Shown here: positions 1 through 64,000 of the stretch, piece after piece | Numbering within the stretch: position 1 is the stretch's first letter | How the letters are laid out: each line of letters opens with the position of its first letter | IMG/VR virus record: IMGVR_UViG_3300033553_000116 | Location: 32,001 to 96,000 of that record | Strand: one strand, 5' to 3' | From: a virus | DNA: 64,000 nucleotides | The notes under the pieces: generated by a model | Seen by the model: the letters and a program-made list of their open reading frames with translations, nothing else | The model's database searches: none | What the model was told of the DNA's origin: nothing | Program-made: the position numbers and the translations under genes

Positions 1-135
1 AATAAACGTATGTCCGATGACATAGTGACTATCAGAATGATGGAGTTACTATTCACCAATAGCCCATATTTGGTGGCTGACTGGGTAAGTGATGAAGAGG
101 CTGTCGTAGTAACTGTAAAGTCAGAGGAGGAATAA
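1..135 (+). CDS. 3' end of a hypothetical protein (partial, probable member of the paralog array)
   Basis: Frame 1 is open from base 1 to TAA at 133-135 (...PYLVADWVSDEEAVVVTVKSEEE*). Confidence 0.6.
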   Translation, partial: NKRMSDDIVTIRMMELLFTNSPYLVADWVSDEEAVVVTVKSEEE

Positions 136-137
136 AA

Positions 138-656
138 GTGCCAAAGAACACACTGCCGGTAATGAGACTATCTGATGCATGGACAGTTTTAGCGATTACT
201 GATGAATGGGGCGACATGGATATTACTAAGGTAACTGATCCAGCTAGTACAATAGCTGAGGTCGATAAGGAAAAGAATGATATCCACCAAAGTGAAGAAG
301 TTGTAGAAGGTAGTGAGGGTAGACGTATATTTGTATTTCTTAGTTTACAACTCGCTGAAATTATTACAAACCACATCATTGAAAGTTTATGGATGCAGGC
401 ACGTACGGCCAATGAGCCAAAACGTAGTTATAGTAATTCAGAAGTCCTTAACATGATTGACGAAGCAGTAACAACTATACCTTCGTGGTCAGACTTCTGT
501 GTATTGATAGGTCAGCCAACTAGCACAAGGCTACGTGCATCTCAGCGGAAATTTCTACATGCTGGCATAAAAGAAGACCTCTTCTCTGATAGAAAAGGCT
601 TCTCAGTTAAATGGTCAGATTTTAGCTCTAAGGCACTGACTGTTAGTTTAGAATAA
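138..656 (+). CDS. hypothetical protein (paralog array)
   Basis: 172 aa ORF, GGAGG SD upstream, tightly packed in an operon. Confidence 0.8.
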   Translation: MPKNTLPVMRLSDAWTVLAITDEWGDMDITKVTDPASTIAEVDKEKNDIHQSEEVVEGSEGRRIFVFLSLQLAEIITNHIIESLWMQARTANEPKRSYSNSEVLNMIDEAVTTIPSWSDFCVLIGQPTSTRLRASQRKFLHAGIKEDLFSDRKGFSVKWSDFSSKALTVSLE

Positions 657-680
657 TTAATTAAAAAATGGAATAATAAA

Positions 681-1172
681 ATGAACAGATCATTACTTGA
701 AAAATATACAGAGCAGGTAGATCCCAAAAATCTACTGAATGCCCTCTCAGCTAAGTATCCTAAGTATACTGCTGGAGAGAACTTTAAAAAGGAAGAGTTA
801 GATGTCATGGACATTGAGGAACTAGAGGAACTAATAATAGAAGGAATTATTAAAACTCTAGAACACACTGCAATACTTACACTAATATTAAAAAATGAAG
901 AACATCGTGATCCAGTAACACTTATGGATATTCCTAACCTAATGAGGGTATTGGTAATACTCCACCCTAGTGAGTTCGGATTGTTAGAAAGTACATATGC
1001 AAAGGCTACTGAGAATTGTGTCCCACCGCATATCGACGATATAGTACCAACCATAGGCCGTAATATAGATTCACTAATCTTTGTTAATGAGCCACACATC
1101 AAGGTAAGTTGGGTTAGATCAAACCCACCTACTAAACTAAGTCCCGATTTACAAATTGAATTAATCCAATAG
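681..1172 (+). CDS. hypothetical protein (paralog array)
   Basis: 163 aa ORF, operon packing. Confidence 0.8.
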   Translation: MNRSLLEKYTEQVDPKNLLNALSAKYPKYTAGENFKKEELDVMDIEELEELIIEGIIKTLEHTAILTLILKNEEHRDPVTLMDIPNLMRVLVILHPSEFGLLESTYAKATENCVPPHIDDIVPTIGRNIDSLIFVNEPHIKVSWVRSNPPTKLSPDLQIELIQ

Positions 1173-1643
1173 GTGACCGCCATGACTCTAGATGTACATA
1201 GAAACCCAGCAATCGATATTAATACCTTGAACAATAAAGCAGAGGCCATCAGACGAATTCCACCAACTGAACTATATGTCCACTCTATGGGTTTTAGTAC
1301 ATTGGAGACACATTTAAAGCAGCTTATCTCTAGACAATTCGAGATAGCTGCACTAATGGATTTGCAGGATGTAATTCAAGATGGCGAATCTGCTTCATTG
1401 AGATTACCTATTACAAGTCTACTTACCATAGTGCACCGCATTATAGATAACATACATAGTGGGCTATTAAACCATTATGAGAAAGTATCTCCTTTCTCAA
1501 ACGCTAAAATGTCATTAGCACTTAAAACAATCTCTGACTTCGAGAAATCTATTTTTAGATCCGATGTATCACTTACTGTTATCTGGATCTTAGAGTCAGG
1601 TCTACCAATGGAACTTGGCATTATTTATAATAGTAGGAAATAG
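1173..1643 (+). CDS. hypothetical protein (paralog array)
   Basis: 156 aa ORF abutting its neighbours; start may be the ATG at 1182. Confidence 0.8.
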   Translation: MTAMTLDVHRNPAIDINTLNNKAEAIRRIPPTELYVHSMGFSTLETHLKQLISRQFEIAALMDLQDVIQDGESASLRLPITSLLTIVHRIIDNIHSGLLNHYEKVSPFSNAKMSLALKTISDFEKSIFRSDVSLTVIWILESGLPMELGIIYNSRK

Positions 1644-1646
1644 AAA

Positions 1647-2134
1647 ATGAAACCAGCCTACAATTCAAATGCAGCTATTGTTGAGTATGAAGAAATTATA
1701 GCTAGTAAAAATATTACACATACTAACTTCGATACTAAATCTAAAACAGTAGAAGAGTTTGAAGAAGGTATGGTTAGACATATTAACCAAGTACTTGAAG
1801 TTTCTCTTTTAAAAATAGCTATTAAAACTATAGCTAACCGCAAAAAGGATACTCAAAAACAATTGCAGTATACACACGTTCAGGTTTGACAAAGATAGTA
1901 TCTAGTATACTTCCTAGTCTTTTACCTGAACGTCAGGCTAAGTATATGGAACTTAAAACAGGTACCTTTTCACCTGATAAAATAATGGATCTATACTTCG
2001 AAAGATCTCCGGAACTATTGTTTAAAGATAATCCTACACTTTCAACTGTATGTTCAACAGCATATCAACCTTTACCTGACTCTATGTTAGATGTAAAAGT
2101 AAAGGCCATTTATCTGATGCATCACCCTATATAA
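1647..2134 (+). pseudogene. hypothetical paralog split into two ORFs (1647-1889, 1886-2134) by a -1 frameshift near 1842-1860
   Basis: The second ORF has a TTG start with no SD, and its frame is open back to 1838. The joined length (~162 aa) and motifs match the neighbouring paralogs. Confidence 0.55.
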
Positions 2135-2160
2135 GGGTCATCAAACGAGGACTCAGTAAA

Positions 2161-2607
2161 ATGACAGTTTTAAACGATACAGCAGAGAAGCTTTTCGATA
2201 AATTCACAAATTACCGTAATTCAGTAATGACCAACCCTGTCACACATCAGCCTCCCACAACCCAGTTAGAGATGGTTGAGGAGTTACTAGAGCATGTTCA
2301 TAACAACCTATCCTGTTTAATACTCCATCGATTGGGCGGTATCATAGAGGAAGTACCACGTAAGTACTACATATTAACTACCGAACGTGCTGAGCGTGAA
2401 TTAAATGGTAGTTTGTGGCAGATAGCAGATGGTTGGATTGATGAGTTTAATTCACTTGGTTCAGTAGTCTATTCACACTCTGCTTTAACAAAGATGATTG
2501 AAGCCATGTCATCAAAGGGTTTCCATGAGGATGACCCAAGCATTGTTTTTGAATTACTAACTAACGGTGATATGTATTTCACTTACGATCTTGAAAAGGA
2601 CGTATAA
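2161..2607 (+). CDS. hypothetical protein (paralog array)
   Basis: 148 aa ORF, GAGGA SD, ends before a terminator. Confidence 0.8.
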   Translation: MTVLNDTAEKLFDKFTNYRNSVMTNPVTHQPPTTQLEMVEELLEHVHNNLSCLILHRLGGIIEEVPRKYYILTTERAERELNGSLWQIADGWIDEFNSLGSVVYSHSALTKMIEAMSSKGFHEDDPSIVFELLTNGDMYFTYDLEKDV

Positions 2608-2616
2608 CCAAAAGCA

Positions 2617-2670
2617 CATAAAGAGCACCCCCTTTCGGGAGTGCTCTTATGCTTATCTTTTTTTTTTTTT
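2617..2670. terminator. bidirectional intrinsic terminator
   Basis: AAGAGCAC-CCC-TTTC-GGGA-GTGCTCTT hairpin plus T run, between convergent genes. Confidence 0.85.
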
Positions 2671-5575
2671 AGTTTTCGTGTCTAATAAACAACACTTCAA
2701 CATCATCAACTACTTTATAAGTACCGTCCAAATCAATACTCAACTTCTTACGAATTGAACATCTATCTGTTTTATCAATGATACTGATAGTAGCGAAGTC
2801 ATGTACACCACCAAGACCTTTTAAATCTATTGCTATTACATCGTCTCCAGCGGATGCTGTTAACTTAGATATAATCTCATTAGTTTTAATCCTAGTCTTA
2901 GAAAGTTCACTTGACAATACATCAATAGCCAAATGCTTTAAGCTATCACGTAAGAACACATCATCAAACTTCTCTCTATTCAAATAAAACGAAACAGTAA
3001 ATGCTTGCTCTAAGTTAAGAGTTGTTTCTTCACCGTCCAATACCAAGAACTTAGAGTTACCGAATGTTCTCTGAGGATACAGTAACATTTCAGTTTGCTC
3101 GATTAGCCATTCTCTAAATTCAGCAACATCGTTCTCTAACCAACTTACAATAGACTTAGGTAACTCTTTCAAGTAATCCAAATCCTTAGGGAACGTACTG
3201 AATAGATATCTACCATCAATTAAGAACATGTCCAACTCACGCAAGACACTTCTCACATTATCAATAATTGGCTTACCGTTAATATCTAATACCGGATCTC
3301 CAATTTTGTGTTTGATTGCATGATATCCATTCTCATCCAAAATAGGATCACCCTTTGTAAATAAGAGTGTAGTAGTTAAATCGCCTGTTACCGGATCTCT
3401 AGTTAATACCACAGCCCCAGTATTAGCATCACGTACATAGATGTTCTTATCGTAATAACTATAGACAGTCGTCTCATACACTTGATATATATTAGATTCA
3501 AGAACTGACCTAGATCTATTCCAGAATCCATCTAGGTGTGTACCAAATTTAATACCTATACGTTCATGCACTACACCTCTATCATAATCAGAAACCAAAT
3601 ATGACAAAGGTCTATAATTAAGTGATGGTAGTTCATTACCAATTTCTCTAATATAGTAGACTAAGTCAAAGACCATATTTAAAGGAACATTATAGTTAAG
3701 TATATCGTTAGAGTACATTTTGAAACCATTAAGTATCAAATTATGATCCTTGTCAATATCAAAGTTTGTACTTAAGTCAAACTCATAGATTCTCTCACCG
3801 TCACCCTTAGTGGCTAAAAGAGTACCTTCTAAAAATGCCTCAGACCTTTGGTCAGTTGGAGTAAAGCTTAATAAAGGCATTACACGATAATCAGGTAACT
3901 CTTTAATAACAGTATCTGACTTAGTAGTTATCTGTAACACATACCCAGTTTCCTTTTTACGGATACTGAATGTATCTGTACTAATATAAATACCTAAATC
4001 AATATTCTCTTCAACAAACTCTTTATGACGTTCACTAGGATCATCCAAGTAATATGCGCGAGTCTCAAAGAACTTATCACCGGCATCCAATACATAGTGA
4101 AATGGAGTAAACAGATAATTGGAGTCATTGATAATATCAACATACTCTATACCTGTTAAGCTTTCGAGGGCAAGACGTTCACCATTAGGAACTAGCTTTA
4201 AAATACCATTCTCTAATTTAAATAACGTATTAGGGGAAATCGTTATTCCTGCACCGTTATCGTAAACCCCTAGCCTATCTACTAATTCACCGTAACTTGT
4301 CTGTAGTGTCCCTATGACGGAGCTTGCAGCGCTAGATGTATTAGTGTTTGCTGGCACTGGTAACTTTCTACTAGCTAAGTAGACACGATTGGTTACATTA
4401 TCAATATCTTTAATAGATTCATATCCACGATTAGCTAATCTAGTTGAGAGTTGTACATCTGTAATAGGTATCTGAGAATCACCTAATGCATTATTTAAAA
4501 CACGTTCTCTAAGCTCACCAAAAGGAATAGCAACAACACCGCCATTAACAGCAGCATCTGAAAATACAGCCATATTACTAAACGAGTTAAGGGGTGTAGC
4601 AAATGCATCAGTCTCATCGCCCAAGTCTCTATCAATCCATCTAGCAGTGAACGCATTGATTTGATAACTGTCAAGAAGTAGGTCTAACTTACCTTTGGTG
4701 GTATAGATATCCATACGGACAGTCCCTGTAATAAGACCTGCATCTAAGTATACTTGAGGGATACTTATCTTAATACGATTATCATAAACCTTTAATACTG
4801 CAGTCACTACAGTTGGATCAAATACCTGATCAGTATGAGTAGTCTTAATCTCAGACCATTGATCAAGTCCCAAAGATCTATAAACACGGCAGTAATAAAA
4901 ATCATCTTCGAAGGGATATGTTTCTTCAAACGCTACCGCTTTAGATATCTGATTGTATTTAGACTTTATAATAAACTGACTAACTGGAACCTTGATTCGA
5001 ATATAGTCTTCACCTTCAATGTTTACAGTATCCCATTCAGCAATATTATCTTTTAGGACTTCCAATGGAGATGGGTCACTTCCATCATAAACAACTTGTA
5101 TTCCACCATAGTCCATAACACGCATCTCAACAGGATACTGCATTGTGAATACATAATCAGCAATCTTAAATTCTGTATGTTTTGGGATAACTAATTTATT
5201 TATACCTAGGGTACCTGATGGAATTGCCTTAGCGGTAACTTCAGCTTTATTAAATAGCATTGTGAAAGTAGTTCTACTAGGAGATGCAAATCTACCTATG
5301 TAATCTTTATCAGACATATGCATGTAAAGCTCATCTTCTGTGACGGCCATAGATGGATACTGCATTCTAGTCTGTGCTTCAAAGTGAACCATAGCAGCAG
5401 ATGTATTAACTGCACTTGATTCCATTAGGAAAACAAAAGGGTTAGATGGATCTACTACATCTATTGTTCCAGCTGATACAGACTCTAAAGTCTCTAATGC
5501 CAAACGCTGTATAGCAGCCGAGTTGTATCTAACGGTTTGGATTGATTCTTTTAATCTAGAAATTGGTGTATTCAT
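2669..5575 (-). CDS. virion structural (tail/baseplate) protein, phiKZ gp87-like
   Basis: 968 aa; N-terminal DPSNPFVFLME...YP motif; size and synteny match the phiKZ-like core block. Confidence 0.75.
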   Translation of the reverse strand: MNTPISRLKESIQTVRYNSAAIQRLALETLESVSAGTIDVVDPSNPFVFLMESSAVNTSAAMVHFEAQTRMQYPSMAVTEDELYMHMSDKDYIGRFASPSRTTFTMLFNKAEVTAKAIPSGTLGINKLVIPKHTEFKIADYVFTMQYPVEMRVMDYGGIQVVYDGSDPSPLEVLKDNIAEWDTVNIEGEDYIRIKVPVSQFIIKSKYNQISKAVAFEETYPFEDDFYYCRVYRSLGLDQWSEIKTTHTDQVFDPTVVTAVLKVYDNRIKISIPQVYLDAGLITGTVRMDIYTTKGKLDLLLDSYQINAFTARWIDRDLGDETDAFATPLNSFSNMAVFSDAAVNGGVVAIPFGELRERVLNNALGDSQIPITDVQLSTRLANRGYESIKDIDNVTNRVYLASRKLPVPANTNTSSAASSVIGTLQTSYGELVDRLGVYDNGAGITISPNTLFKLENGILKLVPNGERLALESLTGIEYVDIINDSNYLFTPFHYVLDAGDKFFETRAYYLDDPSERHKEFVEENIDLGIYISTDTFSIRKKETGYVLQITTKSDTVIKELPDYRVMPLLSFTPTDQRSEAFLEGTLLATKGDGERIYEFDLSTNFDIDKDHNLILNGFKMYSNDILNYNVPLNMVFDLVYYIREIGNELPSLNYRPLSYLVSDYDRGVVHERIGIKFGTHLDGFWNRSRSVLESNIYQVYETTVYSYYDKNIYVRDANTGAVVLTRDPVTGDLTTTLLFTKGDPILDENGYHAIKHKIGDPVLDINGKPIIDNVRSVLRELDMFLIDGRYLFSTFPKDLDYLKELPKSIVSWLENDVAEFREWLIEQTEMLLYPQRTFGNSKFLVLDGEETTLNLEQAFTVSFYLNREKFDDVFLRDSLKHLAIDVLSSELSKTRIKTNEIISKLTASAGDDVIAIDLKGLGGVHDFATISIIDKTDRCSIRKKLSIDLDGTYKVVDDVEVLFIRHEN

Positions 5576-6711
5576 TTAGAAATAATCCCTTTTAATAATA
5601 ATTCGTTTATTGCATTAGTGTAGTCATCATAACTAGCATACCACTCCAACTCCATTGTCTTAGGCTCTATCCTTGGATGAAGTTTATGTCCTAAGTACTT
5701 ACTTAGTGTGCTACCTATCATTCCATAAATAGGATATTCCTTTCTAGCACTAATCTTAAACATGAAGTCGCGGATTCCATCGCTCATTTCTGGGTTCTTA
5801 CCTTCAACAGTTAAGTTAAACTCTTTAACTAAAATTGGATCTAGGTAATTGACACCGATACATCTAAAAGGAATACTAATCTGATCATTATCTGAATTGA
5901 ATTCCGATTCAGCAGAATAGTTAAAGGACGCCCCTAATGGAGATGCCATAGGAAACGATGCACCACACGCTGCAATCTTCTGTACGTAAGTATTTGTTTC
6001 ATCCATTACTAGTCTATAAATACGAGACATGTAATCAATCTCATTATTTAAAATTAGATCTGGATAAGGTACCATTGTGCCGTCATAGACCATCGAAGAG
6101 TAGACTACCCATATAGTAAAAAGTAATGTTATAGGATCACCTTGTATGTTTTGGAAGTTGGCGGTGATATCAAACGTGTTATATAGGTGGCTTGTGCCGT
6201 CTACCATACTGTAAGATTCCTTATAAACACCCTCTTTTGAGGTGTAGGTATCTACTGCGATATCAGGCCAACCCGACATACTAATTAAGTTATTAGTTAA
6301 GACAGGTATGAAAGCCTGACTTTGTTCAAAGATAGCAGATTTGACAGGAGCTGGACCGTAGCGTTCACTTCTCGGATCTAGCATACATCTTAGAGCTCTA
6401 GCCATACTACTATCATCATCAGATAATAAAGGAGATAACATTCTAACAGCTGCTATATTTTCATCTGTTAAGTTCAGGTCAGGTCTAGTAAAAAAGGTAT
6501 AACCGTGTGCATCTTTATTCTTAGGTGCTGCAGTACCAGTTTTGTGTGTATTAATACCACGTAAGTTATCTGTCTGGGCAGTAGTTAATCCGCCATAGCC
6601 GCCAATCTTAGAAATGAAGTCCACTTCGAGTTTTGCATCGCCTCTACCTAGGGGTTTATCATCTCTACCTAGTAGGTTATCTTCTATACTTAGTAAGTCG
6701 TCGTTACTCAT
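5572..6711 (-). CDS. virion structural (tail tube/hub-like) protein, phiKZ gp88-like
   Basis: 379 aa; GYTFFTRPDLNL and NNLISMSGWPD motifs; overlaps the gp87-like gene by 4 nt. Confidence 0.75.
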   Translation of the reverse strand: MSNDDLLSIEDNLLGRDDKPLGRGDAKLEVDFISKIGGYGGLTTAQTDNLRGINTHKTGTAAPKNKDAHGYTFFTRPDLNLTDENIAAVRMLSPLLSDDDSSMARALRCMLDPRSERYGPAPVKSAIFEQSQAFIPVLTNNLISMSGWPDIAVDTYTSKEGVYKESYSMVDGTSHLYNTFDITANFQNIQGDPITLLFTIWVVYSSMVYDGTMVPYPDLILNNEIDYMSRIYRLVMDETNTYVQKIAACGASFPMASPLGASFNYSAESEFNSDNDQISIPFRCIGVNYLDPILVKEFNLTVEGKNPEMSDGIRDFMFKISARKEYPIYGMIGSTLSKYLGHKLHPRIEPKTMELEWYASYDDYTNAINELLLKGIISK

Positions 6712-6733
6712 TTTATCCCCAAGGAATTTTTAA

Positions 6734-7837
6734 ATGTCAAAAAATAATATTGAAACAGCACTAGAGTTAGTGGGTAAACTACCAGAGCTAGCCCGTGCGG
6801 CTAAGGGTGGTTCTTTAATCGAGTACACTCAAGCCACTAGAGTAGAACCAATTGTCCTAATGGACGAAAAGGTTTCTAACCTATCAATGATGCCTGACGT
6901 CATGCAAACACTAACCTCTATCTTTGCGGGTTATTATTTACAAGCCGTGGCGTTGTCTGTTAATGTAGGGTCAGTTAATGTACTATCTTTATTAGATAGT
7001 TTAAACCCAGATAGAGACCCTTGGTTTAGTGGTGCTGAAGCAGCTAAAGGCTGGGCTATGGAACAGCTATCCTCATATGAATACGGATTACCTTTACCTG
7101 GTGAAGCAGTTGGCTTAGAACACTTCGGTATAGAATCTAAATCAGAGTCTAAGTATAGTAAGGATGCCGTTACAAACAAAGATAGCTTACAAGTAGTTAG
7201 AACACCTAGCAATCTAGCAGTAGGTAAACTCATTGAAGTTAACATTGAGAGCAATGGTCAGAAGGCTACATTCCCTATCTCTATCCGTATGATTCCAGTA
7301 ATGGCTAAGTCTGTTGACATGGTTCGTACAATGTCAATTGGTTCTACTGACATTAGTTTCATGGGCCGCATTCATGCATGGCGTTCAGGTCAGATTGAGT
7401 TTGTTAAAGATTTAATTCTTTGTCAAGATCTAATCACTGATCATAAGAAAGGTCTCATTAAAGATGATGGTGGTATTTATACACAGACTATGAAGCGTAA
7501 GAACAAAAATAGACTGTCTGCCTTATTTAGTAAAACTATTTCTGTTTCTACTGCATCTAACATTTTGATTATCTCCGAGTCCACTAAGAAAGAACTTGAA
7601 AGACAAATCAACGGTAAGCTTAAGCACTTTAAGACTCGTGAGAAAATGTTTAGCGATACGTACACAATGCTATTAGTAGTAATTGATCCAGATTGGGAAG
7701 GCATTACTATTTATCATAGAAGCATCGAGACAGAAACTGAAGTCACTGCGTCAGATATGAAGCAGATGGGTAAGAAAGATGTTGATGTTGGCGAAATCCT
7801 AAAAGCATATACTTTAGGTAATGCACCAAGCTTCTAA
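6734..7837 (+). CDS. internal head protein, phiKZ gp89-like
   Basis: 367 aa; TRVEPIVL and GYYLQAV motifs; AME/GLE/GIE protease-type sites; synteny. Confidence 0.75.
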   Translation: MSKNNIETALELVGKLPELARAAKGGSLIEYTQATRVEPIVLMDEKVSNLSMMPDVMQTLTSIFAGYYLQAVALSVNVGSVNVLSLLDSLNPDRDPWFSGAEAAKGWAMEQLSSYEYGLPLPGEAVGLEHFGIESKSESKYSKDAVTNKDSLQVVRTPSNLAVGKLIEVNIESNGQKATFPISIRMIPVMAKSVDMVRTMSIGSTDISFMGRIHAWRSGQIEFVKDLILCQDLITDHKKGLIKDDGGIYTQTMKRKNKNRLSALFSKTISVSTASNILIISESTKKELERQINGKLKHFKTREKMFSDTYTMLLVVIDPDWEGITIYHRSIETETEVTASDMKQMGKKDVDVGEILKAYTLGNAPSF

Positions 7838-7859
7838 AACTCTATTAAAGGAAAAGTAC

Positions 7860-8753
7860 ATGAGTAAAATTACAGAATACATTGCATCGCTGGTACCAGG
7901 ATTCCAACGTAGCCAAGTAGAAGAAGATGTCCGCATCTTGATTGAAGCTATCACTGAATCAACATTGCCACCATATGCTAGTGCATTAGTAGTGATGCCT
8001 AATGATGATTTTAGATCTAGAGATGTTAAATCAGTCAATGATCTATTTACAAAGACATTAAGAAGAACCACAAAACTTAGAGGGAACTTCATCCAGGCTA
8101 CCTATGACCAATTGGAAAATACTTTAGAAGTATTGAATGATCTTTCCAACGGTTTAGATAAGTACTTCGAAAAGGATATTGTAAAGGGCTCTATGACCTA
8201 CGCACGAGCCAATGTCCTTCGTTATATAGAGTTAGCTAACTTTAATGCTAAGTACGCTAGAAAGCTCTTATTATGGACATTGCATGAAGAGCAGACTAAT
8301 GAAGGTCAGGATTTAGATAGTCCTTTCGCCAAGGCCGATATCGACTGGGTATTTGCTAACCGTGATTTGTTCTTTACATCAGTGCGCATTCTTAGCATTG
8401 AACCAAGAAAAGTAAAAGGGTTATTTAAAAACATCCCTGATATGATTATTGTTCCTGAAGAGAATGATGCAGTTGAAGTAACTGTTGGTGCTGATAAGTT
8501 AGATCCATTGGGAATGAACATCATTCCTGTACAACTTAATCCGATCTACCATATCGGTATGCTGGTCTCTGAATGGCAAGCTGCTCGATATCAGGTAACT
8601 AAAGAAGAGTTGCGTACTCTAGAGTACCGTCTACTGTCCCTTAAAGAAGGTCGTGAAGGTAAGCGAGATGCTAAGCTTGAAGAAAACATTGAATATACAG
8701 AAAACCGTATTAAAAAGCTTAACTATAAAATCGCTAAGCTTGAGGAGGACTAA
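7860..8753 (+). CDS. internal head protein, phiKZ gp90-like
   Basis: Likely start ATG 7860 (AAGGA SD); LNPIYHIG motif and coiled C-terminus; synteny. Confidence 0.75.
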   Translation: MSKITEYIASLVPGFQRSQVEEDVRILIEAITESTLPPYASALVVMPNDDFRSRDVKSVNDLFTKTLRRTTKLRGNFIQATYDQLENTLEVLNDLSNGLDKYFEKDIVKGSMTYARANVLRYIELANFNAKYARKLLLWTLHEEQTNEGQDLDSPFAKADIDWVFANRDLFFTSVRILSIEPRKVKGLFKNIPDMIIVPEENDAVEVTVGADKLDPLGMNIIPVQLNPIYHIGMLVSEWQAARYQVTKEELRTLEYRLLSLKEGREGKRDAKLEENIEYTENRIKKLNYKIAKLEED

Positions 8754-9316
8754 TGTCAGATACTGCCGTTGCAATGCCTAGAGAAAATCTACCAACATCT
8801 GAGGGGGTCTACGGTTTCCTTTTTAGAAGTGACTATCAGCCACTTGATTCCTTCTATAATCTCTATGAAGAAACTCAGGGTAAAGTTAAACAACTTCAGT
8901 CTTTAGATTTCCGTTTAGAGGTTATGAGTTTTATTAAAGTTATTATCCCATCTTTTGACCAGTGGATAAAACTACAATTAGAACAGGGTTATTTATATGA
9001 CAGACGTTTAGAGTTTTTATTAGATACTTTAAACTTCATTGAATTCGGAGATCGCAAGATGTCCGTAAGAAATTGGGAAGGACTCATGGATGAGTTCCCA
9101 AGACCAAATTTAGAAAAGTCACGTCAGCAATGTAAAGAAACATTAAAGTTGAACGTGTCGTTTCTATCTACTGTAGACATTATCATAAAGTGGTGTTCAC
9201 AAAAAAGAGGATTTGATGACATGTTATGTACTTTTGCTATTCTTGCTCGCATGAATGGCAGAACAGAACGTGAGCCAATGAATGACTCGAGTATGAAACA
9301 TAGGGTAACATACTAG
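8753..9316 (+). CDS. conserved hypothetical protein, phiKZ gp91-like
   Basis: 187 aa, TAATG coupling to the upstream gene; synteny. Confidence 0.65.
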   Translation: MSDTAVAMPRENLPTSEGVYGFLFRSDYQPLDSFYNLYEETQGKVKQLQSLDFRLEVMSFIKVIIPSFDQWIKLQLEQGYLYDRRLEFLLDTLNFIEFGDRKMSVRNWEGLMDEFPRPNLEKSRQQCKETLKLNVSFLSTVDIIIKWCSQKRGFDDMLCTFAILARMNGRTEREPMNDSSMKHRVTY

Positions 9317-9365
9317 TAGCCTTATTTAAATAGTTAAACTAACGTTAGAAAATGGAGATATACCC

Positions 9366-10646
9366 ATGGCCAAGAAAAGCCTACTTGCAAACTACAACGC
9401 GTCACTTGAAGCTGAAGAAGAATTAGTGCCGGTTGAAGAAGAAGAATTACAATCAGCACTTGCTGCAGTTGAAGAAGCTGGAGAAGAAGTTGAAGAAGTC
9501 GAAGACGACGTCGAAGAAATGGAAGAAGTTGAAGAAGGCTTAGAAGCTATCGCTGCATCTTTAGAAGCTGCTTTACAAAATGGTGGACTTGATCCACAGG
9601 CTGCACAGTTCTGTTCACACGCTATCGACGGTTACGCTGGTCGTTTAGGTCTTGAAGGTCTAGAAATCGTTCCTGCACTTGAAGCATTTGGTTCTGACAC
9701 TGGTCGTGAAGCTGCTACTCAAGTTTCTCTAGAAGGTATTGGTGATACTCTTAAAAAGATCTGGGCTGCTATTAAAGCTGCTATCGAAAAGTCAATCAAA
9801 GCAGTTGCTGACTTCTTTGCTAAGCTTTGGAAAGGTGCTGAAAAGATTAAGGCGCGTATTGCTGAGCTTGAGAAAGCTGTAGCTAAAGCTGATAAAGACG
9901 GTGACGAAGCTGAGAAGGACGCTACTGTAGCTGTTCCTAATCCTAACTCATTGATGTTAGGTGGCAAAGTTGAAATGTCTGCTATCTTATCTGGTATTGC
10001 TAATCTTAAAACAGCTTCAGATTCAATGCATGGCTCATATTTGAAAGAAGAGATTTCTTCTATCGAAAGCATGGGTAAAGAAATTGAAGGACTAATGTCT
10101 CCTGACCAAGATGCAATTGATGCATCTTACGCTAAGATGGCTAAGATGGCAGAAGCTAAAGTTAGCAGCATTAAGAGCATCCAAGAGAAAGCATTCTCTG
10201 GTGATAAAGCTGTACATGTTGTAACTAGTGAAAAGCCTGGCGATAAGTCTTCTAAGACTACAATCGAATCTGTTAAGGGTGCTTCAGCATTCTCTAGCAA
10301 AGGTGACATCGATGTACCTAAGTTAGCTGACCTTAAGAAGTTACTTGCTGACCTTAAAGCACTTGCTAGTACTATCGCTGGATCTGATAAAGATATCGAG
10401 AAGTTAAGCAAGGCTCGTGATAAAGCAAAAGTAGCAGCTGAGAAAGTTATTGCTAAGGCTTCTAAAGATGAGAAGATTGCTGGAATGCTTAAAGGCGTTA
10501 AAGCTAAGTCAATTCTTTACATTGCACAAAAGAACTCTGCTGGGCCAATTACATCTCTTGACTCACATACGTTCGGTACTATTCGTGCTGCGCTTGGTTT
10601 GGTTGAGAAGTCTCTCAAGCATTACAAAGCTAAGGATAAAAAGTAA
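9366..10646 (+). CDS. internal head (inner body/ejection) protein with acidic propeptide, phiKZ gp92-97 family
   Basis: Very acidic N-terminus with repeated S/A/G-L-E sites ending VSLEGIG..LKKIW; strongly biased codon usage. Confidence 0.85.
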   Translation: MAKKSLLANYNASLEAEEELVPVEEEELQSALAAVEEAGEEVEEVEDDVEEMEEVEEGLEAIAASLEAALQNGGLDPQAAQFCSHAIDGYAGRLGLEGLEIVPALEAFGSDTGREAATQVSLEGIGDTLKKIWAAIKAAIEKSIKAVADFFAKLWKGAEKIKARIAELEKAVAKADKDGDEAEKDATVAVPNPNSLMLGGKVEMSAILSGIANLKTASDSMHGSYLKEEISSIESMGKEIEGLMSPDQDAIDASYAKMAKMAEAKVSSIKSIQEKAFSGDKAVHVVTSEKPGDKSSKTTIESVKGASAFSSKGDIDVPKLADLKKLLADLKALASTIAGSDKDIEKLSKARDKAKVAAEKVIAKASKDEKIAGMLKGVKAKSILYIAQKNSAGPITSLDSHTFGTIRAALGLVEKSLKHYKAKDKK

Positions 10647-10680
10647 TCTAGAAATAGACTATTAGTTATCTTAAAAACAA

Positions 10681-10710
10681 AAAGGCCCCGGGGAAACCTG
10701 GGGCCTTTTT
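10681..10710 (+). terminator. intrinsic terminator
   Basis: AAAGGCCCCGG-GGAAA-CCTGGGGCCTTTTT. Confidence 0.85.
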
Positions 10711-10748
10711 ATACGCATTTTCATTATAATGGATTGAACCATAGGTTA

Positions 10749-10760
10749 CACCTATATTAC
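10749..10760 (+). promoter_or_regulatory. phiKZ-type early promoter (TATTAC)
   Basis: CACCTATATTAC; the motif recurs six times, always intergenic and upstream of + genes. Confidence 0.7.
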
Positions 10761-10830
10761 TAAGATGAATACATAGCACTACTTACAATTATGTAAGTGT
10801 TCTATTAACTAAATATAAGGGGTAATCATC

Positions 10831-11172
10831 TTGTCTAAATCTAACTTGAAGAACTTAAAAGGTATAGGCTGTGGTCTCTTTGGATCGGAAACACATCCAC
10901 CTGCTAAGCATACAAAACTTAATGTAGATGACCTACAAGTAAAGTTTATAGAAATTAAACACGGGCTGAAATTATTTTACATTGACTATACTAGCATTGG
11001 TAAGACATTGCAACTAGAGCTCCTGTCAGCTAAAACGGCTATTGCCTTCAATGCAGTAATAATGAATAATGGAATTAAAAGTCACTGCCAAACACCTAAC
11101 TTAAAATCACCTAAGTATGTACTCTCCATTATAGTAGGACATAGCGGTGGTAGAGACTATACACATATTTAA
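10831..11172 (+). CDS. hypothetical early protein
   Basis: 113 aa, TTG start with AAGGGG SD, downstream of an early promoter. Confidence 0.6.
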   Translation: MSKSNLKNLKGIGCGLFGSETHPPAKHTKLNVDDLQVKFIEIKHGLKLFYIDYTSIGKTLQLELLSAKTAIAFNAVIMNNGIKSHCQTPNLKSPKYVLSIIVGHSGGRDYTHI

Positions 11173-11237
11173 TAATAACAAACTTTAAGAGACACTACTT
11201 AGGTAGGGTCCTTATATGTCGATTTAAAAAAGTAATA

Positions 11238-11249
11238 CCACTATATTAC
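11238..11249 (+). promoter_or_regulatory. phiKZ-type early promoter (TATTAC)
   Basis: CCACTATATTAC-TATAATG. Confidence 0.7.
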
Positions 11250-11300
11250 TATAATGATACTAACACAACCAACTCTTCTTAAAGAAGAAAGGAATACAAA

Positions 11301-12344
11301 ATGAATACTACGCCTACAGTACATCACGAAGATCCAACTCCATCTGCAAGTATTAGTTCTTTTATTGCTGATTCATGTGCAGCTGTTTTAGGTACTACAA
11401 CAAACCTTATGGATAGCATTAAGTTACCAATGCTACCTATGAGCCTTTCAACCGGGTATAATCATAGTGGGCCAGGCTTTGGTGCTAGTGCACCCAAAGA
11501 GACCAGTGCTCAAACTAGAGCTCGTTTAAACTCACCTGACTATGAATATGATCCAACTGTACATGCTGATGAAATGACTCCATTTAGCCCTGGTTTTATT
11601 TCGGCCATTGTTGATGCTGACTATTATAGTGAAGAGGAGTTTAAGAATGCATCTCAGGACACAATCGATCTACGTGACGTTATGGCTGAGGATGATGTCC
11701 CAGAGATGCCTGGTGCTGATTTAACTGTTGAAGCACGTGAATATATACCTGAGGAAGTTCCACAAGAACCTGGGACTTTGGCTTTCGAGGGATTAACTCC
11801 TGAGGGTGTTCAGATTGTTTCTGTTGAACCAGTTGAAACTACGCCTGAATTAGAAGCCTTATTTGATACTGAAGGTGTTACAATTAAACATGATGCTAGT
11901 AAGAGAACAATCCCCGAATGGGGTAGTAGAATTTATGTTGATAAACCTGAACCAGTTGAAGAACCGGAGCAGACTCAAGAAGAGGAGTTCATTGAATTAG
12001 TTGGTGGCTGGTGTGATAAGGGAATGTTCCCAAAAACACTAAGTGACGAAAACATGGAGGAGATTAATAGATTAGTTCCTAGTATATTAAGTGAGCCTGT
12101 TTATGAGAAGGTCTTTGCAGATATGAATCAGTTCATTAATCAGTATCCTCAGTTAGAAAACTTAAAAGCTGTGATTGAGAAAAATGCAAAAACACAACCA
12201 CAAAGAGTGGATACAACTGACAGACGCACGATGTTAGAGATGGCTAAAGATGGAAGCGCCCCTGTCAACGCAGCGTTTGCCAATGCTTATATTGCGGCAA
12301 TGGAAAATAAAGATAAACAACATCAACCTACTAAAGAAAAGTAA
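11301..12344 (+). CDS. acidic, Pro/Glu-rich hypothetical early protein
   Basis: 347 aa, AAGGA SD. Confidence 0.8.
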   Translation: MNTTPTVHHEDPTPSASISSFIADSCAAVLGTTTNLMDSIKLPMLPMSLSTGYNHSGPGFGASAPKETSAQTRARLNSPDYEYDPTVHADEMTPFSPGFISAIVDADYYSEEEFKNASQDTIDLRDVMAEDDVPEMPGADLTVEAREYIPEEVPQEPGTLAFEGLTPEGVQIVSVEPVETTPELEALFDTEGVTIKHDASKRTIPEWGSRIYVDKPEPVEEPEQTQEEEFIELVGGWCDKGMFPKTLSDENMEEINRLVPSILSEPVYEKVFADMNQFINQYPQLENLKAVIEKNAKTQPQRVDTTDRRTMLEMAKDGSAPVNAAFANAYIAAMENKDKQHQPTKEK

Positions 12345-12348
12345 CAGG

Positions 12349-12398
12349 GCATAAAAGAGCACTCCATTACGGAGTGCTCTGAATTGCTTTTTTTTTTT
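12349..12398. terminator. bidirectional intrinsic terminator
   Basis: AGAGCACTCC-ATTAC-GGAGTGCTCT with flanking A and T runs. Confidence 0.85.
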
Positions 12399-12624
12399 AC
12401 TTACGGACGCATTCGAAGAAGTTATCCCAAGTACCTTTACCAACACCAGAGTATGTTTCAGTATCAACGTATGCCATAACGACATCGCTAACTTCAACAA
12501 ACCCGTGTCTAGTTAATGCATCGTAGCTATAATCAGATAAACCTATATCTTTAAGCTTAGCACCCCCAGATGTAACAAGGTTTAGACGGTTTGATAATAA
12601 CCAATATCAAATTAATTCCAACAT
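12397..12624 (-). pseudogene. RNA polymerase alpha-CTD/HhH-like small protein with in-frame TGA at codon 6 (not in ORF track)
   Basis: GGAG SD, then MLELI*YWLLSNRLNLVTSGGAKLKDIGLSDYSYDALTRHGFVEVSDVVMAYVDTETYSGVGKGTWDNFFECVRK*; the stop abuts the terminator. Confidence 0.6.
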
Positions 12625-12661
12625 AACTGCTCCAATACATTTTTTAAAAAAGTTAAAATAC

Positions 12662-12672
12662 TACATAGAATC
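12662..12672 (-). promoter_or_regulatory. putative late promoter (TATG)
   Basis: GATTCTATGTA on the minus strand; matches the motif at 27990, 36074 and 47962. Confidence 0.45.
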
Positions 12673-12725
12673 TAACTGAACAATCCTATCATTTGAGTAA
12701 ATAAATTTATAAGGGAGGATATAAG

Positions 12726-14348
12726 ATGCCAAGCATTGCACTTGAGGTTCCTGAAACCTATAATAATATCACAAGACCCATTACTGTTGGGATGGTCCGT
12801 GACTTAATAAAACGATTCAAACTACCCAATGATACTAAGGTTGCCTTTGCAGGTGGAGCCGAGACAATTGCCCATGAAGGATCAACGTTAGCTAGTGTAA
12901 ACAATGATGCAATATTCCCCTTTCACGGTAAAGTAAATGTTGAAATGGAGGAGATGTATATAGAAGACAATATTCTAACTACCGCTATCAAACGTTTCGA
13001 CAACCCAGCTATTTTTGAAGACGCTGCATTGGGTGTGAAGATGCATCCAGTCTACACCAGCGCAGAGACAGCTATTACATTTACTTACAGCGGTAACTCA
13101 CAAGGTGAGGTTGAACGTTGGAGAGATAATGTACGTAGAAAAAGCACTGAAGGTATGGAGACATTATTGCATGAACTTATATACCACTTTAGTCCACCTA
13201 CAGTATTCCACCCTATCCTACGTGAGATTTATAATAAGCGCGAATCATTAGCTGGATACAATGAGACTTGGGAGAAGTGGCTAGAAGATTGCTACGATCC
13301 AAGAATGAGTGTTCTATCAAACCTTGACGGTGAACGTGGACTTCCTATTATATCTGAGAAACAAATTCAAGTACAAGGTTGGTTTGACTTCCGTACTGAA
13401 CCAGATAAAGGAACTAAGGAAGAAGATGGGGCTAAGTGGACATTTAGTTTCACATATACTTTCCAGTGGGATAAGGTTACTGGTATGGTATTAAGATATC
13501 CAATAACTGTACATAATCAATTATTGAATATGAAATATATTCCAGTAGAAAAGATTTATAATCCATATGACCAGCCAAGACGGACTAGTCATAGTGGTGC
13601 ATTGCGTGATGACTTTTCAAAGATTAACTATGAAAGAGATACAGCGTATACTGGTGTAGTGATACCTGAGTTTGATGATTGGCGTGGCAGTGAAGTAAGT
13701 AGTAAAACATTTCCTATCTTTACTGCACTGACTGGCATTGATGCCGTTAACCCACTTAATCTTTTAAACTTAAGAGAACTTGGTGAGGTATCTATAGCAG
13801 AACCAATCATGATGTACATTAGGGATAATCGAAAGTGGATTATGGATTACTTAAGTAGCGTATTCCTAATAACAGTTTATAAGGGTGATATACCTCAAAG
13901 CAGCGCTAACTTTTATTTAGATGAAAACCTAGACATTAATTCCAATAGTCCATTGGATCTACGTAAGGTGTATCATGTTAGACTTTCTTTTGTAACCGAC
14001 CTTCGTCTACTAAGGCCATTCGCTAGAGATGTACTATTAAACAATCCTGATATTTGTTATAAGGTAATTGATTTAGTAGAAAGCCTGCAGACTACTAGTT
14101 TAGGTATCAGTGATCGTGTTGGTGCAGCTACGCCTGCCACATACTACGGTAGATCTAGAAAGGGTACAGGTAGATTTGAAGGTAAGCTTACAGATACCTT
14201 ACGAGTAATAGGCGACCGCTTGGTAACTAATACAAGTTTCACGGATACTGTCTCTAAAATAAAGACTGGTATTGATTTAGCGGAAGTAGGTCAAGGACGC
14301 GGTATCAACAGCGTTATGGCTGCCGGTATCATAATACATAAAGGGTAA
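12726..14348 (+). CDS. virion structural protein, phiKZ gp98-like
   Basis: 540 aa; ITRP, M.P.Y, YPI.VHNQ and IPEFDDW motifs; synteny. Confidence 0.7.
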   Translation: MPSIALEVPETYNNITRPITVGMVRDLIKRFKLPNDTKVAFAGGAETIAHEGSTLASVNNDAIFPFHGKVNVEMEEMYIEDNILTTAIKRFDNPAIFEDAALGVKMHPVYTSAETAITFTYSGNSQGEVERWRDNVRRKSTEGMETLLHELIYHFSPPTVFHPILREIYNKRESLAGYNETWEKWLEDCYDPRMSVLSNLDGERGLPIISEKQIQVQGWFDFRTEPDKGTKEEDGAKWTFSFTYTFQWDKVTGMVLRYPITVHNQLLNMKYIPVEKIYNPYDQPRRTSHSGALRDDFSKINYERDTAYTGVVIPEFDDWRGSEVSSKTFPIFTALTGIDAVNPLNLLNLRELGEVSIAEPIMMYIRDNRKWIMDYLSSVFLITVYKGDIPQSSANFYLDENLDINSNSPLDLRKVYHVRLSFVTDLRLLRPFARDVLLNNPDICYKVIDLVESLQTTSLGISDRVGAATPATYYGRSRKGTGRFEGKLTDTLRVIGDRLVTNTSFTDTVSKIKTGIDLAEVGQGRGINSVMAAGIIIHKG

Positions 14349-14353
14349 GACAA

Positions 14354-15721
14354 ATGGGAATACTAGTACCAAAAGCAACACCTGCTCCAGTAGTAAGTGT
14401 AGAGAAACAAGATCCAGTTATTCCAGTGGATTACGATTATAAGACAGTTATAGAAGATGGCCGTTATACGAGCCACAATCATCTTCTAACGTACATTGCA
14501 GGCTCGTCATGGGTAGTTACTTACTTCCAGCAACAATTAGGTAAAGATGACGAACCAACAGCACAGGACTTAAATAAGGACCCTGTCTATCAGCAGTACA
14601 TTAGGATTAGTGATTTCGAGTTAAAGGTATCTTCTTCTTTATCTGAATCTCAGGATGCAACAACTAAGGAATTTGAAGTTACAGGTGAGGCTACCATCTA
14701 TCCACCAGTCCTACCAAATAAAGGTGATATGTTTATTGCTGATATTGGTGACGGTAGAGATGCTGTATTTGCAATCGTTAGTACTGAACGTTTAACAATT
14801 CTAAAGAAGACATGTTACAACATCAGTTATATATTGGTTGACTTTGCAGTAGATGCTAGAATAGAGGATTTCAATAGGAAGACTGTTGAAGAAACTCATT
14901 TCCTTAAGTCGTTATTAAATCACGGTGTTGATCCAGTAGTAGTTGATGAGGATTATAATCGTCATCTATCGCTTAAGGATTTGCGTGGTAAGTTAATGGG
15001 TGCATACTTTGGAAGATTCTTTCAGAAGAATGTAGCATCACTTGCTGTTCCAGGTCAAGACTGGGTAACGTTTGATCCATTCTTAGTTAAATGCATCAAG
15101 AGCTTCATGGAAACTCGAGAGCACCCAATGTTAAGGAATATGAAGAACTACTCTGTAGAGCTACCTGGCAGAGCTCTCCCGCTAACTATATGGGATGTAC
15201 TGATGCGGTTCTCTATTGACATGCTTCCACTGGTCAATGAGAAGTTAGCTTTAGTGGATAGTCACTACTTTGGAACTGTCCCTCAGTTTGAAGGTGTCTA
15301 TTACTCTAATATTAATTCAGTAGTATATCCTGTAGATATGGGCAACTCTGATATAAACAGTATGTTTATTAAACCTGCTGGAACCCCGACTAGAGACATT
15401 GGTCATCAGTTTGAGACCACACGTTTAGCATCACTTGCTATGTTACCTGCTATATCTAATATAGGGTTTGATAACTTACCTTCTATTTGGCCTGTCACTA
15501 AAGATGAATTTTATATATTTAGTAAAGCCTTTTACCATGGCATTGCTGTAGATCAAAGTCAACTTGAAGCATTGGTATTAAAGGCACTGTCTGGTGAACC
15601 TATTAATCAGAAAGCTTTATATGAGTTATCTACAGAGGTTGATACTTGGGGTTACTTAGAACAGTTCTATTATGTGCCTGTACTAATGATCCTTATTAAG
15701 ATGGTACTACATGGTCTCTAG
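14354..15721 (+). CDS. virion structural (neck) protein, phiKZ gp99-like
   Basis: 455 aa; IAGSSWVVTYF and PNKGDMFIADIGDG motifs. Confidence 0.7.
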   Translation: MGILVPKATPAPVVSVEKQDPVIPVDYDYKTVIEDGRYTSHNHLLTYIAGSSWVVTYFQQQLGKDDEPTAQDLNKDPVYQQYIRISDFELKVSSSLSESQDATTKEFEVTGEATIYPPVLPNKGDMFIADIGDGRDAVFAIVSTERLTILKKTCYNISYILVDFAVDARIEDFNRKTVEETHFLKSLLNHGVDPVVVDEDYNRHLSLKDLRGKLMGAYFGRFFQKNVASLAVPGQDWVTFDPFLVKCIKSFMETREHPMLRNMKNYSVELPGRALPLTIWDVLMRFSIDMLPLVNEKLALVDSHYFGTVPQFEGVYYSNINSVVYPVDMGNSDINSMFIKPAGTPTRDIGHQFETTRLASLAMLPAISNIGFDNLPSIWPVTKDEFYIFSKAFYHGIAVDQSQLEALVLKALSGEPINQKALYELSTEVDTWGYLEQFYYVPVLMILIKMVLHGL

Positions 15722-15748
15722 GCCTGAATAAATAAAAAAGGAAATTAA

Positions 15749-16324
15749 ATGGTAGCTCCTAAAAGGAAAACAGCAGCCTACATTATTTTTAACTATATCT
15801 ATCAAGTTTATATACCGCAGCATCATTTATATTCAGCTGAGTATATTAAGCTTGTTGGGATACCTACCACAGGTAACCCATCAATAGATAGAGAATTAGC
15901 AAATTCTAAGACCCTAAGTCAACAGACCATTGTAGGTATGTCTGAGATGTTAGATAATGGAGCATCTATGACCCTTGCTGACCCTGCTAAATCCGCTGAG
16001 ATTTATACAGCCATTAGAGAACATTTAACTGAATTCGATGCACGAGTTAGACAAGGTCAGATCTCTGGAGATGATATACCTCATGATGATTTGCGTAAGT
16101 TGGATAACCTAGCAGCCGAACTATTTACACAGGCTAAATATTACATGAAGGCAGATGCTACAGATAGTAGACTATTTAATAGTATTGCATCATTGTCTAG
16201 TAGACCAGGCTTACGTCGAAATGCAACACCGACTGAGAAGAAGCCTATAAAGCAAACTGACTACCAACCTATTAGTGATAGCATTTCAAAGAATGCATTC
16301 GCTACATCTAAATGGAGAAGATAA
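15749..16324 (+). CDS. conserved protein, phiKZ gp100-like
   Basis: 191 aa; synteny. Confidence 0.65.
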   Translation: MVAPKRKTAAYIIFNYIYQVYIPQHHLYSAEYIKLVGIPTTGNPSIDRELANSKTLSQQTIVGMSEMLDNGASMTLADPAKSAEIYTAIREHLTEFDARVRQGQISGDDIPHDDLRKLDNLAAELFTQAKYYMKADATDSRLFNSIASLSSRPGLRRNATPTEKKPIKQTDYQPISDSISKNAFATSKWRR

Positions 16325-17662
16325 ATGGCTATTGAAAACACTCCTCTAATTGAGGAGCTGGTTGATATTTTTACAAACACTCCTCTACCACCTAGCTTTG
16401 TATGGGAGTGTACTATAGTTTTACCTGATAAGGATGTAAAAGTCCAAAAGGTAATTAGCATTGATATTCTTAGAAACTATACTAGTAACTTTGCGGATGA
16501 GGTTATTATAAAACTTTCTCTTCCTGAAGGTTTCTTTAATAGTCAGGTAATGGCTAATAGTGAGAGTTTGATTTTTGAACTAACAAGAACTCCTTTAGGA
16601 GATAGTATCTCCGATAGTATTGAGCCGTATGTTAAACGATATAAGGCAATTATACAAGATGAATCTAATAGCGTCTTGGCTGCACGACATGCTGTATCAC
16701 AGGATCCAGATGCCAATGACTTGTCAAGTACTGTAGAAAAGAACTTTCAGTTAACTGAAGTAGCCTTAGAACAGATACGAGTTTATGAAACAGGTGGTAT
16801 TTTTAGAGATGTTGTTCCGGGGAAGGTAGCTAGATATGTACTTTCCCATATGAGTTCACAGTTGGATCTATCTGTCAAGGACACCATTAAGGGTGTAGAT
16901 ATGGTAGAGCCTGATAATACTTCTGTACAAACCCATGTAGTTATTCCACATGGTACTAGGGTACAAGACGTTCCTAATGTTATCCAAGAGGAATGGGGTG
17001 GTATTTATAATAGTGGTGTCGGCTGTTACTTGCAGGATAATCAATGGTTTCTATGGCCTCAGTATAGAGTAAATAGATTCTCAGAAGAGAAACGTAGCCT
17101 TAGGATTTATAACTTACCTCCTAAAAGGTATCCTAGCATAGAGAAGACCTATAGATTAAATGGCAGTGAATTAGTTATCTTATCTACCGGACAAGCTAAG
17201 CACAAAGATGTAAGTTACGCTGACAAACTTAACTATGGTAATGGTACTCGTTTTACTAGCGCTACTAGGATCTGGGAAGGGTTTGGTACTACTGAAGCTA
17301 ATAAGTTTACTATGATCCGTGCGGTTAATAATACAGAAATTAAAGGTATTGTTAGTAATGATATAGATTATGCCCCAGTTGCACCTAAGAGAATAACCGA
17401 TAACTCATTCTCAGAAGCCAGTAGACTCTCTAGAAGAATGGGGTCAGTAGTTGAGTTTGTATGGGAGAACTCTAGGATAGACCTTATATATCCAGGCATG
17501 CCTCTTAAATTTTATTATTTACATAAGGATGAAATAAAAGAATTGCAAGGTGTAGTGGTTCAAGCACACCACTTTATATACGACTCATCAACTAGTCCTC
17601 AACAGATGAAACATATAACTAATACAGCCCTCTCTATATTTGTAGAGCAGATGCCTGATTAA
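16325..17662 (+). CDS. virion structural (baseplate hub-like) protein, phiKZ gp101-like
   Basis: 445 aa; GGIYNSGVGCY and WENS...IYPGMP motifs. Confidence 0.7.
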   Translation: MAIENTPLIEELVDIFTNTPLPPSFVWECTIVLPDKDVKVQKVISIDILRNYTSNFADEVIIKLSLPEGFFNSQVMANSESLIFELTRTPLGDSISDSIEPYVKRYKAIIQDESNSVLAARHAVSQDPDANDLSSTVEKNFQLTEVALEQIRVYETGGIFRDVVPGKVARYVLSHMSSQLDLSVKDTIKGVDMVEPDNTSVQTHVVIPHGTRVQDVPNVIQEEWGGIYNSGVGCYLQDNQWFLWPQYRVNRFSEEKRSLRIYNLPPKRYPSIEKTYRLNGSELVILSTGQAKHKDVSYADKLNYGNGTRFTSATRIWEGFGTTEANKFTMIRAVNNTEIKGIVSNDIDYAPVAPKRITDNSFSEASRLSRRMGSVVEFVWENSRIDLIYPGMPLKFYYLHKDEIKELQGVVVQAHHFIYDSSTSPQQMKHITNTALSIFVEQMPD

Positions 17663-17682
17663 AATATAAAAAAGGTTTGACA

Positions 17683-18909
17683 ATGAAAAAGATAGATTTA
17701 AATAAATACCTAGAGCCAACTTTAGGGCACGAGTCACTAACTGATGAGGAGCTAGAGCATATATCAGTCGAGCACTTACAATCAGTAGTAGATAGTCACT
17801 ATCTTGCAATGGAGTCAATAATGGACACCTTAGAAGATTTGGCAACTATGAATGAAAATGCCACTTACACCATTGAATCACTACCTTTAAATATCCAAGG
17901 ATATATTCTCACTACCGACGGTGTTTACAGTGCTGAAGATGTAGGTGTGTCATTGGAGGAATCTGTTGGCGGTATTAGTAACATCCTACATCGTATCTGG
18001 GATAACATGTTTATTCAGTATAAACAACTCTGGGAAGGATTAAATAATATCTTCCGTAAAAATGAAACAGCAGCGTTGAGGACACTTGAACAGTTCTCTA
18101 AGTTCGAAGATAAACTATCAGGCAGTAGAAAGAAAGATGAGATTGTTACTAGTTATGCAGGTATTGATATGGCATTCTACATGCCAGGTACTAAAAACTA
18201 CCACGCTTCACCTACTGAACTAGTTAGTCGTGAATTAAAAATGAATGAATATGTTTTCAAAACATTTGTTCCACAACTAACTAAGGTTACTTCAACCATT
18301 GAGTCAGCCATTAAGAACTTTGACCCTACCGATGTCAAGGCTTATGATAAGGGGTTCTTAGAACCATTAAGTAAAATTGATCATCCTGTAGAATCATTTG
18401 ATAGGAAGTTTTATGGCGATGCTGAATATATATGGGGTTACTCATTTACAGATTCATTCTTCACAGCGTTATCTGGTAAGCCTAGTGATATGCCAAGATT
18501 AGATAAAATAGGATCTAAGGCTAAGTTAGTACATAATCACTCAGTTGCATCAATGGCCGCTATGAGAATTATTCCAGATGTTAAATTAACAGCAAGTGAA
18601 TCGTTGGGCATTATTAAAGATGTTAAAAGCATCCTTAATAATATTGTAGACTCTTCAAAAAATCATAGTTCAGAAAAGAGAGCTTTGGATACCTTAATAG
18701 ATAAGGTATCAACTTTAACAAATAAATATAGTAAAAATGAATTAGATATTTCTGCTAAATTACTGAAAGAAGATCTAAATAACCTTAAGAGATTTGTTAA
18801 TGCTTTAGTTTATCACTATGTTAAACTACCAGCAACCTTCGCTACCCACCAGGCATTTTCAATGTCACAGGTAGGTATATTAATTGGCCGCATTGCCAAG
18901 CGTTCATAA
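17683..18909 (+). CDS. internal head protein with cleavable acidic propeptide
   Basis: Acidic N-terminus with SVE/AME/VSLE sites; ATG 17683 is the likely start. Confidence 0.7.
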   Translation: MKKIDLNKYLEPTLGHESLTDEELEHISVEHLQSVVDSHYLAMESIMDTLEDLATMNENATYTIESLPLNIQGYILTTDGVYSAEDVGVSLEESVGGISNILHRIWDNMFIQYKQLWEGLNNIFRKNETAALRTLEQFSKFEDKLSGSRKKDEIVTSYAGIDMAFYMPGTKNYHASPTELVSRELKMNEYVFKTFVPQLTKVTSTIESAIKNFDPTDVKAYDKGFLEPLSKIDHPVESFDRKFYGDAEYIWGYSFTDSFFTALSGKPSDMPRLDKIGSKAKLVHNHSVASMAAMRIIPDVKLTASESLGIIKDVKSILNNIVDSSKNHSSEKRALDTLIDKVSTLTNKYSKNELDISAKLLKEDLNNLKRFVNALVYHYVKLPATFATHQAFSMSQVGILIGRIAKRS

Positions 18910-18922
18910 CTATTAAACTAAC

Positions 18923-18958
18923 CATAAGAGAGTGCCGTAATGGCACTCTCTTTTATAT
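18923..18958 (+). terminator. intrinsic terminator
   Basis: AAGAGAGTGCC-GTAAT-GGCACTCTCTTTT. Confidence 0.85.
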
Positions 18959-18978
18959 GTCGATTCAATCTCAGGTTA

Positions 18979-18990
18979 CATCTATATTAC
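18979..18990 (+). promoter_or_regulatory. phiKZ-type early promoter (TATTAC)
   Basis: AGGTTACATCTATATTAC, near-identical to the 10743-10760 copy. Confidence 0.7.
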
Positions 18991-19057
18991 TTTAATGAAT
19001 AGATAACAGATAGAACTTTAATTAGTTGTATTTGAATTAAAATAATTGGAGAATAAC

Positions 19058-19498
19058 ATGTTAGAAGAAATCAATTCAGTAAAAACATTTAATACTAAAG
19101 ATAAAGTCATTGTAATGATGGGTAAACGAGAAAACCTAAAAGGTATACAAATTGTTGAGGGTATCATTTTAAGAGCACCTAAGAAGGCTTCTAAAGATAA
19201 TAAGTTTGTTATCCTGTTACCTAACGGGATAGCTGTAGCCACTGCCCCCCAGTTATTTGTTACTAATGAGGGAAAATACTTCCGTAAAGAGGAGCATTTC
19301 ACTGTGTCATATATTTGTCATATGCCTGAGTTAAAGATATTTGCAAATGCTTCATGGAATGCAGTTTGGGATATGTACGAACATTTAGTTGCTCAGTTAT
19401 CTAATATAGCTATGCATATACGTTGTTCTAAGAAAGCGGTTACTATAACCAATGACTATATAAGAAATACGGATACTACAAAAATGAGTACGTATTAA
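19058..19498 (+). CDS. hypothetical early protein
   Basis: ORF 19046-19498; GGAG SD favours ATG 19058. Confidence 0.7.
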   Translation: MLEEINSVKTFNTKDKVIVMMGKRENLKGIQIVEGIILRAPKKASKDNKFVILLPNGIAVATAPQLFVTNEGKYFRKEEHFTVSYICHMPELKIFANASWNAVWDMYEHLVAQLSNIAMHIRCSKKAVTITNDYIRNTDTTKMSTY

Positions 19499-19510
19499 TG
19501 AGGTTAAATA

Positions 19511-19548
19511 AAGGTAGGAGGCATTTGCTTCCTATACTTTTTTTTTTG
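19511..19548 (+). terminator. intrinsic terminator
   Basis: TAGGAGGC-ATTT-GCTTCCTA plus T run. Confidence 0.75.
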
Positions 19549-19620
19549 TTTAATGTGGTAAATTTTAACATGCGAGTATAATCCTCTGTAAAATAATTTT
19601 TTTAAGTTAAGGACTAACAC

Positions 19621-20190
19621 ATGACTGAAGAACAACCCTATACTCCAACTATAGTAGATAATAGATTACACACTATCCAAGAGATGCTACAAGGTGTAAA
19701 TGAAAGACACGCAAGTATAACCAGACGTATCCAGGCATCTCCTATTAGTATCGGTGAGTCAAAGGTACCCATTGGATTACAGTATGTTTATCAAACTCAG
19801 GCTCTTCCAAGTACCCGCTTAGTTATTATATTTGATGAATCTGATCGTGAGATTATCGCCATTCCTAAAAATGTTTTATATAGCTACGAGCCATTGGACA
19901 TGGATGCAACTAAACGTTCACTAAACCTTTTTATCAACCATCCTGATAAGCGTGTTATAGAACAGTTAATTGGATTAGTAGAAACACTACAACGTGAAGG
20001 GTTTGATTTTAGAGCAATGCCGATGCGAGATGTAATGGCTATTACAAATCCAGACATCGATGTAGATATATCTGGTATGCAACTATTTCCATTACTATAT
20101 TTAAAAAGTAGATATACTGATGAAGTTGTATATGTCAATACAGAAGCTGTTGTAATCCGTTCTGCTGGTGCTGAAGACACTAGTCACTAA
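19621..20190 (+). CDS. hypothetical protein
   Basis: 189 aa, AAGGA SD. Confidence 0.75.
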   Translation: MTEEQPYTPTIVDNRLHTIQEMLQGVNERHASITRRIQASPISIGESKVPIGLQYVYQTQALPSTRLVIIFDESDREIIAIPKNVLYSYEPLDMDATKRSLNLFINHPDKRVIEQLIGLVETLQREGFDFRAMPMRDVMAITNPDIDVDISGMQLFPLLYLKSRYTDEVVYVNTEAVVIRSAGAEDTSH

Positions 20191-20211
20191 AATTGATCTA
20201 AAAAAGTCACA

Positions 20212-20223
20212 GCACTATATTAC
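20212..20223 (+). promoter_or_regulatory. phiKZ-type early promoter (TATTAC)
   Basis: GCACTATATTAC-TATAATG. Confidence 0.7.
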
Positions 20224-20255
20224 TATAATGAATACCAACCTTAAAAGGATTTACT

Positions 20256-20867
20256 ATGAAATTAACAATTGCAGATTGGGCACGTACTGCCGGACTTACC
20301 GTCGATGATTTACCAACACAGCTTTCAGTTCTCTCATCTGAGGTTATTGAAACTATGCAGGGCCTTAATCTTAGACATCGTTACCTAGTAATAGATGGCT
20401 TAGTAGATGTCCACTGGATGGTACAGGTTGCAAAAGCATTAACTGATGGTGCGATGGATCTTACTTCACAGTTACAGGATCTATTTGATGAAGTGGATGA
20501 TATCTTCCCTTTTCTCATTAGTAAACATTTCCAAAATGGACAGCATGTAGTTATGGAAGCCAACTTCTCTAAGTTCTGTAAAACAGTTGAAGAAGCTGAA
20601 GCTACACTCAAAGCTTATCGTGAAATTAAAGTTGATGTACACTATAAAAGAGTCGGCGACCTTTACGTTATACGTTCTTCGTTTAATCAGATTGGTATAG
20701 ACGGTAAAACTTATTCTAAAGATAAGATTCTTAAGTCTATTAATTTTATTGAACCGCGTTTCATTGGTATTCCGGACTCTAGCTTTAGTCAGGCTGTCCA
20801 AGAAGGTTATGGCGGATCAGCTAGTATGTATGACAAAGCTGTAGCCAAGCATGGCTTTTGCGGTTAA
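20256..20867 (+). CDS. nucleoside triphosphate pyrophosphohydrolase (all-alpha MazG/PRA-PH-like)
   Basis: SEVIET...IDGLVDVHWM...VMEANFSKF...KILKS..F.EP pattern. Confidence 0.7.
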   Translation: MKLTIADWARTAGLTVDDLPTQLSVLSSEVIETMQGLNLRHRYLVIDGLVDVHWMVQVAKALTDGAMDLTSQLQDLFDEVDDIFPFLISKHFQNGQHVVMEANFSKFCKTVEEAEATLKAYREIKVDVHYKRVGDLYVIRSSFNQIGIDGKTYSKDKILKSINFIEPRFIGIPDSSFSQAVQEGYGGSASMYDKAVAKHGFCG

Positions 20868-20900
20868 TTAAATCTACCATTAATAAGAAAGGAATTTGAA

Positions 20901-21383
20901 ATGACAGATGAAAGCGATTGGGATAAGATTGGAGCCACAGCTAAGGCTTTAGCCGATGCGTCTAGTGAAGATACTATCCAGGTACGACCAGATCTTTTAA
21001 AGATAAGTGATACAGACATCCAATGGGCTGACGATATGGCTAGCCAATTCACGAGCCTAGCATTAGATGCTAATGAAGAGCATGCTGTATCCACTATATT
21101 CCCCGAAGAAATAATTAAGCTTGGTAGTAGATTCTTAAAACTACAACTAGGTGAAGCTATGGGTGAAAATGTAGTTATTGAATTAGAACTAGCTCATGGT
21201 GTTGCTGTGTTGAAAGGTAGCTTTAAGTCAACTGCATTTAATGAAAGCCGCACCTCTGGTTTACTTATCAGTAAAGATAGCGTTGAATCATTGGTACCAA
21301 TAATGGCCAAATGGATCAAGTGGTACGATGACCACGCTATGTCATTGGGTCTACTCTCAACAACTGAAGGGACTGATTACTAA
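20901..21383 (+). CDS. hypothetical protein
   Basis: 160 aa, AAGGA SD. Confidence 0.75.
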   Translation: MTDESDWDKIGATAKALADASSEDTIQVRPDLLKISDTDIQWADDMASQFTSLALDANEEHAVSTIFPEEIIKLGSRFLKLQLGEAMGENVVIELELAHGVAVLKGSFKSTAFNESRTSGLLISKDSVESLVPIMAKWIKWYDDHAMSLGLLSTTEGTDY

Positions 21384-21643
21384 TGGGTCGGTCTTTGATT
21401 GGCAAATACAGTAGTGAGTCTAAGGACACAAAGCAAGTTGCAATGAAGGTAGGGGATAGATTAGAAATTATGTCTGATGCCATTACTGACAAAGCACCTT
21501 GTAATGCAAGTATTGTGGCTGTAACTGAAAAAACTATCACTGTCTCTTATGGCGATGAGGAAGAGACTTTTGATATCACTAAACTTAAAGTAACAGACTC
21601 TTGGGAATCAGAAGACTCAGGGTCTGTGGTTTGGAAGGTTTAG
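21383..21643 (+). CDS. small beta-rich (SH3/KOW-like) hypothetical protein
   Basis: 86 aa, TAATG coupling; KVGDRLEI motif. Confidence 0.65.
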   Translation: MGRSLIGKYSSESKDTKQVAMKVGDRLEIMSDAITDKAPCNASIVAVTEKTITVSYGDEEETFDITKLKVTDSWESEDSGSVVWKV

Positions 21644-21663
21644 TTTTATAAACAAGGATTAAT

Positions 21664-22497
21664 ATGCGACAGTATTTAGAAGGACTACAACGTATCTTAG
21701 ATGAAGGTACGTTTCATGGAGATAGAACAGGCACAGGTACTATCTCTCGTTTCGGGGAGCAGTTACGTTTTGATTTGACAGATGGTCTCCCATTGGTCAC
21801 TACTAAGTTCACAAACTTCCGTGCCATTCAGCGTGAACTACTTTGGTTCCTTGAAGGCTCTACTAATAGCATCCGGTTAAATGAAATCGGTTCTAAGATC
21901 TGGGATGGCTGGGCTTTAGATGATGGTGACTTAGGGCCTATCTATGGTAAGCAATGGACTGACTGGGATGTCATCGACAAAGGTGAGGTAGTAACTGATC
22001 TGGAGGCTCTTTTAGAACTTTCTCAAGATGGTACTAGATTAGATGAACTTAGTCTTAATATCAGTTCTATTTTAGATAAGATTGCACTTAAGCCAAATAT
22101 CAATCAGATCCAACAGGTCATTGAAGACTTGCGTGTGAATCCACATTCAAGACGTCATTTAGTTACTGCATGGAACCCATCTGCATTGCCATCTGAATAT
22201 AAACTAACCATGACTAACGGTAAAGTTATTAAAGCTCCACTTACACCACAGGGTAACGTTGCAGAAGGTAAAGCTGCATTGCCTGCATGTCATACCTTCT
22301 TCCAGTTCTACTCTCGACTAATGTGTCTTGAAGAGCGTATGAATTATATCCCGGCTTCTAAAGTAGGGTTATATGCAAAGATCGTGGAATTCGATGAAGT
22401 ATCAGCTCAGCCATTCTTAGATGACACTGAGGCCATGGCTTTATTAGATGAGCATGATGTTCCTAAACATGCACTAAGTTGTCAGATGTATCAGCGT
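21664..22497 (+). CDS. thyA: thymidylate synthase, exon 1
   Basis: DRTGTGT, PLVTTK, ELLWFL, LGPIYG.QW, SRRHLVTAWNP, catalytic LPACH; ends ...MYQR at the intron. Confidence 0.95.
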
Positions 22498-22829
22498 TCA
22501 CATAACGAGCGCCTTTTAGCAGTAATGCTAATCGAAGAACATTCTCAAATTGCTGGGAAATCTTGCTAAGCATTTACACCACAACGTAATTTGAAAAAAA
22601 TAAGCGTGACGGTTTTAAAAAGTTAAATGATAGAGATAATCAGCAGCCAAGGGTCCATATAGGATCAAGGTTCAACGACTAGCCTTTGATAAGGTGTAGG
22701 ACCAAGTGGTCCGAAACGGGAAAGCTTCCTACTCATAGAGAGGAAGGTGATATAGTCTACTCTGCATGGTGACATGCAGCTGCACGTAATGGTGCGGGTA
22801 GTGTCTAACGAACACTATTGAATATAACG
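22498..22829 (+). ncRNA. group I intron (subgroup IA2), no homing endonuclease ORF
   Basis: P AAATTGCTGGGAAA 22547-60; Q AATCAGCAGCC 22638-48; R GTTCAACGACTAG 22670-82; S GATATAGTC 22749-57. P1 has the U22497.G22509 wobble; terminal G is 22829. Splicing restores YQR|SSD in frame. Confidence 0.93.
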
Positions 22830-23126
22830 TCGAGTGATTCATTATTGGGCCAGCCCTTTAATATCGCTTCATATGCGCTACTAACTGAAATGGTTGCACA
22901 GTGTGTTAACATGGTTCCAGATGAACTTATCTGGGTAGGTGGCGATTGTCACATTTACAATAACCATCTTGATGCTGCTAAAGAGGTAATAGCCAGACAG
23001 CCTATGGCATTACCTACACTTAAGTTAACTCCAGGCATTACTGATATCTTTGCTTTTGGTGAAGATGACATTGTGTTGGAGTCATATGAACACCACGATG
23101 CTATTAAATTAAAAGTATCGATTTAA
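22830..23126 (+). CDS. thyA: thymidylate synthase, exon 2
   Basis: SSDSLLGQPFNIASY...GDCHIYNNH; the spliced product is 376 aa. Confidence 0.95.
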   Translation, partial: SSDSLLGQPFNIASYALLTEMVAQCVNMVPDELIWVGGDCHIYNNHLDAAKEVIARQPMALPTLKLTPGITDIFAFGEDDIVLESYEHHDAIKLKVSI

Positions 23127-23147
23127 AGGTTCTGTCTAACATGTAAT

Positions 23148-23180
23148 AATGAGTAGAGGCTAATGCCTCTACTCATTTAT
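23148..23180 (+). terminator. hairpin/terminator
   Basis: AATGAGTAGAGGC-TAAT-GCCTCTACTCATT. Confidence 0.75.
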
Positions 23181-23200
23181 ATATAATATTTGGAGGATTT

Positions 23201-23623
23201 ATGACTAAGGTTATAAACATTAATAAAGCTAAGATTGATATGGCCAATGAATACTGGCAAGCCGAACGGGAGGAACGTATATCTGATAAGACCACAGCTT
23301 TTAGTAATGAAGATAACGGTACAATTAGATATTTTGTAGAAAATGCAGTAACGGCTATACAGTCTGGTAAAAAGTATGTTCGATTAGAAAAAGAAGTTTA
23401 TCCGATTCGAGATAGAGTTTGTGATAAAATAGAACACATGCTTGAAAAATATGAATATGAAGTTACCATATCTATGGCGATGGGTGATGTAGCTAACGAT
23501 ACTGCATTAGTAATCGTTGTTAGTATTGCGGACTACGATTGTTCTTGGAACCCCGAGGATGTCTTAGAGCTAAAAGTAAATCAGACATATAAAGAATATA
23601 TCAAAGAAATGTCAAGGGGGTGA
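23201..23623 (+). CDS. hypothetical protein
   Basis: 140 aa, GGAGG SD. Confidence 0.8.
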   Translation: MTKVININKAKIDMANEYWQAEREERISDKTTAFSNEDNGTIRYFVENAVTAIQSGKKYVRLEKEVYPIRDRVCDKIEHMLEKYEYEVTISMAMGDVANDTALVIVVSIADYDCSWNPEDVLELKVNQTYKEYIKEMSRG

Positions 23624-24021
23624 ATACCATGGTAATGAAAACAAGTAATACAAAGCGACTCAAGGCAATCAATTTATCATCGGGGCCATTTAGATCATTA
23701 ACTATTAATGTAGTTGATTTAGTAACCTTTTATGATATCCATCAACGCAATGATGCATTGGCCAACATAAAGATGAAAATATGGGAGATGATAAATCATT
23801 TATATAGTCATGATAAGAAACTGCAATTACCAGAGAATTCAAGTCTCATCTTACTAGATGTTAGTATGGAACTTTTTACTGGTGATGCTACAGGGCCAGT
23901 GTTAGATTTAAAGTTTGTCTTAACTAATAGACTATTTAAGACAGTAAAGTATGCTCAGAACTATACCTACGTTATTAAGGTATGTAACGATAATAGACCA
24001 GGTGCTCCAGCATTCATATAG
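23620..24021 (+). CDS. hypothetical protein
   Basis: 133 aa, overlaps the upstream stop. Confidence 0.7.
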   Translation: MNTMVMKTSNTKRLKAINLSSGPFRSLTINVVDLVTFYDIHQRNDALANIKMKIWEMINHLYSHDKKLQLPENSSLILLDVSMELFTGDATGPVLDLKFVLTNRLFKTVKYAQNYTYVIKVCNDNRPGAPAFI

Positions 24022-24185
24022 AGTAGGTTCTTAGGAATCTATCTATGTAGCTTAATCTCCAGTGACTTATTTTATAGATTAATAATTAAATATAGGGGAG
24101 TGGGTAATCGTCCCTTTATGCCGCATTAATGAGTAAGTTTATACATAGGAGTAATATTCTCTAGGTCACTAATGAGGAATTTAAA

Positions 24186-24506
24186 ATGCGATTATGGAAT
24201 AGAGGTATTGAATATGGGTATATAGAAACCTTGAATCAAGTACTTAAGGATTATGGCCCTAAGGTTAACCCACTGCGAATAGCAACCCATGGTCCTGAAA
24301 TACCAGACTGTACCTGGATAATGTTTATCGGCGACATCACTCCAATACTTAAAGACATCGATAATTATTACATTATCGAATATGTACCTGGAGGATTCGA
24401 TCTCTCTAAGACCGTGACCATTGATTGCTTAGGCATTCTATTTAGAAACGTAAAGAGCATTGAGCTTATGGACTCAATTAAAGACTCTCTTATTAATAAG
24501 GAATAA
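24186..24506 (+). CDS. hypothetical protein
   Basis: 106 aa, GAGGA SD. Confidence 0.7.
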   Translation: MRLWNRGIEYGYIETLNQVLKDYGPKVNPLRIATHGPEIPDCTWIMFIGDITPILKDIDNYYIIEYVPGGFDLSKTVTIDCLGILFRNVKSIELMDSIKDSLINKE

Positions 24507-24508
24507 AA

Positions 24509-24775
24509 ATGATACTTAAAAAGATTACACCGCAAGAAATAAACGATCTTATTTACTCAGTAAAGTATGAGGTGGTAGACGCTACCACTACTACTATCTG
24601 CATAATTATGACTAAGTGTGGATTTACAGCGATTGGAACTAATTCTTGTTTGAATATGTCTGACTGGATTGAGCAGAAGGGTAAAGAAGATTCATATGCT
24701 AAAGCTATAGATAAGATTTGGGAAATGGAAGGGTACCATAGAAAACGTATGGCTGAACATAACCGCAACTCGTAG
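24509..24775 (+). CDS. N4 Gp49/Sf6 gene 66 family protein (candidate Acb4-like cyclic nucleotide sponge)
   Basis: TIC...K.GFT..G.NSC......G...S...A..KIWEMEGY matches the family consensus as recalled. Confidence 0.75.
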   Translation: MILKKITPQEINDLIYSVKYEVVDATTTTICIIMTKCGFTAIGTNSCLNMSDWIEQKGKEDSYAKAIDKIWEMEGYHRKRMAEHNRNS

Positions 24776-24846
24776 TAAGTCATTGCTATCGGGTGAGGTA
24801 GTATATGTCATTGTGACGTTATTAAAGAATGGTTAGAGGGACAATA

Positions 24847-25455
24847 ATGAATTTAGTTAGTCAGTATTTGGTAATAGCCAGTGAAGAAAGTAGTGAAGTT
24901 ATCCAAGCGTCAAGTGATCTATTAATTAATATTAATCCGTTAGAGAATACAAGTGGTACATTAAGAGCCTACCATCTCGCAAAAGAATTCCAGGAACTTA
25001 CAGGGATGATGGAATTGTTGGAGAAACACCAAATCATCCCAAAACTCCCATCCGGCTGTAAAGATACCATTAAGACAAGGAAAAAAGAACGCGTTGATCA
25101 TTGGCTTGAACACTCTAAAGAACAAGGCACCCTTGAAGAAACTAGTATACTAGGAGCTAGTGACAATATACTGGAACAGATTAAACAGAGTTCAGCGGTA
25201 TTGATCCAAGCCTGTTCAAAGTCCCAACGCTTTGGCTTACATGACGGCATAGCTGAAAAGCCTACAACAAATGCACAAGACATTATTTCAGTCGTTAAAA
25301 GACTAGAAGGGTTATCAGACCTATTAAAAAATAGTGGACTTCTATCTAACTCCGATGAAACACCCAGCTACACTTTAAACGATGTCATAAGTGGTCATAC
25401 CAATCACCAAGAGTTAGCTAAGATAACCAAAGACTCCATTAAAGGAAATGAATAA
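24847..25455 (+). CDS. tandem MazG-like NTP pyrophosphatase domain protein
   Basis: Two repeats: ASEESSEVIQASS...KEFQEL and SSAVLIQACSKSQRFGL. Confidence 0.6.
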   Translation: MNLVSQYLVIASEESSEVIQASSDLLININPLENTSGTLRAYHLAKEFQELTGMMELLEKHQIIPKLPSGCKDTIKTRKKERVDHWLEHSKEQGTLEETSILGASDNILEQIKQSSAVLIQACSKSQRFGLHDGIAEKPTTNAQDIISVVKRLEGLSDLLKNSGLLSNSDETPSYTLNDVISGHTNHQELAKITKDSIKGNE

Positions 25456-25988
25456 TGACGATGACATATTTAAGAGCTATAGGTAATAACTTTCTATCTG
25501 CGCTATCTGCAATACCATATATGTTTCAAATGGAACTACCATCCAATCCTAAACAGCCACTCAAACCAAGACATGATAATGGGAAGTATAGTTATCATGG
25601 AATTGCCCCAAAGCAAATCAAATATACAGACTTATATAAATACGCAGTTAGAATGCGTGAGCTAATTGGTCTTAAACGTAATTTTAATATCCTATCTAAG
25701 GTTACTGGTAGATCTGCTGAGTTAGTTTTTAATTTAAGGGCTTCAGGCATCACACCACTTAGATGGACTGGTGAGCAAGTTTTCTTAGCGTACGATACCG
25801 AAGGTATTAAATATATGTGTCAGTTAGTACACTGGCTTGAAAACAATTCTGAAGTTGACTGGGGTTACGGTAGTGCTGAAGATATAACCGATACAAACCA
25901 TTTCGTGTATGTTGTCTTTAAAACACCTAAAAGCCAGAAGAAGTTTCGTAAGGAATTATATAAAATTTTAACTGCATTGGCATACTAA
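25455..25988 (+). CDS. hypothetical protein
   Basis: 177 aa, TAATG coupling. Confidence 0.7.
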   Translation: MTMTYLRAIGNNFLSALSAIPYMFQMELPSNPKQPLKPRHDNGKYSYHGIAPKQIKYTDLYKYAVRMRELIGLKRNFNILSKVTGRSAELVFNLRASGITPLRWTGEQVFLAYDTEGIKYMCQLVHWLENNSEVDWGYGSAEDITDTNHFVYVVFKTPKSQKKFRKELYKILTALAY

Positions 25989-26005
25989 ACAAAAGGTAAG
26001 TAATA

Positions 26006-26245
26006 ATGGATGAAGAACCAGTACTGTCTACCCCATTAAGAATTAGACCCAAGCGAGTAGTATTTCTATCAGTGGGGTCAATGTATGACCCTGAGACAAT
26101 TAAAAAAATGATAGCAGCGATGCCTAAAATTGGTACCAAAGAAGATCGGGCTAGGGGCGATAAACCCAATAACTATCTTTCTTTAGATAATAATCCTCCG
26201 TATAGAGAGTTCACTACGAAAAACAAACGCCGTAAACAATGGTAG
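26006..26245 (+). CDS. small basic hypothetical protein
   Basis: 79 aa, AAGG SD. Confidence 0.65.
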   Translation: MDEEPVLSTPLRIRPKRVVFLSVGSMYDPETIKKMIAAMPKIGTKEDRARGDKPNNYLSLDNNPPYREFTTKNKRRKQW

Positions 26246-26754
26246 GTATATCGATGGAAGTAGAAATAATCTCAGCTATAGCGGCTAACGGTGTTATAGG
26301 TAAAGAAGATGAGTTAGCCATGAAGTCTAAGGAAGACATGGCATTCTTTAAAGCGGAGACTACAGGACATGCTGTCCTAATGGGTAGGAAGACCTTTGAT
26401 AGTTTACCTGGACCTTTAATAGAAAGACTTAATATAGTAATAACCCGTAATCCAATTCACCAACCCAATCCTGTTGATGGTGTGGTTTACTCAGATGATC
26501 TTTTTGGTGTCATTAAGGGATTAGCTGACAATGGTACATATGAGCGCCTATACATAGTCGGGGGTGCTGAAATATATAAACAAGCACTTGATGCAGACAT
26601 CGTTGATAGAATGATATTAACTAGGTTCTCTGAGGGTGCTGAAGGCGATACTCATTTCCCATACTTCAATCAAGATATGTGGGACGTTGAAGATATTGCT
26701 GAGTTTAAAGGAACACCTGCGTATAGGGTGTTAGGTTACACAAGAATTAGATGA
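26239..26754 (+). CDS. folA: dihydrofolate reductase
   Basis: AIAANGVIG, EDMAFFK..T, MGRKTFDSL..PL..R.NIVITR, IVGGAEIY, EGDTHFP. Confidence 0.95.
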   Translation: MVGISMEVEIISAIAANGVIGKEDELAMKSKEDMAFFKAETTGHAVLMGRKTFDSLPGPLIERLNIVITRNPIHQPNPVDGVVYSDDLFGVIKGLADNGTYERLYIVGGAEIYKQALDADIVDRMILTRFSEGAEGDTHFPYFNQDMWDVEDIAEFKGTPAYRVLGYTRIR

Positions 26755-26784
26755 TAATAAACATAGTAGGGTTAAGTCCCTATT

Positions 26785-27150
26785 ATGTCCCAAAAAGGAT
26801 TAATACTTATGAAAAGACAAATAGCAAGACTAACTCAGGCATCTAGGTTAAAACAACATCGTGCTGAAACTAGTAGACCAAAGACTGGTGTTAGTAGAAT
26901 GAAAAAATACAATGGAGGTAGTTTAAAAAACCTTTATGGTAAGCGTAGTCGTTATAGAGACATACAAAAAAGTCTAAAGGGATTTATGCACTTCTACTAT
27001 TACAGTTGGTCATACATTGGAATGGCGACCACACACTTCGCTAGGAGATCAAAGACTACGTCAGTCATCAATAGAACTAGATGTATGCCAACTTGGTATG
27101 CACCGAATACTATTAATGGTCTGTTGGGTAATAGGATTAGTGGTATTTAA
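26785..27150 (+). CDS. very basic hypothetical protein
   Basis: ORF; AAGGA SD favours ATG 26809. Confidence 0.55.
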   Translation: MSQKGLILMKRQIARLTQASRLKQHRAETSRPKTGVSRMKKYNGGSLKNLYGKRSRYRDIQKSLKGFMHFYYYSWSYIGMATTHFARRSKTTSVINRTRCMPTWYAPNTINGLLGNRISGI

Positions 27151-27156
27151 AAACCG

Positions 27157-27205
27157 GCATAAGGCAGAGTGGGACAACCCACTCTGCTATTCTTTTTTTT
27201 TTTTA
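27157..27205. terminator. bidirectional terminator
   Basis: GCAGAGTGGG-ACAA-CCCACTCTGC plus T run, between convergent genes. Confidence 0.85.
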
Positions 27206-27212
27206 TTTATCT

Positions 27213-27914
27213 TTAGTCGTACGTTATATTAATTAAAGTACGGTGACCTGAATAGTTAGCTAGGAGAGTTCTACTTCCTGTGAAGTGAATATCTTTATAA
27301 ATCACCGCATCTCCTGCAGTCCCACCGTTATGATAGTTAAGACTAAAGTAACCTGTTACATTAATCTCCCCATTCGTTACCATGACGTTTGGAGATACTC
27401 TAACTAATGATACTTGGTAGTTAGTATTCTTAGGTGACACATCGTATTCAAAATCAATATCCTGAAATAAGAAATTATATCCAGCGAATAAAGGACAGTC
27501 ACGTGCAGACCCTGTGTTCTTATATTTAATTAAAACTGTACCGGGTCCATCCGTGGCTGCAAATGTGGACCCTACTTGAATGCCATGTGCATTAATATAG
27601 TCGGGCTCATCTATAGTCCTGAGTAAATTACCATTGTTACTTTCTCTAACTGAATTATTTATACCACTGCCAACGGTGCTACCTGGAGTTGCAAATAAAC
27701 CATGATAGTTAACCCAGGTACTATTAAAAACCATCCCATAGTCTGCAGTATCATAAATGCCTGGTAACAAACCAACAAGAGCATTATTGGGTATATGCTT
27801 AAATGTATACCATGGTTTCTCGTATGTACCATCGCCCGTTTCATCTGAGCCCATTGGTGATATATACACATCAAAGTTTGAGTTACCTGAACTACGACGT
27901 TTGCCACCGGCCAT
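27213..27914 (-). CDS. putative virion/beta-helix-like protein (DUF1565-type N-terminus); true start probably 27955 via a frameshift
   Basis: VYISPMGSD..GDGT.EKPW.T and L.PG.Y motifs; late-type promoter upstream. Confidence 0.65.
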   Translation of the reverse strand: MAGGKRRSSGNSNFDVYISPMGSDETGDGTYEKPWYTFKHIPNNALVGLLPGIYDTADYGMVFNSTWVNYHGLFATPGSTVGSGINNSVRESNNGNLLRTIDEPDYINAHGIQVGSTFAATDGPGTVLIKYKNTGSARDCPLFAGYNFLFQDIDFEYDVSPKNTNYQVSLVRVSPNVMVTNGEINVTGYFSLNYHNGGTAGDAVIYKDIHFTGSRTLLANYSGHRTLINITYD

Positions 27915-27989
27915 AACGGCACTAAATGAAAACTATTTATTATACTAGTTTTCATTTATCCTTACCCCCTTTAATAATTTATATAACTA

Positions 27990-27999
27990 TACATAAAAT
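27990..27999 (-). promoter_or_regulatory. putative late promoter (TATG)
   Basis: ATTTTATGTA on the minus strand. Confidence 0.5.
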
Positions 28000-28048
28000 A
28001 CCACATGGCTATCTCCAATATAGACATGATACATTGAAGAAAATTTCA

Positions 28049-28060
28049 CACCTATATTAC
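28049..28060 (+). promoter_or_regulatory. phiKZ-type early promoter (TATTAC)
   Basis: CACCTATATTAC-TATAGTG. Confidence 0.7.
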
Positions 28061-28136
28061 TATAGTGTATAACAACCTAGTTATCTTCACCACGAAGAAT
28101 AGCTAATATAACAGAATTAATTAATGGAGAAATAAC

Positions 28137-29357
28137 ATGTCAGATTTTAATCTACTAGCTTCAGCAATAGCGGATCTGTGCAATGATGGTAATGTACCAC
28201 TTGGTGAAATAGTATCAACATCAGATATCTTAACGGCATTACCCACGGATGTGGCGCGTATGTTTGAGACACCAACGGCCCTACGTTTAGCAATGACTAA
28301 GTTTGATACGTTATTAAATGTACATGGCTTTACATTTAGTCGTCCATCTGCACACGTCTGGAAATTTAAAAAGATTGAACCATCCGAATCATCTACAGTA
28401 CCTAATCCAGTTATAGGTATCCAGCAGCAATTAGATCGCATAGAAGAAACATTAGATGCCACCAACCAAACGGCTCAGCATAATCGAGAGACTGCTGATA
28501 CAAACTATTCAGTTCTAGCAACTGGCATTGCCGATATACTTAAAATGGTAAAACATATTAATATTTCCACTGCAAAAAGAGATGACATGGGTAGTCTCGC
28601 AGACCTTGCTCTCGACTTGGATGCTAAAGCCGTAAAGACTAGTGAGTTAGTAATGGACCAACTTAGTAAGGCAGATGCTTGGAAAGCAGAATTGCGCGCT
28701 ATGACAAAACATGCTAATAATGCTGTGGCTGGTATGCAAATAGGGTTAGATAGCCATATAGCAGCAACTGCTAAACATCAAGACTGGTTATATAGCGCCA
28801 CTATACAACATCATGAGAACTATATGGGTGGACTTGGAGTGGTGGAAGGTAATATCAAGCAACACTTTTCTAACTTAGTGGAAGGCATTGGTCGACCACT
28901 ATCTAACCCACTAGCCAGTATGTCTCAGGCTAAATATAAAAGATCCTCACCACATTCAAAAGTAGATATAGTGAAAACTGGTAATATTACTACCTTTCGT
29001 GGTCTGGCACATAGTGGTCGTACAACAGAGATGCTACATTATTTGGTAAACCGACGTATTGGAATTGCCAATCAGATACTTTATATCTCTAATGGTGTAT
29101 CTCCCGATAAAATGTGGAAGGATGTTAATGACACATCTAGGCAGATGGGCTTAGATAACCTACCACATGGTAATGTGAAATGTATTTCTATAAACTATAA
29201 TGTACCCTACGGCAGTGAAGACCTAGCAGATATAATCCGTAGACACTCTAACTACATAGTGTTTTTCGATATCCCTATGTCACCCTACAGTAATCTTTTA
29301 TGGTGGGATGCCAATTTCCATGACCGTGAAGTATATATCACAGAGCCATTTATATAA
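28137..29357 (+). CDS. early protein: coiled-coil plus degenerate RecA-like P-loop domain
   Basis: 406 aa; GLAHSGRTT, ILYIS, IVFFD. Confidence 0.65.
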   Translation: MSDFNLLASAIADLCNDGNVPLGEIVSTSDILTALPTDVARMFETPTALRLAMTKFDTLLNVHGFTFSRPSAHVWKFKKIEPSESSTVPNPVIGIQQQLDRIEETLDATNQTAQHNRETADTNYSVLATGIADILKMVKHINISTAKRDDMGSLADLALDLDAKAVKTSELVMDQLSKADAWKAELRAMTKHANNAVAGMQIGLDSHIAATAKHQDWLYSATIQHHENYMGGLGVVEGNIKQHFSNLVEGIGRPLSNPLASMSQAKYKRSSPHSKVDIVKTGNITTFRGLAHSGRTTEMLHYLVNRRIGIANQILYISNGVSPDKMWKDVNDTSRQMGLDNLPHGNVKCISINYNVPYGSEDLADIIRRHSNYIVFFDIPMSPYSNLLWWDANFHDREVYITEPFI

Positions 29358-29617
29358 ACCATTATTAAGTATTTTTATACTTCTAAACCTATATTGTGTA
29401 GAAAGTTTATTTCTTCTCCTTAAAGTTAAAGTTAAAGCCGTTGGGTTGTCCAAGTCAACCCAACACCTAATTCCCTCCACCCCCTTGTGGAATGATGCAA
29501 TGACCTAAGCATTTAAATGTTGACTTATGTTAACTAAGAGGTAACTCTACATCTACGGATATAGTTTTAAACGCAAGATACCCCAGAACTTCCTTATGAG
29601 TTGTGGGTCACTATCTT

Positions 29618-29678
29618 GAGGGCTGACGCGGAGCGACCGTGTCCGGAAGATATGCCTTGACCAACTTCCACCCATTCA
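29618..29678 (+). ncRNA. unknown structured RNA motif, copy A
   Basis: Shares GGAAGATRTGCCTT and an exact AACTTCCACCCATTCA with copy B; two hairpins; strand inferred from the adjacent tRNAs. Confidence 0.5.
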
Positions 29679-29940
29679 ATGTATTAGTATCTAGCAATGA
29701 TTTACCTCGACGTCTAGGTGCTAGTACATTAATCGGGGGATTGCCCTCCTCGTTATTTCGTTTGCGGACGATTAAGTTGGGCAGTATGAGTTACATGTAC
29801 CCAAATAGGGATAATCACTATGTGTAAACAAATCGTTGGGCGCTTTATTAATGCGTCGGTCCGGGGACTAGATCGCCGGTGAAAGGCTGCACCCATAATG
29901 TTGGTGCTGGGGGAGTTAGCCTACCCCCACCTTATTTTAT

Positions 29941-30015
29941 TCCGAAGTAGCTCAGTGGTAGAGCAGAAGCCTGTTAAGCTTTTGGCCGTTGGTTCGACCC
30001 CAACCTTCGGAGCCA
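29941..30015 (+). tRNA. tRNA-Asn(GTT)
   Basis: TCCGAAG/CTTCGGA acceptor stem, D arm, loop CTGTTAA, GGTTCGA T-loop, encoded CCA. Confidence 0.95.
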
Positions 30016-30022
30016 CACAACG

Positions 30023-30096
30023 TCGGACATAGCTCAGTTGGGAGAGCGGCACCTTTGCGGGTGTGATTGTCGCAGGTTCAATCCCTGCTGTCTGAC
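30023..30096 (+). tRNA. atypical or pseudo tRNA-Ala(TGC)
   Basis: Canonical D and T arms and a G3.U70 pair. The anticodon arm GCACC-TTTGCG-GGTGT has a 6-nt loop; C73; no CCA. Confidence 0.65.
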
Positions 30097-30319
30097 ACTT
30101 CATTTTCACTTATGGTAACAAGGGTTTACTGTCATTTACCTGCATCCGCCCTAAGTGAAAATTATTCTGTATGGACTTCTACGGAAGTTTGACTTACAGC
30201 TAGCTCCTGGAATGAGAATTAACTCATTGTACGTTTACCCCCGGTAGTTAGATAAATCCAAGTGGTTCTAGTTTGGTCTTGCAATCCATTAACACCCCCT
30301 AAGTAAGTGCTGTTCATAA

Positions 30320-30376
30320 GAGGCTGGTGTACCTTACGTACTCCGTGGAAGATGTGCCTTAACTTCCACCCATTCA
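30320..30376 (+). ncRNA. unknown structured RNA motif, copy B
   Basis: See copy A; immediately followed by a terminator. Confidence 0.5.
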
Positions 30377-30378
30377 TT

Positions 30379-30420
30379 AGCCAGTCACATTGCGTGACTG
30401 GCTTATTTATATATTTTTTT
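30379..30420 (+). terminator. intrinsic terminator closing the tRNA/ncRNA cluster
   Basis: AGCCAGTCAC-ATTGC-GTGACTGGCT plus T-rich tail. Confidence 0.8.
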
Positions 30421-30442
30421 ATCTTATTGCTTGGAGTTGACA

Positions 30443-30631
30443 ATGAATAATGTGGTAAATATTACCAGAGCAGCAGATAGACTAGCTGTAAAAAATAGAG
30501 AAGCTTGGGAAAGATTGCAGCCCTTTATTAATATGATTCAAGATGTACGTAAGGGTAACCGAACGGCTAAAGAACAAGAAACAGTCCAGGCTCAAAGAAA
30601 GGGAAAGTTCCTATGGCTAAACAACACATAA
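30443..30631 (+). CDS. small hypothetical protein
   Basis: GGAG SD before ATG 30443. Confidence 0.6.
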   Translation: MNNVVNITRAADRLAVKNREAWERLQPFINMIQDVRKGNRTAKEQETVQAQRKGKFLWLNNT

Positions 30632-30867
30632 CAGGTAAAGAAAAGAAACTCATTAATCTGTTCATTTCTACTGCTAGAGACTATGAGGTAAATAATAAAA
30701 AGAGATATCTAGATATTCCTCTAAGTCCTACCGATGGTAATCTTAGTGATAATGCTAGACATAGACTATTTAAATTAGTTAAAGCTCATGGACTCAATTA
30801 TAGGTATATGGCAACCACGGCACGTAACGTTAGATATAGACGTATTATAGTAGGGCCGTACGTTTAA
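30613..30867 (+). CDS. small basic hypothetical protein
   Basis: 84 aa, overlapping operon arrangement. Confidence 0.65.
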   Translation: MAKQHITGKEKKLINLFISTARDYEVNNKKRYLDIPLSPTDGNLSDNARHRLFKLVKAHGLNYRYMATTARNVRYRRIIVGPYV

Positions 30868-30932
30868 CTATAGGGTATACGGCAAACATCTTATAGTCTA
30901 TGCAATTAACCAATTAAATTAATGGAAGTGAT

Positions 30933-31664
30933 ATGAGTTCTAAATTGACATTAAAGAAATATACTATCGACCCTATAGCCCAAGAAGAAGTTGCTTCTTT
31001 AGAGGATATGGAGAATGCTAGATGTACTACCCAGCATTCCTTGTTTGTTACAGAAGTGGAAGGTGTTCAACACTTCAAACTACATCTAGAGGACATCATG
31101 CCTGAGAAAGCGGCATTCCATGTGATACTTAATAGATTATCTCAAGCACAACAGGGTGATACGTTGGAATTACGTATACATAGCAATGGCGGCAGTACTG
31201 ATATTGGTCAGATTATTATTAACATGATTAATAATGTATTTCCTGGTCGAGCTACTGCAGTCTTGGATAACATGGGTAAATCAATGGGTGCTATTATTTT
31301 CTGTAATTGTCCTAAACGTATTGTGAATGTAAATTCAGACATCATGTTCCATTGGTATAGTGTAGGAGTTAGTGGTAAAGGAAATGAAGTCACTAGTAGC
31401 ATTGATCGAGCAAACGAAGCACTTAGGGATTTATACCAACGTTCAATGGTTGATACGGGTTTTCTAACACAGGAAGAAGTCGATAGATTGTACGATGGTA
31501 AGGATTACCCATTCGGCACAGTAGAGATGTGTCAACGTGGCATTGCTACACATGTACTAGTCAGAGGTATTGAAATCCCTGCAGTACAATACTTAGGATA
31601 CAAGTCTGAATCATTAACAGATGATGACATGGTTATATCCTATCACAGTGAAAGAAATATTTAA
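30933..31664 (+). CDS. ClpP/crotonase-like serine protease
   Basis: LRIHSNGG, GKSMGAIIF (catalytic Ser), IMFH (His), GKDY (Asp). Confidence 0.85.
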   Translation: MSSKLTLKKYTIDPIAQEEVASLEDMENARCTTQHSLFVTEVEGVQHFKLHLEDIMPEKAAFHVILNRLSQAQQGDTLELRIHSNGGSTDIGQIIINMINNVFPGRATAVLDNMGKSMGAIIFCNCPKRIVNVNSDIMFHWYSVGVSGKGNEVTSSIDRANEALRDLYQRSMVDTGFLTQEEVDRLYDGKDYPFGTVEMCQRGIATHVLVRGIEIPAVQYLGYKSESLTDDDMVISYHSERNI

Positions 31665-31751
31665 AACTCTTCTTTATTAGGCGTCCTAACGGTCGTCTAA
31701 TTATTGACATAAACTAAAAAAAAAGGAAGAGTGTATAGAAAAGGAAAATTT

Positions 31752-32249
31752 ATGACAAATTCAAGTCAAGCAGTAACACCTGTTACGTATAAAGGACTTG
31801 TCAGTGAGGGATACTTTATTACCTTAGCTGAGCTACGTGAGAAGTTAAACTTCTCCAATGGTACAGACTTTCAAGAAGCAGTAACATGGATTCATGTCGA
31901 ACAAGATATGAGACAGTTATTTATACCTGAACAAGTCCTCTGTACGAATGTTAGTTGGAAATCGCTTTCCCAGTTTGATAATACAATAATTGAAATAGGC
32001 GAATTAAGATATATTGTACGCATGCTTGATAACAACGAGTGGGATAATATATTAGGATACCTGATTGATAAGGGTGAACTTACGGAAGATCAGTTATCTG
32101 TTAAGTTTATGAATGGTCAGGGTTCAGGTACATGGGTTCTAGATGGGACTATCCGTGGATACAATGGTATCAGTGGTGAGGTTGAAGTAGATCCATTAAC
32201 AAGTACTAAGAACTATGGCTGGCGTCCAGTTTTAGAATTGATTAAATAA
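31752..32249 (+). CDS. phiKZ-like conserved protein (GWRPVLEL family, possibly virion-associated)
   Basis: YKGLV, VSW..L, NEWD and YGWRPVLEL motifs; AAGGA SD favours ATG 31752. Confidence 0.6.
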   Translation: MTNSSQAVTPVTYKGLVSEGYFITLAELREKLNFSNGTDFQEAVTWIHVEQDMRQLFIPEQVLCTNVSWKSLSQFDNTIIEIGELRYIVRMLDNNEWDNILGYLIDKGELTEDQLSVKFMNGQGSGTWVLDGTIRGYNGISGEVEVDPLTSTKNYGWRPVLELIK

Positions 32250-32267
32250 AAAAAAAAAGGAAGAAAG

Positions 32268-32648
32268 ATGAGTGCAGTAGTAATTACCCCAAAAGCATTA
32301 ACAGCAGCGGCACAACTAGCCACTGGCGAAATGGCATCATCACAAATCGAAGCACTGCAAAAAGTTTCGTTAATTGGTGTTATCAATACAAAGCTTAATG
32401 AATTTAAAGATTCTCTTAAAACATTACCAGAATCCCTCTACGATGTACAGACTATTAATTTAAAAGCGCATGTTTGGAATAGTGCCATTCATCCTGATAC
32501 AGCGCAATATAGACCAGAGTCCATTATAATCCCACAATCTGCCACAGATATGGCCATTGGATTATTAACTGACATGGGATATAATGCAGCCTCTACTACC
32601 GATGGACTATCCTTTAATGTTATTGATCCAGCAGCTGCACCGGCTTAA
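32268..32648 (+). CDS. hypothetical protein
   Basis: 126 aa, GGAAG SD. Confidence 0.7.
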   Translation: MSAVVITPKALTAAAQLATGEMASSQIEALQKVSLIGVINTKLNEFKDSLKTLPESLYDVQTINLKAHVWNSAIHPDTAQYRPESIIIPQSATDMAIGLLTDMGYNAASTTDGLSFNVIDPAAAPA

Positions 32649-32657
32649 GGTTAATCC

Positions 32658-33608
32658 ATGACTAAATTTAAAGCCAAAGAGTGTGAAGAATATCCGGAGT
32701 TCTATGAGATCCCTGGGTATAGTAAACATGGCGCTAGTAAAGAGGGCGAGATACTTACTAAGAAAACTGGCAATGCTACTCTAGGTGGATTAGCTGGAAG
32801 ATATAGAAAGGTTAGCGTTTATGCCAACGATGACTCCGATGCTACCTTGCGCTATGTGCACGACTTAGTTTGCAGAGCCTTTAACGGTAAACCAAAGAAG
32901 GACCAAGTTGTGTTACACAAAGATAGTGATAGAGAGAATTGTAAAGCAGTCAATCTTAAATGGGGAGATCAGTCAGAGAACATCCAACAGATGTGGGATG
33001 AGGGACAACGTGTAAGTACTGAAGAATATAAAGGCAAGTTTGTAACCGGTAAAGATATACCACCACTATACCACATTATGTTTCCTAAGGATAAAGCTGG
33101 TACCTGGTTCCCTAAAGTTCCGGATGGTAGTGAGTTCAATGCAGAAACTAAATATACTGATGGTGACTTACCTCGTATTTCATTCTGTCCCACTATTCAA
33201 CAATGCGCACTGACTATATGGCCAATGATTGAACATATGCTTGCCAATCCAAAGGTTGGACTATTAACCTTTCAAGTATATATGCCAGAGATTTCTTCAA
33301 GCACTCAGTTTATCTCACCTAAGGAACTAACAAAAGATCACTTAGTCTGGGATGCACATGTAACTGAAGAGTGGATTACATTAGAGCCACTAGAAGTTAG
33401 GCATGTTGGATCAGTTCATATCTTTCAACCTAGTAAGAAAGACCTTGAACCTAACATGATACATCCATATGACGATAAGAAAGAACCAGTGGCACCTGCT
33501 GGACCTAAGAAGATTTCTTTTAAGTGGATTGTTAGGGAAGAAAAGGGAATTGAATCGTTTCGTGAAGAAGTCATTGAACTACAATTACCCGCATCTGCTA
33601 AATGGTAA
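32658..33608 (+). CDS. NUMOD4-HNH endonuclease fused to an ADP-ribosyltransferase-like domain
   Basis: EIPGYSK...VHDLV..AF.G....VLHKDSDREN....NL.W....N; C-terminal LYH...PRISFCPT...DA..TEEW. Confidence 0.7.
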   Translation: MTKFKAKECEEYPEFYEIPGYSKHGASKEGEILTKKTGNATLGGLAGRYRKVSVYANDDSDATLRYVHDLVCRAFNGKPKKDQVVLHKDSDRENCKAVNLKWGDQSENIQQMWDEGQRVSTEEYKGKFVTGKDIPPLYHIMFPKDKAGTWFPKVPDGSEFNAETKYTDGDLPRISFCPTIQQCALTIWPMIEHMLANPKVGLLTFQVYMPEISSSTQFISPKELTKDHLVWDAHVTEEWITLEPLEVRHVGSVHIFQPSKKDLEPNMIHPYDDKKEPVAPAGPKKISFKWIVREEKGIESFREEVIELQLPASAKW

Positions 33609-33627
33609 AAGGAGATTAACATGAGAG

Positions 33628-34203
33628 ATGGTTGGGAAGATTATTAATATATTAGAAGGTGTGTTGTACTATACTGGTATTGGAGCGAGAGCTACTCCTC
33701 AGTGGGCTTTAACTATGATGACTGAAATCGCTAGGCAACTTAGCTTGGAAGGTCACGTACTAAGGTCAGGGGGCGCACCTGGTGCAGACAGTGCCTTTGA
33801 GTATGGTCATGCTGGGAATATGGAAATCTTTTTACCATGGGATGGTTTCGAAAAGAAATACATTGGTGAAAATCCAGATATCTATATAGTTCCAGAGAAG
33901 GCTGTGCCTAGAGTAGTTTATAATAGAGCGTGGGAAATGGCTAGAGATATACACCCTAACTGGAGTGCTGTATCTCAAGGTGTTTCTAAGATGCATGTTA
34001 GAAATGTATTTCAGATATTAGGTTATGATTTGGATACACCGTCTACGGTAGTAGTCTTTTGGGCACCTGAGCGTAATGGGGTTGTAGCTGGTGGTACAGC
34101 TACTGCTATTCATTTGGCTAGAGCACATGGCATACCTACATTTAATTTGAACAATCCTGAACAACTGGATATTGTTAGAAGACGATTTGGAATTGCTGCG
34201 TAA
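33628..34203 (+). CDS. SLOG/DprA-like nucleotide-binding protein
   Basis: YTGIGARATP, LRSGGAPGADSAFE, RNVFQILG, GGTATAI. Confidence 0.85.
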   Translation: MVGKIINILEGVLYYTGIGARATPQWALTMMTEIARQLSLEGHVLRSGGAPGADSAFEYGHAGNMEIFLPWDGFEKKYIGENPDIYIVPEKAVPRVVYNRAWEMARDIHPNWSAVSQGVSKMHVRNVFQILGYDLDTPSTVVVFWAPERNGVVAGGTATAIHLARAHGIPTFNLNNPEQLDIVRRRFGIAA

Positions 34204-34254
34204 CATAAATGAGAGAGTCCTTGCGGACTCTCTCTTATGCTATTTTTTTTTTAT
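34203..34254. terminator. bidirectional terminator
   Basis: GAGAGAGTCC-TTGC-GGACTCTCTC plus T run. Confidence 0.85.
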
Positions 34255-34255
34255 C

Positions 34256-36028
34256 TTAGAACAACAAAGCAATACTAAATGCTTCGAAAGAACTTACGTT
34301 AGTAATGATTACTGTGTTAGCATCTAATACTTGCATATTGCGAGTTGAACTAGGACTGAATGCAGTCATCGGTACTGAGTCTTTATTAATACCAGACCAG
34401 CTAGACGGAATCTTACCCAAACCGTGTGTGATTTTGATAGAGGAATCAGAATACTCTTTAATAATTGTTACACCAGCTGGAGCAGCGAAAGCCAAAGTTG
34501 TAAATGAAGTAACATCAACAGTTACTCTAACTACTTCAGATAGAATTTCCATATCTCCAGAACCTAAGATTGGAGTACCGTTAATTGTTTTAACATTGGT
34601 ACCACTAATCAAGGTTGCTTGCTTACTAGCTAATGCTGCTACAAGTCCAGAGATATAATCAATTGTTTCAGAGACAGGCTTAGAATAAACAGTATCTGTA
34701 AACACTGCACCAGCGGGAACATTAGATAGAACAGTCTTAGAGTTAACTGTAGCTGCGTTAACACCTAAGGCATCAATCTCAGCTTTAGTCTGGTCACCAG
34801 TAGCGCCAGCTTCAATACCACCTAACTTAGACTTCTCAACAGTAGTGTAGTCATTAGTTGATAATGCTTTACCAGCTACAACATCCACTTTGCCTGAAAG
34901 TGCTGCAGTTAATCCAGCGATACTATTGATACTTAATGAAGATAAAGTATTTGCATTAATTTTAATGAAGTCAACAACTTCTTGTAATGTATCAAGTGTA
35001 GTATCACCTGAAGTTAAAACTGATTGAAGTAATTGAACATCAGTAATGATATCAGCAATGTCAGGTGCTTCTAATTTAGCAGCTAGTTCTAAAGTCAAGT
35101 TTGAAATATATGAGATAGGTTCAGCTGTAGGTTTAGTGTAAATTGTATCAGTGAACAATGCATTAATCGGTACATTAATGTCAACAGTCTTTCCGTTAAC
35201 AGTATCAGCATCTACACCAAGTGCATCTATATCTAATTTAGTTTGGTCTGCAGTAGCACCCGCTTCGATGGCTGTTAGTTTAGACTTCTCTGCAGTTGTA
35301 TAATCGTTAGCTGATAAACCTTTACCTACGATTATGTCTACCTTACCAGATAAAGCAGCAGCCAAACCGGCGATGTTAGCAATGCCCATTGTATCTAAAG
35401 TAGTTCTATTAACTTTAATAAAGTCAACTAACTCTTGTAGATCATTAAGTGCAACATCATTAGTTGTTAGTACTAAGTTAATGTTATCAACAGTACTTTG
35501 TACTGCGGCAAGATCACTGGTTGTAATAGCGTCAGCAAGGAGAGCTGTCAATCCTGTAATTTTGTCAACTGCAATAGTAGGGATCTGTGCAGGGGCAAAA
35601 AGGCCCTGAGTGATAACGCTAGCATTATCGCCACCAAATCCACGATCGGCATTAAACAGCTGTGCAATCTGACCAATCTCAGAGGCAATTAGTACAGCAT
35701 TCCAGTGCGGAGTTACTACACCGTTAACCGGCGTTACCACAGCACCACGACTTACATTACCAAGTTCTGGAGCTACATCGGCTGAAGGGGTCTTAGTGTG
35801 TTTAAGTGATGTTAAAAACGTATTGCCAGTAGCAATTACTACTGCCGTTACTTCCCAAATATTACCACTTGGACTGAAAACAAAATCACCGACTTCGATA
35901 GGGTTAGCAGTTGAGTTCTCACCCACTTTATATTTAACGGTTACTTTAATGCCATCCCACGCAAGTGTGGTGTTATTAAAGACTTGATTACCATCAAATG
36001 GTAAAATACTTATTCCTGAATTAATCAT
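34256..36028 (-). CDS. tail/head fibre protein with an internal 151-aa duplication
   Basis: LDTLQEV and KVD...GK.LS.NDYTT.EK.KL..IEAGA fibre motifs, each present twice. Confidence 0.8.
   Translation of the reverse strand: MINSGISILPFDGNQVFNNTTLAWDGIKVTVKYKVGENSTANPIEVGDFVFSPSGNIWEVTAVVIATGNTFLTSLKHTKTPSADVAPELGNVSRGAVVTPVNGVVTPHWNAVLIASEIGQIAQLFNADRGFGGDNASVITQGLFAPAQIPTIAVDKITGLTALLADAITTSDLAAVQSTVDNINLVLTTNDVALNDLQELVDFIKVNRTTLDTMGIANIAGLAAALSGKVDIIVGKGLSANDYTTAEKSKLTAIEAGATADQTKLDIDALGVDADTVNGKTVDINVPINALFTDTIYTKPTAEPISYISNLTLELAAKLEAPDIADIITDVQLLQSVLTSGDTTLDTLQEVVDFIKINANTLSSLSINSIAGLTAALSGKVDVVAGKALSTNDYTTVEKSKLGGIEAGATGDQTKAEIDALGVNAATVNSKTVLSNVPAGAVFTDTVYSKPVSETIDYISGLVAALASKQATLISGTNVKTINGTPILGSGDMEILSEVVRVTVDVTSFTTLAFAAPAGVTIIKEYSDSSIKITHGLGKIPSSWSGINKDSVPMTAFSPSSTRNMQVLDANTVIITNVSSFEAFSIALLF
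34620..35505 (-). repeat. two diverged ~453-nt coding repeats
   Basis: The QELVDFIK and QEVVDFIK codons are 453 nt apart. Confidence 0.85.
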
Positions 36029-36073
36029 ACAACTTCCTTTATTTATTAAACCTAAGTCATTATTTGTTTTATG

Positions 36074-36084
36074 TACATAAAATC
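36074..36084 (-). promoter_or_regulatory. putative late promoter (TATG)
   Basis: GATTTTATGTA on the minus strand. Confidence 0.5.
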
Positions 36085-36159
36085 AGTTTCAATATGAGTA
36101 AAATCATAGAGCCTATGGATAAACTATGTAGAAAAAATTAACCACATAAAGGGATAAAC

Positions 36160-36822
36160 ATGTTTATTGTAATTGAGGGAACAGATGGTTCGGGGAAAAC
36201 TACTATAGCTAAACGATTAGTAGCAGAGTTTGAAAAGGGTAATGAAAAGGTAGTACACACTAGGGAGTTAGGTGGCTGCGGATTAAGTGAGAAGATTCGT
36301 AGATTGGTAATTGAAAATAGGGACAATGACTGTAATACTGATTTAATGTTAGCATTTGCAGCGAGAAACGAACATGTAACGAAAGTTATCCTACCTCACT
36401 TACTGGCTGACCACGTAGTAATATCTGAAAGATTTGCTGATAGCACATTCGCATATCAAGTTAGAGGCTCTGGAGCGGATGAAGATTTATTCCATCATCT
36501 AGAAGCACAGATTAGTAAAATACTACCACCGCCTCTTACTATCTATTTATCCATTGATCCTAAGTTGGCACATGAGCGCATGAGTCTTAGGAATGTTGAA
36601 CTAGATAAGTTCGAAGAGAATGATGAGCTGCTTGAAGATATAGACGATGCTTACAATGAACGTATCTACGCTGACCGTGAAAGGTTCATAATCATCGATG
36701 CAAGTCAGACAATTGAGGAAATGATGGCTCAAATAATTCCTGCAGTTTCAGCCAGACGAGATGCATGTACATATGGTGCTTTTTGTAAAGAAGAAGCAAA
36801 AAAATACAATATAATAGGTTAG
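36160..36822 (+). CDS. tmk: thymidylate kinase
   Basis: FIVIEGTDGSGKTT, TRE.GG, AAR, VISERFADST.AYQ. Confidence 0.95.
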   Translation: MFIVIEGTDGSGKTTIAKRLVAEFEKGNEKVVHTRELGGCGLSEKIRRLVIENRDNDCNTDLMLAFAARNEHVTKVILPHLLADHVVISERFADSTFAYQVRGSGADEDLFHHLEAQISKILPPPLTIYLSIDPKLAHERMSLRNVELDKFEENDELLEDIDDAYNERIYADRERFIIIDASQTIEEMMAQIIPAVSARRDACTYGAFCKEEAKKYNIIG

Positions 36823-36965
36823 CTAAAAGTACTTTTGGGGAGACTATATATTCTGTTCAAAAAGGGGGGTTTTACATTTTCAGGCTACAGGCTAGTTTTT
36901 AAAAAATAAGAATAACAATAGAAAAAATAAACTACACTAACTTACCAAATATTGGAGTTTTTTTA

Positions 36966-39227
36966 ATGGTACAAAAAGTAACAAAGCGTGATGGCTCGCT
37001 AGAAGCCATCGACCTAGATAAGATACACAGAGTTATTACTTGGGCAGCCGAAGGTTTAGAAAACGTTTCAGTTTCAGCAGTAGAATTAAGTTCACATATT
37101 CAGTTTTACCCAGAGATGACAACATCAGATATCCATGAGACACTCACTAAGTCTGCAGCGGATCTAATCTCTGAAAAAGTACCTGATTACCAACACCTAG
37201 CAGCACGCCTAGCTATATTCCATTTACGTAAAAGAGCCTACGGGTTGTTTACACCTCCATCATTGTTTGAACATGTTAACAAGATGACTAATGCCGGGTT
37301 ATATGACTCACAGATTATGGAAGACTTCACAAAGTCTGACATGGCTGAACTAGATGCATACATTGATCATGATCGTGATATGAACTTTAGTTACGCTGCG
37401 GTTAAGCAACTGGAAGGTAAGTACTTAGTACAAAACCGAGTTAGTGGTAAGATATATGAGTCTCCTCAATTTATCTATATGCTGATCCCTATGTGCCTCT
37501 TTGCACATTACCCGGCCAATACACGTTTAGGATATATTAAGCGCTTCTATGATGCTTCCTCGTTGTTTAAACTATCTTTACCGACGCCTATCATGTCTGG
37601 TGTACGTACTCCAACTAGACAGTTCAGTTCTTGTGTATTAATTGAAGGCGATGATTCATTAGATTCAATCAACGCTACATCCTCCGCTATCATTAAGTAT
37701 GTTTCTCAACGAGCAGGCATTGGTGTTAACGTAGGTCGCATTCGTGCATTGGGTAGTCACATTCGTGGAGGTGAAGCTTATCACACAGGAATGATTCCAT
37801 TCATTAAACATTTCCAGACAGCGGTTAAGTCATGTAGTCAGGGTGGAGTTCGTGGGGGTGCTGCAACACTATTCTTCCCTATGTGGCATTTAGAAATTGA
37901 ATCTCTAATCGTTCTTAAGAACAACCGTGGTGTTGAAGAGAATCGTGCACGTCACTTAGACTATGCTGTACAGTTTAATAAGCTGATGTATACTAGAATG
38001 ATTAAGGGTGAGAACATTACCTTATTCAGTCCTTCTGATGTACCTGGTCTATACGAGGCATTCTTTGCTGATCAAGATGAGTTTGAAAGACTATACAGAA
38101 TCTATGAAGCAGATCCAAAGATTCGTAAGAAGTCTGTTAAGTCAATCGATCTATTTACTAACATTGCACAAGAGCGAGCACAGACTGGACGTATCTACGT
38201 ACAGAACGTTGACCATTGTAATACACATAGCCCGTTTAACCCATCTAAGGCTCCAGTACGTCAATCTAACTTGTGTCTTGAGATTGCATTACCAACTGCA
38301 CCAATGAAGGAGCATGATGATCCAGAAGGCGAAATCGCATTATGTACATTGTCTGCATTTAACTTAGGTGCTATGGAAAGCTTAGACGATCTAGCTGACT
38401 TATCAGACTTAGTTGTTCGTGCTCTAGATAGTCTATTAGATTACCAAGACTACCCAATGGAAGCAGCTCGACGCTCTAGTCAGGGTCGTAGAACATTAGG
38501 TGTAGGTATAACTAACTTAGCGTACTACTTAGCTAAGAATGGTGTTAGGTATTCTGATGGTTCTGCTAATGGTTTAGTACATCGTACTATGGAAGCTATC
38601 CAATATAACTTATTGGTTGCATCTAAGAACCTAGCAATTGAGTTAGGTCGTTGTGATTACTATGACGATACTACTTATGCAGATGGGTTATTACCTATCG
38701 ATACTTATAAGCGTGATTTAGATGCTGTTTGTAATGAGCCATTGCACTTTGATTGGGAGGCGTTACGTGGTGAGATAGCTACACACGGTTTACGTAACTC
38801 TACATTAACTGCATTGATGCCTTGTGAGACTTCTTCACAGATTACTAACTCTACTAATGGTATTGAACCACCACGTGGGTTTGTTACTATTAAGGCTTCT
38901 AAGGATGGACTATTGAAACAGGTTGTACCTGAGTTCAAACGTCTTCGTGGTCAATATGAACTACTATGGAACATTCCTGATAATAAAGGATATATACAGT
39001 TAGTAGGTATAATGCAGAAGTTTACCGATCAGGCAATTTCCGCTAATACCAATTACGACCCTGTACGTTTCGCAGAAGAAAAGGTACCTATTAAACTCGT
39101 ACTCCAGGACATGCTGTATGCGTATAAGCTTGGACTGAAGACATTGTATTACCATAACACCCGAGATGGCGCTGGTAGCGATGAAGAGGAAGATGACGGA
39201 TGTGCCGGTGGTGCATGTAAGTTATAA
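36966..39227 (+). CDS. nrdA: class Ia ribonucleotide reductase alpha subunit
   Basis: ATP cone VTKRDG, TPIM, FSSCVL, QSNLCLEI, ALCTL, KTLYY, C-terminal CAGGACKL. Confidence 0.98.
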   Translation: MVQKVTKRDGSLEAIDLDKIHRVITWAAEGLENVSVSAVELSSHIQFYPEMTTSDIHETLTKSAADLISEKVPDYQHLAARLAIFHLRKRAYGLFTPPSLFEHVNKMTNAGLYDSQIMEDFTKSDMAELDAYIDHDRDMNFSYAAVKQLEGKYLVQNRVSGKIYESPQFIYMLIPMCLFAHYPANTRLGYIKRFYDASSLFKLSLPTPIMSGVRTPTRQFSSCVLIEGDDSLDSINATSSAIIKYVSQRAGIGVNVGRIRALGSHIRGGEAYHTGMIPFIKHFQTAVKSCSQGGVRGGAATLFFPMWHLEIESLIVLKNNRGVEENRARHLDYAVQFNKLMYTRMIKGENITLFSPSDVPGLYEAFFADQDEFERLYRIYEADPKIRKKSVKSIDLFTNIAQERAQTGRIYVQNVDHCNTHSPFNPSKAPVRQSNLCLEIALPTAPMKEHDDPEGEIALCTLSAFNLGAMESLDDLADLSDLVVRALDSLLDYQDYPMEAARRSSQGRRTLGVGITNLAYYLAKNGVRYSDGSANGLVHRTMEAIQYNLLVASKNLAIELGRCDYYDDTTYADGLLPIDTYKRDLDAVCNEPLHFDWEALRGEIATHGLRNSTLTALMPCETSSQITNSTNGIEPPRGFVTIKASKDGLLKQVVPEFKRLRGQYELLWNIPDNKGYIQLVGIMQKFTDQAISANTNYDPVRFAEEKVPIKLVLQDMLYAYKLGLKTLYYHNTRDGAGSDEEEDDGCAGGACKL

Positions 39228-39236
39228 TTAAGTAAT

Positions 39237-39270
39237 GGGTGGAGTGATTCGTCACTCCTCCTTTATGCCC
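39237..39270 (+). terminator. hairpin/terminator
   Basis: GGAGTGA-TTCG-TCACTCC followed by TTTATGC. Confidence 0.7.
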
Positions 39271-39344
39271 CTAACAGTAAAAGAAAACATGAGTAAACTA
39301 TTTATTAGAGAGTGGTTTTAATTTCAAATGAAGAGAGAGTAGCA

Positions 39345-39620
39345 ATGAATGAAGAAAAAGTAGTAATGGCGGAAGAAGGTAAAAATAGTGAATTAAGTGA
39401 TGCGGTGTCACCACTTTTCCGTAAGATCCAAAATATGACTGATGGACAAACAGCTGAATATCACTTAGGGTTTGTTGACGGCATTCGAGGAGTTAAGCGG
39501 ACGGATGCATTGAGAGGATATCGAGGAAAGACCTATTCGGCACTCTATCAATTTAAAAAGGGTTATAAAGCCGGTACCACCCAACATAGTACATTGAGTG
39601 CTTTGGTAGGAAACCAGTAA
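39345..39620 (+). CDS. hypothetical protein with Rmf-like Y..G..DG...GY..G pattern
   Basis: ORF 39312-39620; start uncertain. Confidence 0.55.
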   Translation: MNEEKVVMAEEGKNSELSDAVSPLFRKIQNMTDGQTAEYHLGFVDGIRGVKRTDALRGYRGKTYSALYQFKKGYKAGTTQHSTLSALVGNQ

Positions 39621-39629
39621 ATAAAAAAA

Positions 39630-39667
39630 GCATAAAAAGACTCACCCATTGCGGGTGAGTCTATGCC
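39630..39667 (+). terminator. hairpin/terminator
   Basis: GCATAAAA-AGACTCACCC-ATTGC-GGGTGAGTCT-ATGC. Confidence 0.75.
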
Positions 39668-39740
39668 ATTAAAAACATTGTAAAATAAAGGAGTAATAAA
39701 ATGTTCTATAACATGTTATTATTTATTGGAGTTTATTTCA

Positions 39741-39752
39741 CACCTATATTAC
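39741..39752 (+). promoter_or_regulatory. phiKZ-type early promoter (TATTAC)
   Basis: CACCTATATTAC-TAATATG. Confidence 0.7.
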
Positions 39753-39785
39753 TAATATGAATAATAATCCTACTGGAATTTACCT

Positions 39786-39992
39786 ATGTGGCATTCAGAA
39801 ACACGAGAGCGCGGTATTACTATAGAAGGACTATCGCCGTATAACCCTAATAAACTTATGAGGTTTAGACTCACTAAACTACAAGCATATATGGTATCTG
39901 TTAAAACCAATGTAACCAATCCACAAACTGGCGGCCACTATGGTAGACATGCACCATTGCCCCCACTACCATTAAAAGTATATGGTATTTAG
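39786..39992 (+). CDS. small hypothetical early protein
   Basis: 68 aa directly after an early promoter. Confidence 0.5.
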   Translation: MWHSETRERGITIEGLSPYNPNKLMRFRLTKLQAYMVSVKTNVTNPQTGGHYGRHAPLPPLPLKVYGI

Positions 39993-40022
39993 AATGAATC
40001 AGTAATTAAGGATAAAAATTAA

Positions 40023-40964
40023 ATGACAGTCCCACACATAAAAACCGTACCTAAAGCAGATACATCAGCGCTTGATAAAATAGATAAGATTTTATATAGT
40101 AGACTAATAGAGCAAGCACAGAGTCCTAGAGATACTGATGAACTCACATTAATAAAGCCTACGGTTAGACAGCCGATAGTACATTTGGACGGTGCAGTAA
40201 AGGAAATAGACACCCTAGTTATACATGCAGGTAAGAAAATTACCAGTATTAAACTATGGCCACAGCTATTCATTCAGCACAGTAGTGGCGATACAATAGA
40301 AAGCTATGTAGTTCCAGCTGATGGGTCATTATTATTCGGCACTGTATTAAGTTTCGATGCAGCAATGGAAACCATTGTTACACTTTGCTTTATTGATGCT
40401 GATTACCCTCAGAAGAGAGTACTTAGAGTCTGGGAAGTAATAGATGGTGTAATTACCCTTATGACTGAATTGAAGCCACCAACAGTTAATGACTTTTCAT
40501 TAAGAACAGATCTACATCAAGGACCTGGTAAGATAGCTACCTTATTCAATAAGTTATTTAAACGATCACTTAATGTATCTGTTAAAAAGGCTACCATGAG
40601 TAAAAATGGTACAGGACTTGTAGTGGCTGCTTTTCTATCAGGTGGCAAGAATGGCGTAGGTGAGTATATAGTTTACTCCTATGACTTAACGGCGTATAAG
40701 CGATCTAGAGCAATGCCGCTAAATAACCAGGCATCTATTATCGGGTACTATGACATACCAGATATGGCAATATCAGATAATGGCGATACGACAATAGTTT
40801 TAAATGATACAGATGTCATAGTAGGTATCACTGGTTCCGGTGACAGATTCTGGGATTGGCATGCTTATTGTAACAGGGATGGTGTTGAAATTACATCGTT
40901 TTATTTAGACTACCCTAACTCTACCTGGGAGACAATTATACAAAAGACTATTCCAGCACTATAA
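40023..40964 (+). CDS. hypothetical protein, partial beta-propeller-like
   Basis: 313 aa; repeated ..S.DG/NG..hh blade-like motifs. Confidence 0.7.
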   Translation: MTVPHIKTVPKADTSALDKIDKILYSRLIEQAQSPRDTDELTLIKPTVRQPIVHLDGAVKEIDTLVIHAGKKITSIKLWPQLFIQHSSGDTIESYVVPADGSLLFGTVLSFDAAMETIVTLCFIDADYPQKRVLRVWEVIDGVITLMTELKPPTVNDFSLRTDLHQGPGKIATLFNKLFKRSLNVSVKKATMSKNGTGLVVAAFLSGGKNGVGEYIVYSYDLTAYKRSRAMPLNNQASIIGYYDIPDMAISDNGDTTIVLNDTDVIVGITGSGDRFWDWHAYCNRDGVEITSFYLDYPNSTWETIIQKTIPAL

Positions 40965-40985
40965 TTAAATATCAAAGGATCTAAA

Positions 40986-41060
40986 ATGACAGTTTTAAAC
41001 GATACAATGATTAAAGAACCATCAGTACATACGACTAACTATATCGGGAGTTTTATCTAA
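40986..41060 (+). pseudogene. 24-aa mini-ORF resembling a dCTP deaminase N-terminus
   Basis: AAGGA SD; MTVLNDTMIKEPSVHTTNYIGSFI*; TAATG-coupled to the next gene. Confidence 0.45.
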
Positions 41061-41998
41061 TGAAAAAGTTAATAGAATTAAACGTTACTGCTAAGGTAAA
41101 GTTACTTAATGGTAAGTTAGGTATTACTACTGTAAATTTAAAAGCAGCTCGTAAGTATTTGGTAGGTGAGAGAACTACAGCAAAGGGGTATAAGAAATTA
41201 GCTGAAGAGACACTAGCCATTAAAATGGCTGAGTCTTATCCTAAGGTTATGTCCTATACCTTGACAGGCATACGGTACAAGATTTTAAATGGGGTCCCTA
41301 AAGTTCGTAGGAGAAGTGTACCACTATGGATTAAAGATTGTCGAACAGGAGCGGTAGTTAAATATGATCGCATTGGAGATGCGGCACTGGCCATTGGTAT
41401 GAAGAAGGACACATTATCAGGCGGTGTTTCAGTTGCTACCAAAACAATAAGACAATCAAAATTTAGTAAATATTACGAAGTTTCCCTAAATGGTGTAGAT
41501 TTTACATGCTCTGAAAATCCTGTTTTATTAAATGATTCTTTAGGTATATTGCGTACAAATCCAAATGGCGGCAAAAAGAAACCAATAACTGTAGTTACTT
41601 TAATAACTAAGGAAGTTACAGAGTACTCATCAATCTTATCTGCCAGCAAAGCATTAAAGATAGATATGTCCGTCATTACTAGACTGGCTTCAAATGTAGC
41701 TATTAATAGACATAATTCTAATGGTAAGTCTGCCTTTTGGTACACTGAAGAATATATCCCAGGTGAGTCAGTTGCTAAAATTAAACGAAAGCGTGACTTC
41801 ATGAGTATTCGTATAGAGGCAATATCGGTTACAGATGGTAAGAAAACTATTCACAACACCATAAACACTGTATTAGAAAAGGAACATATAACCTATGATA
41901 CATTTATTAGAAATCATTTAAATAGAGCCACACCTCTCAACGGTTTCTTATTTAGAACGTTGGGGTCAAGTTGTGAAATACCTAGCTTAGCAGCTTAA
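41060..41998 (+). CDS. NUMOD1 (homing-endonuclease HTH) repeat protein, no recognisable nuclease domain
   Basis: Three units: KDCRTG..VKYDRIGDAALAIG; TLITKEVTEYSSILSASKALKI; SVTDGKKTIHNTINTV. Confidence 0.7.
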   Translation: MKKLIELNVTAKVKLLNGKLGITTVNLKAARKYLVGERTTAKGYKKLAEETLAIKMAESYPKVMSYTLTGIRYKILNGVPKVRRRSVPLWIKDCRTGAVVKYDRIGDAALAIGMKKDTLSGGVSVATKTIRQSKFSKYYEVSLNGVDFTCSENPVLLNDSLGILRTNPNGGKKKPITVVTLITKEVTEYSSILSASKALKIDMSVITRLASNVAINRHNSNGKSAFWYTEEYIPGESVAKIKRKRDFMSIRIEAISVTDGKKTIHNTINTVLEKEHITYDTFIRNHLNRATPLNGFLFRTLGSSCEIPSLAA

Positions 41999-42021
41999 AT
42001 AAACAAATAAAGGATATTCGG

Positions 42022-42297
42022 ATGGAAACTAAAAATAGTAAACCCTCGAACATTATTAATTGGGTTATTGTTAAATCGGAAAATGATTTAAATCTACCAC
42101 CAGAAACACCTTTGATATTGAAACTACATGAGAGAGAGCTGCCTGTAATAGTGACAACTGTATGGGAGCATTGCAACCCTATGATTGAACCATACTACCC
42201 GGATTATTTAGTGTTTGTAGATGGTGACGGGGAATATTTAGAAATAGAATACCACGATATTGAACAATGGGCTAAGCTACCACAACTAAAGGAATAA
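42022..42297 (+). CDS. hypothetical protein
   Basis: 91 aa, AAGGA SD. Confidence 0.7.
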   Translation: METKNSKPSNIINWVIVKSENDLNLPPETPLILKLHERELPVIVTTVWEHCNPMIEPYYPDYLVFVDGDGEYLEIEYHDIEQWAKLPQLKE

Positions 42298-42302
42298 TTA
42301 AA

Positions 42303-42995
42303 ATGACAATATTACACGATAAGGCAATTGAGGCCTTATGTACACCAGTAGATGACCTAACTCGCTTTAAGTACCAGAAAATAACACTCTTGGAAAAGCA
42401 AGGACTAGTATCCACATATAAGGTTGATGATGAGATCATGGGTAATGATAAACCAATGATTAGTCCTTTCGTTGCTGAGTTGGTACGTAAAGACTCTACA
42501 GGAGCTAAGTTAATTTCATACGGACTTTCTTCAATGGGTTACGATGTACGTCTATCCAATGATGTCAAGATTTTCACTAACGCAAACTCTACAGTTATCG
42601 ACCCTATGGTCCATGATGACAATAACTTTGTACAGGCAGAAATTAAGAAGACTGATATTGGTTTGGACTACTTTATAATTCCACCTAACTCATATGCACT
42701 AGGTCATACACTAGAAACATTCTCTGTACCACGAGATGTGATCATTCTTTGTTTGGGTAAATCTACATATGCGCGTGCAGGGGCCATTATTAATACTACT
42801 CCTATTGAACCTGGGTTTGAAGGTCAAGTCGTTATTGAGATTGCAAATGGCACACCATCACCAATGCGTGTCTATACAGAAGGTGGGATTGCACAGTTTG
42901 TATTCATGCGTGGCATGGAGCCATGTGAAGTAAGTTATGCTGACCGTGGTGGTAAGTACCAAGGGCAAACTGGTCTAACTCATTCTAAGGTTTAA
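42303..42995 (+). CDS. dcd: dCTP deaminase
   Basis: ISYGLSSMGYDVRL, GKSTYARAG, TPIEPGFEG, SYADRGGKYQGQ. Confidence 0.97.
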   Translation: MTILHDKAIEALCTPVDDLTRFKYQKITLLEKQGLVSTYKVDDEIMGNDKPMISPFVAELVRKDSTGAKLISYGLSSMGYDVRLSNDVKIFTNANSTVIDPMVHDDNNFVQAEIKKTDIGLDYFIIPPNSYALGHTLETFSVPRDVIILCLGKSTYARAGAIINTTPIEPGFEGQVVIEIANGTPSPMRVYTEGGIAQFVFMRGMEPCEVSYADRGGKYQGQTGLTHSKV

Positions 42996-43009
42996 TTAAA
43001 GGGCGCAAT

Positions 43010-43378
43010 ATGAATGATAAATTTATTAACAGTCACTATGAGAGTGAGGATGATGTCTTTTTACACTTTGACATAGAAGCACTCAAGGTCAAGATAAGTG
43101 ATGCTGAAAAGCAGATAAAGGATTTAGAATCTGGAGTTGAATCACTATTAACTCCATTAATTATTTTATTAATGTTAACAATTTATTTATCTATTGTGGC
43201 GTTCTATAAAGGTGATCCTATTACAGGCATAGGTGTAGTAATTACCGCATTGATGTCTTCGGAGGTACACTCTACTAGAAAAGAGAATGTTGAAAAAATA
43301 TCCAAAAATAAGGATAGGGTGAATGCCTATAAAAGAGAGTTAAATATTCTAATAGGTCTCGCATTCAATATATATTAG
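43010..43378 (+). CDS. two-TM membrane protein (paralog 1)
   Basis: Two hydrophobic helices flanked by coiled segments. Confidence 0.75.
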   Translation: MNDKFINSHYESEDDVFLHFDIEALKVKISDAEKQIKDLESGVESLLTPLIILLMLTIYLSIVAFYKGDPITGIGVVITALMSSEVHSTRKENVEKISKNKDRVNAYKRELNILIGLAFNIY

Positions 43379-43408
43379 TAAGTTTAATTTAATATAGGAG
43401 GCACCACC

Positions 43409-43759
43409 ATGGGTAAAATGAATGATATTGTAGATACTACTTACGCATTTAAAAAGAGTACTTATTGGACTAGACTTGTTCAATATGCATCACAGATTAC
43501 CGTAGCCAAACGGAAAAGAAATATATGGGGTGTAATATTCCTATTATCGGTGGCTACTTATATTGGGTTAGGGTATGTAACTATAATCGCCCCCACTAGT
43601 ACTGAAGATTTATCTTGGTACATAATGGTGATACCTATTACGTTTGCCAGCTTAATACCAATACCTACACACCTCTATATGCAGAATGTAATGAGGATTA
43701 GGAGATTGCAGGCCAATGTTAGATGGACGGAAAATGCCATTAGGGATTTTGATCTATAA
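43409..43759 (+). CDS. two-TM membrane protein (paralog 2)
   Basis: GGAGG SD; two hydrophobic helices. Confidence 0.75.
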   Translation: MGKMNDIVDTTYAFKKSTYWTRLVQYASQITVAKRKRNIWGVIFLLSVATYIGLGYVTIIAPTSTEDLSWYIMVIPITFASLIPIPTHLYMQNVMRIRRLQANVRWTENAIRDFDL

Positions 43760-43783
43760 ACCTACAGTAAGGAAATTAAAAAA

Positions 43784-44146
43784 ATGACCAAAGAAAAAGA
43801 TAGAATATTTTTAGAATTCGGTAGAGATGTTTTTGAAGAAGATTTGCAGAAAGTGCTAGAAAGACGTGAGGCATACATGCATACTCTAAAGCCATGGACT
43901 AAGGCTATGTATGGATATGTTATCCTTGCATTGTTTGTAGCTTATCTAATTTCACTGTATAGTGGTAGCGTAGCTGCAATCGTGGGGATACTATCAGTAG
44001 TACCATTGATGGTCATTATGAAAATATGGTTAGGTATCAGTGCTGACATCCATGGCACCTTCAGACAAACTGAAATTTTAATTAAGAGAGTAAAGTCTTA
44101 TCAGGACCAACTTGACATTCTAGATGAATTGGTTGTCAACGGATAA
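43784..44146 (+). CDS. two-TM membrane protein (paralog 3)
   Basis: IFLEF and RVKSYQDQLDIL resemble paralog 1. Confidence 0.75.
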   Translation: MTKEKDRIFLEFGRDVFEEDLQKVLERREAYMHTLKPWTKAMYGYVILALFVAYLISLYSGSVAAIVGILSVVPLMVIMKIWLGISADIHGTFRQTEILIKRVKSYQDQLDILDELVVNG

Positions 44147-44160
44147 TAAGGGGTATCGTT

Positions 44161-44448
44161 ATGACGTATAATAAAATAACTATAAATGGATCATTGAGTA
44201 ATTTTAAAAAGGATGATGTTATCTCTATGGAGTTATCTGAAACTTTTATGAGAGTGGACATGCATAAAGTTTTATTATCATTACTTTCACCTGATCAAGT
44301 TATCAAAGCGGGTACGTTTAGAGACCCTACCCAATTCCAATTAATCAAAACTGAAATACCGGTATTAAAATCGTTAGTAGAAGAAGCAATTAAAGAAAAG
44401 AATTATCCGATCATTAATTGGCCGGATTTATATTTTAAAGTACTGTAA
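44161..44448 (+). CDS. hypothetical protein
   Basis: 95 aa, AGGGG SD. Confidence 0.7.
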   Translation: MTYNKITINGSLSNFKKDDVISMELSETFMRVDMHKVLLSLLSPDQVIKAGTFRDPTQFQLIKTEIPVLKSLVEEAIKEKNYPIINWPDLYFKVL

Positions 44449-44467
44449 ATATTCTTAGGGGTAGATC

Positions 44468-44635
44468 ATGCAAAGGGACTATAATCAAAATAGACGTAGT
44501 GGATTAATAATGGGTTTACCTAAACCTAAACCACGTATTCCTGAGTCAGTCACTAGATGTGCTGGTGCTGTCGTTGTAATAGGGTTAGTTATTGGTATAC
44601 TAGTAGCTATGCAAAATTTAGAATATTTCATGTAA
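44468..44635 (+). CDS. 55-aa single-TM protein (below ORF track cutoff)
   Basis: AGGGG SD; MQRDYN...GAVVVIGLVIGILVAMQNLEYFM*; fills the operon gap. Confidence 0.65.
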   Translation: MQRDYNQNRRSGLIMGLPKPKPRIPESVTRCAGAVVVIGLVIGILVAMQNLEYFM

Positions 44636-44644
44636 AGGGGAACT

Positions 44645-45037
44645 ATGGGTTTCAATCTAGAAAATTTTATATATGCTGTACTAACTCTAGCGCTAGGGTT
44701 TTTAGTGTATAAGGGTATCCAGTGGATTAGATTCACGTCATACGCTGCAAAGAGAGGCGTACCGATAGGTATGTTTGATGAACTGTTTGAAGGATACACT
44801 GTGTTTATTATTAAACACGATGGTCGAAGAGCGGTACGGAATTTCACACCCTGTACTAATTCGGAAACATTTCTTCATTACCTAACAACCGTTAAAGCAA
44901 AATACATTATAGTTCAAGCTACCATTAGGTCTGGTGATAAGGTCTATAAGTTTGGAACTAATGCAGAAGACTTTGTTGTTAAATTGAAAATGAGCATAGC
45001 AGTCGACAACGTTGCAGAGGCAGTAGCTAATAAATAA
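44645..45037 (+). CDS. N-terminal TM hypothetical protein
   Basis: 130 aa, AAGGGG SD. Confidence 0.75.
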   Translation: MGFNLENFIYAVLTLALGFLVYKGIQWIRFTSYAAKRGVPIGMFDELFEGYTVFIIKHDGRRAVRNFTPCTNSETFLHYLTTVKAKYIIVQATIRSGDKVYKFGTNAEDFVVKLKMSIAVDNVAEAVANK

Positions 45038-45043
45038 AAGGAT

Positions 45044-45271
45044 ATGGTAATGAGTAAAACAGCACAGAGAAAGGTAACAGCATATAACCGTGGTCATAAG
45101 GAAGGACTTAAAGGACTTGATCGTAACATTTTTTATTCTAATCCTAAACAGAAATTCCGTGGACATGAATTCAGTCAGTGGAATGCTGGGTTCATGGAAG
45201 GTCAGCGCGAACACCGTGAACGAGTTAGAGCTGGTGAAATCCCTGCAGTAATTGCTTGGGAAGATTTGTAA
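45044..45271 (+). CDS. ribosome modulation factor (Rmf)-like protein
   Basis: AYNRGHKEGLKG...SQWNAGFMEG parallels E. coli Rmf AHQRGYQAGIAG...SQWLGGWREA. Confidence 0.6.
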   Translation: MVMSKTAQRKVTAYNRGHKEGLKGLDRNIFYSNPKQKFRGHEFSQWNAGFMEGQREHRERVRAGEIPAVIAWEDL

Positions 45272-45295
45272 ATAAATATCAATGGAGCAGTAAAA

Positions 45296-45562
45296 ATGAC
45301 AAATGGTTACCCCACTAGTAAATCAACAAAAGTAGTAAATGATGCTAGCAAGTACGTTAAGATAGTAAATGATTTAGGGGTACATGAATTAAGTGACAGC
45401 CTTGGCATTACTGTTGCCTGCTATGATAGTCCTGAGACCGCAGCTAAGTGGTTAGATGACTTGCAGAATAAATTAGCATTACTACCGGTAACACCAGAGA
45501 CGATACAGGCTAGTAATAGACTTTACGAAATCTACCGGGTAATGACCGATAATACTTTATAG
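45296..45562 (+). CDS. hypothetical protein
   Basis: 88 aa, GGAG SD. Confidence 0.7.
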   Translation: MTNGYPTSKSTKVVNDASKYVKIVNDLGVHELSDSLGITVACYDSPETAAKWLDDLQNKLALLPVTPETIQASNRLYEIYRVMTDNTL

Positions 45563-45577
45563 GAAATATTAGAGACT

Positions 45578-46081
45578 ATGGCTGTAAAGAAAAATAAACC
45601 CAAAGTACTGAGGCCTGCAAGTAAAATATACTACTTAGCAATCCAAGAAGATCCCACATCTAATAAGATGGATATTAAATCATTTATCAAGGGTTCTAGA
45701 ATGGGAGTTCTTAATAAACGATTCGAATTAGATCTTGATGAAATGAGAACTCTATGGCAATTCGCCATTGTCTCATATGGGGAAAATGATGAAGGTTTGT
45801 ATAAGGACTTTACCTTCGCTAGAACCAGAACACCTGTTAGTAAATCAAATATTGATATCGGTAAACTAGTAGCCAATATTGTTAAAATGACCGCAGATCC
45901 CTTTGAAGATAACGAGATATTTGCTAGAGGCTATATCCTTTCTCCAGCAAATAAGGAAATGAAACTACCTGAACTTTTAGCACTCAGGCAGGATCAGTTA
46001 GCATTAACAGTACATGACTTAGAAAGCCTTAAAGATGTCAATGGTATCGAGCCATCTGTATTTGAATTTGAATTAGAATAA
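45578..46081 (+). CDS. hypothetical protein
   Basis: 167 aa. Confidence 0.75.
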   Translation: MAVKKNKPKVLRPASKIYYLAIQEDPTSNKMDIKSFIKGSRMGVLNKRFELDLDEMRTLWQFAIVSYGENDEGLYKDFTFARTRTPVSKSNIDIGKLVANIVKMTADPFEDNEIFARGYILSPANKEMKLPELLALRQDQLALTVHDLESLKDVNGIEPSVFEFELE

Positions 46082-46094
46082 TGTAGGTATATAG

Positions 46095-46129
46095 CAAGGG
46101 GCCTTAGGGTCCCTTATGCTTTTTTTTTT
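46095..46129 (+). terminator. intrinsic terminator
   Basis: AAGGGGCC-TTAG-GGTCCCTT-ATGC plus T run. Confidence 0.75.
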
Positions 46130-46212
46130 GTTTAATCGCGAAATATCTTATAGACGTTTTGCACGAATCTTTTTTTTTAATCGGAGGATTTTTTAATCAA
46201 AAAATAAAAGAT

Positions 46213-46590
46213 ATGGAAACCATAGAAGAATATAAAGAAAAATTCGATAGCATTATAGATTGTTTAAAAGTAACAAAGAATATAACTCTATATCTAGTCG
46301 AACCGCCTGTGCCAGGTACCCCGTTCAAGTTGATTGGATCCTTTGGATACCACACCGAGAAAGTTAATGGGTATCTCGAACAACACTATATATTAACTAA
46401 CCGATCAAAGTTGATATCAACCAGTACACTAAAAGAGGTACAGCTTTTAATTAAGGTAGGTCAAGCCTTAGAGAAGTATGAGGAGTATGATTATCTAGTA
46501 CAGGATATCAGACTACCAAGAAGTCACGGATTCAAGGGAATCAAAATGTGGTTCAGACAAGCGATGGACATGAATCCTAAGTTTGTATAA
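46213..46590 (+). CDS. hypothetical protein
   Basis: ORF 46159-46590; ATG 46213 is the likely start. Confidence 0.65.
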   Translation: METIEEYKEKFDSIIDCLKVTKNITLYLVEPPVPGTPFKLIGSFGYHTEKVNGYLEQHYILTNRSKLISTSTLKEVQLLIKVGQALEKYEEYDYLVQDIRLPRSHGFKGIKMWFRQAMDMNPKFV

Positions 46591-46600
46591 AAAACAGAAT

Positions 46601-46645
46601 AGAGAGAGTGGCTCGAGCCACTCTCTTCTATGTTTATTTTTTTAT
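46601..46645. terminator. bidirectional terminator
   Basis: AGAGAGTGGC-TCGA-GCCACTCTCT. Confidence 0.85.
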
Positions 46646-47203
46646 TTAAACTGGCCAATCAATAGCTTTAATATTAGCAAAGACATTTGCATCTCTAGGT
46701 AAGTCAGCAATTGCTTTCTTCATATCCCAAGATTGCTGATATACGTCAGATACATAACTACCAGCAGCGAATGTCAGATTTATAGCTTCATCCGGAGTTA
46801 CAAGGTGGTCTATATTTGATTTACCTCGAATAGGAATCACTGGATCAACAACGCCTTGACCTTTTAACTTCTGTGATTTTGCATTGAGTCCCAGTAATAA
46901 AATTTTATCTTTATCTCTAGTTTGAATAATGTCTGGTGTAGTGCCGCCAAAGACCCAGTCCATACCAGCATTTACACGAATATCTCTTTCATAGGATATT
47001 TCTTCGAACTTTTCAGCTACAGCTGTTTTGTAAGCTACCTCACCCAATTCAAAATCCCAATCAATAGCCAGTAAGTCTACTTCAGCGCTACCAACCTCAC
47101 CGTCTATAGTACCTACTACCAATACACCATCTTTAATGGCTCTTGGTGCATATGGGTACAAGTTACCTAATATTAATTTTTTCTGCTCTAATGTAACTGC
47201 CAT
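46646..47203 (-). CDS. tail fibre assembly-like protein (DUF4376-like)
   Basis: ERD.R..G......IQTR..D...L.G...R..N....T...W..K..I...AIDW pattern. Confidence 0.7.
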   Translation of the reverse strand: MAVTLEQKKLILGNLYPYAPRAIKDGVLVVGTIDGEVGSAEVDLLAIDWDFELGEVAYKTAVAEKFEEISYERDIRVNAGMDWVFGGTTPDIIQTRDKDKILLLGLNAKSQKLKGQGVVDPVIPIRGKSNIDHLVTPDEAINLTFAAGSYVSDVYQQSWDMKKAIADLPRDANVFANIKAIDWPV

Positions 47204-47204
47204 A

Positions 47205-47918
47205 CTAAACTCCTAAATACTTAATGCCATTTTTAACTAGAATAAGGTCACCTGGAAAACTATCTGTTTTACCTAATCTAAAAATCCTAGTGGATACAAT
47301 AGCGCCAGGTGTTAAGTTGACATCAGTTACTAGATCAGTATCTAGAGTTTCTACACTATGTAATACAAATGCACTTCCAGCTGCCACTGGGGCAGTTAAA
47401 TAAAGTAATGAACTACCTACAAATGCAGTAGCATTGTCAGCTTTAATAACCGTATATTCAAGACCCCATTTAACATTACCTGCTGTGGCATCTTTTATAG
47501 TCCAGTCAGCAAAAAACTTAATACCGGTTCCAGCAACATAATCATCCGGTATTTTAAAGGTACTCCACACTTCATCTTCTTTATTGGTAACAAATTTTAT
47601 ACCAGCTAGTTTATTAACTATATAGGTAAGTCCTAATTGAGTAGCAGAAGTTGAATCAGTTGCCTGTATCATTTTCCATATTGGTACAGTGCCAAGGCCA
47701 CCAAGTGGATGATAGACTAAATCTAATAGAGCTATAATCTCCTCAATGGTTAATGTATTCTCATCACCTAACTCAATACCACCAGGACTTACACCGTCAT
47801 GTAGATGCAAACTCCCAGTCTCTGAATCTTTTGTTACTTGTCCGTTATATCCAACAAATGCATTATTTAATGCAGTGGATAATTCTTTACTATATACTTG
47901 CCTCTTTACTATTCCCAT
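47205..47918 (-). CDS. short fibre/receptor-binding-like protein with Mtd-N/hyaluronidase-type N-terminus
   Basis: FVGYNGQVTKDSETGSLHLHDGVSPGG; beta-sandwich-like C-terminus; AAGGA SD favours ATG 47918. Confidence 0.65.
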   Translation of the reverse strand: MGIVKRQVYSKELSTALNNAFVGYNGQVTKDSETGSLHLHDGVSPGGIELGDENTLTIEEIIALLDLVYHPLGGLGTVPIWKMIQATDSTSATQLGLTYIVNKLAGIKFVTNKEDEVWSTFKIPDDYVAGTGIKFFADWTIKDATAGNVKWGLEYTVIKADNATAFVGSSLLYLTAPVAAGSAFVLHSVETLDTDLVTDVNLTPGAIVSTRIFRLGKTDSFPGDLILVKNGIKYLGV

Positions 47919-47961
47919 TTTTATATTCCTTGGTGACCGCAATCACAATAAAAAAATCTTA

Positions 47962-47972
47962 TACATAAAATC
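47962..47972 (-). promoter_or_regulatory. putative late promoter (TATG)
   Basis: GATTTTATGTA, identical to the 36074 copy. Confidence 0.5.
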
Positions 47973-48003
47973 AGCTATAATACAATAACTTATAAAAAAC
48001 AAA

Positions 48004-48050
48004 GCATAATACACTGCAGGTTTCCCCGCAGTGTATGGTCTTTTTATTTA
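48004..48050 (-). terminator. terminator after helicase
   Basis: ATACACTGC-AGGTTTCCCC-GCAGTGTAT hairpin. Confidence 0.7.
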
Positions 48051-48064
48051 TTTACTACATCAAA

Positions 48065-49588
48065 TTAACCATCGAACCAATCACCACCACCATCTGCAGT
48101 TGCTTTACCTCCTACAGACTTCATGGAGAGGTCTTCTCCATTAACATCATCTAATACACCACCTACAGGATGGAACGGTAGTACGGTGTATAGATCGGCT
48201 TCATTGGTAATAGATATCTTACGGTGTTTACCACGTTGTATAGCTAAGAATGAACCAACACCCTTTACCTTTTCAATGTGAACGAATAGCTCTAAATCAA
48301 CTTCTTGGTCAATCTGTTTAGATCCATCGTAGTAACCTTTGTTAGCAATCTCTTGTACAAAGTTATCAACCCCCTGACGTACCAACATCTTAGCCTCAGT
48401 AGATAACTGATGTGGTGTAAGGAATGTAATCCCTCTAGGCGCACAGAAGTTACGCATGATTCTAAATAGAGCACGAATCTCAGTACCGGCAGGACCAGCT
48501 GGTAAACCATTACGGTTAACCATGTTTAAGTAATCACAAACCACTGCATGGATTTCATAACCCTCAGCTTCGTATTGTAATAAAATATCTAAGACATCAA
48601 AGTAGCTAGTTTGGTTAGGTTCCAAACGTAACATTTCAATATGGTATCCATTAGCTTCCATGCGTAATTTAATATACGCTGCAGCTTCTTTGATATTTAC
48701 CTCAGCTGGATCTGGAGTAACACCAGTCTCGTTCTCTTTGAGATTAGTATAAAGCCACATGATATTCATCGGTAGCTCATTCTCAAGAGACATTTGAATT
48801 ATCAATGGCTTCTTAGTAGGATCTCTCATATAAGGTTTGTTATATAAAGCAAGGTGTTTGAACATGTTCATCATGAACCCTGTCTTAAAGTTATGCTGTA
48901 GAGCTCCTAGTAGTACAAACTCCCCACGTCTGAATCCTTCACTCTCACCAAGCATTCTATTAATAGCTTGATACCCAGTCTTCAATACACCATCAGCACT
49001 TATCTCATCAATTGAACGACCCATTAATTCTTCGATACCATCTGGGTCATCAAAGTTAATAGTATCTACAATAGATGGATGCTTAGCATCAACCAAGTCA
49101 TGTGTGTATGGTTCTATCTGTGAATATAAATCTCTTACGAAATCACGGAAGTCAGTTTTGCCTGGTTCGAAGTTAGCCTTCTTATAAGCTGCTGACATAA
49201 TGCCACGAACTTCTTCGTTATTTAAATGTTCTCTTAGTCCTTTACGAAATGCAAGAATCTTAGATTTAAGCTCTTGGTCGTCTTCGCTACTAATGGCATC
49301 AGCAACGGCGTTATATAAATATACATTGTCTCTAGTAGCTACTCGAATACGCTGTAGCATTTGTGCCTTATCAACTGGTTGGGCTATATCTTGTGAGATT
49401 AACCATAATGCAATCATTCGTAACGATAATATGACTTCACTACCTGAATGCATCTCTACGCTTGTCTCAGGTATCTTGACTGTCTCTAGTACAGATTTAC
49501 AAAAATCTCTAGAGCCATTATCTTGACCTAATTCGGATTCTAGGTATAACAGAGTGATAATGTTCACTAACAACAAGTTTGAATCCAT
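48065..49588 (-). CDS. dnaB: DnaB-like replicative helicase (phiKZ gp118-like)
   Basis: LKTGYQAINRML, variant Walker A GALQHNFKT, SLEN, CDYL, TPHQLS, QRGKHR. Confidence 0.9.
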   Translation of the reverse strand: MDSNLLLVNIITLLYLESELGQDNGSRDFCKSVLETVKIPETSVEMHSGSEVILSLRMIALWLISQDIAQPVDKAQMLQRIRVATRDNVYLYNAVADAISSEDDQELKSKILAFRKGLREHLNNEEVRGIMSAAYKKANFEPGKTDFRDFVRDLYSQIEPYTHDLVDAKHPSIVDTINFDDPDGIEELMGRSIDEISADGVLKTGYQAINRMLGESEGFRRGEFVLLGALQHNFKTGFMMNMFKHLALYNKPYMRDPTKKPLIIQMSLENELPMNIMWLYTNLKENETGVTPDPAEVNIKEAAAYIKLRMEANGYHIEMLRLEPNQTSYFDVLDILLQYEAEGYEIHAVVCDYLNMVNRNGLPAGPAGTEIRALFRIMRNFCAPRGITFLTPHQLSTEAKMLVRQGVDNFVQEIANKGYYDGSKQIDQEVDLELFVHIEKVKGVGSFLAIQRGKHRKISITNEADLYTVLPFHPVGGVLDDVNGEDLSMKSVGGKATADGGGDWFDG

Positions 49589-49635
49589 TTTTCAAGTTCC
49601 TTTATTTATTTTTTTAGTAGGAGAATACTTTGCAT

Positions 49636-50151
49636 ATGCAAAAAGTAATACTAATACCACAGTGGGTGAAGAAAGCATTGGTAGCCAATGATAAAACATT
49701 AGTCGATGCACTTAACCCAGAAATTATTTCGTCTACATTATCAGACGATGATGTTGGCTTTTACATATTCATTAACGAGAGTATGGATCTTTTAAAGGAC
49801 CTTCTTGGAAATAGTTTCCTAACAGGCCGCACTGTAATGGGATTTTCTGAGGAGCAGCTAGTAATTTTTAAAGACCATGTCTTAAGATATGAAATATTAA
49901 ATTCACAACAGCCTCTAGATGTAATCGAAGCCCTTTTCGGGAACCTATCTGAATATACAGATACTACAAAGATCGATTTAGAAGTTGTTGAGCTAAACGA
50001 AGATACTATAGGCATTATACCTATTTACAATGAAAACAATAATGGTACGAAAGACACCATCAATAAACTGGTAGAGATACTAGATAAGAAAATGATATTT
50101 GCTGACCTTTGTACAACGTCTATCTTTAAGCAATGTCTTACAAATATTTAA
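49636..50151 (+). CDS. conserved hypothetical protein between helicase and capsid genes
   Basis: GGGAG SD; ORF 49630-50151. Confidence 0.7.
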   Translation: MQKVILIPQWVKKALVANDKTLVDALNPEIISSTLSDDDVGFYIFINESMDLLKDLLGNSFLTGRTVMGFSEEQLVIFKDHVLRYEILNSQQPLDVIEALFGNLSEYTDTTKIDLEVVELNEDTIGIIPIYNENNNGTKDTINKLVEILDKKMIFADLCTTSIFKQCLTNI

Positions 50152-50283
50152 AAACTTTAAAATAATGATGAGTAATGTATCATATAGACTTGCGTCTAAA
50201 ATCAATGTTGATACTTTTGGCATTGATGTTTGTTTTAATATTACTTTAAACCCCCACTAACAAGAAATGAAGGACTGAGAAAT

Positions 50284-52479
50284 ATGTCTCTTTTGAAAAT
50301 CAATGGTAATGGCGGATCGCCGCTACAAAATTTAGTAACTATGATCCAGACTGCTGCAACCGAAGGTGGTTCACAGTTTGCGTCTAAGAATGACACAAAG
50401 AACGTTCTTTCACTTGAAAGCTTGTCAGGACACGATCTTGAACAAGTACAGTCAAACGCTACACAAATTACTTCTAGCTTAAAAGAAATCTTTGGTAGTA
50501 TTAGTGCTGGTGTATCTAACCTAGGTATGGAAGAATTAACTAGTACTCAGCTTGAAGCTGGTACATTCGCAGCAATGGCTATGGGCGACGTCGCAACATA
50601 CGCACAAGCCGCATTAGGTAGTAAAGCACCTTCTGGTAAAAACGTTACTGTAATGGGCGCACAAACTTCTGGTATCGCTGGTAGCTTAGACTTCCGTGAT
50701 GATTTCGCTATGGAAGCATTTGATGTTAAAGAATTAACAGCAATGATCCCTTATTCAATCGCGTTCAACATCCAAGCTTCTCGTCAAGATGAGTTTTCTG
50801 AAACCTTCTACCCAACAGTAGTTGTATCTCCTGACATGGGTGGTATGGATGTAACTGTTGAACAAGTAACTGTATTCAACACTGTACAACACAAAACAAG
50901 TGGTGTTCCTACTGACTTCAACCAGCGTAACTTGCTTGAAGCTGTTGGTGATTACACTATCCTTGCTGATGAGTCTACTGCACTTGTACCTTTCGTACAG
51001 CCTGATGATTCTAACTTAACTAACTTCGTTGACGCAGCACTTATTGCTACAACTGACCGTATCATCGCTGGTGTTTCTGTTACAACAGCTCCTTTGAAAG
51101 TTGGTAAGTCAATCGACCTTATTGGTGTATCTAACCATCCTGGTCTTATTGGTAATGGTGTTCTTGATTCTACTGATGCCATTGATAGTCGTTTATTCCT
51201 TGAACAGTTAGTTTTCTCTAACCCGTTTTTAGATGGTACCACTCCTGCAACTGACGTATTCAAGTTTAACGTATCTCGTTTACCACGTAACGCATTCCTT
51301 GATTCTATCGAAGGTGCTGGTCGTGAAATGCAATTGAACTTCCGTTCAGATGCAATCGTATTAAACAAAGCTACATTGGCTGCTGATGGAACAGTTCCTG
51401 CTTCTATCCAAGCTGTTATTGATGCTGACTACACTGTTCGTCTACAGACTAACATTAGTGGTAATGCACATGTTGAATTCGGTACTGTTGAAGTATTCGC
51501 TGGTTCAATCTCTGTTCTTGATATCATCGACGTTGATGGTAACGAAATCTCTAAAACAACTGGTGCTGGTCTTGCGATCGTCAACAGCTTGCTTGAAATC
51601 AAACTAGAAGGTTATGTATTAGGCGCTTCGCGTACTAACAGTAACAGACGTACTAAAGGTCTATTGTTAAACACTAACTTACAGACTGAGCGTTTTGCTA
51701 TTCCTCTTGGTGCTCCGATTTCAGCTCCTAGCCCTATCGGTTCAGATCGTGATACTCGTGACCTTGAGTCATTGATCACTGCTGCACGTATCCGTAACTC
51801 TAACAATGCTGTAACAACATTGTTGAACTACGCTGATGCACTTCGTGTATACGTTTCTAACGCTCGTAAGGGTAATGGTAATGTACAAATTGAAGGTGTT
51901 GCACGACACGTTGTTACTCCGTTCTATCAAGAAGTTGACTTGAACTTAGTAGAAGCTATGAACTCTATTCGATCTAAAGATCGTGCTGAAGATATCTCAT
52001 CAGCGTTGATTAACACAGTAAACGATATTGCTTACCGCATGTACCGTGAGTCTGCGTATCAGCCTGCTCTTGATGCTTCATCAATGGGTGCTAAGAAGCC
52101 TCGTCTTCTAATCGGTACTGATACTGTTCTACAGCGTCACTTAATGATTGGCGGTGATACTCGTACTTTCGGTATGACTTTCAATGATGCTAAGATCGTT
52201 AGTTCATTCGATGCTCGTATGGCTAACACTATTATCGTTACTTTCTCTCGAGATGGTGCTGATGGTACAGCTGATCCACTAAGCTTCGGTAACCACGGTT
52301 GGATTCCTGAGCTAACTACTACAATGTCTGTCACTCGTGATGGTGCAATGTATCAAGAAGCGATGGTTCAACCACGTTCACGCCACGTAAACAACTTACC
52401 AGTAATGGCTAAGATTAATGTTACTGGTCTAGAAGAAGTAATGTCTAAGAAAACTGTAGCTCCTAAACAAGCTGTATAA
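50284..52479 (+). CDS. major capsid protein precursor (phiKZ gp120-like)
   Basis: 731 aa; SLE/GME/AME propeptide sites; QDEFSETFYPT and RTNSNRR.KG motifs; highly biased codons. Confidence 0.93.
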   Translation: MSLLKINGNGGSPLQNLVTMIQTAATEGGSQFASKNDTKNVLSLESLSGHDLEQVQSNATQITSSLKEIFGSISAGVSNLGMEELTSTQLEAGTFAAMAMGDVATYAQAALGSKAPSGKNVTVMGAQTSGIAGSLDFRDDFAMEAFDVKELTAMIPYSIAFNIQASRQDEFSETFYPTVVVSPDMGGMDVTVEQVTVFNTVQHKTSGVPTDFNQRNLLEAVGDYTILADESTALVPFVQPDDSNLTNFVDAALIATTDRIIAGVSVTTAPLKVGKSIDLIGVSNHPGLIGNGVLDSTDAIDSRLFLEQLVFSNPFLDGTTPATDVFKFNVSRLPRNAFLDSIEGAGREMQLNFRSDAIVLNKATLAADGTVPASIQAVIDADYTVRLQTNISGNAHVEFGTVEVFAGSISVLDIIDVDGNEISKTTGAGLAIVNSLLEIKLEGYVLGASRTNSNRRTKGLLLNTNLQTERFAIPLGAPISAPSPIGSDRDTRDLESLITAARIRNSNNAVTTLLNYADALRVYVSNARKGNGNVQIEGVARHVVTPFYQEVDLNLVEAMNSIRSKDRAEDISSALINTVNDIAYRMYRESAYQPALDASSMGAKKPRLLIGTDTVLQRHLMIGGDTRTFGMTFNDAKIVSSFDARMANTIIVTFSRDGADGTADPLSFGNHGWIPELTTTMSVTRDGAMYQEAMVQPRSRHVNNLPVMAKINVTGLEEVMSKKTVAPKQAV

Positions 52480-52518
52480 GTATTAGTCTTTACTCAGTCC
52501 TAAGTGGGACTATTTAAA

Positions 52519-52560
52519 GTGAGGGAAACAGGGCTTCGGCTCTGTTTCCCTTTATGCCGC
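52519..52560 (+). terminator. terminator
   Basis: AGGGAAACAGGGC-TTCG-GCTCTGTTTCCCT-TTATGCCGC. Confidence 0.85.
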
Positions 52561-52586
52561 ATTGATTCTATTGGAAAATATTTCAG

Positions 52587-52598
52587 CACTACATTATT
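52587..52598 (+). promoter_or_regulatory. variant early promoter for the RNAP operon
   Basis: TTTCAGCACTACATTATT resembles the TATTAC motif context. Confidence 0.45.
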
Positions 52599-52640
52599 AA
52601 ATTGATGTAATAAACTAATATATTTAAAGGTGATTTCAAA

Positions 52641-53801
52641 ATGGCCAAAAGACCACCGAAACGATCAATTAAAAGCAGTACGTTATCTAGATATGATAAT
52701 GTCCAGGTCTCAGCCGATATACAAGCCAATGGACGTGATTCATTTGAGGTATATTCAAGATCATTACACGAGAAGGGAAAGTCATCAAGTAGAGAAATTA
52801 TTTACATGAATAGGACCAAGGGTGATATTACTATCGGGGAACGCTGTGGCATAATGCAGACAATTCCTGGATCACCTATGAATACAGAAGGCGTAGTACT
52901 TGTTAAAGTAATTACCAAATGGATGCCCCAACATGTAAATCTATACATGGGTAACGTATCCCATAGTGATTCAGCTGAGGCTGAGGAACTTCTTATAGCT
53001 CATGAAAATAGAGTTGATAACATGGGTAAGGTTGAATTTAGCATTACATACACAATACCTGAGGAGGATATTGATACATCTACAGGTACTTTATATGTTA
53101 GACAGTTAGATATAAATCTATCTAAGGCCTGTGTCCAGTCTACTGCGTATCATCCATATTCAGATAGAGGTGAGCAATTTGCAACTACTGAAGCATTTGC
53201 AAATAGGTTGAGTACGGGGGCAATGGTTTTTGGTGTAACTATAGTAGATTCATCACGTGGTTTTGGGGCTAGATACGTAAACTTAGGTGACCGTGTCTTT
53301 AAAATAACTCCACGTATCAATTTTAATAAACGTGATGGCATTTATATAACTACAGCAGGAGAAGTTAAAAATGGTTCTGATAGAGGTGCACCAATGGACA
53401 CTCTGGTATATTCATTTGAATATGCAAACGAATCACTAAAAAGATTACTCTTTAAGACAATGGATGAAGCCAAGCACTTTGGTAATGCTGAGTTACAGCA
53501 CGAATATGAAATGAAAGAAAAGGATCATGTATTAAAAGAAAGGGATTATGATCTAAAAGAACAAGACTATATTCACCGAATTAATCTTCTAGAACAGAAA
53601 GGACGCTCCGATGTACAGAAACTTGAACTTACAAAAGCTAGCGAAGACGAATCAAGACAAACCGCCACAATAAAGAATAAATTAGATATAACCTCAGCAT
53701 CGGCCAAAAGTCAAAGTGATATGTTTAAAGCTTCTGCAGTTGCAGTGACTACTATTCTTGGTCTAGTAGGTCTGTGGGTTAAATATAAATCCAGTCAGTA
53801 G
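52641..53801 (+). CDS. conserved phiKZ gp122-like protein with coiled-coil and C-terminal TM helix
   Basis: 386 aa; HPYS and R/DGIY motifs; hydrophobic C-terminus. Confidence 0.7.
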   Translation: MAKRPPKRSIKSSTLSRYDNVQVSADIQANGRDSFEVYSRSLHEKGKSSSREIIYMNRTKGDITIGERCGIMQTIPGSPMNTEGVVLVKVITKWMPQHVNLYMGNVSHSDSAEAEELLIAHENRVDNMGKVEFSITYTIPEEDIDTSTGTLYVRQLDINLSKACVQSTAYHPYSDRGEQFATTEAFANRLSTGAMVFGVTIVDSSRGFGARYVNLGDRVFKITPRINFNKRDGIYITTAGEVKNGSDRGAPMDTLVYSFEYANESLKRLLFKTMDEAKHFGNAELQHEYEMKEKDHVLKERDYDLKEQDYIHRINLLEQKGRSDVQKLELTKASEDESRQTATIKNKLDITSASAKSQSDMFKASAVAVTTILGLVGLWVKYKSSQ

Positions 53802-53813
53802 AAAGGGATAACG

Positions 53814-55436
53814 GTGGATAAATTACTCTTCGATTTAGTAAACGATGAAATACCAAAAATGAATAGATCTTTAGTCGATGGATTGGCTGTAAGTGAAATT
53901 AAGTTTGTTGAACAGTATATTGATAATATTGTTCGATGTGCGCAAGAGGTATTTCCAGAGGGATTGACTTATAAAGATTACAGAAGACTAACTCCATTGG
54001 AAGAGTTCCTCAAAGTAACAGAGCCACGTGGTTCTAATAAGTCAATATTTGATGTAGCACGAACAGATGTGTACATGATTTCATTAGAATTTGATTTTAA
54101 GGGAGAGTCTATTTCTAAACCATTATACTTACCGTTCTGTAGGGATGGTGGTGTTATGGCTATTAGGGGTGCAACATTTGCAATATCTCCAGTGATTGCA
54201 GATAAGGGAATTTCGATTACATCTTCCAGTGTATTCATACAAATTCCAAAGTCTAAGATGACATTCAAACGCATTCGTCATCACTTCATGTTAAATGGAC
54301 AACGTCGTAGTCCTAACATTGTTTATTCGTGGTTACACAATCGTAATCGTAAAGCAACCAATGGCGTAGGTAAACCATTGATTAATATGAATACCTGCTT
54401 AGTGCATTATCTATTTGCTAAGTATGGAGTTAAAGAAACATTCAAGCGTTTCTGTGATATCGATATTAAAATCGGTAATGAAGAAATTAATGAAGATACG
54501 TATCCACAAAAGGATTGGGTAATATGTAAGTCTATTGAATTAAAGCCTAAGGGAATTAAGAGTAAGATTTATACCCCAACTACAATAAGAGCAGCTATAC
54601 GTAGTTGTGACTTTGATGCCATTACAGAAAGTATGGTTGGTGGACTATTCTACATTTTGGATCATTTCCCAAATCGAATAGCGGCAGAGTTTATTGATGG
54701 TACGGAACATGAAATCAGAATGTGGCGTGTTTTATTAGGACTGGTCATTGGTGGTATCACTGGTGGTGAGGGTGCTATAAAGAAGGGTATGGATGAGCAC
54801 ATGGATTCACTGGATAGTTATATTGATCCAGCGGCCAAAGCGTTCTTAATGCAAGGTGACATTTATGTTGATGACTTGTACCAGTTACTTAACCACGTAA
54901 TTCAATTATTATCAGGTATGGTAATACAACCCGCTGAAGCAACAGCTAGCTTATATGACAAACAGCTATTAGTTCTAAGATATATTCTCCAAGATATTAA
55001 CGATGGTATCTTTAGAATGTTATTTAGTCTTAAGAACACTGCTGGTAAGAAAGAGTTAAACTTTAATGATGTTAGAAATATCATTAGAAATAGACCGCCA
55101 ACAGATATAGTAGCTAAGATGAATGGACATGGTGAAGTTAACAGTATTTCATCGCCTGGAGACAATAAGTTCTTTAAGGTTACATCTAATGTAATCCTAC
55201 AGACAGATTCAGGATCACCAACAAAGTCTGGTAAAGCAGCTACAGTCGATGCTTCTAAGTTTCTACATGCATCCATTGCGGAAGTGGGTAGTTATATTAC
55301 ATTACCAAAGAGTGAACCTACGGGTAGGTCTCGTATTAATCCATGGCTAAGTTTAAATAGCGATGGGTTTATTGAACGTGACCCTATGAAGAAACAACTT
55401 CTAGATCAAGCTCAGATAAAATTTAACAGAGATTAG
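53814..55436 (+). CDS. non-virion RNA polymerase beta subunit, N-terminal part (phiKZ gp123-like)
   Basis: LYLPF..GG..I.G....ISPV..D, HYLFAKYG, LHASIAEVGS...PTGR.RINP; synteny. Confidence 0.85.
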   Translation: MDKLLFDLVNDEIPKMNRSLVDGLAVSEIKFVEQYIDNIVRCAQEVFPEGLTYKDYRRLTPLEEFLKVTEPRGSNKSIFDVARTDVYMISLEFDFKGESISKPLYLPFCRDGGVMAIRGATFAISPVIADKGISITSSSVFIQIPKSKMTFKRIRHHFMLNGQRRSPNIVYSWLHNRNRKATNGVGKPLINMNTCLVHYLFAKYGVKETFKRFCDIDIKIGNEEINEDTYPQKDWVICKSIELKPKGIKSKIYTPTTIRAAIRSCDFDAITESMVGGLFYILDHFPNRIAAEFIDGTEHEIRMWRVLLGLVIGGITGGEGAIKKGMDEHMDSLDSYIDPAAKAFLMQGDIYVDDLYQLLNHVIQLLSGMVIQPAEATASLYDKQLLVLRYILQDINDGIFRMLFSLKNTAGKKELNFNDVRNIIRNRPPTDIVAKMNGHGEVNSISSPGDNKFFKVTSNVILQTDSGSPTKSGKAATVDASKFLHASIAEVGSYITLPKSEPTGRSRINPWLSLNSDGFIERDPMKKQLLDQAQIKFNRD

Positions 55437-55474
55437 CATAAAGCCCTCCTCGTTTCGGAGGAGGGTAATATGCC
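55436..55474 (+). terminator. hairpin/terminator
   Basis: GCATAAAG-CCCTCCTC-GTTTCG-GAGGAGGG-TAATATGC. Confidence 0.7.
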
Positions 55475-55499
55475 TTAAATAATAAAAAGGAACTAGGCC

Positions 55500-57725
55500 A
55501 TGAACCATAACCAAGGTGGCGGACTACCTGTGAGCGCAACACAGCTTAATCAACAAATGTATATCCAAGGTTTACCTAATAATATTCCTTTTCAACCACA
55601 AGTTCCATTATCCCAAAATGCGCAAACCTTTGCACAAGAAGCATTAGGTATCTTCTTACAAGAGCTACAGGATAAAGCATCTAAAAATCCAGCTCGTATT
55701 TTCTTATTCAACTTCTTAAGCCGTAACAACTATCAGAATAATGAATTCAATGAAATCTTTATCAGTCTAACTGAATACATTGAAGCATTGGTTATGTTAA
55801 AGGGTATGCCAGTACGTCAGGCTATGCAAGACGCGGCTTCTGATCTATGCTCTATGATGTCATCGATATATGTGTTAAAGTTCCAGCAGCTACAACAGAT
55901 GCTCGATCAGAACGCATTGAATGCAGCACAGGGCTGGGCTCAGACTTATAATGATGTCCGTGGTTTCATTGATGGATATTCCCGTCAGCAACAACCAGGT
56001 GGCGGTCAACAGCAACAACAAGGTTGGGGTGGTCAAGGTCAACAACAGAATCAGGGGTTCGGTCCATCTGGACAACAAGACGCTTGGCGTTCAGGCAATA
56101 CACAAGAGGCTTGGCGTTCAGGCCAACCACAGGGATTTGGTCCTGCTACAGGTGGGCAAGGTTTCGGTGGACAAGGTCAGGGTCAAGGGTTTGGTGGACG
56201 TGGCCAGCCACAAGGTTTCGGTCCTGCAACAGGGGGTCAAGGTTTTGGTGGTGGACATGCAATGAATAATAGTGCGAATATGTTTTCTGACGGCAATCTT
56301 AATACTGATTCAGGTGGTGGTAGTGGACGTGGTCGTGAATTCGGCACATCTCTTAAACCAAGAAATGCAGCAGTGAAAGATTCTTTTTCTAATTATAGTG
56401 AGGCACAACGTAGTACTGATAATGATGCTTGGGCTGCAGAAGCTAATAGACATCTTAATGACGGGGCATCTGGTAGACGTGGGGGTAACCAATCTACATC
56501 TAATTGGGGAACGGATCCTAATGAAGAAAACTTCTTAGCAGAACCTTTCGCTGAATTACCTGCAGAACGTTTGTTCGATAGAATGGATACCAATGATGGT
56601 AAGGTAGCAACTGCAGCTCATCTTACCGATAAGAAAAAGGTATTCACACCACAGCACCCTTACTCATTGGCGTTTGATCCTACACGTCAAGTTAAATATA
56701 TCGTTGAGGATTCCATCTCTGGAATGACTTACGAATCAATCATAGCAATGGAGGAAGGTATGGATTACCTAAAACATGAAATGGATCCTGCAATACGTGG
56801 GTCGGTAGTAACACCTAATGACGGCGTCTCTGTTCCTAACTGGAAGCCTGTTTACGATAAAACAAGCAAGGACGATTTAACTGAAGCGGAGTTAGTTGAA
56901 TTCCGTGATATTACTACGGTTAATGTTCCTTCTCCAGTCTTTAATAATAATCATGCTTATTTACAAGTAATGAAAACATTAATTAAGAAAGGTTCTATCT
57001 TACCTGACGATACTGTTGAATATACATTTACAACAGCTGATGTGATGTTTGAATTAGTTAACCCACAAAAGGTACATACTTACTTTGAAGATCTTATTCT
57101 AATTAAGACTGTAGACAAGTATGTAATTCATCTTGCTAAGTTAGCTAATGATCCTAGCTTCCCTACTCACATTTTAGTCAAGTTAGTTAAACGTGCAACT
57201 GATGCATTGAATACCGTTCTTTCTAAAGGTATGGGTCTTGATTGGGAAATCGAAAGCATCATTGAAGATTGGCTAGATCTTAAGGATCTATTCGCTGAAC
57301 GTTTCGGTGAAGAACAATGTGCACACCTTTTAGATGTACTAAACTCTACAGGTTCTAAACCAATTATTTATTCAACGGTTCTGATTGACGGTGCTGTACG
57401 AGATGAGTTCTTAAAAGGTCAAGACTTTAATGGTACTGAATATGAAAACTACATGGAAAACTTATTTGTTATCGGTGATAAGATTCAGGTCACTACTGTC
57501 CCATACTTAGCTTCTGATTTATCTATTAGTTTAGAAGAAAAGGGTAGCGCTGTACTGAAGTCACATTTGCCTGAATTATTTAAAGGACTTAAAGGCATGG
57601 CAGAACGAGCAGATAAACAGGCTCCTGTATCTCATATTTATTTAGTCACTAAGGATTTAGTAGAACTAGAAGTCAATGTCGGTATTCTCGGTAAAGATTT
57701 CTATATCCTTTCAGAAAATAAATAA
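55500..57725 (+). CDS. conserved phiKZ gp124-like protein with central Q/G/FG low-complexity region
   Basis: 741 aa; N..R.FLFN....N.Y.N.EF N-terminal motif; QGFG repeats. Confidence 0.75.
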   Translation: MNHNQGGGLPVSATQLNQQMYIQGLPNNIPFQPQVPLSQNAQTFAQEALGIFLQELQDKASKNPARIFLFNFLSRNNYQNNEFNEIFISLTEYIEALVMLKGMPVRQAMQDAASDLCSMMSSIYVLKFQQLQQMLDQNALNAAQGWAQTYNDVRGFIDGYSRQQQPGGGQQQQQGWGGQGQQQNQGFGPSGQQDAWRSGNTQEAWRSGQPQGFGPATGGQGFGGQGQGQGFGGRGQPQGFGPATGGQGFGGGHAMNNSANMFSDGNLNTDSGGGSGRGREFGTSLKPRNAAVKDSFSNYSEAQRSTDNDAWAAEANRHLNDGASGRRGGNQSTSNWGTDPNEENFLAEPFAELPAERLFDRMDTNDGKVATAAHLTDKKKVFTPQHPYSLAFDPTRQVKYIVEDSISGMTYESIIAMEEGMDYLKHEMDPAIRGSVVTPNDGVSVPNWKPVYDKTSKDDLTEAELVEFRDITTVNVPSPVFNNNHAYLQVMKTLIKKGSILPDDTVEYTFTTADVMFELVNPQKVHTYFEDLILIKTVDKYVIHLAKLANDPSFPTHILVKLVKRATDALNTVLSKGMGLDWEIESIIEDWLDLKDLFAERFGEEQCAHLLDVLNSTGSKPIIYSTVLIDGAVRDEFLKGQDFNGTEYENYMENLFVIGDKIQVTTVPYLASDLSISLEEKGSAVLKSHLPELFKGLKGMAERADKQAPVSHIYLVTKDLVELEVNVGILGKDFYILSENK
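55986..56259 (+). repeat. coding repeats: 6x QGFG, 2x AWRSG, 2x GQPQGFGPATGGQGFGG
   Basis: Visible in both protein and DNA. Confidence 0.9.
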
Positions 57726-57807
57726 TTAAAGTTTATCAAACAGTGGGTACCTAGTACCCATGTATAGACATTAACCAATATTAAAATATCAGGATAGGAG
57801 TCCTAAT

Positions 57808-58008
57808 ATGAGCACAGTACCACCAGTATTGGAAAAGACATCTAACCGAGTCCTACATGGTCAATTAGTTGATCTAAAGGACGAAGTATCAAGTTGGCAT
57901 CGTGAGACTGCTCCCATTGCATGTGATGGAATGATCACAATAGATTACCGTAATTACAATAAACTGATTGCGCTGCTAAATTCTATAGATGAAAATTCTT
58001 TAATTTAA
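57808..58008 (+). CDS. small hypothetical protein
   Basis: 66 aa, AGGAG SD. Confidence 0.6.
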   Translation: MSTVPPVLEKTSNRVLHGQLVDLKDEVSSWHRETAPIACDGMITIDYRNYNKLIALLNSIDENSLI

Positions 58009-58021
58009 TAATAATATTAAA

Positions 58022-58054
58022 AAGAGGGTGGGTAGCACCTACCTTTTTTTTTTT
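58022..58054 (+). terminator. intrinsic terminator
   Basis: GGGTGGGT-AGC-ACCTACCT plus T run. Confidence 0.7.
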
Positions 58055-58070
58055 ATCTTTAGGATGTAAT

Positions 58071-58694
58071 ATGGCTAAAAAATTAGATATAAGTAAATAC
58101 GATTCCCCAGTAGTATCTGCTGAAGGAATCAGCGATGCAGTAGAAGAGATTGAATATGACTTCTATATTAAGGTAGATGACTTTGACCAACTAGCTAGTG
58201 CTAAATCAATGGTTGAGCAAGAGCAATGGAACATCCCATTTATCAAGACATCTATAACTGCTGAGGTACGTGTTAGAAAATGCGTATGTCCTACAGGTAC
58301 TACGTTTGAACTTACAAACAAGATTAACATTGATGGTCTTGATGGTAAGTGGGAACTAGAGCGGGATATAGAAAGACATCACTTCGAAGAAATCAAAGCG
58401 TTATCTAAACAGGGCATGACTAAGAATCGTTATTACTACCCTATTAATGGTACAGATATGGTTTGGGAAGTTGATGTGTTCTTTGATGATAAGGGTAAGC
58501 CTATCCCATGGGTTAAGATTGACTTAGAAGTACATTCACGACTTAGTGCAGCTGATATTCCACCTTTACCTATTACTGGTTCTCAGGTTATCATGGCACA
58601 ACGTGGTGAGCGTACTGCTGAAGAAGAGGCTTTGGTTAATAAGCTTTATAAGCAGACATACGTTAGACGTAAAGCTGCTGAGGAGAGAGCATGA
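58071..58694 (+). CDS. CYTH/triphosphate tunnel metalloenzyme family protein
   Basis: EIE, VRVRK, ELT.K, ELE, KNRY, WEVDVF, DLEV. Confidence 0.8.
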   Translation: MAKKLDISKYDSPVVSAEGISDAVEEIEYDFYIKVDDFDQLASAKSMVEQEQWNIPFIKTSITAEVRVRKCVCPTGTTFELTNKINIDGLDGKWELERDIERHHFEEIKALSKQGMTKNRYYYPINGTDMVWEVDVFFDDKGKPIPWVKIDLEVHSRLSAADIPPLPITGSQVIMAQRGERTAEEEALVNKLYKQTYVRRKAAEERA

Positions 58695-58719
58695 AAATTA
58701 ATAGTAGGGGTGGAAACTA

Positions 58720-59187
58720 ATGTCGATTAAAGGATTGATGACAGTAGGTGCAATAGTTATGTTAGCTAGGCCATCTGCCCCCGTATTCAAACCACTAGAA
58801 ACAACGGCATATACATACTTCCATAAGTTAGATGATCAGGGCATGTTGTTGAGTCCTACTACTGATACTACAATGGCACTGTTAACACCAGGTGTAATAC
58901 AATACGGTACTACCACAATAGGTGCTGGAGCTACTACTGATACTAAATTGGTACTTAGTACACCCGGGGTAATACAATACGGTATTATAGGTACTATGCC
59001 GACAGCTACCACCGATACTAAACTAGCCCTTAATACGCCCGGAGTAATACAATACGGTATTATAGGCACTATGTCGGCAGCTACTACTGATACTAAATTG
59101 TTACTTGGGACACCAGGTGTAATACAATACGGTACTATAGGCACTATGCCACCAGCTACCGCTCCATCATATATGACGGTATATTAA
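58720..59187 (+). CDS. Thr-rich repeat protein (probably virion-associated)
   Basis: 155 aa with four 25-aa repeats. Confidence 0.7.
   Translation: MSIKGLMTVGAIVMLARPSAPVFKPLETTAYTYFHKLDDQGMLLSPTTDTTMALLTPGVIQYGTTTIGAGATTDTKLVLSTPGVIQYGIIGTMPTATTDTKLALNTPGVIQYGIIGTMSAATTDTKLLLGTPGVIQYGTIGTMPPATAPSYMTVY
58856..59160 (+). repeat. 4 x 75-nt tandem repeat (ATTDTKL.L.TPGVIQYG.IGTM)
   Basis: Units start at 58856, 58931, 59006 and 59081; invariant core GTAATACAATACGGTA. Confidence 0.92.
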
Positions 59188-59207
59188 ATTAAAGGAAGCA
59201 ATAAATA

Positions 59208-59708
59208 ATGGATACAGTTACATTTTACCCACCTGTTTACTCAGGAGTTACCAATACCTATGAAACACATGAAGGACTATTTGCTGAAGCATTCTATTTC
59301 TATAAAGAAAATCAAACTAGGGAAATGCATTTTTTTAAAGGAGTGCCTCCAACCGAAGCTGAGTTTTTAGAGTTCATGCCAGCAGATAGATCATCTGACT
59401 TACTAACCTCGGGAGATTTAGTTCCCGACAATCTAGCTCAGAGGTTATATAACCCGAACGAGAAATTAGATAGTGACTGGTATGGTGTATTGACGAATGA
59501 CGTTCCAATGCTTGGTGTAGCCAATGGATTAATGGAATGGATGGTATTGGGGCTAGATGATCAGTGGATTATGGTACCAATGGTTATAGATATCACCGAG
59601 ACAGGACCTTCTCCAGTTATCTTTATGGATCGCAATGTAGTACTTGGCGAGACCGTTAACTTAACATACCTCAATATATCAATCAACCCGTTTAAAGTCG
59701 GTGTTTAA
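59208..59708 (+). CDS. hypothetical acidic protein (possibly virion)
   Basis: 166 aa. Confidence 0.7.
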   Translation: MDTVTFYPPVYSGVTNTYETHEGLFAEAFYFYKENQTREMHFFKGVPPTEAEFLEFMPADRSSDLLTSGDLVPDNLAQRLYNPNEKLDSDWYGVLTNDVPMLGVANGLMEWMVLGLDDQWIMVPMVIDITETGPSPVIFMDRNVVLGETVNLTYLNISINPFKVGV

Positions 59709-59741
59709 TATGTTAAATAAAATACAAGGATACTCGCAATA

Positions 59742-60410
59742 ATGAAAATACTTTTAAACCGTCGAATGAAAAAACGACTTTACTCCTCAGTTGATTGCAT
59801 CCACAGTAGAATTACATTCTTTAATCCCAAGGTCAACACCAGCTATTTATGCATTAGCGGAACGTCGATAACCGCTGCTGATGCACAGATATTGCGCGAT
59901 AAGGTAAATGTAATTGGTTCCCCGTGGCTGGATGGTACTACGGCAATGTTAACATTCGCTAAAAAGACAGTTAATTTTAGAACTGCCATTGGCGAACTGG
60001 TGGCAACATATACTTATGACTTTGTTACTCCAGGCTCCACCTACAATTACGTTGATGACGCGGCGTACACTAGAGGTAGCTATGGGTATTTCCAAGTTGC
60101 CCGTCTTATAAGAGGCGGCTGGAAAATGAAGCAAAATTATGACGGCGATCTAATAATGACATTACTACCAGATATGCTACTGCCTGTAATAGATGGAATG
60201 GGTGGTAAGGTAATTACCTCAGTAGATGTTAATCTGTATGATGGTACCAATACAAAAAGAGCTATGTTAGAAGCAAGTGTTTCTAACTACGGTGGAAGTG
60301 GTACTATTAAAATGAATGATAACACTGCTAGAGCAGGTGGTGAAATTAGACTTATGGGAATGGACGACTATGTAATCAAAATGCCACGTAGTTTCGATTT
60401 AGTAATTTAA
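59742..60410 (+). CDS. hypothetical protein (possibly virion)
   Basis: 222 aa, AAGGA SD. Confidence 0.7.
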   Translation: MKILLNRRMKKRLYSSVDCIHSRITFFNPKVNTSYLCISGTSITAADAQILRDKVNVIGSPWLDGTTAMLTFAKKTVNFRTAIGELVATYTYDFVTPGSTYNYVDDAAYTRGSYGYFQVARLIRGGWKMKQNYDGDLIMTLLPDMLLPVIDGMGGKVITSVDVNLYDGTNTKRAMLEASVSNYGGSGTIKMNDNTARAGGEIRLMGMDDYVIKMPRSFDLVI

Positions 60411-60412
60411 CG

Positions 60413-60461
60413 ACATAAAAGGAGAGTGGGTTGCCCCACTCTCTAATATGCTTTTTTTTTT
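60413..60461. terminator. bidirectional terminator
   Basis: GGAGAGTGGG-TTGC-CCCACTCTCT plus T run. Confidence 0.85.
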
Positions 60462-60463
60462 GT

Positions 60464-62554
60464 TTAAAGTATCGTTTCACTGATAACTGTAAGAGTACTT
60501 CTAGGTAGCGCCATGCGTATATGATCAACTGATCTAGCCAATGTACTGTAATCTATTGTAGAGTCCAGTGTAAGCTGATGTTGGTCATACTTATCTTCCT
60601 GTTGTAACATATCAATTTTAGTATCCAATGACAATTCATGTGCAGACTTGTGCCCTACATCAATTGCAACCTTATTTAAAATATCAATACGAAGTCCAGT
60701 ATTCATCTTAGCATCTATATCACCAGTACGTACAGCTAACCAATCCCAAACTAATATAGGTTCAGGGTTAGTCTCTCTAGTATACTGGACATTATAACTA
60801 CTTAGCTGTGACATTATCTCTAACATAGCTTTCTGTATACCTGCTACAGAAATGTCATTTATAAAAGTAACACCAGTAACTTGTTTTACAATTTCTTCAT
60901 AGAAGTAACTAAATTCAAATTCAGCTAATCCAGCAAGATCTATACCTTTAACATTTAACCACTCATCAAACGTAGCTTGTCCACCACTTATATCAAAGTC
61001 CGAAGTGATATAAAGATTGTTCATTATACCTTCGACAGCTCCACGACCCATCTGATGCTCTTGAAGAGAGTATATCTCCCTATACTTATAGAAGTCTTCG
61101 TGTAATTGTTTAACTTTATAAGCAAAGGTATAGTTATACGGTACTTCACTATTATCAGTAACAGCATTAGTTGCAGCTTCTAATACTTCAGGGGTAATAT
61201 ATTTATCCGGTATCTTACTTCTAATCTCTTCTTCGGTGAGATTAAATGCATTGCGTCTAACCATATTGGCAGTGAGTTTTGGTATGTTATCAATCTTTAA
61301 TCCATTAGCCATGTTGTAACAATAAATAAATAGAAGGAATGCATCTTTGGCATTTACTCTAAGTTCTTTATTAGTCTTGGGGTTAATGAATTTAAAGACT
61401 GCAGTGTACTTACCGATAGCAGCCCAATACAACCAATAGTTTAAAAGCTCCTTAGTTAATATAACGACACCGCTACCACTAAAGTCTAGGATAGAAGATT
61501 CCAATATCTTAGTTTTAAACGCATCACGCTTAGCATTAAGGATACTATATGTCTTTGTCTCTATTGTCTCAGCCATAACGTCAGTGTTACTTTTGGCGAT
61601 ATTACGTTCCTTATAAAGGACGTCTTCTAAAGTAAACTCTTCAACAGACCTAGGTGTATGGTACCTATTTAAAGGAGCGCGAACAAAGATAGGTTCTTTC
61701 TTACCAGTCAGTAACATTTCATCTGAGGCGTTCTTAAGATTAAACTCAGCAAGGCCCATACCTCGTTCGGTCATTATTTTATCAACTAACCAATCAAATG
61801 TATTTTGTTTACCTGCATTACGTTCAATGTAAAGGATATTCCTATATAGGAAAAGTGCCTGACTAATTGTTAAGTATGAATAATGTTTATCTAATCTACC
61901 ATGACTCTTTAAGTATTCTCGGATATGGAAACTATGAACTGTATTAGTCTTAGTGTTCTCTAATCTAATCCCCATTAACCAAGCTGGTATATTGTAATAC
62001 ATAATACCTAGATGACTAGCTAGATATAAATCATCCGATACTATATAGGCAGGGTTATTCCAACGAGTTGCATAATTGTTAATTCTATCCTGCAACTTAG
62101 CAATCACATTTGTTTCTTGAACTTCTATTAATCCAGTACTCCAACGCAATATTTTATAATCCTCTGCATTGATTGCTTCATCTAACGGAGTAGGATTTAA
62201 TATACCACGAATTAGAAGTTCTTGTTCAGGATGTTTTTCCACTAGAGTTTTGTAATATTCAGTGTGTGGCTGGTAATATCTTTTAGTAACAGGATGTAAT
62301 TTTAAATTGCTAACTGTAAATTCTATAGTCTCTTTCGTATCGAAACTAGATACATACATAGGAACATCTAAAAAATGGACGATACCAGATAAATTAAGAA
62401 AGTACTTCCATGTACTTTGGTCGGTTGATATTTGATGACCGTGAGCTTCTAGATATTTATTAATCTCTAAGGCTGAAGCTAGGTTTTTTATAACCAACGA
62501 TTTAGTCAGAGTCAATGTCTCTTCTAAGTAACGTCTATAGTCTGTAGTAGACAT
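60464..62554 (-). CDS. virion structural (baseplate) protein, phiKZ gp128-like
   Basis: 696 aa; TWKYFLNL.G, HSFHI.EYL.SH, LYRNI.YI..NAGK, QLSSY motifs. Confidence 0.75.
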   Translation of the reverse strand: MSTTDYRRYLEETLTLTKSLVIKNLASALEINKYLEAHGHQISTDQSTWKYFLNLSGIVHFLDVPMYVSSFDTKETIEFTVSNLKLHPVTKRYYQPHTEYYKTLVEKHPEQELLIRGILNPTPLDEAINAEDYKILRWSTGLIEVQETNVIAKLQDRINNYATRWNNPAYIVSDDLYLASHLGIMYYNIPAWLMGIRLENTKTNTVHSFHIREYLKSHGRLDKHYSYLTISQALFLYRNILYIERNAGKQNTFDWLVDKIMTERGMGLAEFNLKNASDEMLLTGKKEPIFVRAPLNRYHTPRSVEEFTLEDVLYKERNIAKSNTDVMAETIETKTYSILNAKRDAFKTKILESSILDFSGSGVVILTKELLNYWLYWAAIGKYTAVFKFINPKTNKELRVNAKDAFLLFIYCYNMANGLKIDNIPKLTANMVRRNAFNLTEEEIRSKIPDKYITPEVLEAATNAVTDNSEVPYNYTFAYKVKQLHEDFYKYREIYSLQEHQMGRGAVEGIMNNLYITSDFDISGGQATFDEWLNVKGIDLAGLAEFEFSYFYEEIVKQVTGVTFINDISVAGIQKAMLEIMSQLSSYNVQYTRETNPEPILVWDWLAVRTGDIDAKMNTGLRIDILNKVAIDVGHKSAHELSLDTKIDMLQQEDKYDQHQLTLDSTIDYSTLARSVDHIRMALPRSTLTVISETIL

Positions 62555-62583
62555 GAATAATCCTCCAAAAGGGAGTTGAATAA

Positions 62584-64000
62584 GTGAGTAATGATAAAGT
62601 TTTACCTTTAGGGCAAAGTGTTAGCAGTGAAGCCCGTCACCCTAAATTACAGGCAATTAAAAAAGATCCAGTAGCGATGGCAGTAGCTTCAAAGTTACTT
62701 CCTGATAGAGACGCTTGGCGCTCTAATCGTAATGGTCAACAGAATGCACCACCTTCAGAGGGTCTAGCTAGAAAAATCTCTGATAGATCTACCCAGAACA
62801 TTACAGATAATAATAATATATTCCAGCTATTACCTGATACAGAACTAGCAATGCAAATTCTTATTAGTAGTATATTATCTCCTAAAGATATGGTAACTGT
62901 TGAGCTTGGATATCGCTGTTCTTCCAAATCCTTAGATGCAGAGATGTCTGGTCAAATGTTAGAGGTTATAAGAACCCATTTTGATGACAACTATAAGATT
63001 AAATCTATACTACCTAAAATCCTAGAAGAGTCTTTATTTAAGAAAGGTTGCTATCCTACATTGGTGCTACCTGAGAATTCCATAGACCAAGTTATTAATG
63101 GTAATGATAAAGTTACCTTTGAGTCTTTTTCAGGTGAGCTAACTGAGGATAAGAAATCAGTTAAACGAAGTATCGGTATATTAGGGTCACCTAAAGCATC
63201 TACTGAAGATGCTTGGTCATTGGAGAGCGCATTCAGTGCCACAGCATCATGTTCACACGCTGACTCCAAGGTTGCCTTTGGTGCTAAAGCTGCAGCATTA
63301 ATGGCTGATCTAGTAGTTACTGATAATACTAATGCATTAAGAATGCCAGCCGTTATGAAGAAGATGAAGGCTGAGAAGTTACAAGACGTTATGGGTATGA
63401 GAAAGGCCAGTACTGAAGCACGTGATGTGTTTGATGACAATGGTAAGAAGATACCGGGTGGTAAAGAGATTACTAACCAAGAGGTATCTAGTACCTTTTA
63501 TAAGGCTCGTAACTATCAACAAGATTCATACGGTGCACTCAAAGCCAAAAAGCCTGGTTCTGGCATTGGTCACCCACTAGTAATGAAACTACCAGCTGAG
63601 TCAGTAATCCCAGTACATACACCGGCTAACCCTGAAGACCATGTAGCATACTTTATACTACTGGATATGTTTGGTAACCCACTAAGTCGTGTAACTGAAT
63701 CTGATTATTACAGAGACCTGTCTTCAAACATTGGTTCCTCTGGCATTAGCTCACAGTTGTTGCAACAAGGTGATAGATCTGCCAATGGTAGACAAGACCA
63801 AACTGGTCAGCAGGAAACTACTGAGATGGTTAGACTTTATTCTGAAGTTGTTGAAAAAGATTTAATGCAACGACTTAAGAATGGTCTCTACGGTGAAGAC
63901 ATTGAGATTGCTAGGCCAATGGACGTCTATCAAGTAATGATGGCAAGAGCACTAGCTCAGAAGGGTACACAGATCCTATTTGTTCCAGCTGAGTTAGTTT
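62584..64000 (+). CDS. portal protein, phiKZ gp129-like (partial, runs off the window; not in ORF track)
   Basis: GGGAG SD, GTG start; IFQLLPDTELAMQILISSILSPKDM and GHPLVMKLPAESVIPVH motifs; divergent from the gp128-like gene. Confidence 0.8.
   Translation, partial: MSNDKVLPLGQSVSSEARHPKLQAIKKDPVAMAVASKLLPDRDAWRSNRNGQQNAPPSEGLARKISDRSTQNITDNNNIFQLLPDTELAMQILISSILSPKDMVTVELGYRCSSKSLDAEMSGQMLEVIRTHFDDNYKIKSILPKILEESLFKKGCYPTLVLPENSIDQVINGNDKVTFESFSGELTEDKKSVKRSIGILGSPKASTEDAWSLESAFSATASCSHADSKVAFGAKAAALMADLVVTDNTNALRMPAVMKKMKAEKLQDVMGMRKASTEARDVFDDNGKKIPGGKEITNQEVSSTFYKARNYQQDSYGALKAKKPGSGIGHPLVMKLPAESVIPVHTPANPEDHVAYFILLDMFGNPLSRVTESDYYRDLSSNIGSSGISSQLLQQGDRSANGRQDQTGQQETTEMVRLYSEVVEKDLMQRLKNGLYGEDIEIARPMDVYQVMMARALAQKGTQILFVPAELV

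Follow-up and report, generated by a model that had tools for sequence, protein, structure and literature searches.

A three-copy structured RNA module with a predicted pseudoknot beside viral tRNA genes

A gene-free stretch of a viral genome fragment was found in this study to contain a real, uncatalogued structured RNA module, which is present in three sense-strand copies (A, C and B, 56-61 nt each). What is new about it is the fold and not the general kind, given that other small knotted RNAs next to viral tRNAs have been described before. The motif is represented by three paralogous copies in one metagenomic genome. A preliminary description of this DNA had recognized two of them, A and B. 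Both read as they were given there, and their shared 3' half (GGAAGATRTGCCTT..AACTTCCACCCATTCA) is beyond chance, with 0 matches in 100 shuffles; the third copy, C (29882-29937), had been missed and was found by aligning the three gene-free segments of the locus. The copies had also been said to flank the tRNAs. This holds when A and C are set against B: both tRNAs lie between C and B, and A is 260 nt upstream of C.

The source genome and its RNA locus

The window, that is, the whole stretch of 64,000 nt that was analyzed, corresponds to positions 32001-96000 of the 114,246-base IMG/VR record IMGVR_UViG_3300033553_000116, which has a G+C content of 38% and is estimated to be ~41% complete. The major head protein (731 aa), like other large proteins, belongs to PHROG families typical of phiKZ-like jumbo phages, and the source virus is, judging from these predicted proteins, a distant phiKZ-like jumbo phage from a cold-spring metagenome. 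The nearest named phages by capsid are the Xanthomonas phages Xoo-sp14, LucasX and RTH11, at just 42-45% identity; closer capsid relatives, at 55-63% identity, occur in Logan/ENA assemblies. Two DNA runs from a single cold-spring metagenome study contain the phage DNA without any base difference, and because their contigs are identical they supply no natural variants of the motif. The sole RNA run of the source study contained no part of the 1.1-kb stretch described below.

The RNA locus (29358-30443, ~1.1 kb) carries no credible genes; the open reading frames overlapping it are all ≤74 aa and have no family match. The genes on both sides lie on the + strand, and this same strand carries all three copies, both tRNA genes and a strong terminator within the gene-free 1.1 kb. 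Directly upstream, a 406-aa protein (28137-29357, +) belongs to no Pfam or PHROG family and has no relative among 5.8 billion proteins or in IMG/VR; a language-model atlas gave weak leads to RecA/DnaB/KaiC-type ATPases (scores below 0.8). The neighboring 243-aa protein has no relatives in IMG/VR. A 10-bp hairpin behind the 406-aa gene (29439-29465) has a U-rich tail in the - strand reading alone, and no - strand gene ends there. Further out, the window encodes a dihydrofolate reductase (DHFR, 26239-26754), an HNH homing endonuclease (32658-33608) and, 500 nt past the downstream end of the RNA locus, a ClpP-fold head maturation protease (PHROG 26628, Pfam CLP_protease; 30933-31664, +), and it contains a full-length group I intron at 22488-22779 (+; Rfam RF00028, 75 bits).

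The three copies share a common plan, in which a 5' strand RGGCU is followed by a hairpin (P1), a linker of 1-2 nt, a second hairpin (P2) and then ACC. P1 begins with G directly after RGGCU and has seven pair positions and a 5-nt loop, copy C having five solid pairs around a 9-nt loop. P2 consists of 5 bp (GGRRG/CYYCC) and a loop of 10-15 nt that contains GCCU in every copy. The copies and the elements around them are as follows.

29618-29678 (+): copy A, 5' strand GAGGGCU, tail CAUUCA
29625-29643 (+): P1 of copy A, 7 bp with loop AGCGA, then linker C
29645-29669 (+): P2 of copy A, GGAAG/CUUCC with a 15-nt loop containing GCCUU; ACC at 29670-29672
29678-29730 (+): long hairpin of ~17 bp, starting 8-11 nt past the ACC of copy A; z -3.3 (29670-29765)
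29734-29752 (+): weak terminator-like hairpin GGGGGAUUGCCCUCC with a U-rich tail, resembling P2 and tail of copy C
29882-29937 (+): copy C, 5' strand AAAGGCU, U-rich tail reaching tRNA-Asn
29889-29907 (+): P1 of copy C, GCACC/GGUGC plus A-U, then linker U
29909-29928 (+): P2 of copy C, GGGGG/CCCCC with a 10-nt loop containing AGCCU; ACC at 29929-29931
29941-30015 (+): tRNA-Asn (GUU) with encoded CCA, called by ARAGORN and Rfam; 5' end 12 nt past the ACC of copy C
30022-30098 (+): tRNA-like gene without CCA; ARAGORN 'tRNA-???', Rfam tRNA 44 bits
30319-30376 (+): copy B, 5' strand AGAGGCU, tail CAUUCA
30326-30344 (+): P1 of copy B, 7 positions with one U-U, loop CUUAC, then linker GU
30347-30367 (+): P2 of copy B, GGAAG/CUUCC with an 11-nt loop containing GCCUU; ACC at 30368-30370
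30379-30403 (+): strong intrinsic terminator, 10 bp and a U-rich tail, 11 nt past the ACC of copy B; z -6.5

The starts of the copies are 264 nt (A to C) and 437 nt (C to B) apart, with other RNA between them. Copy C ends 3 nt before tRNA-Asn, and copy B ends 2 nt before the strong terminator, which closes the RNA locus. Each ACC is followed after 8-12 nt, mostly A/U-rich, by a stable helix: the ~17-bp hairpin for A, the acceptor stem of tRNA-Asn for C and the terminator for B. In the tRNA-like gene the D and T arms are good, the anticodon loop is 6 nt long (UUUGCG) and the variable region is long; ARAGORN assigns it a 2-nt anticodon, and the Rfam tRNA alignment places a deletion in the anticodon loop.

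The tRNA regions of relatives were also inspected. Four IMG/VR relatives with ~48-51% capsid identity (L089-L092; G002, G005, G009 and G015) carry 8-13 tRNAs over 3-5 kb, compared with one tRNA and one tRNA-like gene in the present fragment, and these regions include gaps of several hundred bases and small open reading frames. In one of them (L091), a 30-nt element occurs three times (6497, 6743 and 7662). The repeats inside the tRNA regions of the relatives are tRNA-derived only.

Fold and paralogy of the three copies

The fold is best described as an H-type pseudoknot with the sequence-variable hairpin P1 inserted in its first loop, where formation of the pseudoknot itself is predicted from the pairing available in each copy. 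The two hairpins are supported by compensating base changes among the copies. In P1, which pairs GACGCGG with CCGTGTC in A and GGTGTAC with GTACTCC in B (one T-T mismatch), standard pairs occupy 19 of the 21 cells over three copies (one G-U, two mismatches), and six of the seven columns vary, most of them on both sides, the three sequences being unrelated. This agrees with the preliminary description, according to which hairpin 1 was swapped and yet kept its pairing, with the amendment that the hairpin is longer than had been noted and comprises seven positions. In P2, all 15 cells pair, and copy C differs by two adjacent A-U to G-C changes made on both strands. The G-U pairs (in P1 of A and in the pseudoknot of A and B) are compatible with the + strand only. 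The earlier reading of a motif structured at the RNA level is supported, on what is presumably the transcribed strand.

For the pseudoknot, in which the 5' strand would pair with GCCU of the P2 loop, 5 bp are available in each copy, with duplex energies of -7.4 (A), -7.7 (B) and -7.0 (C) kcal/mol. In A and B, the pairing is (A/G)(G/A)GGC with GCCUU, as the preliminary description had proposed for the loop GCCUU and the 5' letters GAGGC/AGGGC. In copy C, for which a pseudoknot is available too, the pair behind GCCU is lost and a U-A pair in front of it is gained, so that the register is shifted and 5 bp are kept. The pseudoknot letters show no variation of a kind that proves pairing, and the folding energies of P1 plus P2 are modestly below those of shuffles (z -1.4 to -2.1). 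An alternative closing stem, which would produce a three-way junction and which RNAfold draws for A, has energies of -6.0 (A), -1.4 (B) and -3.8 (C) kcal/mol; with energies that vary so much from copy to copy, it was not accepted as the fold that all three have in common.

Two covariance models and one structural descriptor were built on the copies. The model from copy A alone (R1) was too sequence-bound. The model from A, B and C (R2) scores the three copies at 56-68 bits, with nothing else at E<0.1 in the window or the whole record; since MAFFT misaligned P1 of B and C, R2 is to be taken as a sequence-weighted search tool. The descriptor demands two adjacent hairpins of the sizes given above, ACC after P2 as the sole fixed sequence and a 4-bp G+C-rich pairing of the 8 nt upstream with the P2 loop. 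Applied to both strands of the 114 kb, it finds exactly A, B and C, all of them on the + strand, and no site in 30 shuffles; having been written after the copies were seen, it attests to the rarity of the arrangement and not to a function.

Between copies A and B, the 5' strand, both arms of P2, the greater part of its loop and the tail ACCCAUUCA are almost the same, whereas P1 has nothing in common. Outside the motif, their surroundings align over one 40-nt block and a UACG-loop hairpin only.

29517-29556 (+): 40-nt shared block containing ACTTATGKTAAC; its local alignment with 30102-30139 beats 300 of 300 shuffles
30102-30139 (+): the 40-nt block again, immediately after the tRNA-like gene
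29549-29559 and 30175-30185 (+): UACG-loop hairpin after each 40-nt block

Judging by this shared context, the RNAs that have A and B at their ends are probably diverged paralogues whose relationship extends past the motif. The 40-nt block could be a promoter or a 5' domain of such paralogous RNAs; its occurrences genome-wide lend no support to a promoter consensus, and the promoter reading was dropped. A degenerate copy (D, 29536-29600), directly upstream of A, may start in the 3' part of the block at 29517-29556, and another (E, 29716-29760) may include the weak terminator-like hairpin; R2 scores E at 3.7 bits only. Both look-alikes were left out of the copy count.

The near-identity of A and B save for the exchanged P1 argues for selection on the sequence of the conserved parts. 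Two histories are conceivable, namely an old duplication after which selection has kept the conserved letters, or a replacement of P1 as a whole, and each of them favors a functional module in which one arm is free to vary. One reading built on this pattern takes the module to serve trans-acting small RNAs as a constant scaffold, or to be a protein site, and P1 would then be the variable specificity arm; it includes a decoy that would target an RNA-binding defense protein or a host protein. It draws on the strong conservation of the P2 loop and tail of A and B beside a wholly exchanged P1, and on the likely paralogy of the RNAs that end in A and B. However, the flanking genes have no family and no partner protein is found among them, and we regard this reading as improbable.

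The same pattern bears on the reading that there is no RNA function at all and that the copies are duplicates in decay or act at the level of DNA, for instance as recombination repeats that have mobilized the tRNA cassette, as iterons or as single-strand initiation hairpins. The occurrence in a single genome would agree with it, as would the possible degenerate copies D and E, which suggest a local history of duplication, and the bracketing of the tRNAs by A and B as direct repeats. It would not account for compensatory changes in two helices or for G-U pairs that fit one strand only, nor for conserved parts of A and B that stay near-identical while P1 and the surroundings have fully diverged, and no turn in GC skew is present at the RNA locus. 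We therefore consider an absence of RNA function quite improbable.

Searches for the motif and comparison with known RNAs

The motif had been called unrecognized, and this was borne out. A search of the 1.1-kb stretch against Rfam 15, at gathering score and at E≤10, gave no match on the motif; the two tRNAs alone passed, and sub-threshold chance matches to Qrr (E 0.44), Plastid-ycf2 and YrlA fell off the motif. Distant-mode blastn of the 1.1 kb against 50,697 GenBank phage records returned the tRNAs only. Four exact or degenerate pattern scans of IMG/VR gave no match (two scans) or 13 and 22 matches, among which no homologue was recognized: where their context was checked, the matches sit mostly in GC-rich DNA that has no P1-like hairpin, and the set of 22 reaches ≤19 bits with R2, its 13-contig family sitting in a 204-aa frame. 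A pattern scan of JGI metagenomes gave at least 120 matches, and among those listed all score ≤23 bits with R2 and lie inside long open frames; the 34 matches in GTDB species genomes come from unrelated bacteria, all at ≤23 bits. R2 found nothing convincing in the three Xanthomonas jumbo phages, where its matches lie in tRNA-free, coding-like stretches, and no match in 28 IMG/VR relatives chosen by capsid protein. With filters off, and together with the descriptor, it found none in the tRNA regions of the four capsid relatives or in T4 68000-75000, the region of the tRNAs, rnaC and rnaD. Within the scope of these searches, the module is lineage-specific and uncatalogued. Of the outcomes that the preliminary description had listed as refuting, a lack of covariation is contradicted, as covariation is present among the paralogues, and a lack of homologues is borne out, as none was found outside this genome; all of the covariation therefore comes from the three paralogues.

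We compared the module with known structured RNAs. Hammerhead and HDV-like theta ribozymes are known next to phage tRNAs, which would agree with reading the module as a small ribozyme that cleaves itself and thereby the transcript of the tRNA operon. The module is compact, with a predicted pseudoknot, and its unpaired letters include an invariant CU ahead of P1 and an invariant A following P2, as those of such a ribozyme might. A hammerhead is defined by a three-way junction with CUGAUGA and GAAA cores; here, the 5' junction reads CUGACG (A), CUGGUG (B) or CUGCAC (C), a GAAA strand is lacking and the junctions measure 1-2 nt. HDV-like and theta ribozymes are defined by a nested double pseudoknot in the order P1-P2-P3-P3'-P1'-P4-P4'-P2', and the order here is pseudoknot 5' strand, P1, P2 5' arm, pseudoknot 3' strand, P2 3' arm. 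The preliminary description had judged that the motif fits neither these ribozymes nor tmRNA, in agreement with the Rfam blank, the core and strand order and the lack of any tmRNA call by ARAGORN. Considering that no Rfam ribozyme family matches even at E≤10, that CUGACG and CUGGUG stand in place of CUGAUGA, that the strand order is unlike that of HDV and that the junctions are very short, we find a self-cleaving ribozyme very unlikely.

Plant-virus tRNA-like structures (TLS) with a pseudoknotted acceptor arm are well established, and they resemble the module, for example in TYMV, in that the 3' strand of a pseudoknot is followed by A-CC. The module differs from them in lacking T, D and anticodon mimics and a terminal ACCA, and in being internal to the transcript. 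On the motif, no Rfam tRNA, TLS or tmRNA model matches, ARAGORN sees the two tRNA genes only, and the end reads ACCC or ACCU. This likeness is the basis of the reading that the stacked pseudoknot and P2, followed by A-CC, mimic a tRNA acceptor end, which would be trimmed and completed to ACCA by the host CCA-adding enzyme and would serve as a substrate of RNase P or the CCA enzyme, or as a decoy for toxins attacking tRNA 3' ends. ACC follows P2 directly in three of three copies although the tails of A and B differ from that of C, the setting is a tRNA operon, and rnaD of T4 ends in a stem and then ACCA. However, the fourth base is C or U and not A, and P2 has just 5 bp and lies 4-5 nt from the pseudoknot strand, so that nothing points to a mimic with an unbroken acceptor/T helix of 12 bp. 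Neither ARAGORN nor the tRNA and TLS models of Rfam see anything on the motif, and no phage CCA-adding enzyme is found in the 114 kb (~41% of the genome). The same 114 kb yielded no RNase III and no match to T4-type RNA ligase, the latter blank being uninformative as the control had no match either. An acceptor-end mimic is therefore rather unlikely in our view. We hold it somewhat less likely that the module represents a new functional RNA class, that is, a hairpin-bearing pseudoknot with a tRNA-like A-CC end and an exchangeable P1, which would process the tRNA operon by self-cleavage or would act as a decoy or shield against host enzymes or defense toxins that act on tRNA ends.

The nearest textbook counterparts are T4 rnaC and rnaD (species 1 and 2), which are stable RNAs from the tRNA cluster of that phage and have no known function. 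Like the module, they are small non-coding RNAs that lie among phage tRNA genes and share their strand, but they are single genes of 119-139 nt and not a repeated 60-nt module, and the analogy is positional only, with no similarity in sequence or model. In type III antitoxin RNAs (ToxI-like), repeats of ~34-45 nt stand head to tail beside a toxin gene; here, the copies are dispersed at the spacings given above, and the neighboring open reading frames have no family.

A comparison with coremin/xrRNA-C of plant RNA viruses was also made. These RNAs have a 5' hairpin of 3-5 bp with a YGAD/YGNNAD loop, a conserved 8-10-nt spacer GUUAAACUAC between the hairpins and a variable hairpin downstream (PMC6546385, PMC10520033). 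A loose analogy arises only if P2 is equated with their first hairpin (hp1), giving a conserved 5' hairpin, a conserved spacer of ~10 nt and a variable helix next; in addition, both are repeated beside structured RNA and both are proposed to be nuclease resistant. The P1 loops here are AGCGA, CUUAC and UAAUG, the P2 loops are 10-15 nt long, and the sole YGAD hairpin of the stretch sits inside the tRNA-like gene. In place of the spacer there is a P1-P2 linker of 1-2 nt, and the best match to it, GUUAGCCUAC with two mismatches, is found in the P2 loop of C only. The pseudoknot of the module would moreover join the 5' strand to the loop of the second hairpin. With neither a YGAD/YGNNAD hairpin nor the GUUAAACUAC spacer, the fold differs from coremin.

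Within the same broad giant-phage group, phage 201phi2-1 produces a 5'UTR-derived small RNA directly upstream of a tRNA, and a similar RNA occurs in PAK_P3 (PMC11512511). A tRNA lies immediately downstream, as for copy C. This RNA, which we compared by description and not by sequence, differs in being defined by premature termination and not by a repeated fold.

The remaining comparison concerns transcription. The put antiterminator RNA of phage HK022 has two stem-loops about one base apart, and each phage has at least two copies of it, which precede terminators. Set beside it by description only, the module likewise has two adjacent hairpins 1-2 nt apart; put differs in having no loop-to-5'-strand pseudoknot and no ACC and in lying right behind the promoters of mRNA operons. 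This resemblance in layout, together with the hairpin and weak terminator that follow A and the strong terminator that follows B, would agree with a cis-regulatory element (a riboswitch-like aptamer or a put-like antiterminator) that sets whether polymerase stops at the next helix or terminator, and in B the 5' letters GGCUGGU could pair with GCCAGUC in the 5' arm of the terminator. Such an element is unlikely, as copy C is followed by a tRNA and not by a terminator, the alternative pairing of B has no counterpart in A, the junctions of 1-2 nt leave no obvious ligand pocket and no gene class is associated with the motif.

Proposed role and meaning of the module

We tentatively favor a role as a cis-acting punctuation element for processing and stability, a possibility whose functional part is modeled from the fold and its position. 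The module would be a structured RNA on the sense strand of a phage operon of tRNAs and non-coding RNAs that is presumably transcribed as a unit, and the knot would act in cis as 'punctuation' of the operon transcript. Being compact, it would be hard for host nucleases to pass or unfold, and might resist exonucleases or block the scanning of enzymes. It would in this way fix and protect the ends of the RNA pieces that are freed when RNase P or other enzymes excise the tRNAs. We favor this role because the predicted knot is compact, the copies lie at boundaries between structured RNAs, and one of them is 12 nt before an RNase P site; copy C adjoins that site, which belongs to tRNA-Asn. The small RNAs reported directly upstream of tRNAs in 201phi2-1 and PAK_P3, and the stable RNAs in the tRNA cluster of T4, also agree with it. 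Speaking against it, copy B stands at the 3' end of the locus before the terminator, with little downstream RNA to protect, and nothing links the motif to any particular nuclease.

Small, tightly folded RNAs have repeatedly come to light in phage tRNA clusters, T4 rnaC and rnaD being the long-standing example. The present locus adds, in a like position, a module unrelated to these in sequence, in a jumbo phage lineage of the nucleus-forming type that has no cultured relative. Since P1 is exchanged and P2 compensated among the copies, the three natural variants make a ready-made mutational series. A module of this kind in this place would suggest that viral tRNA operons generally require their RNA ends to be marked or protected, and that different folds serve this need.
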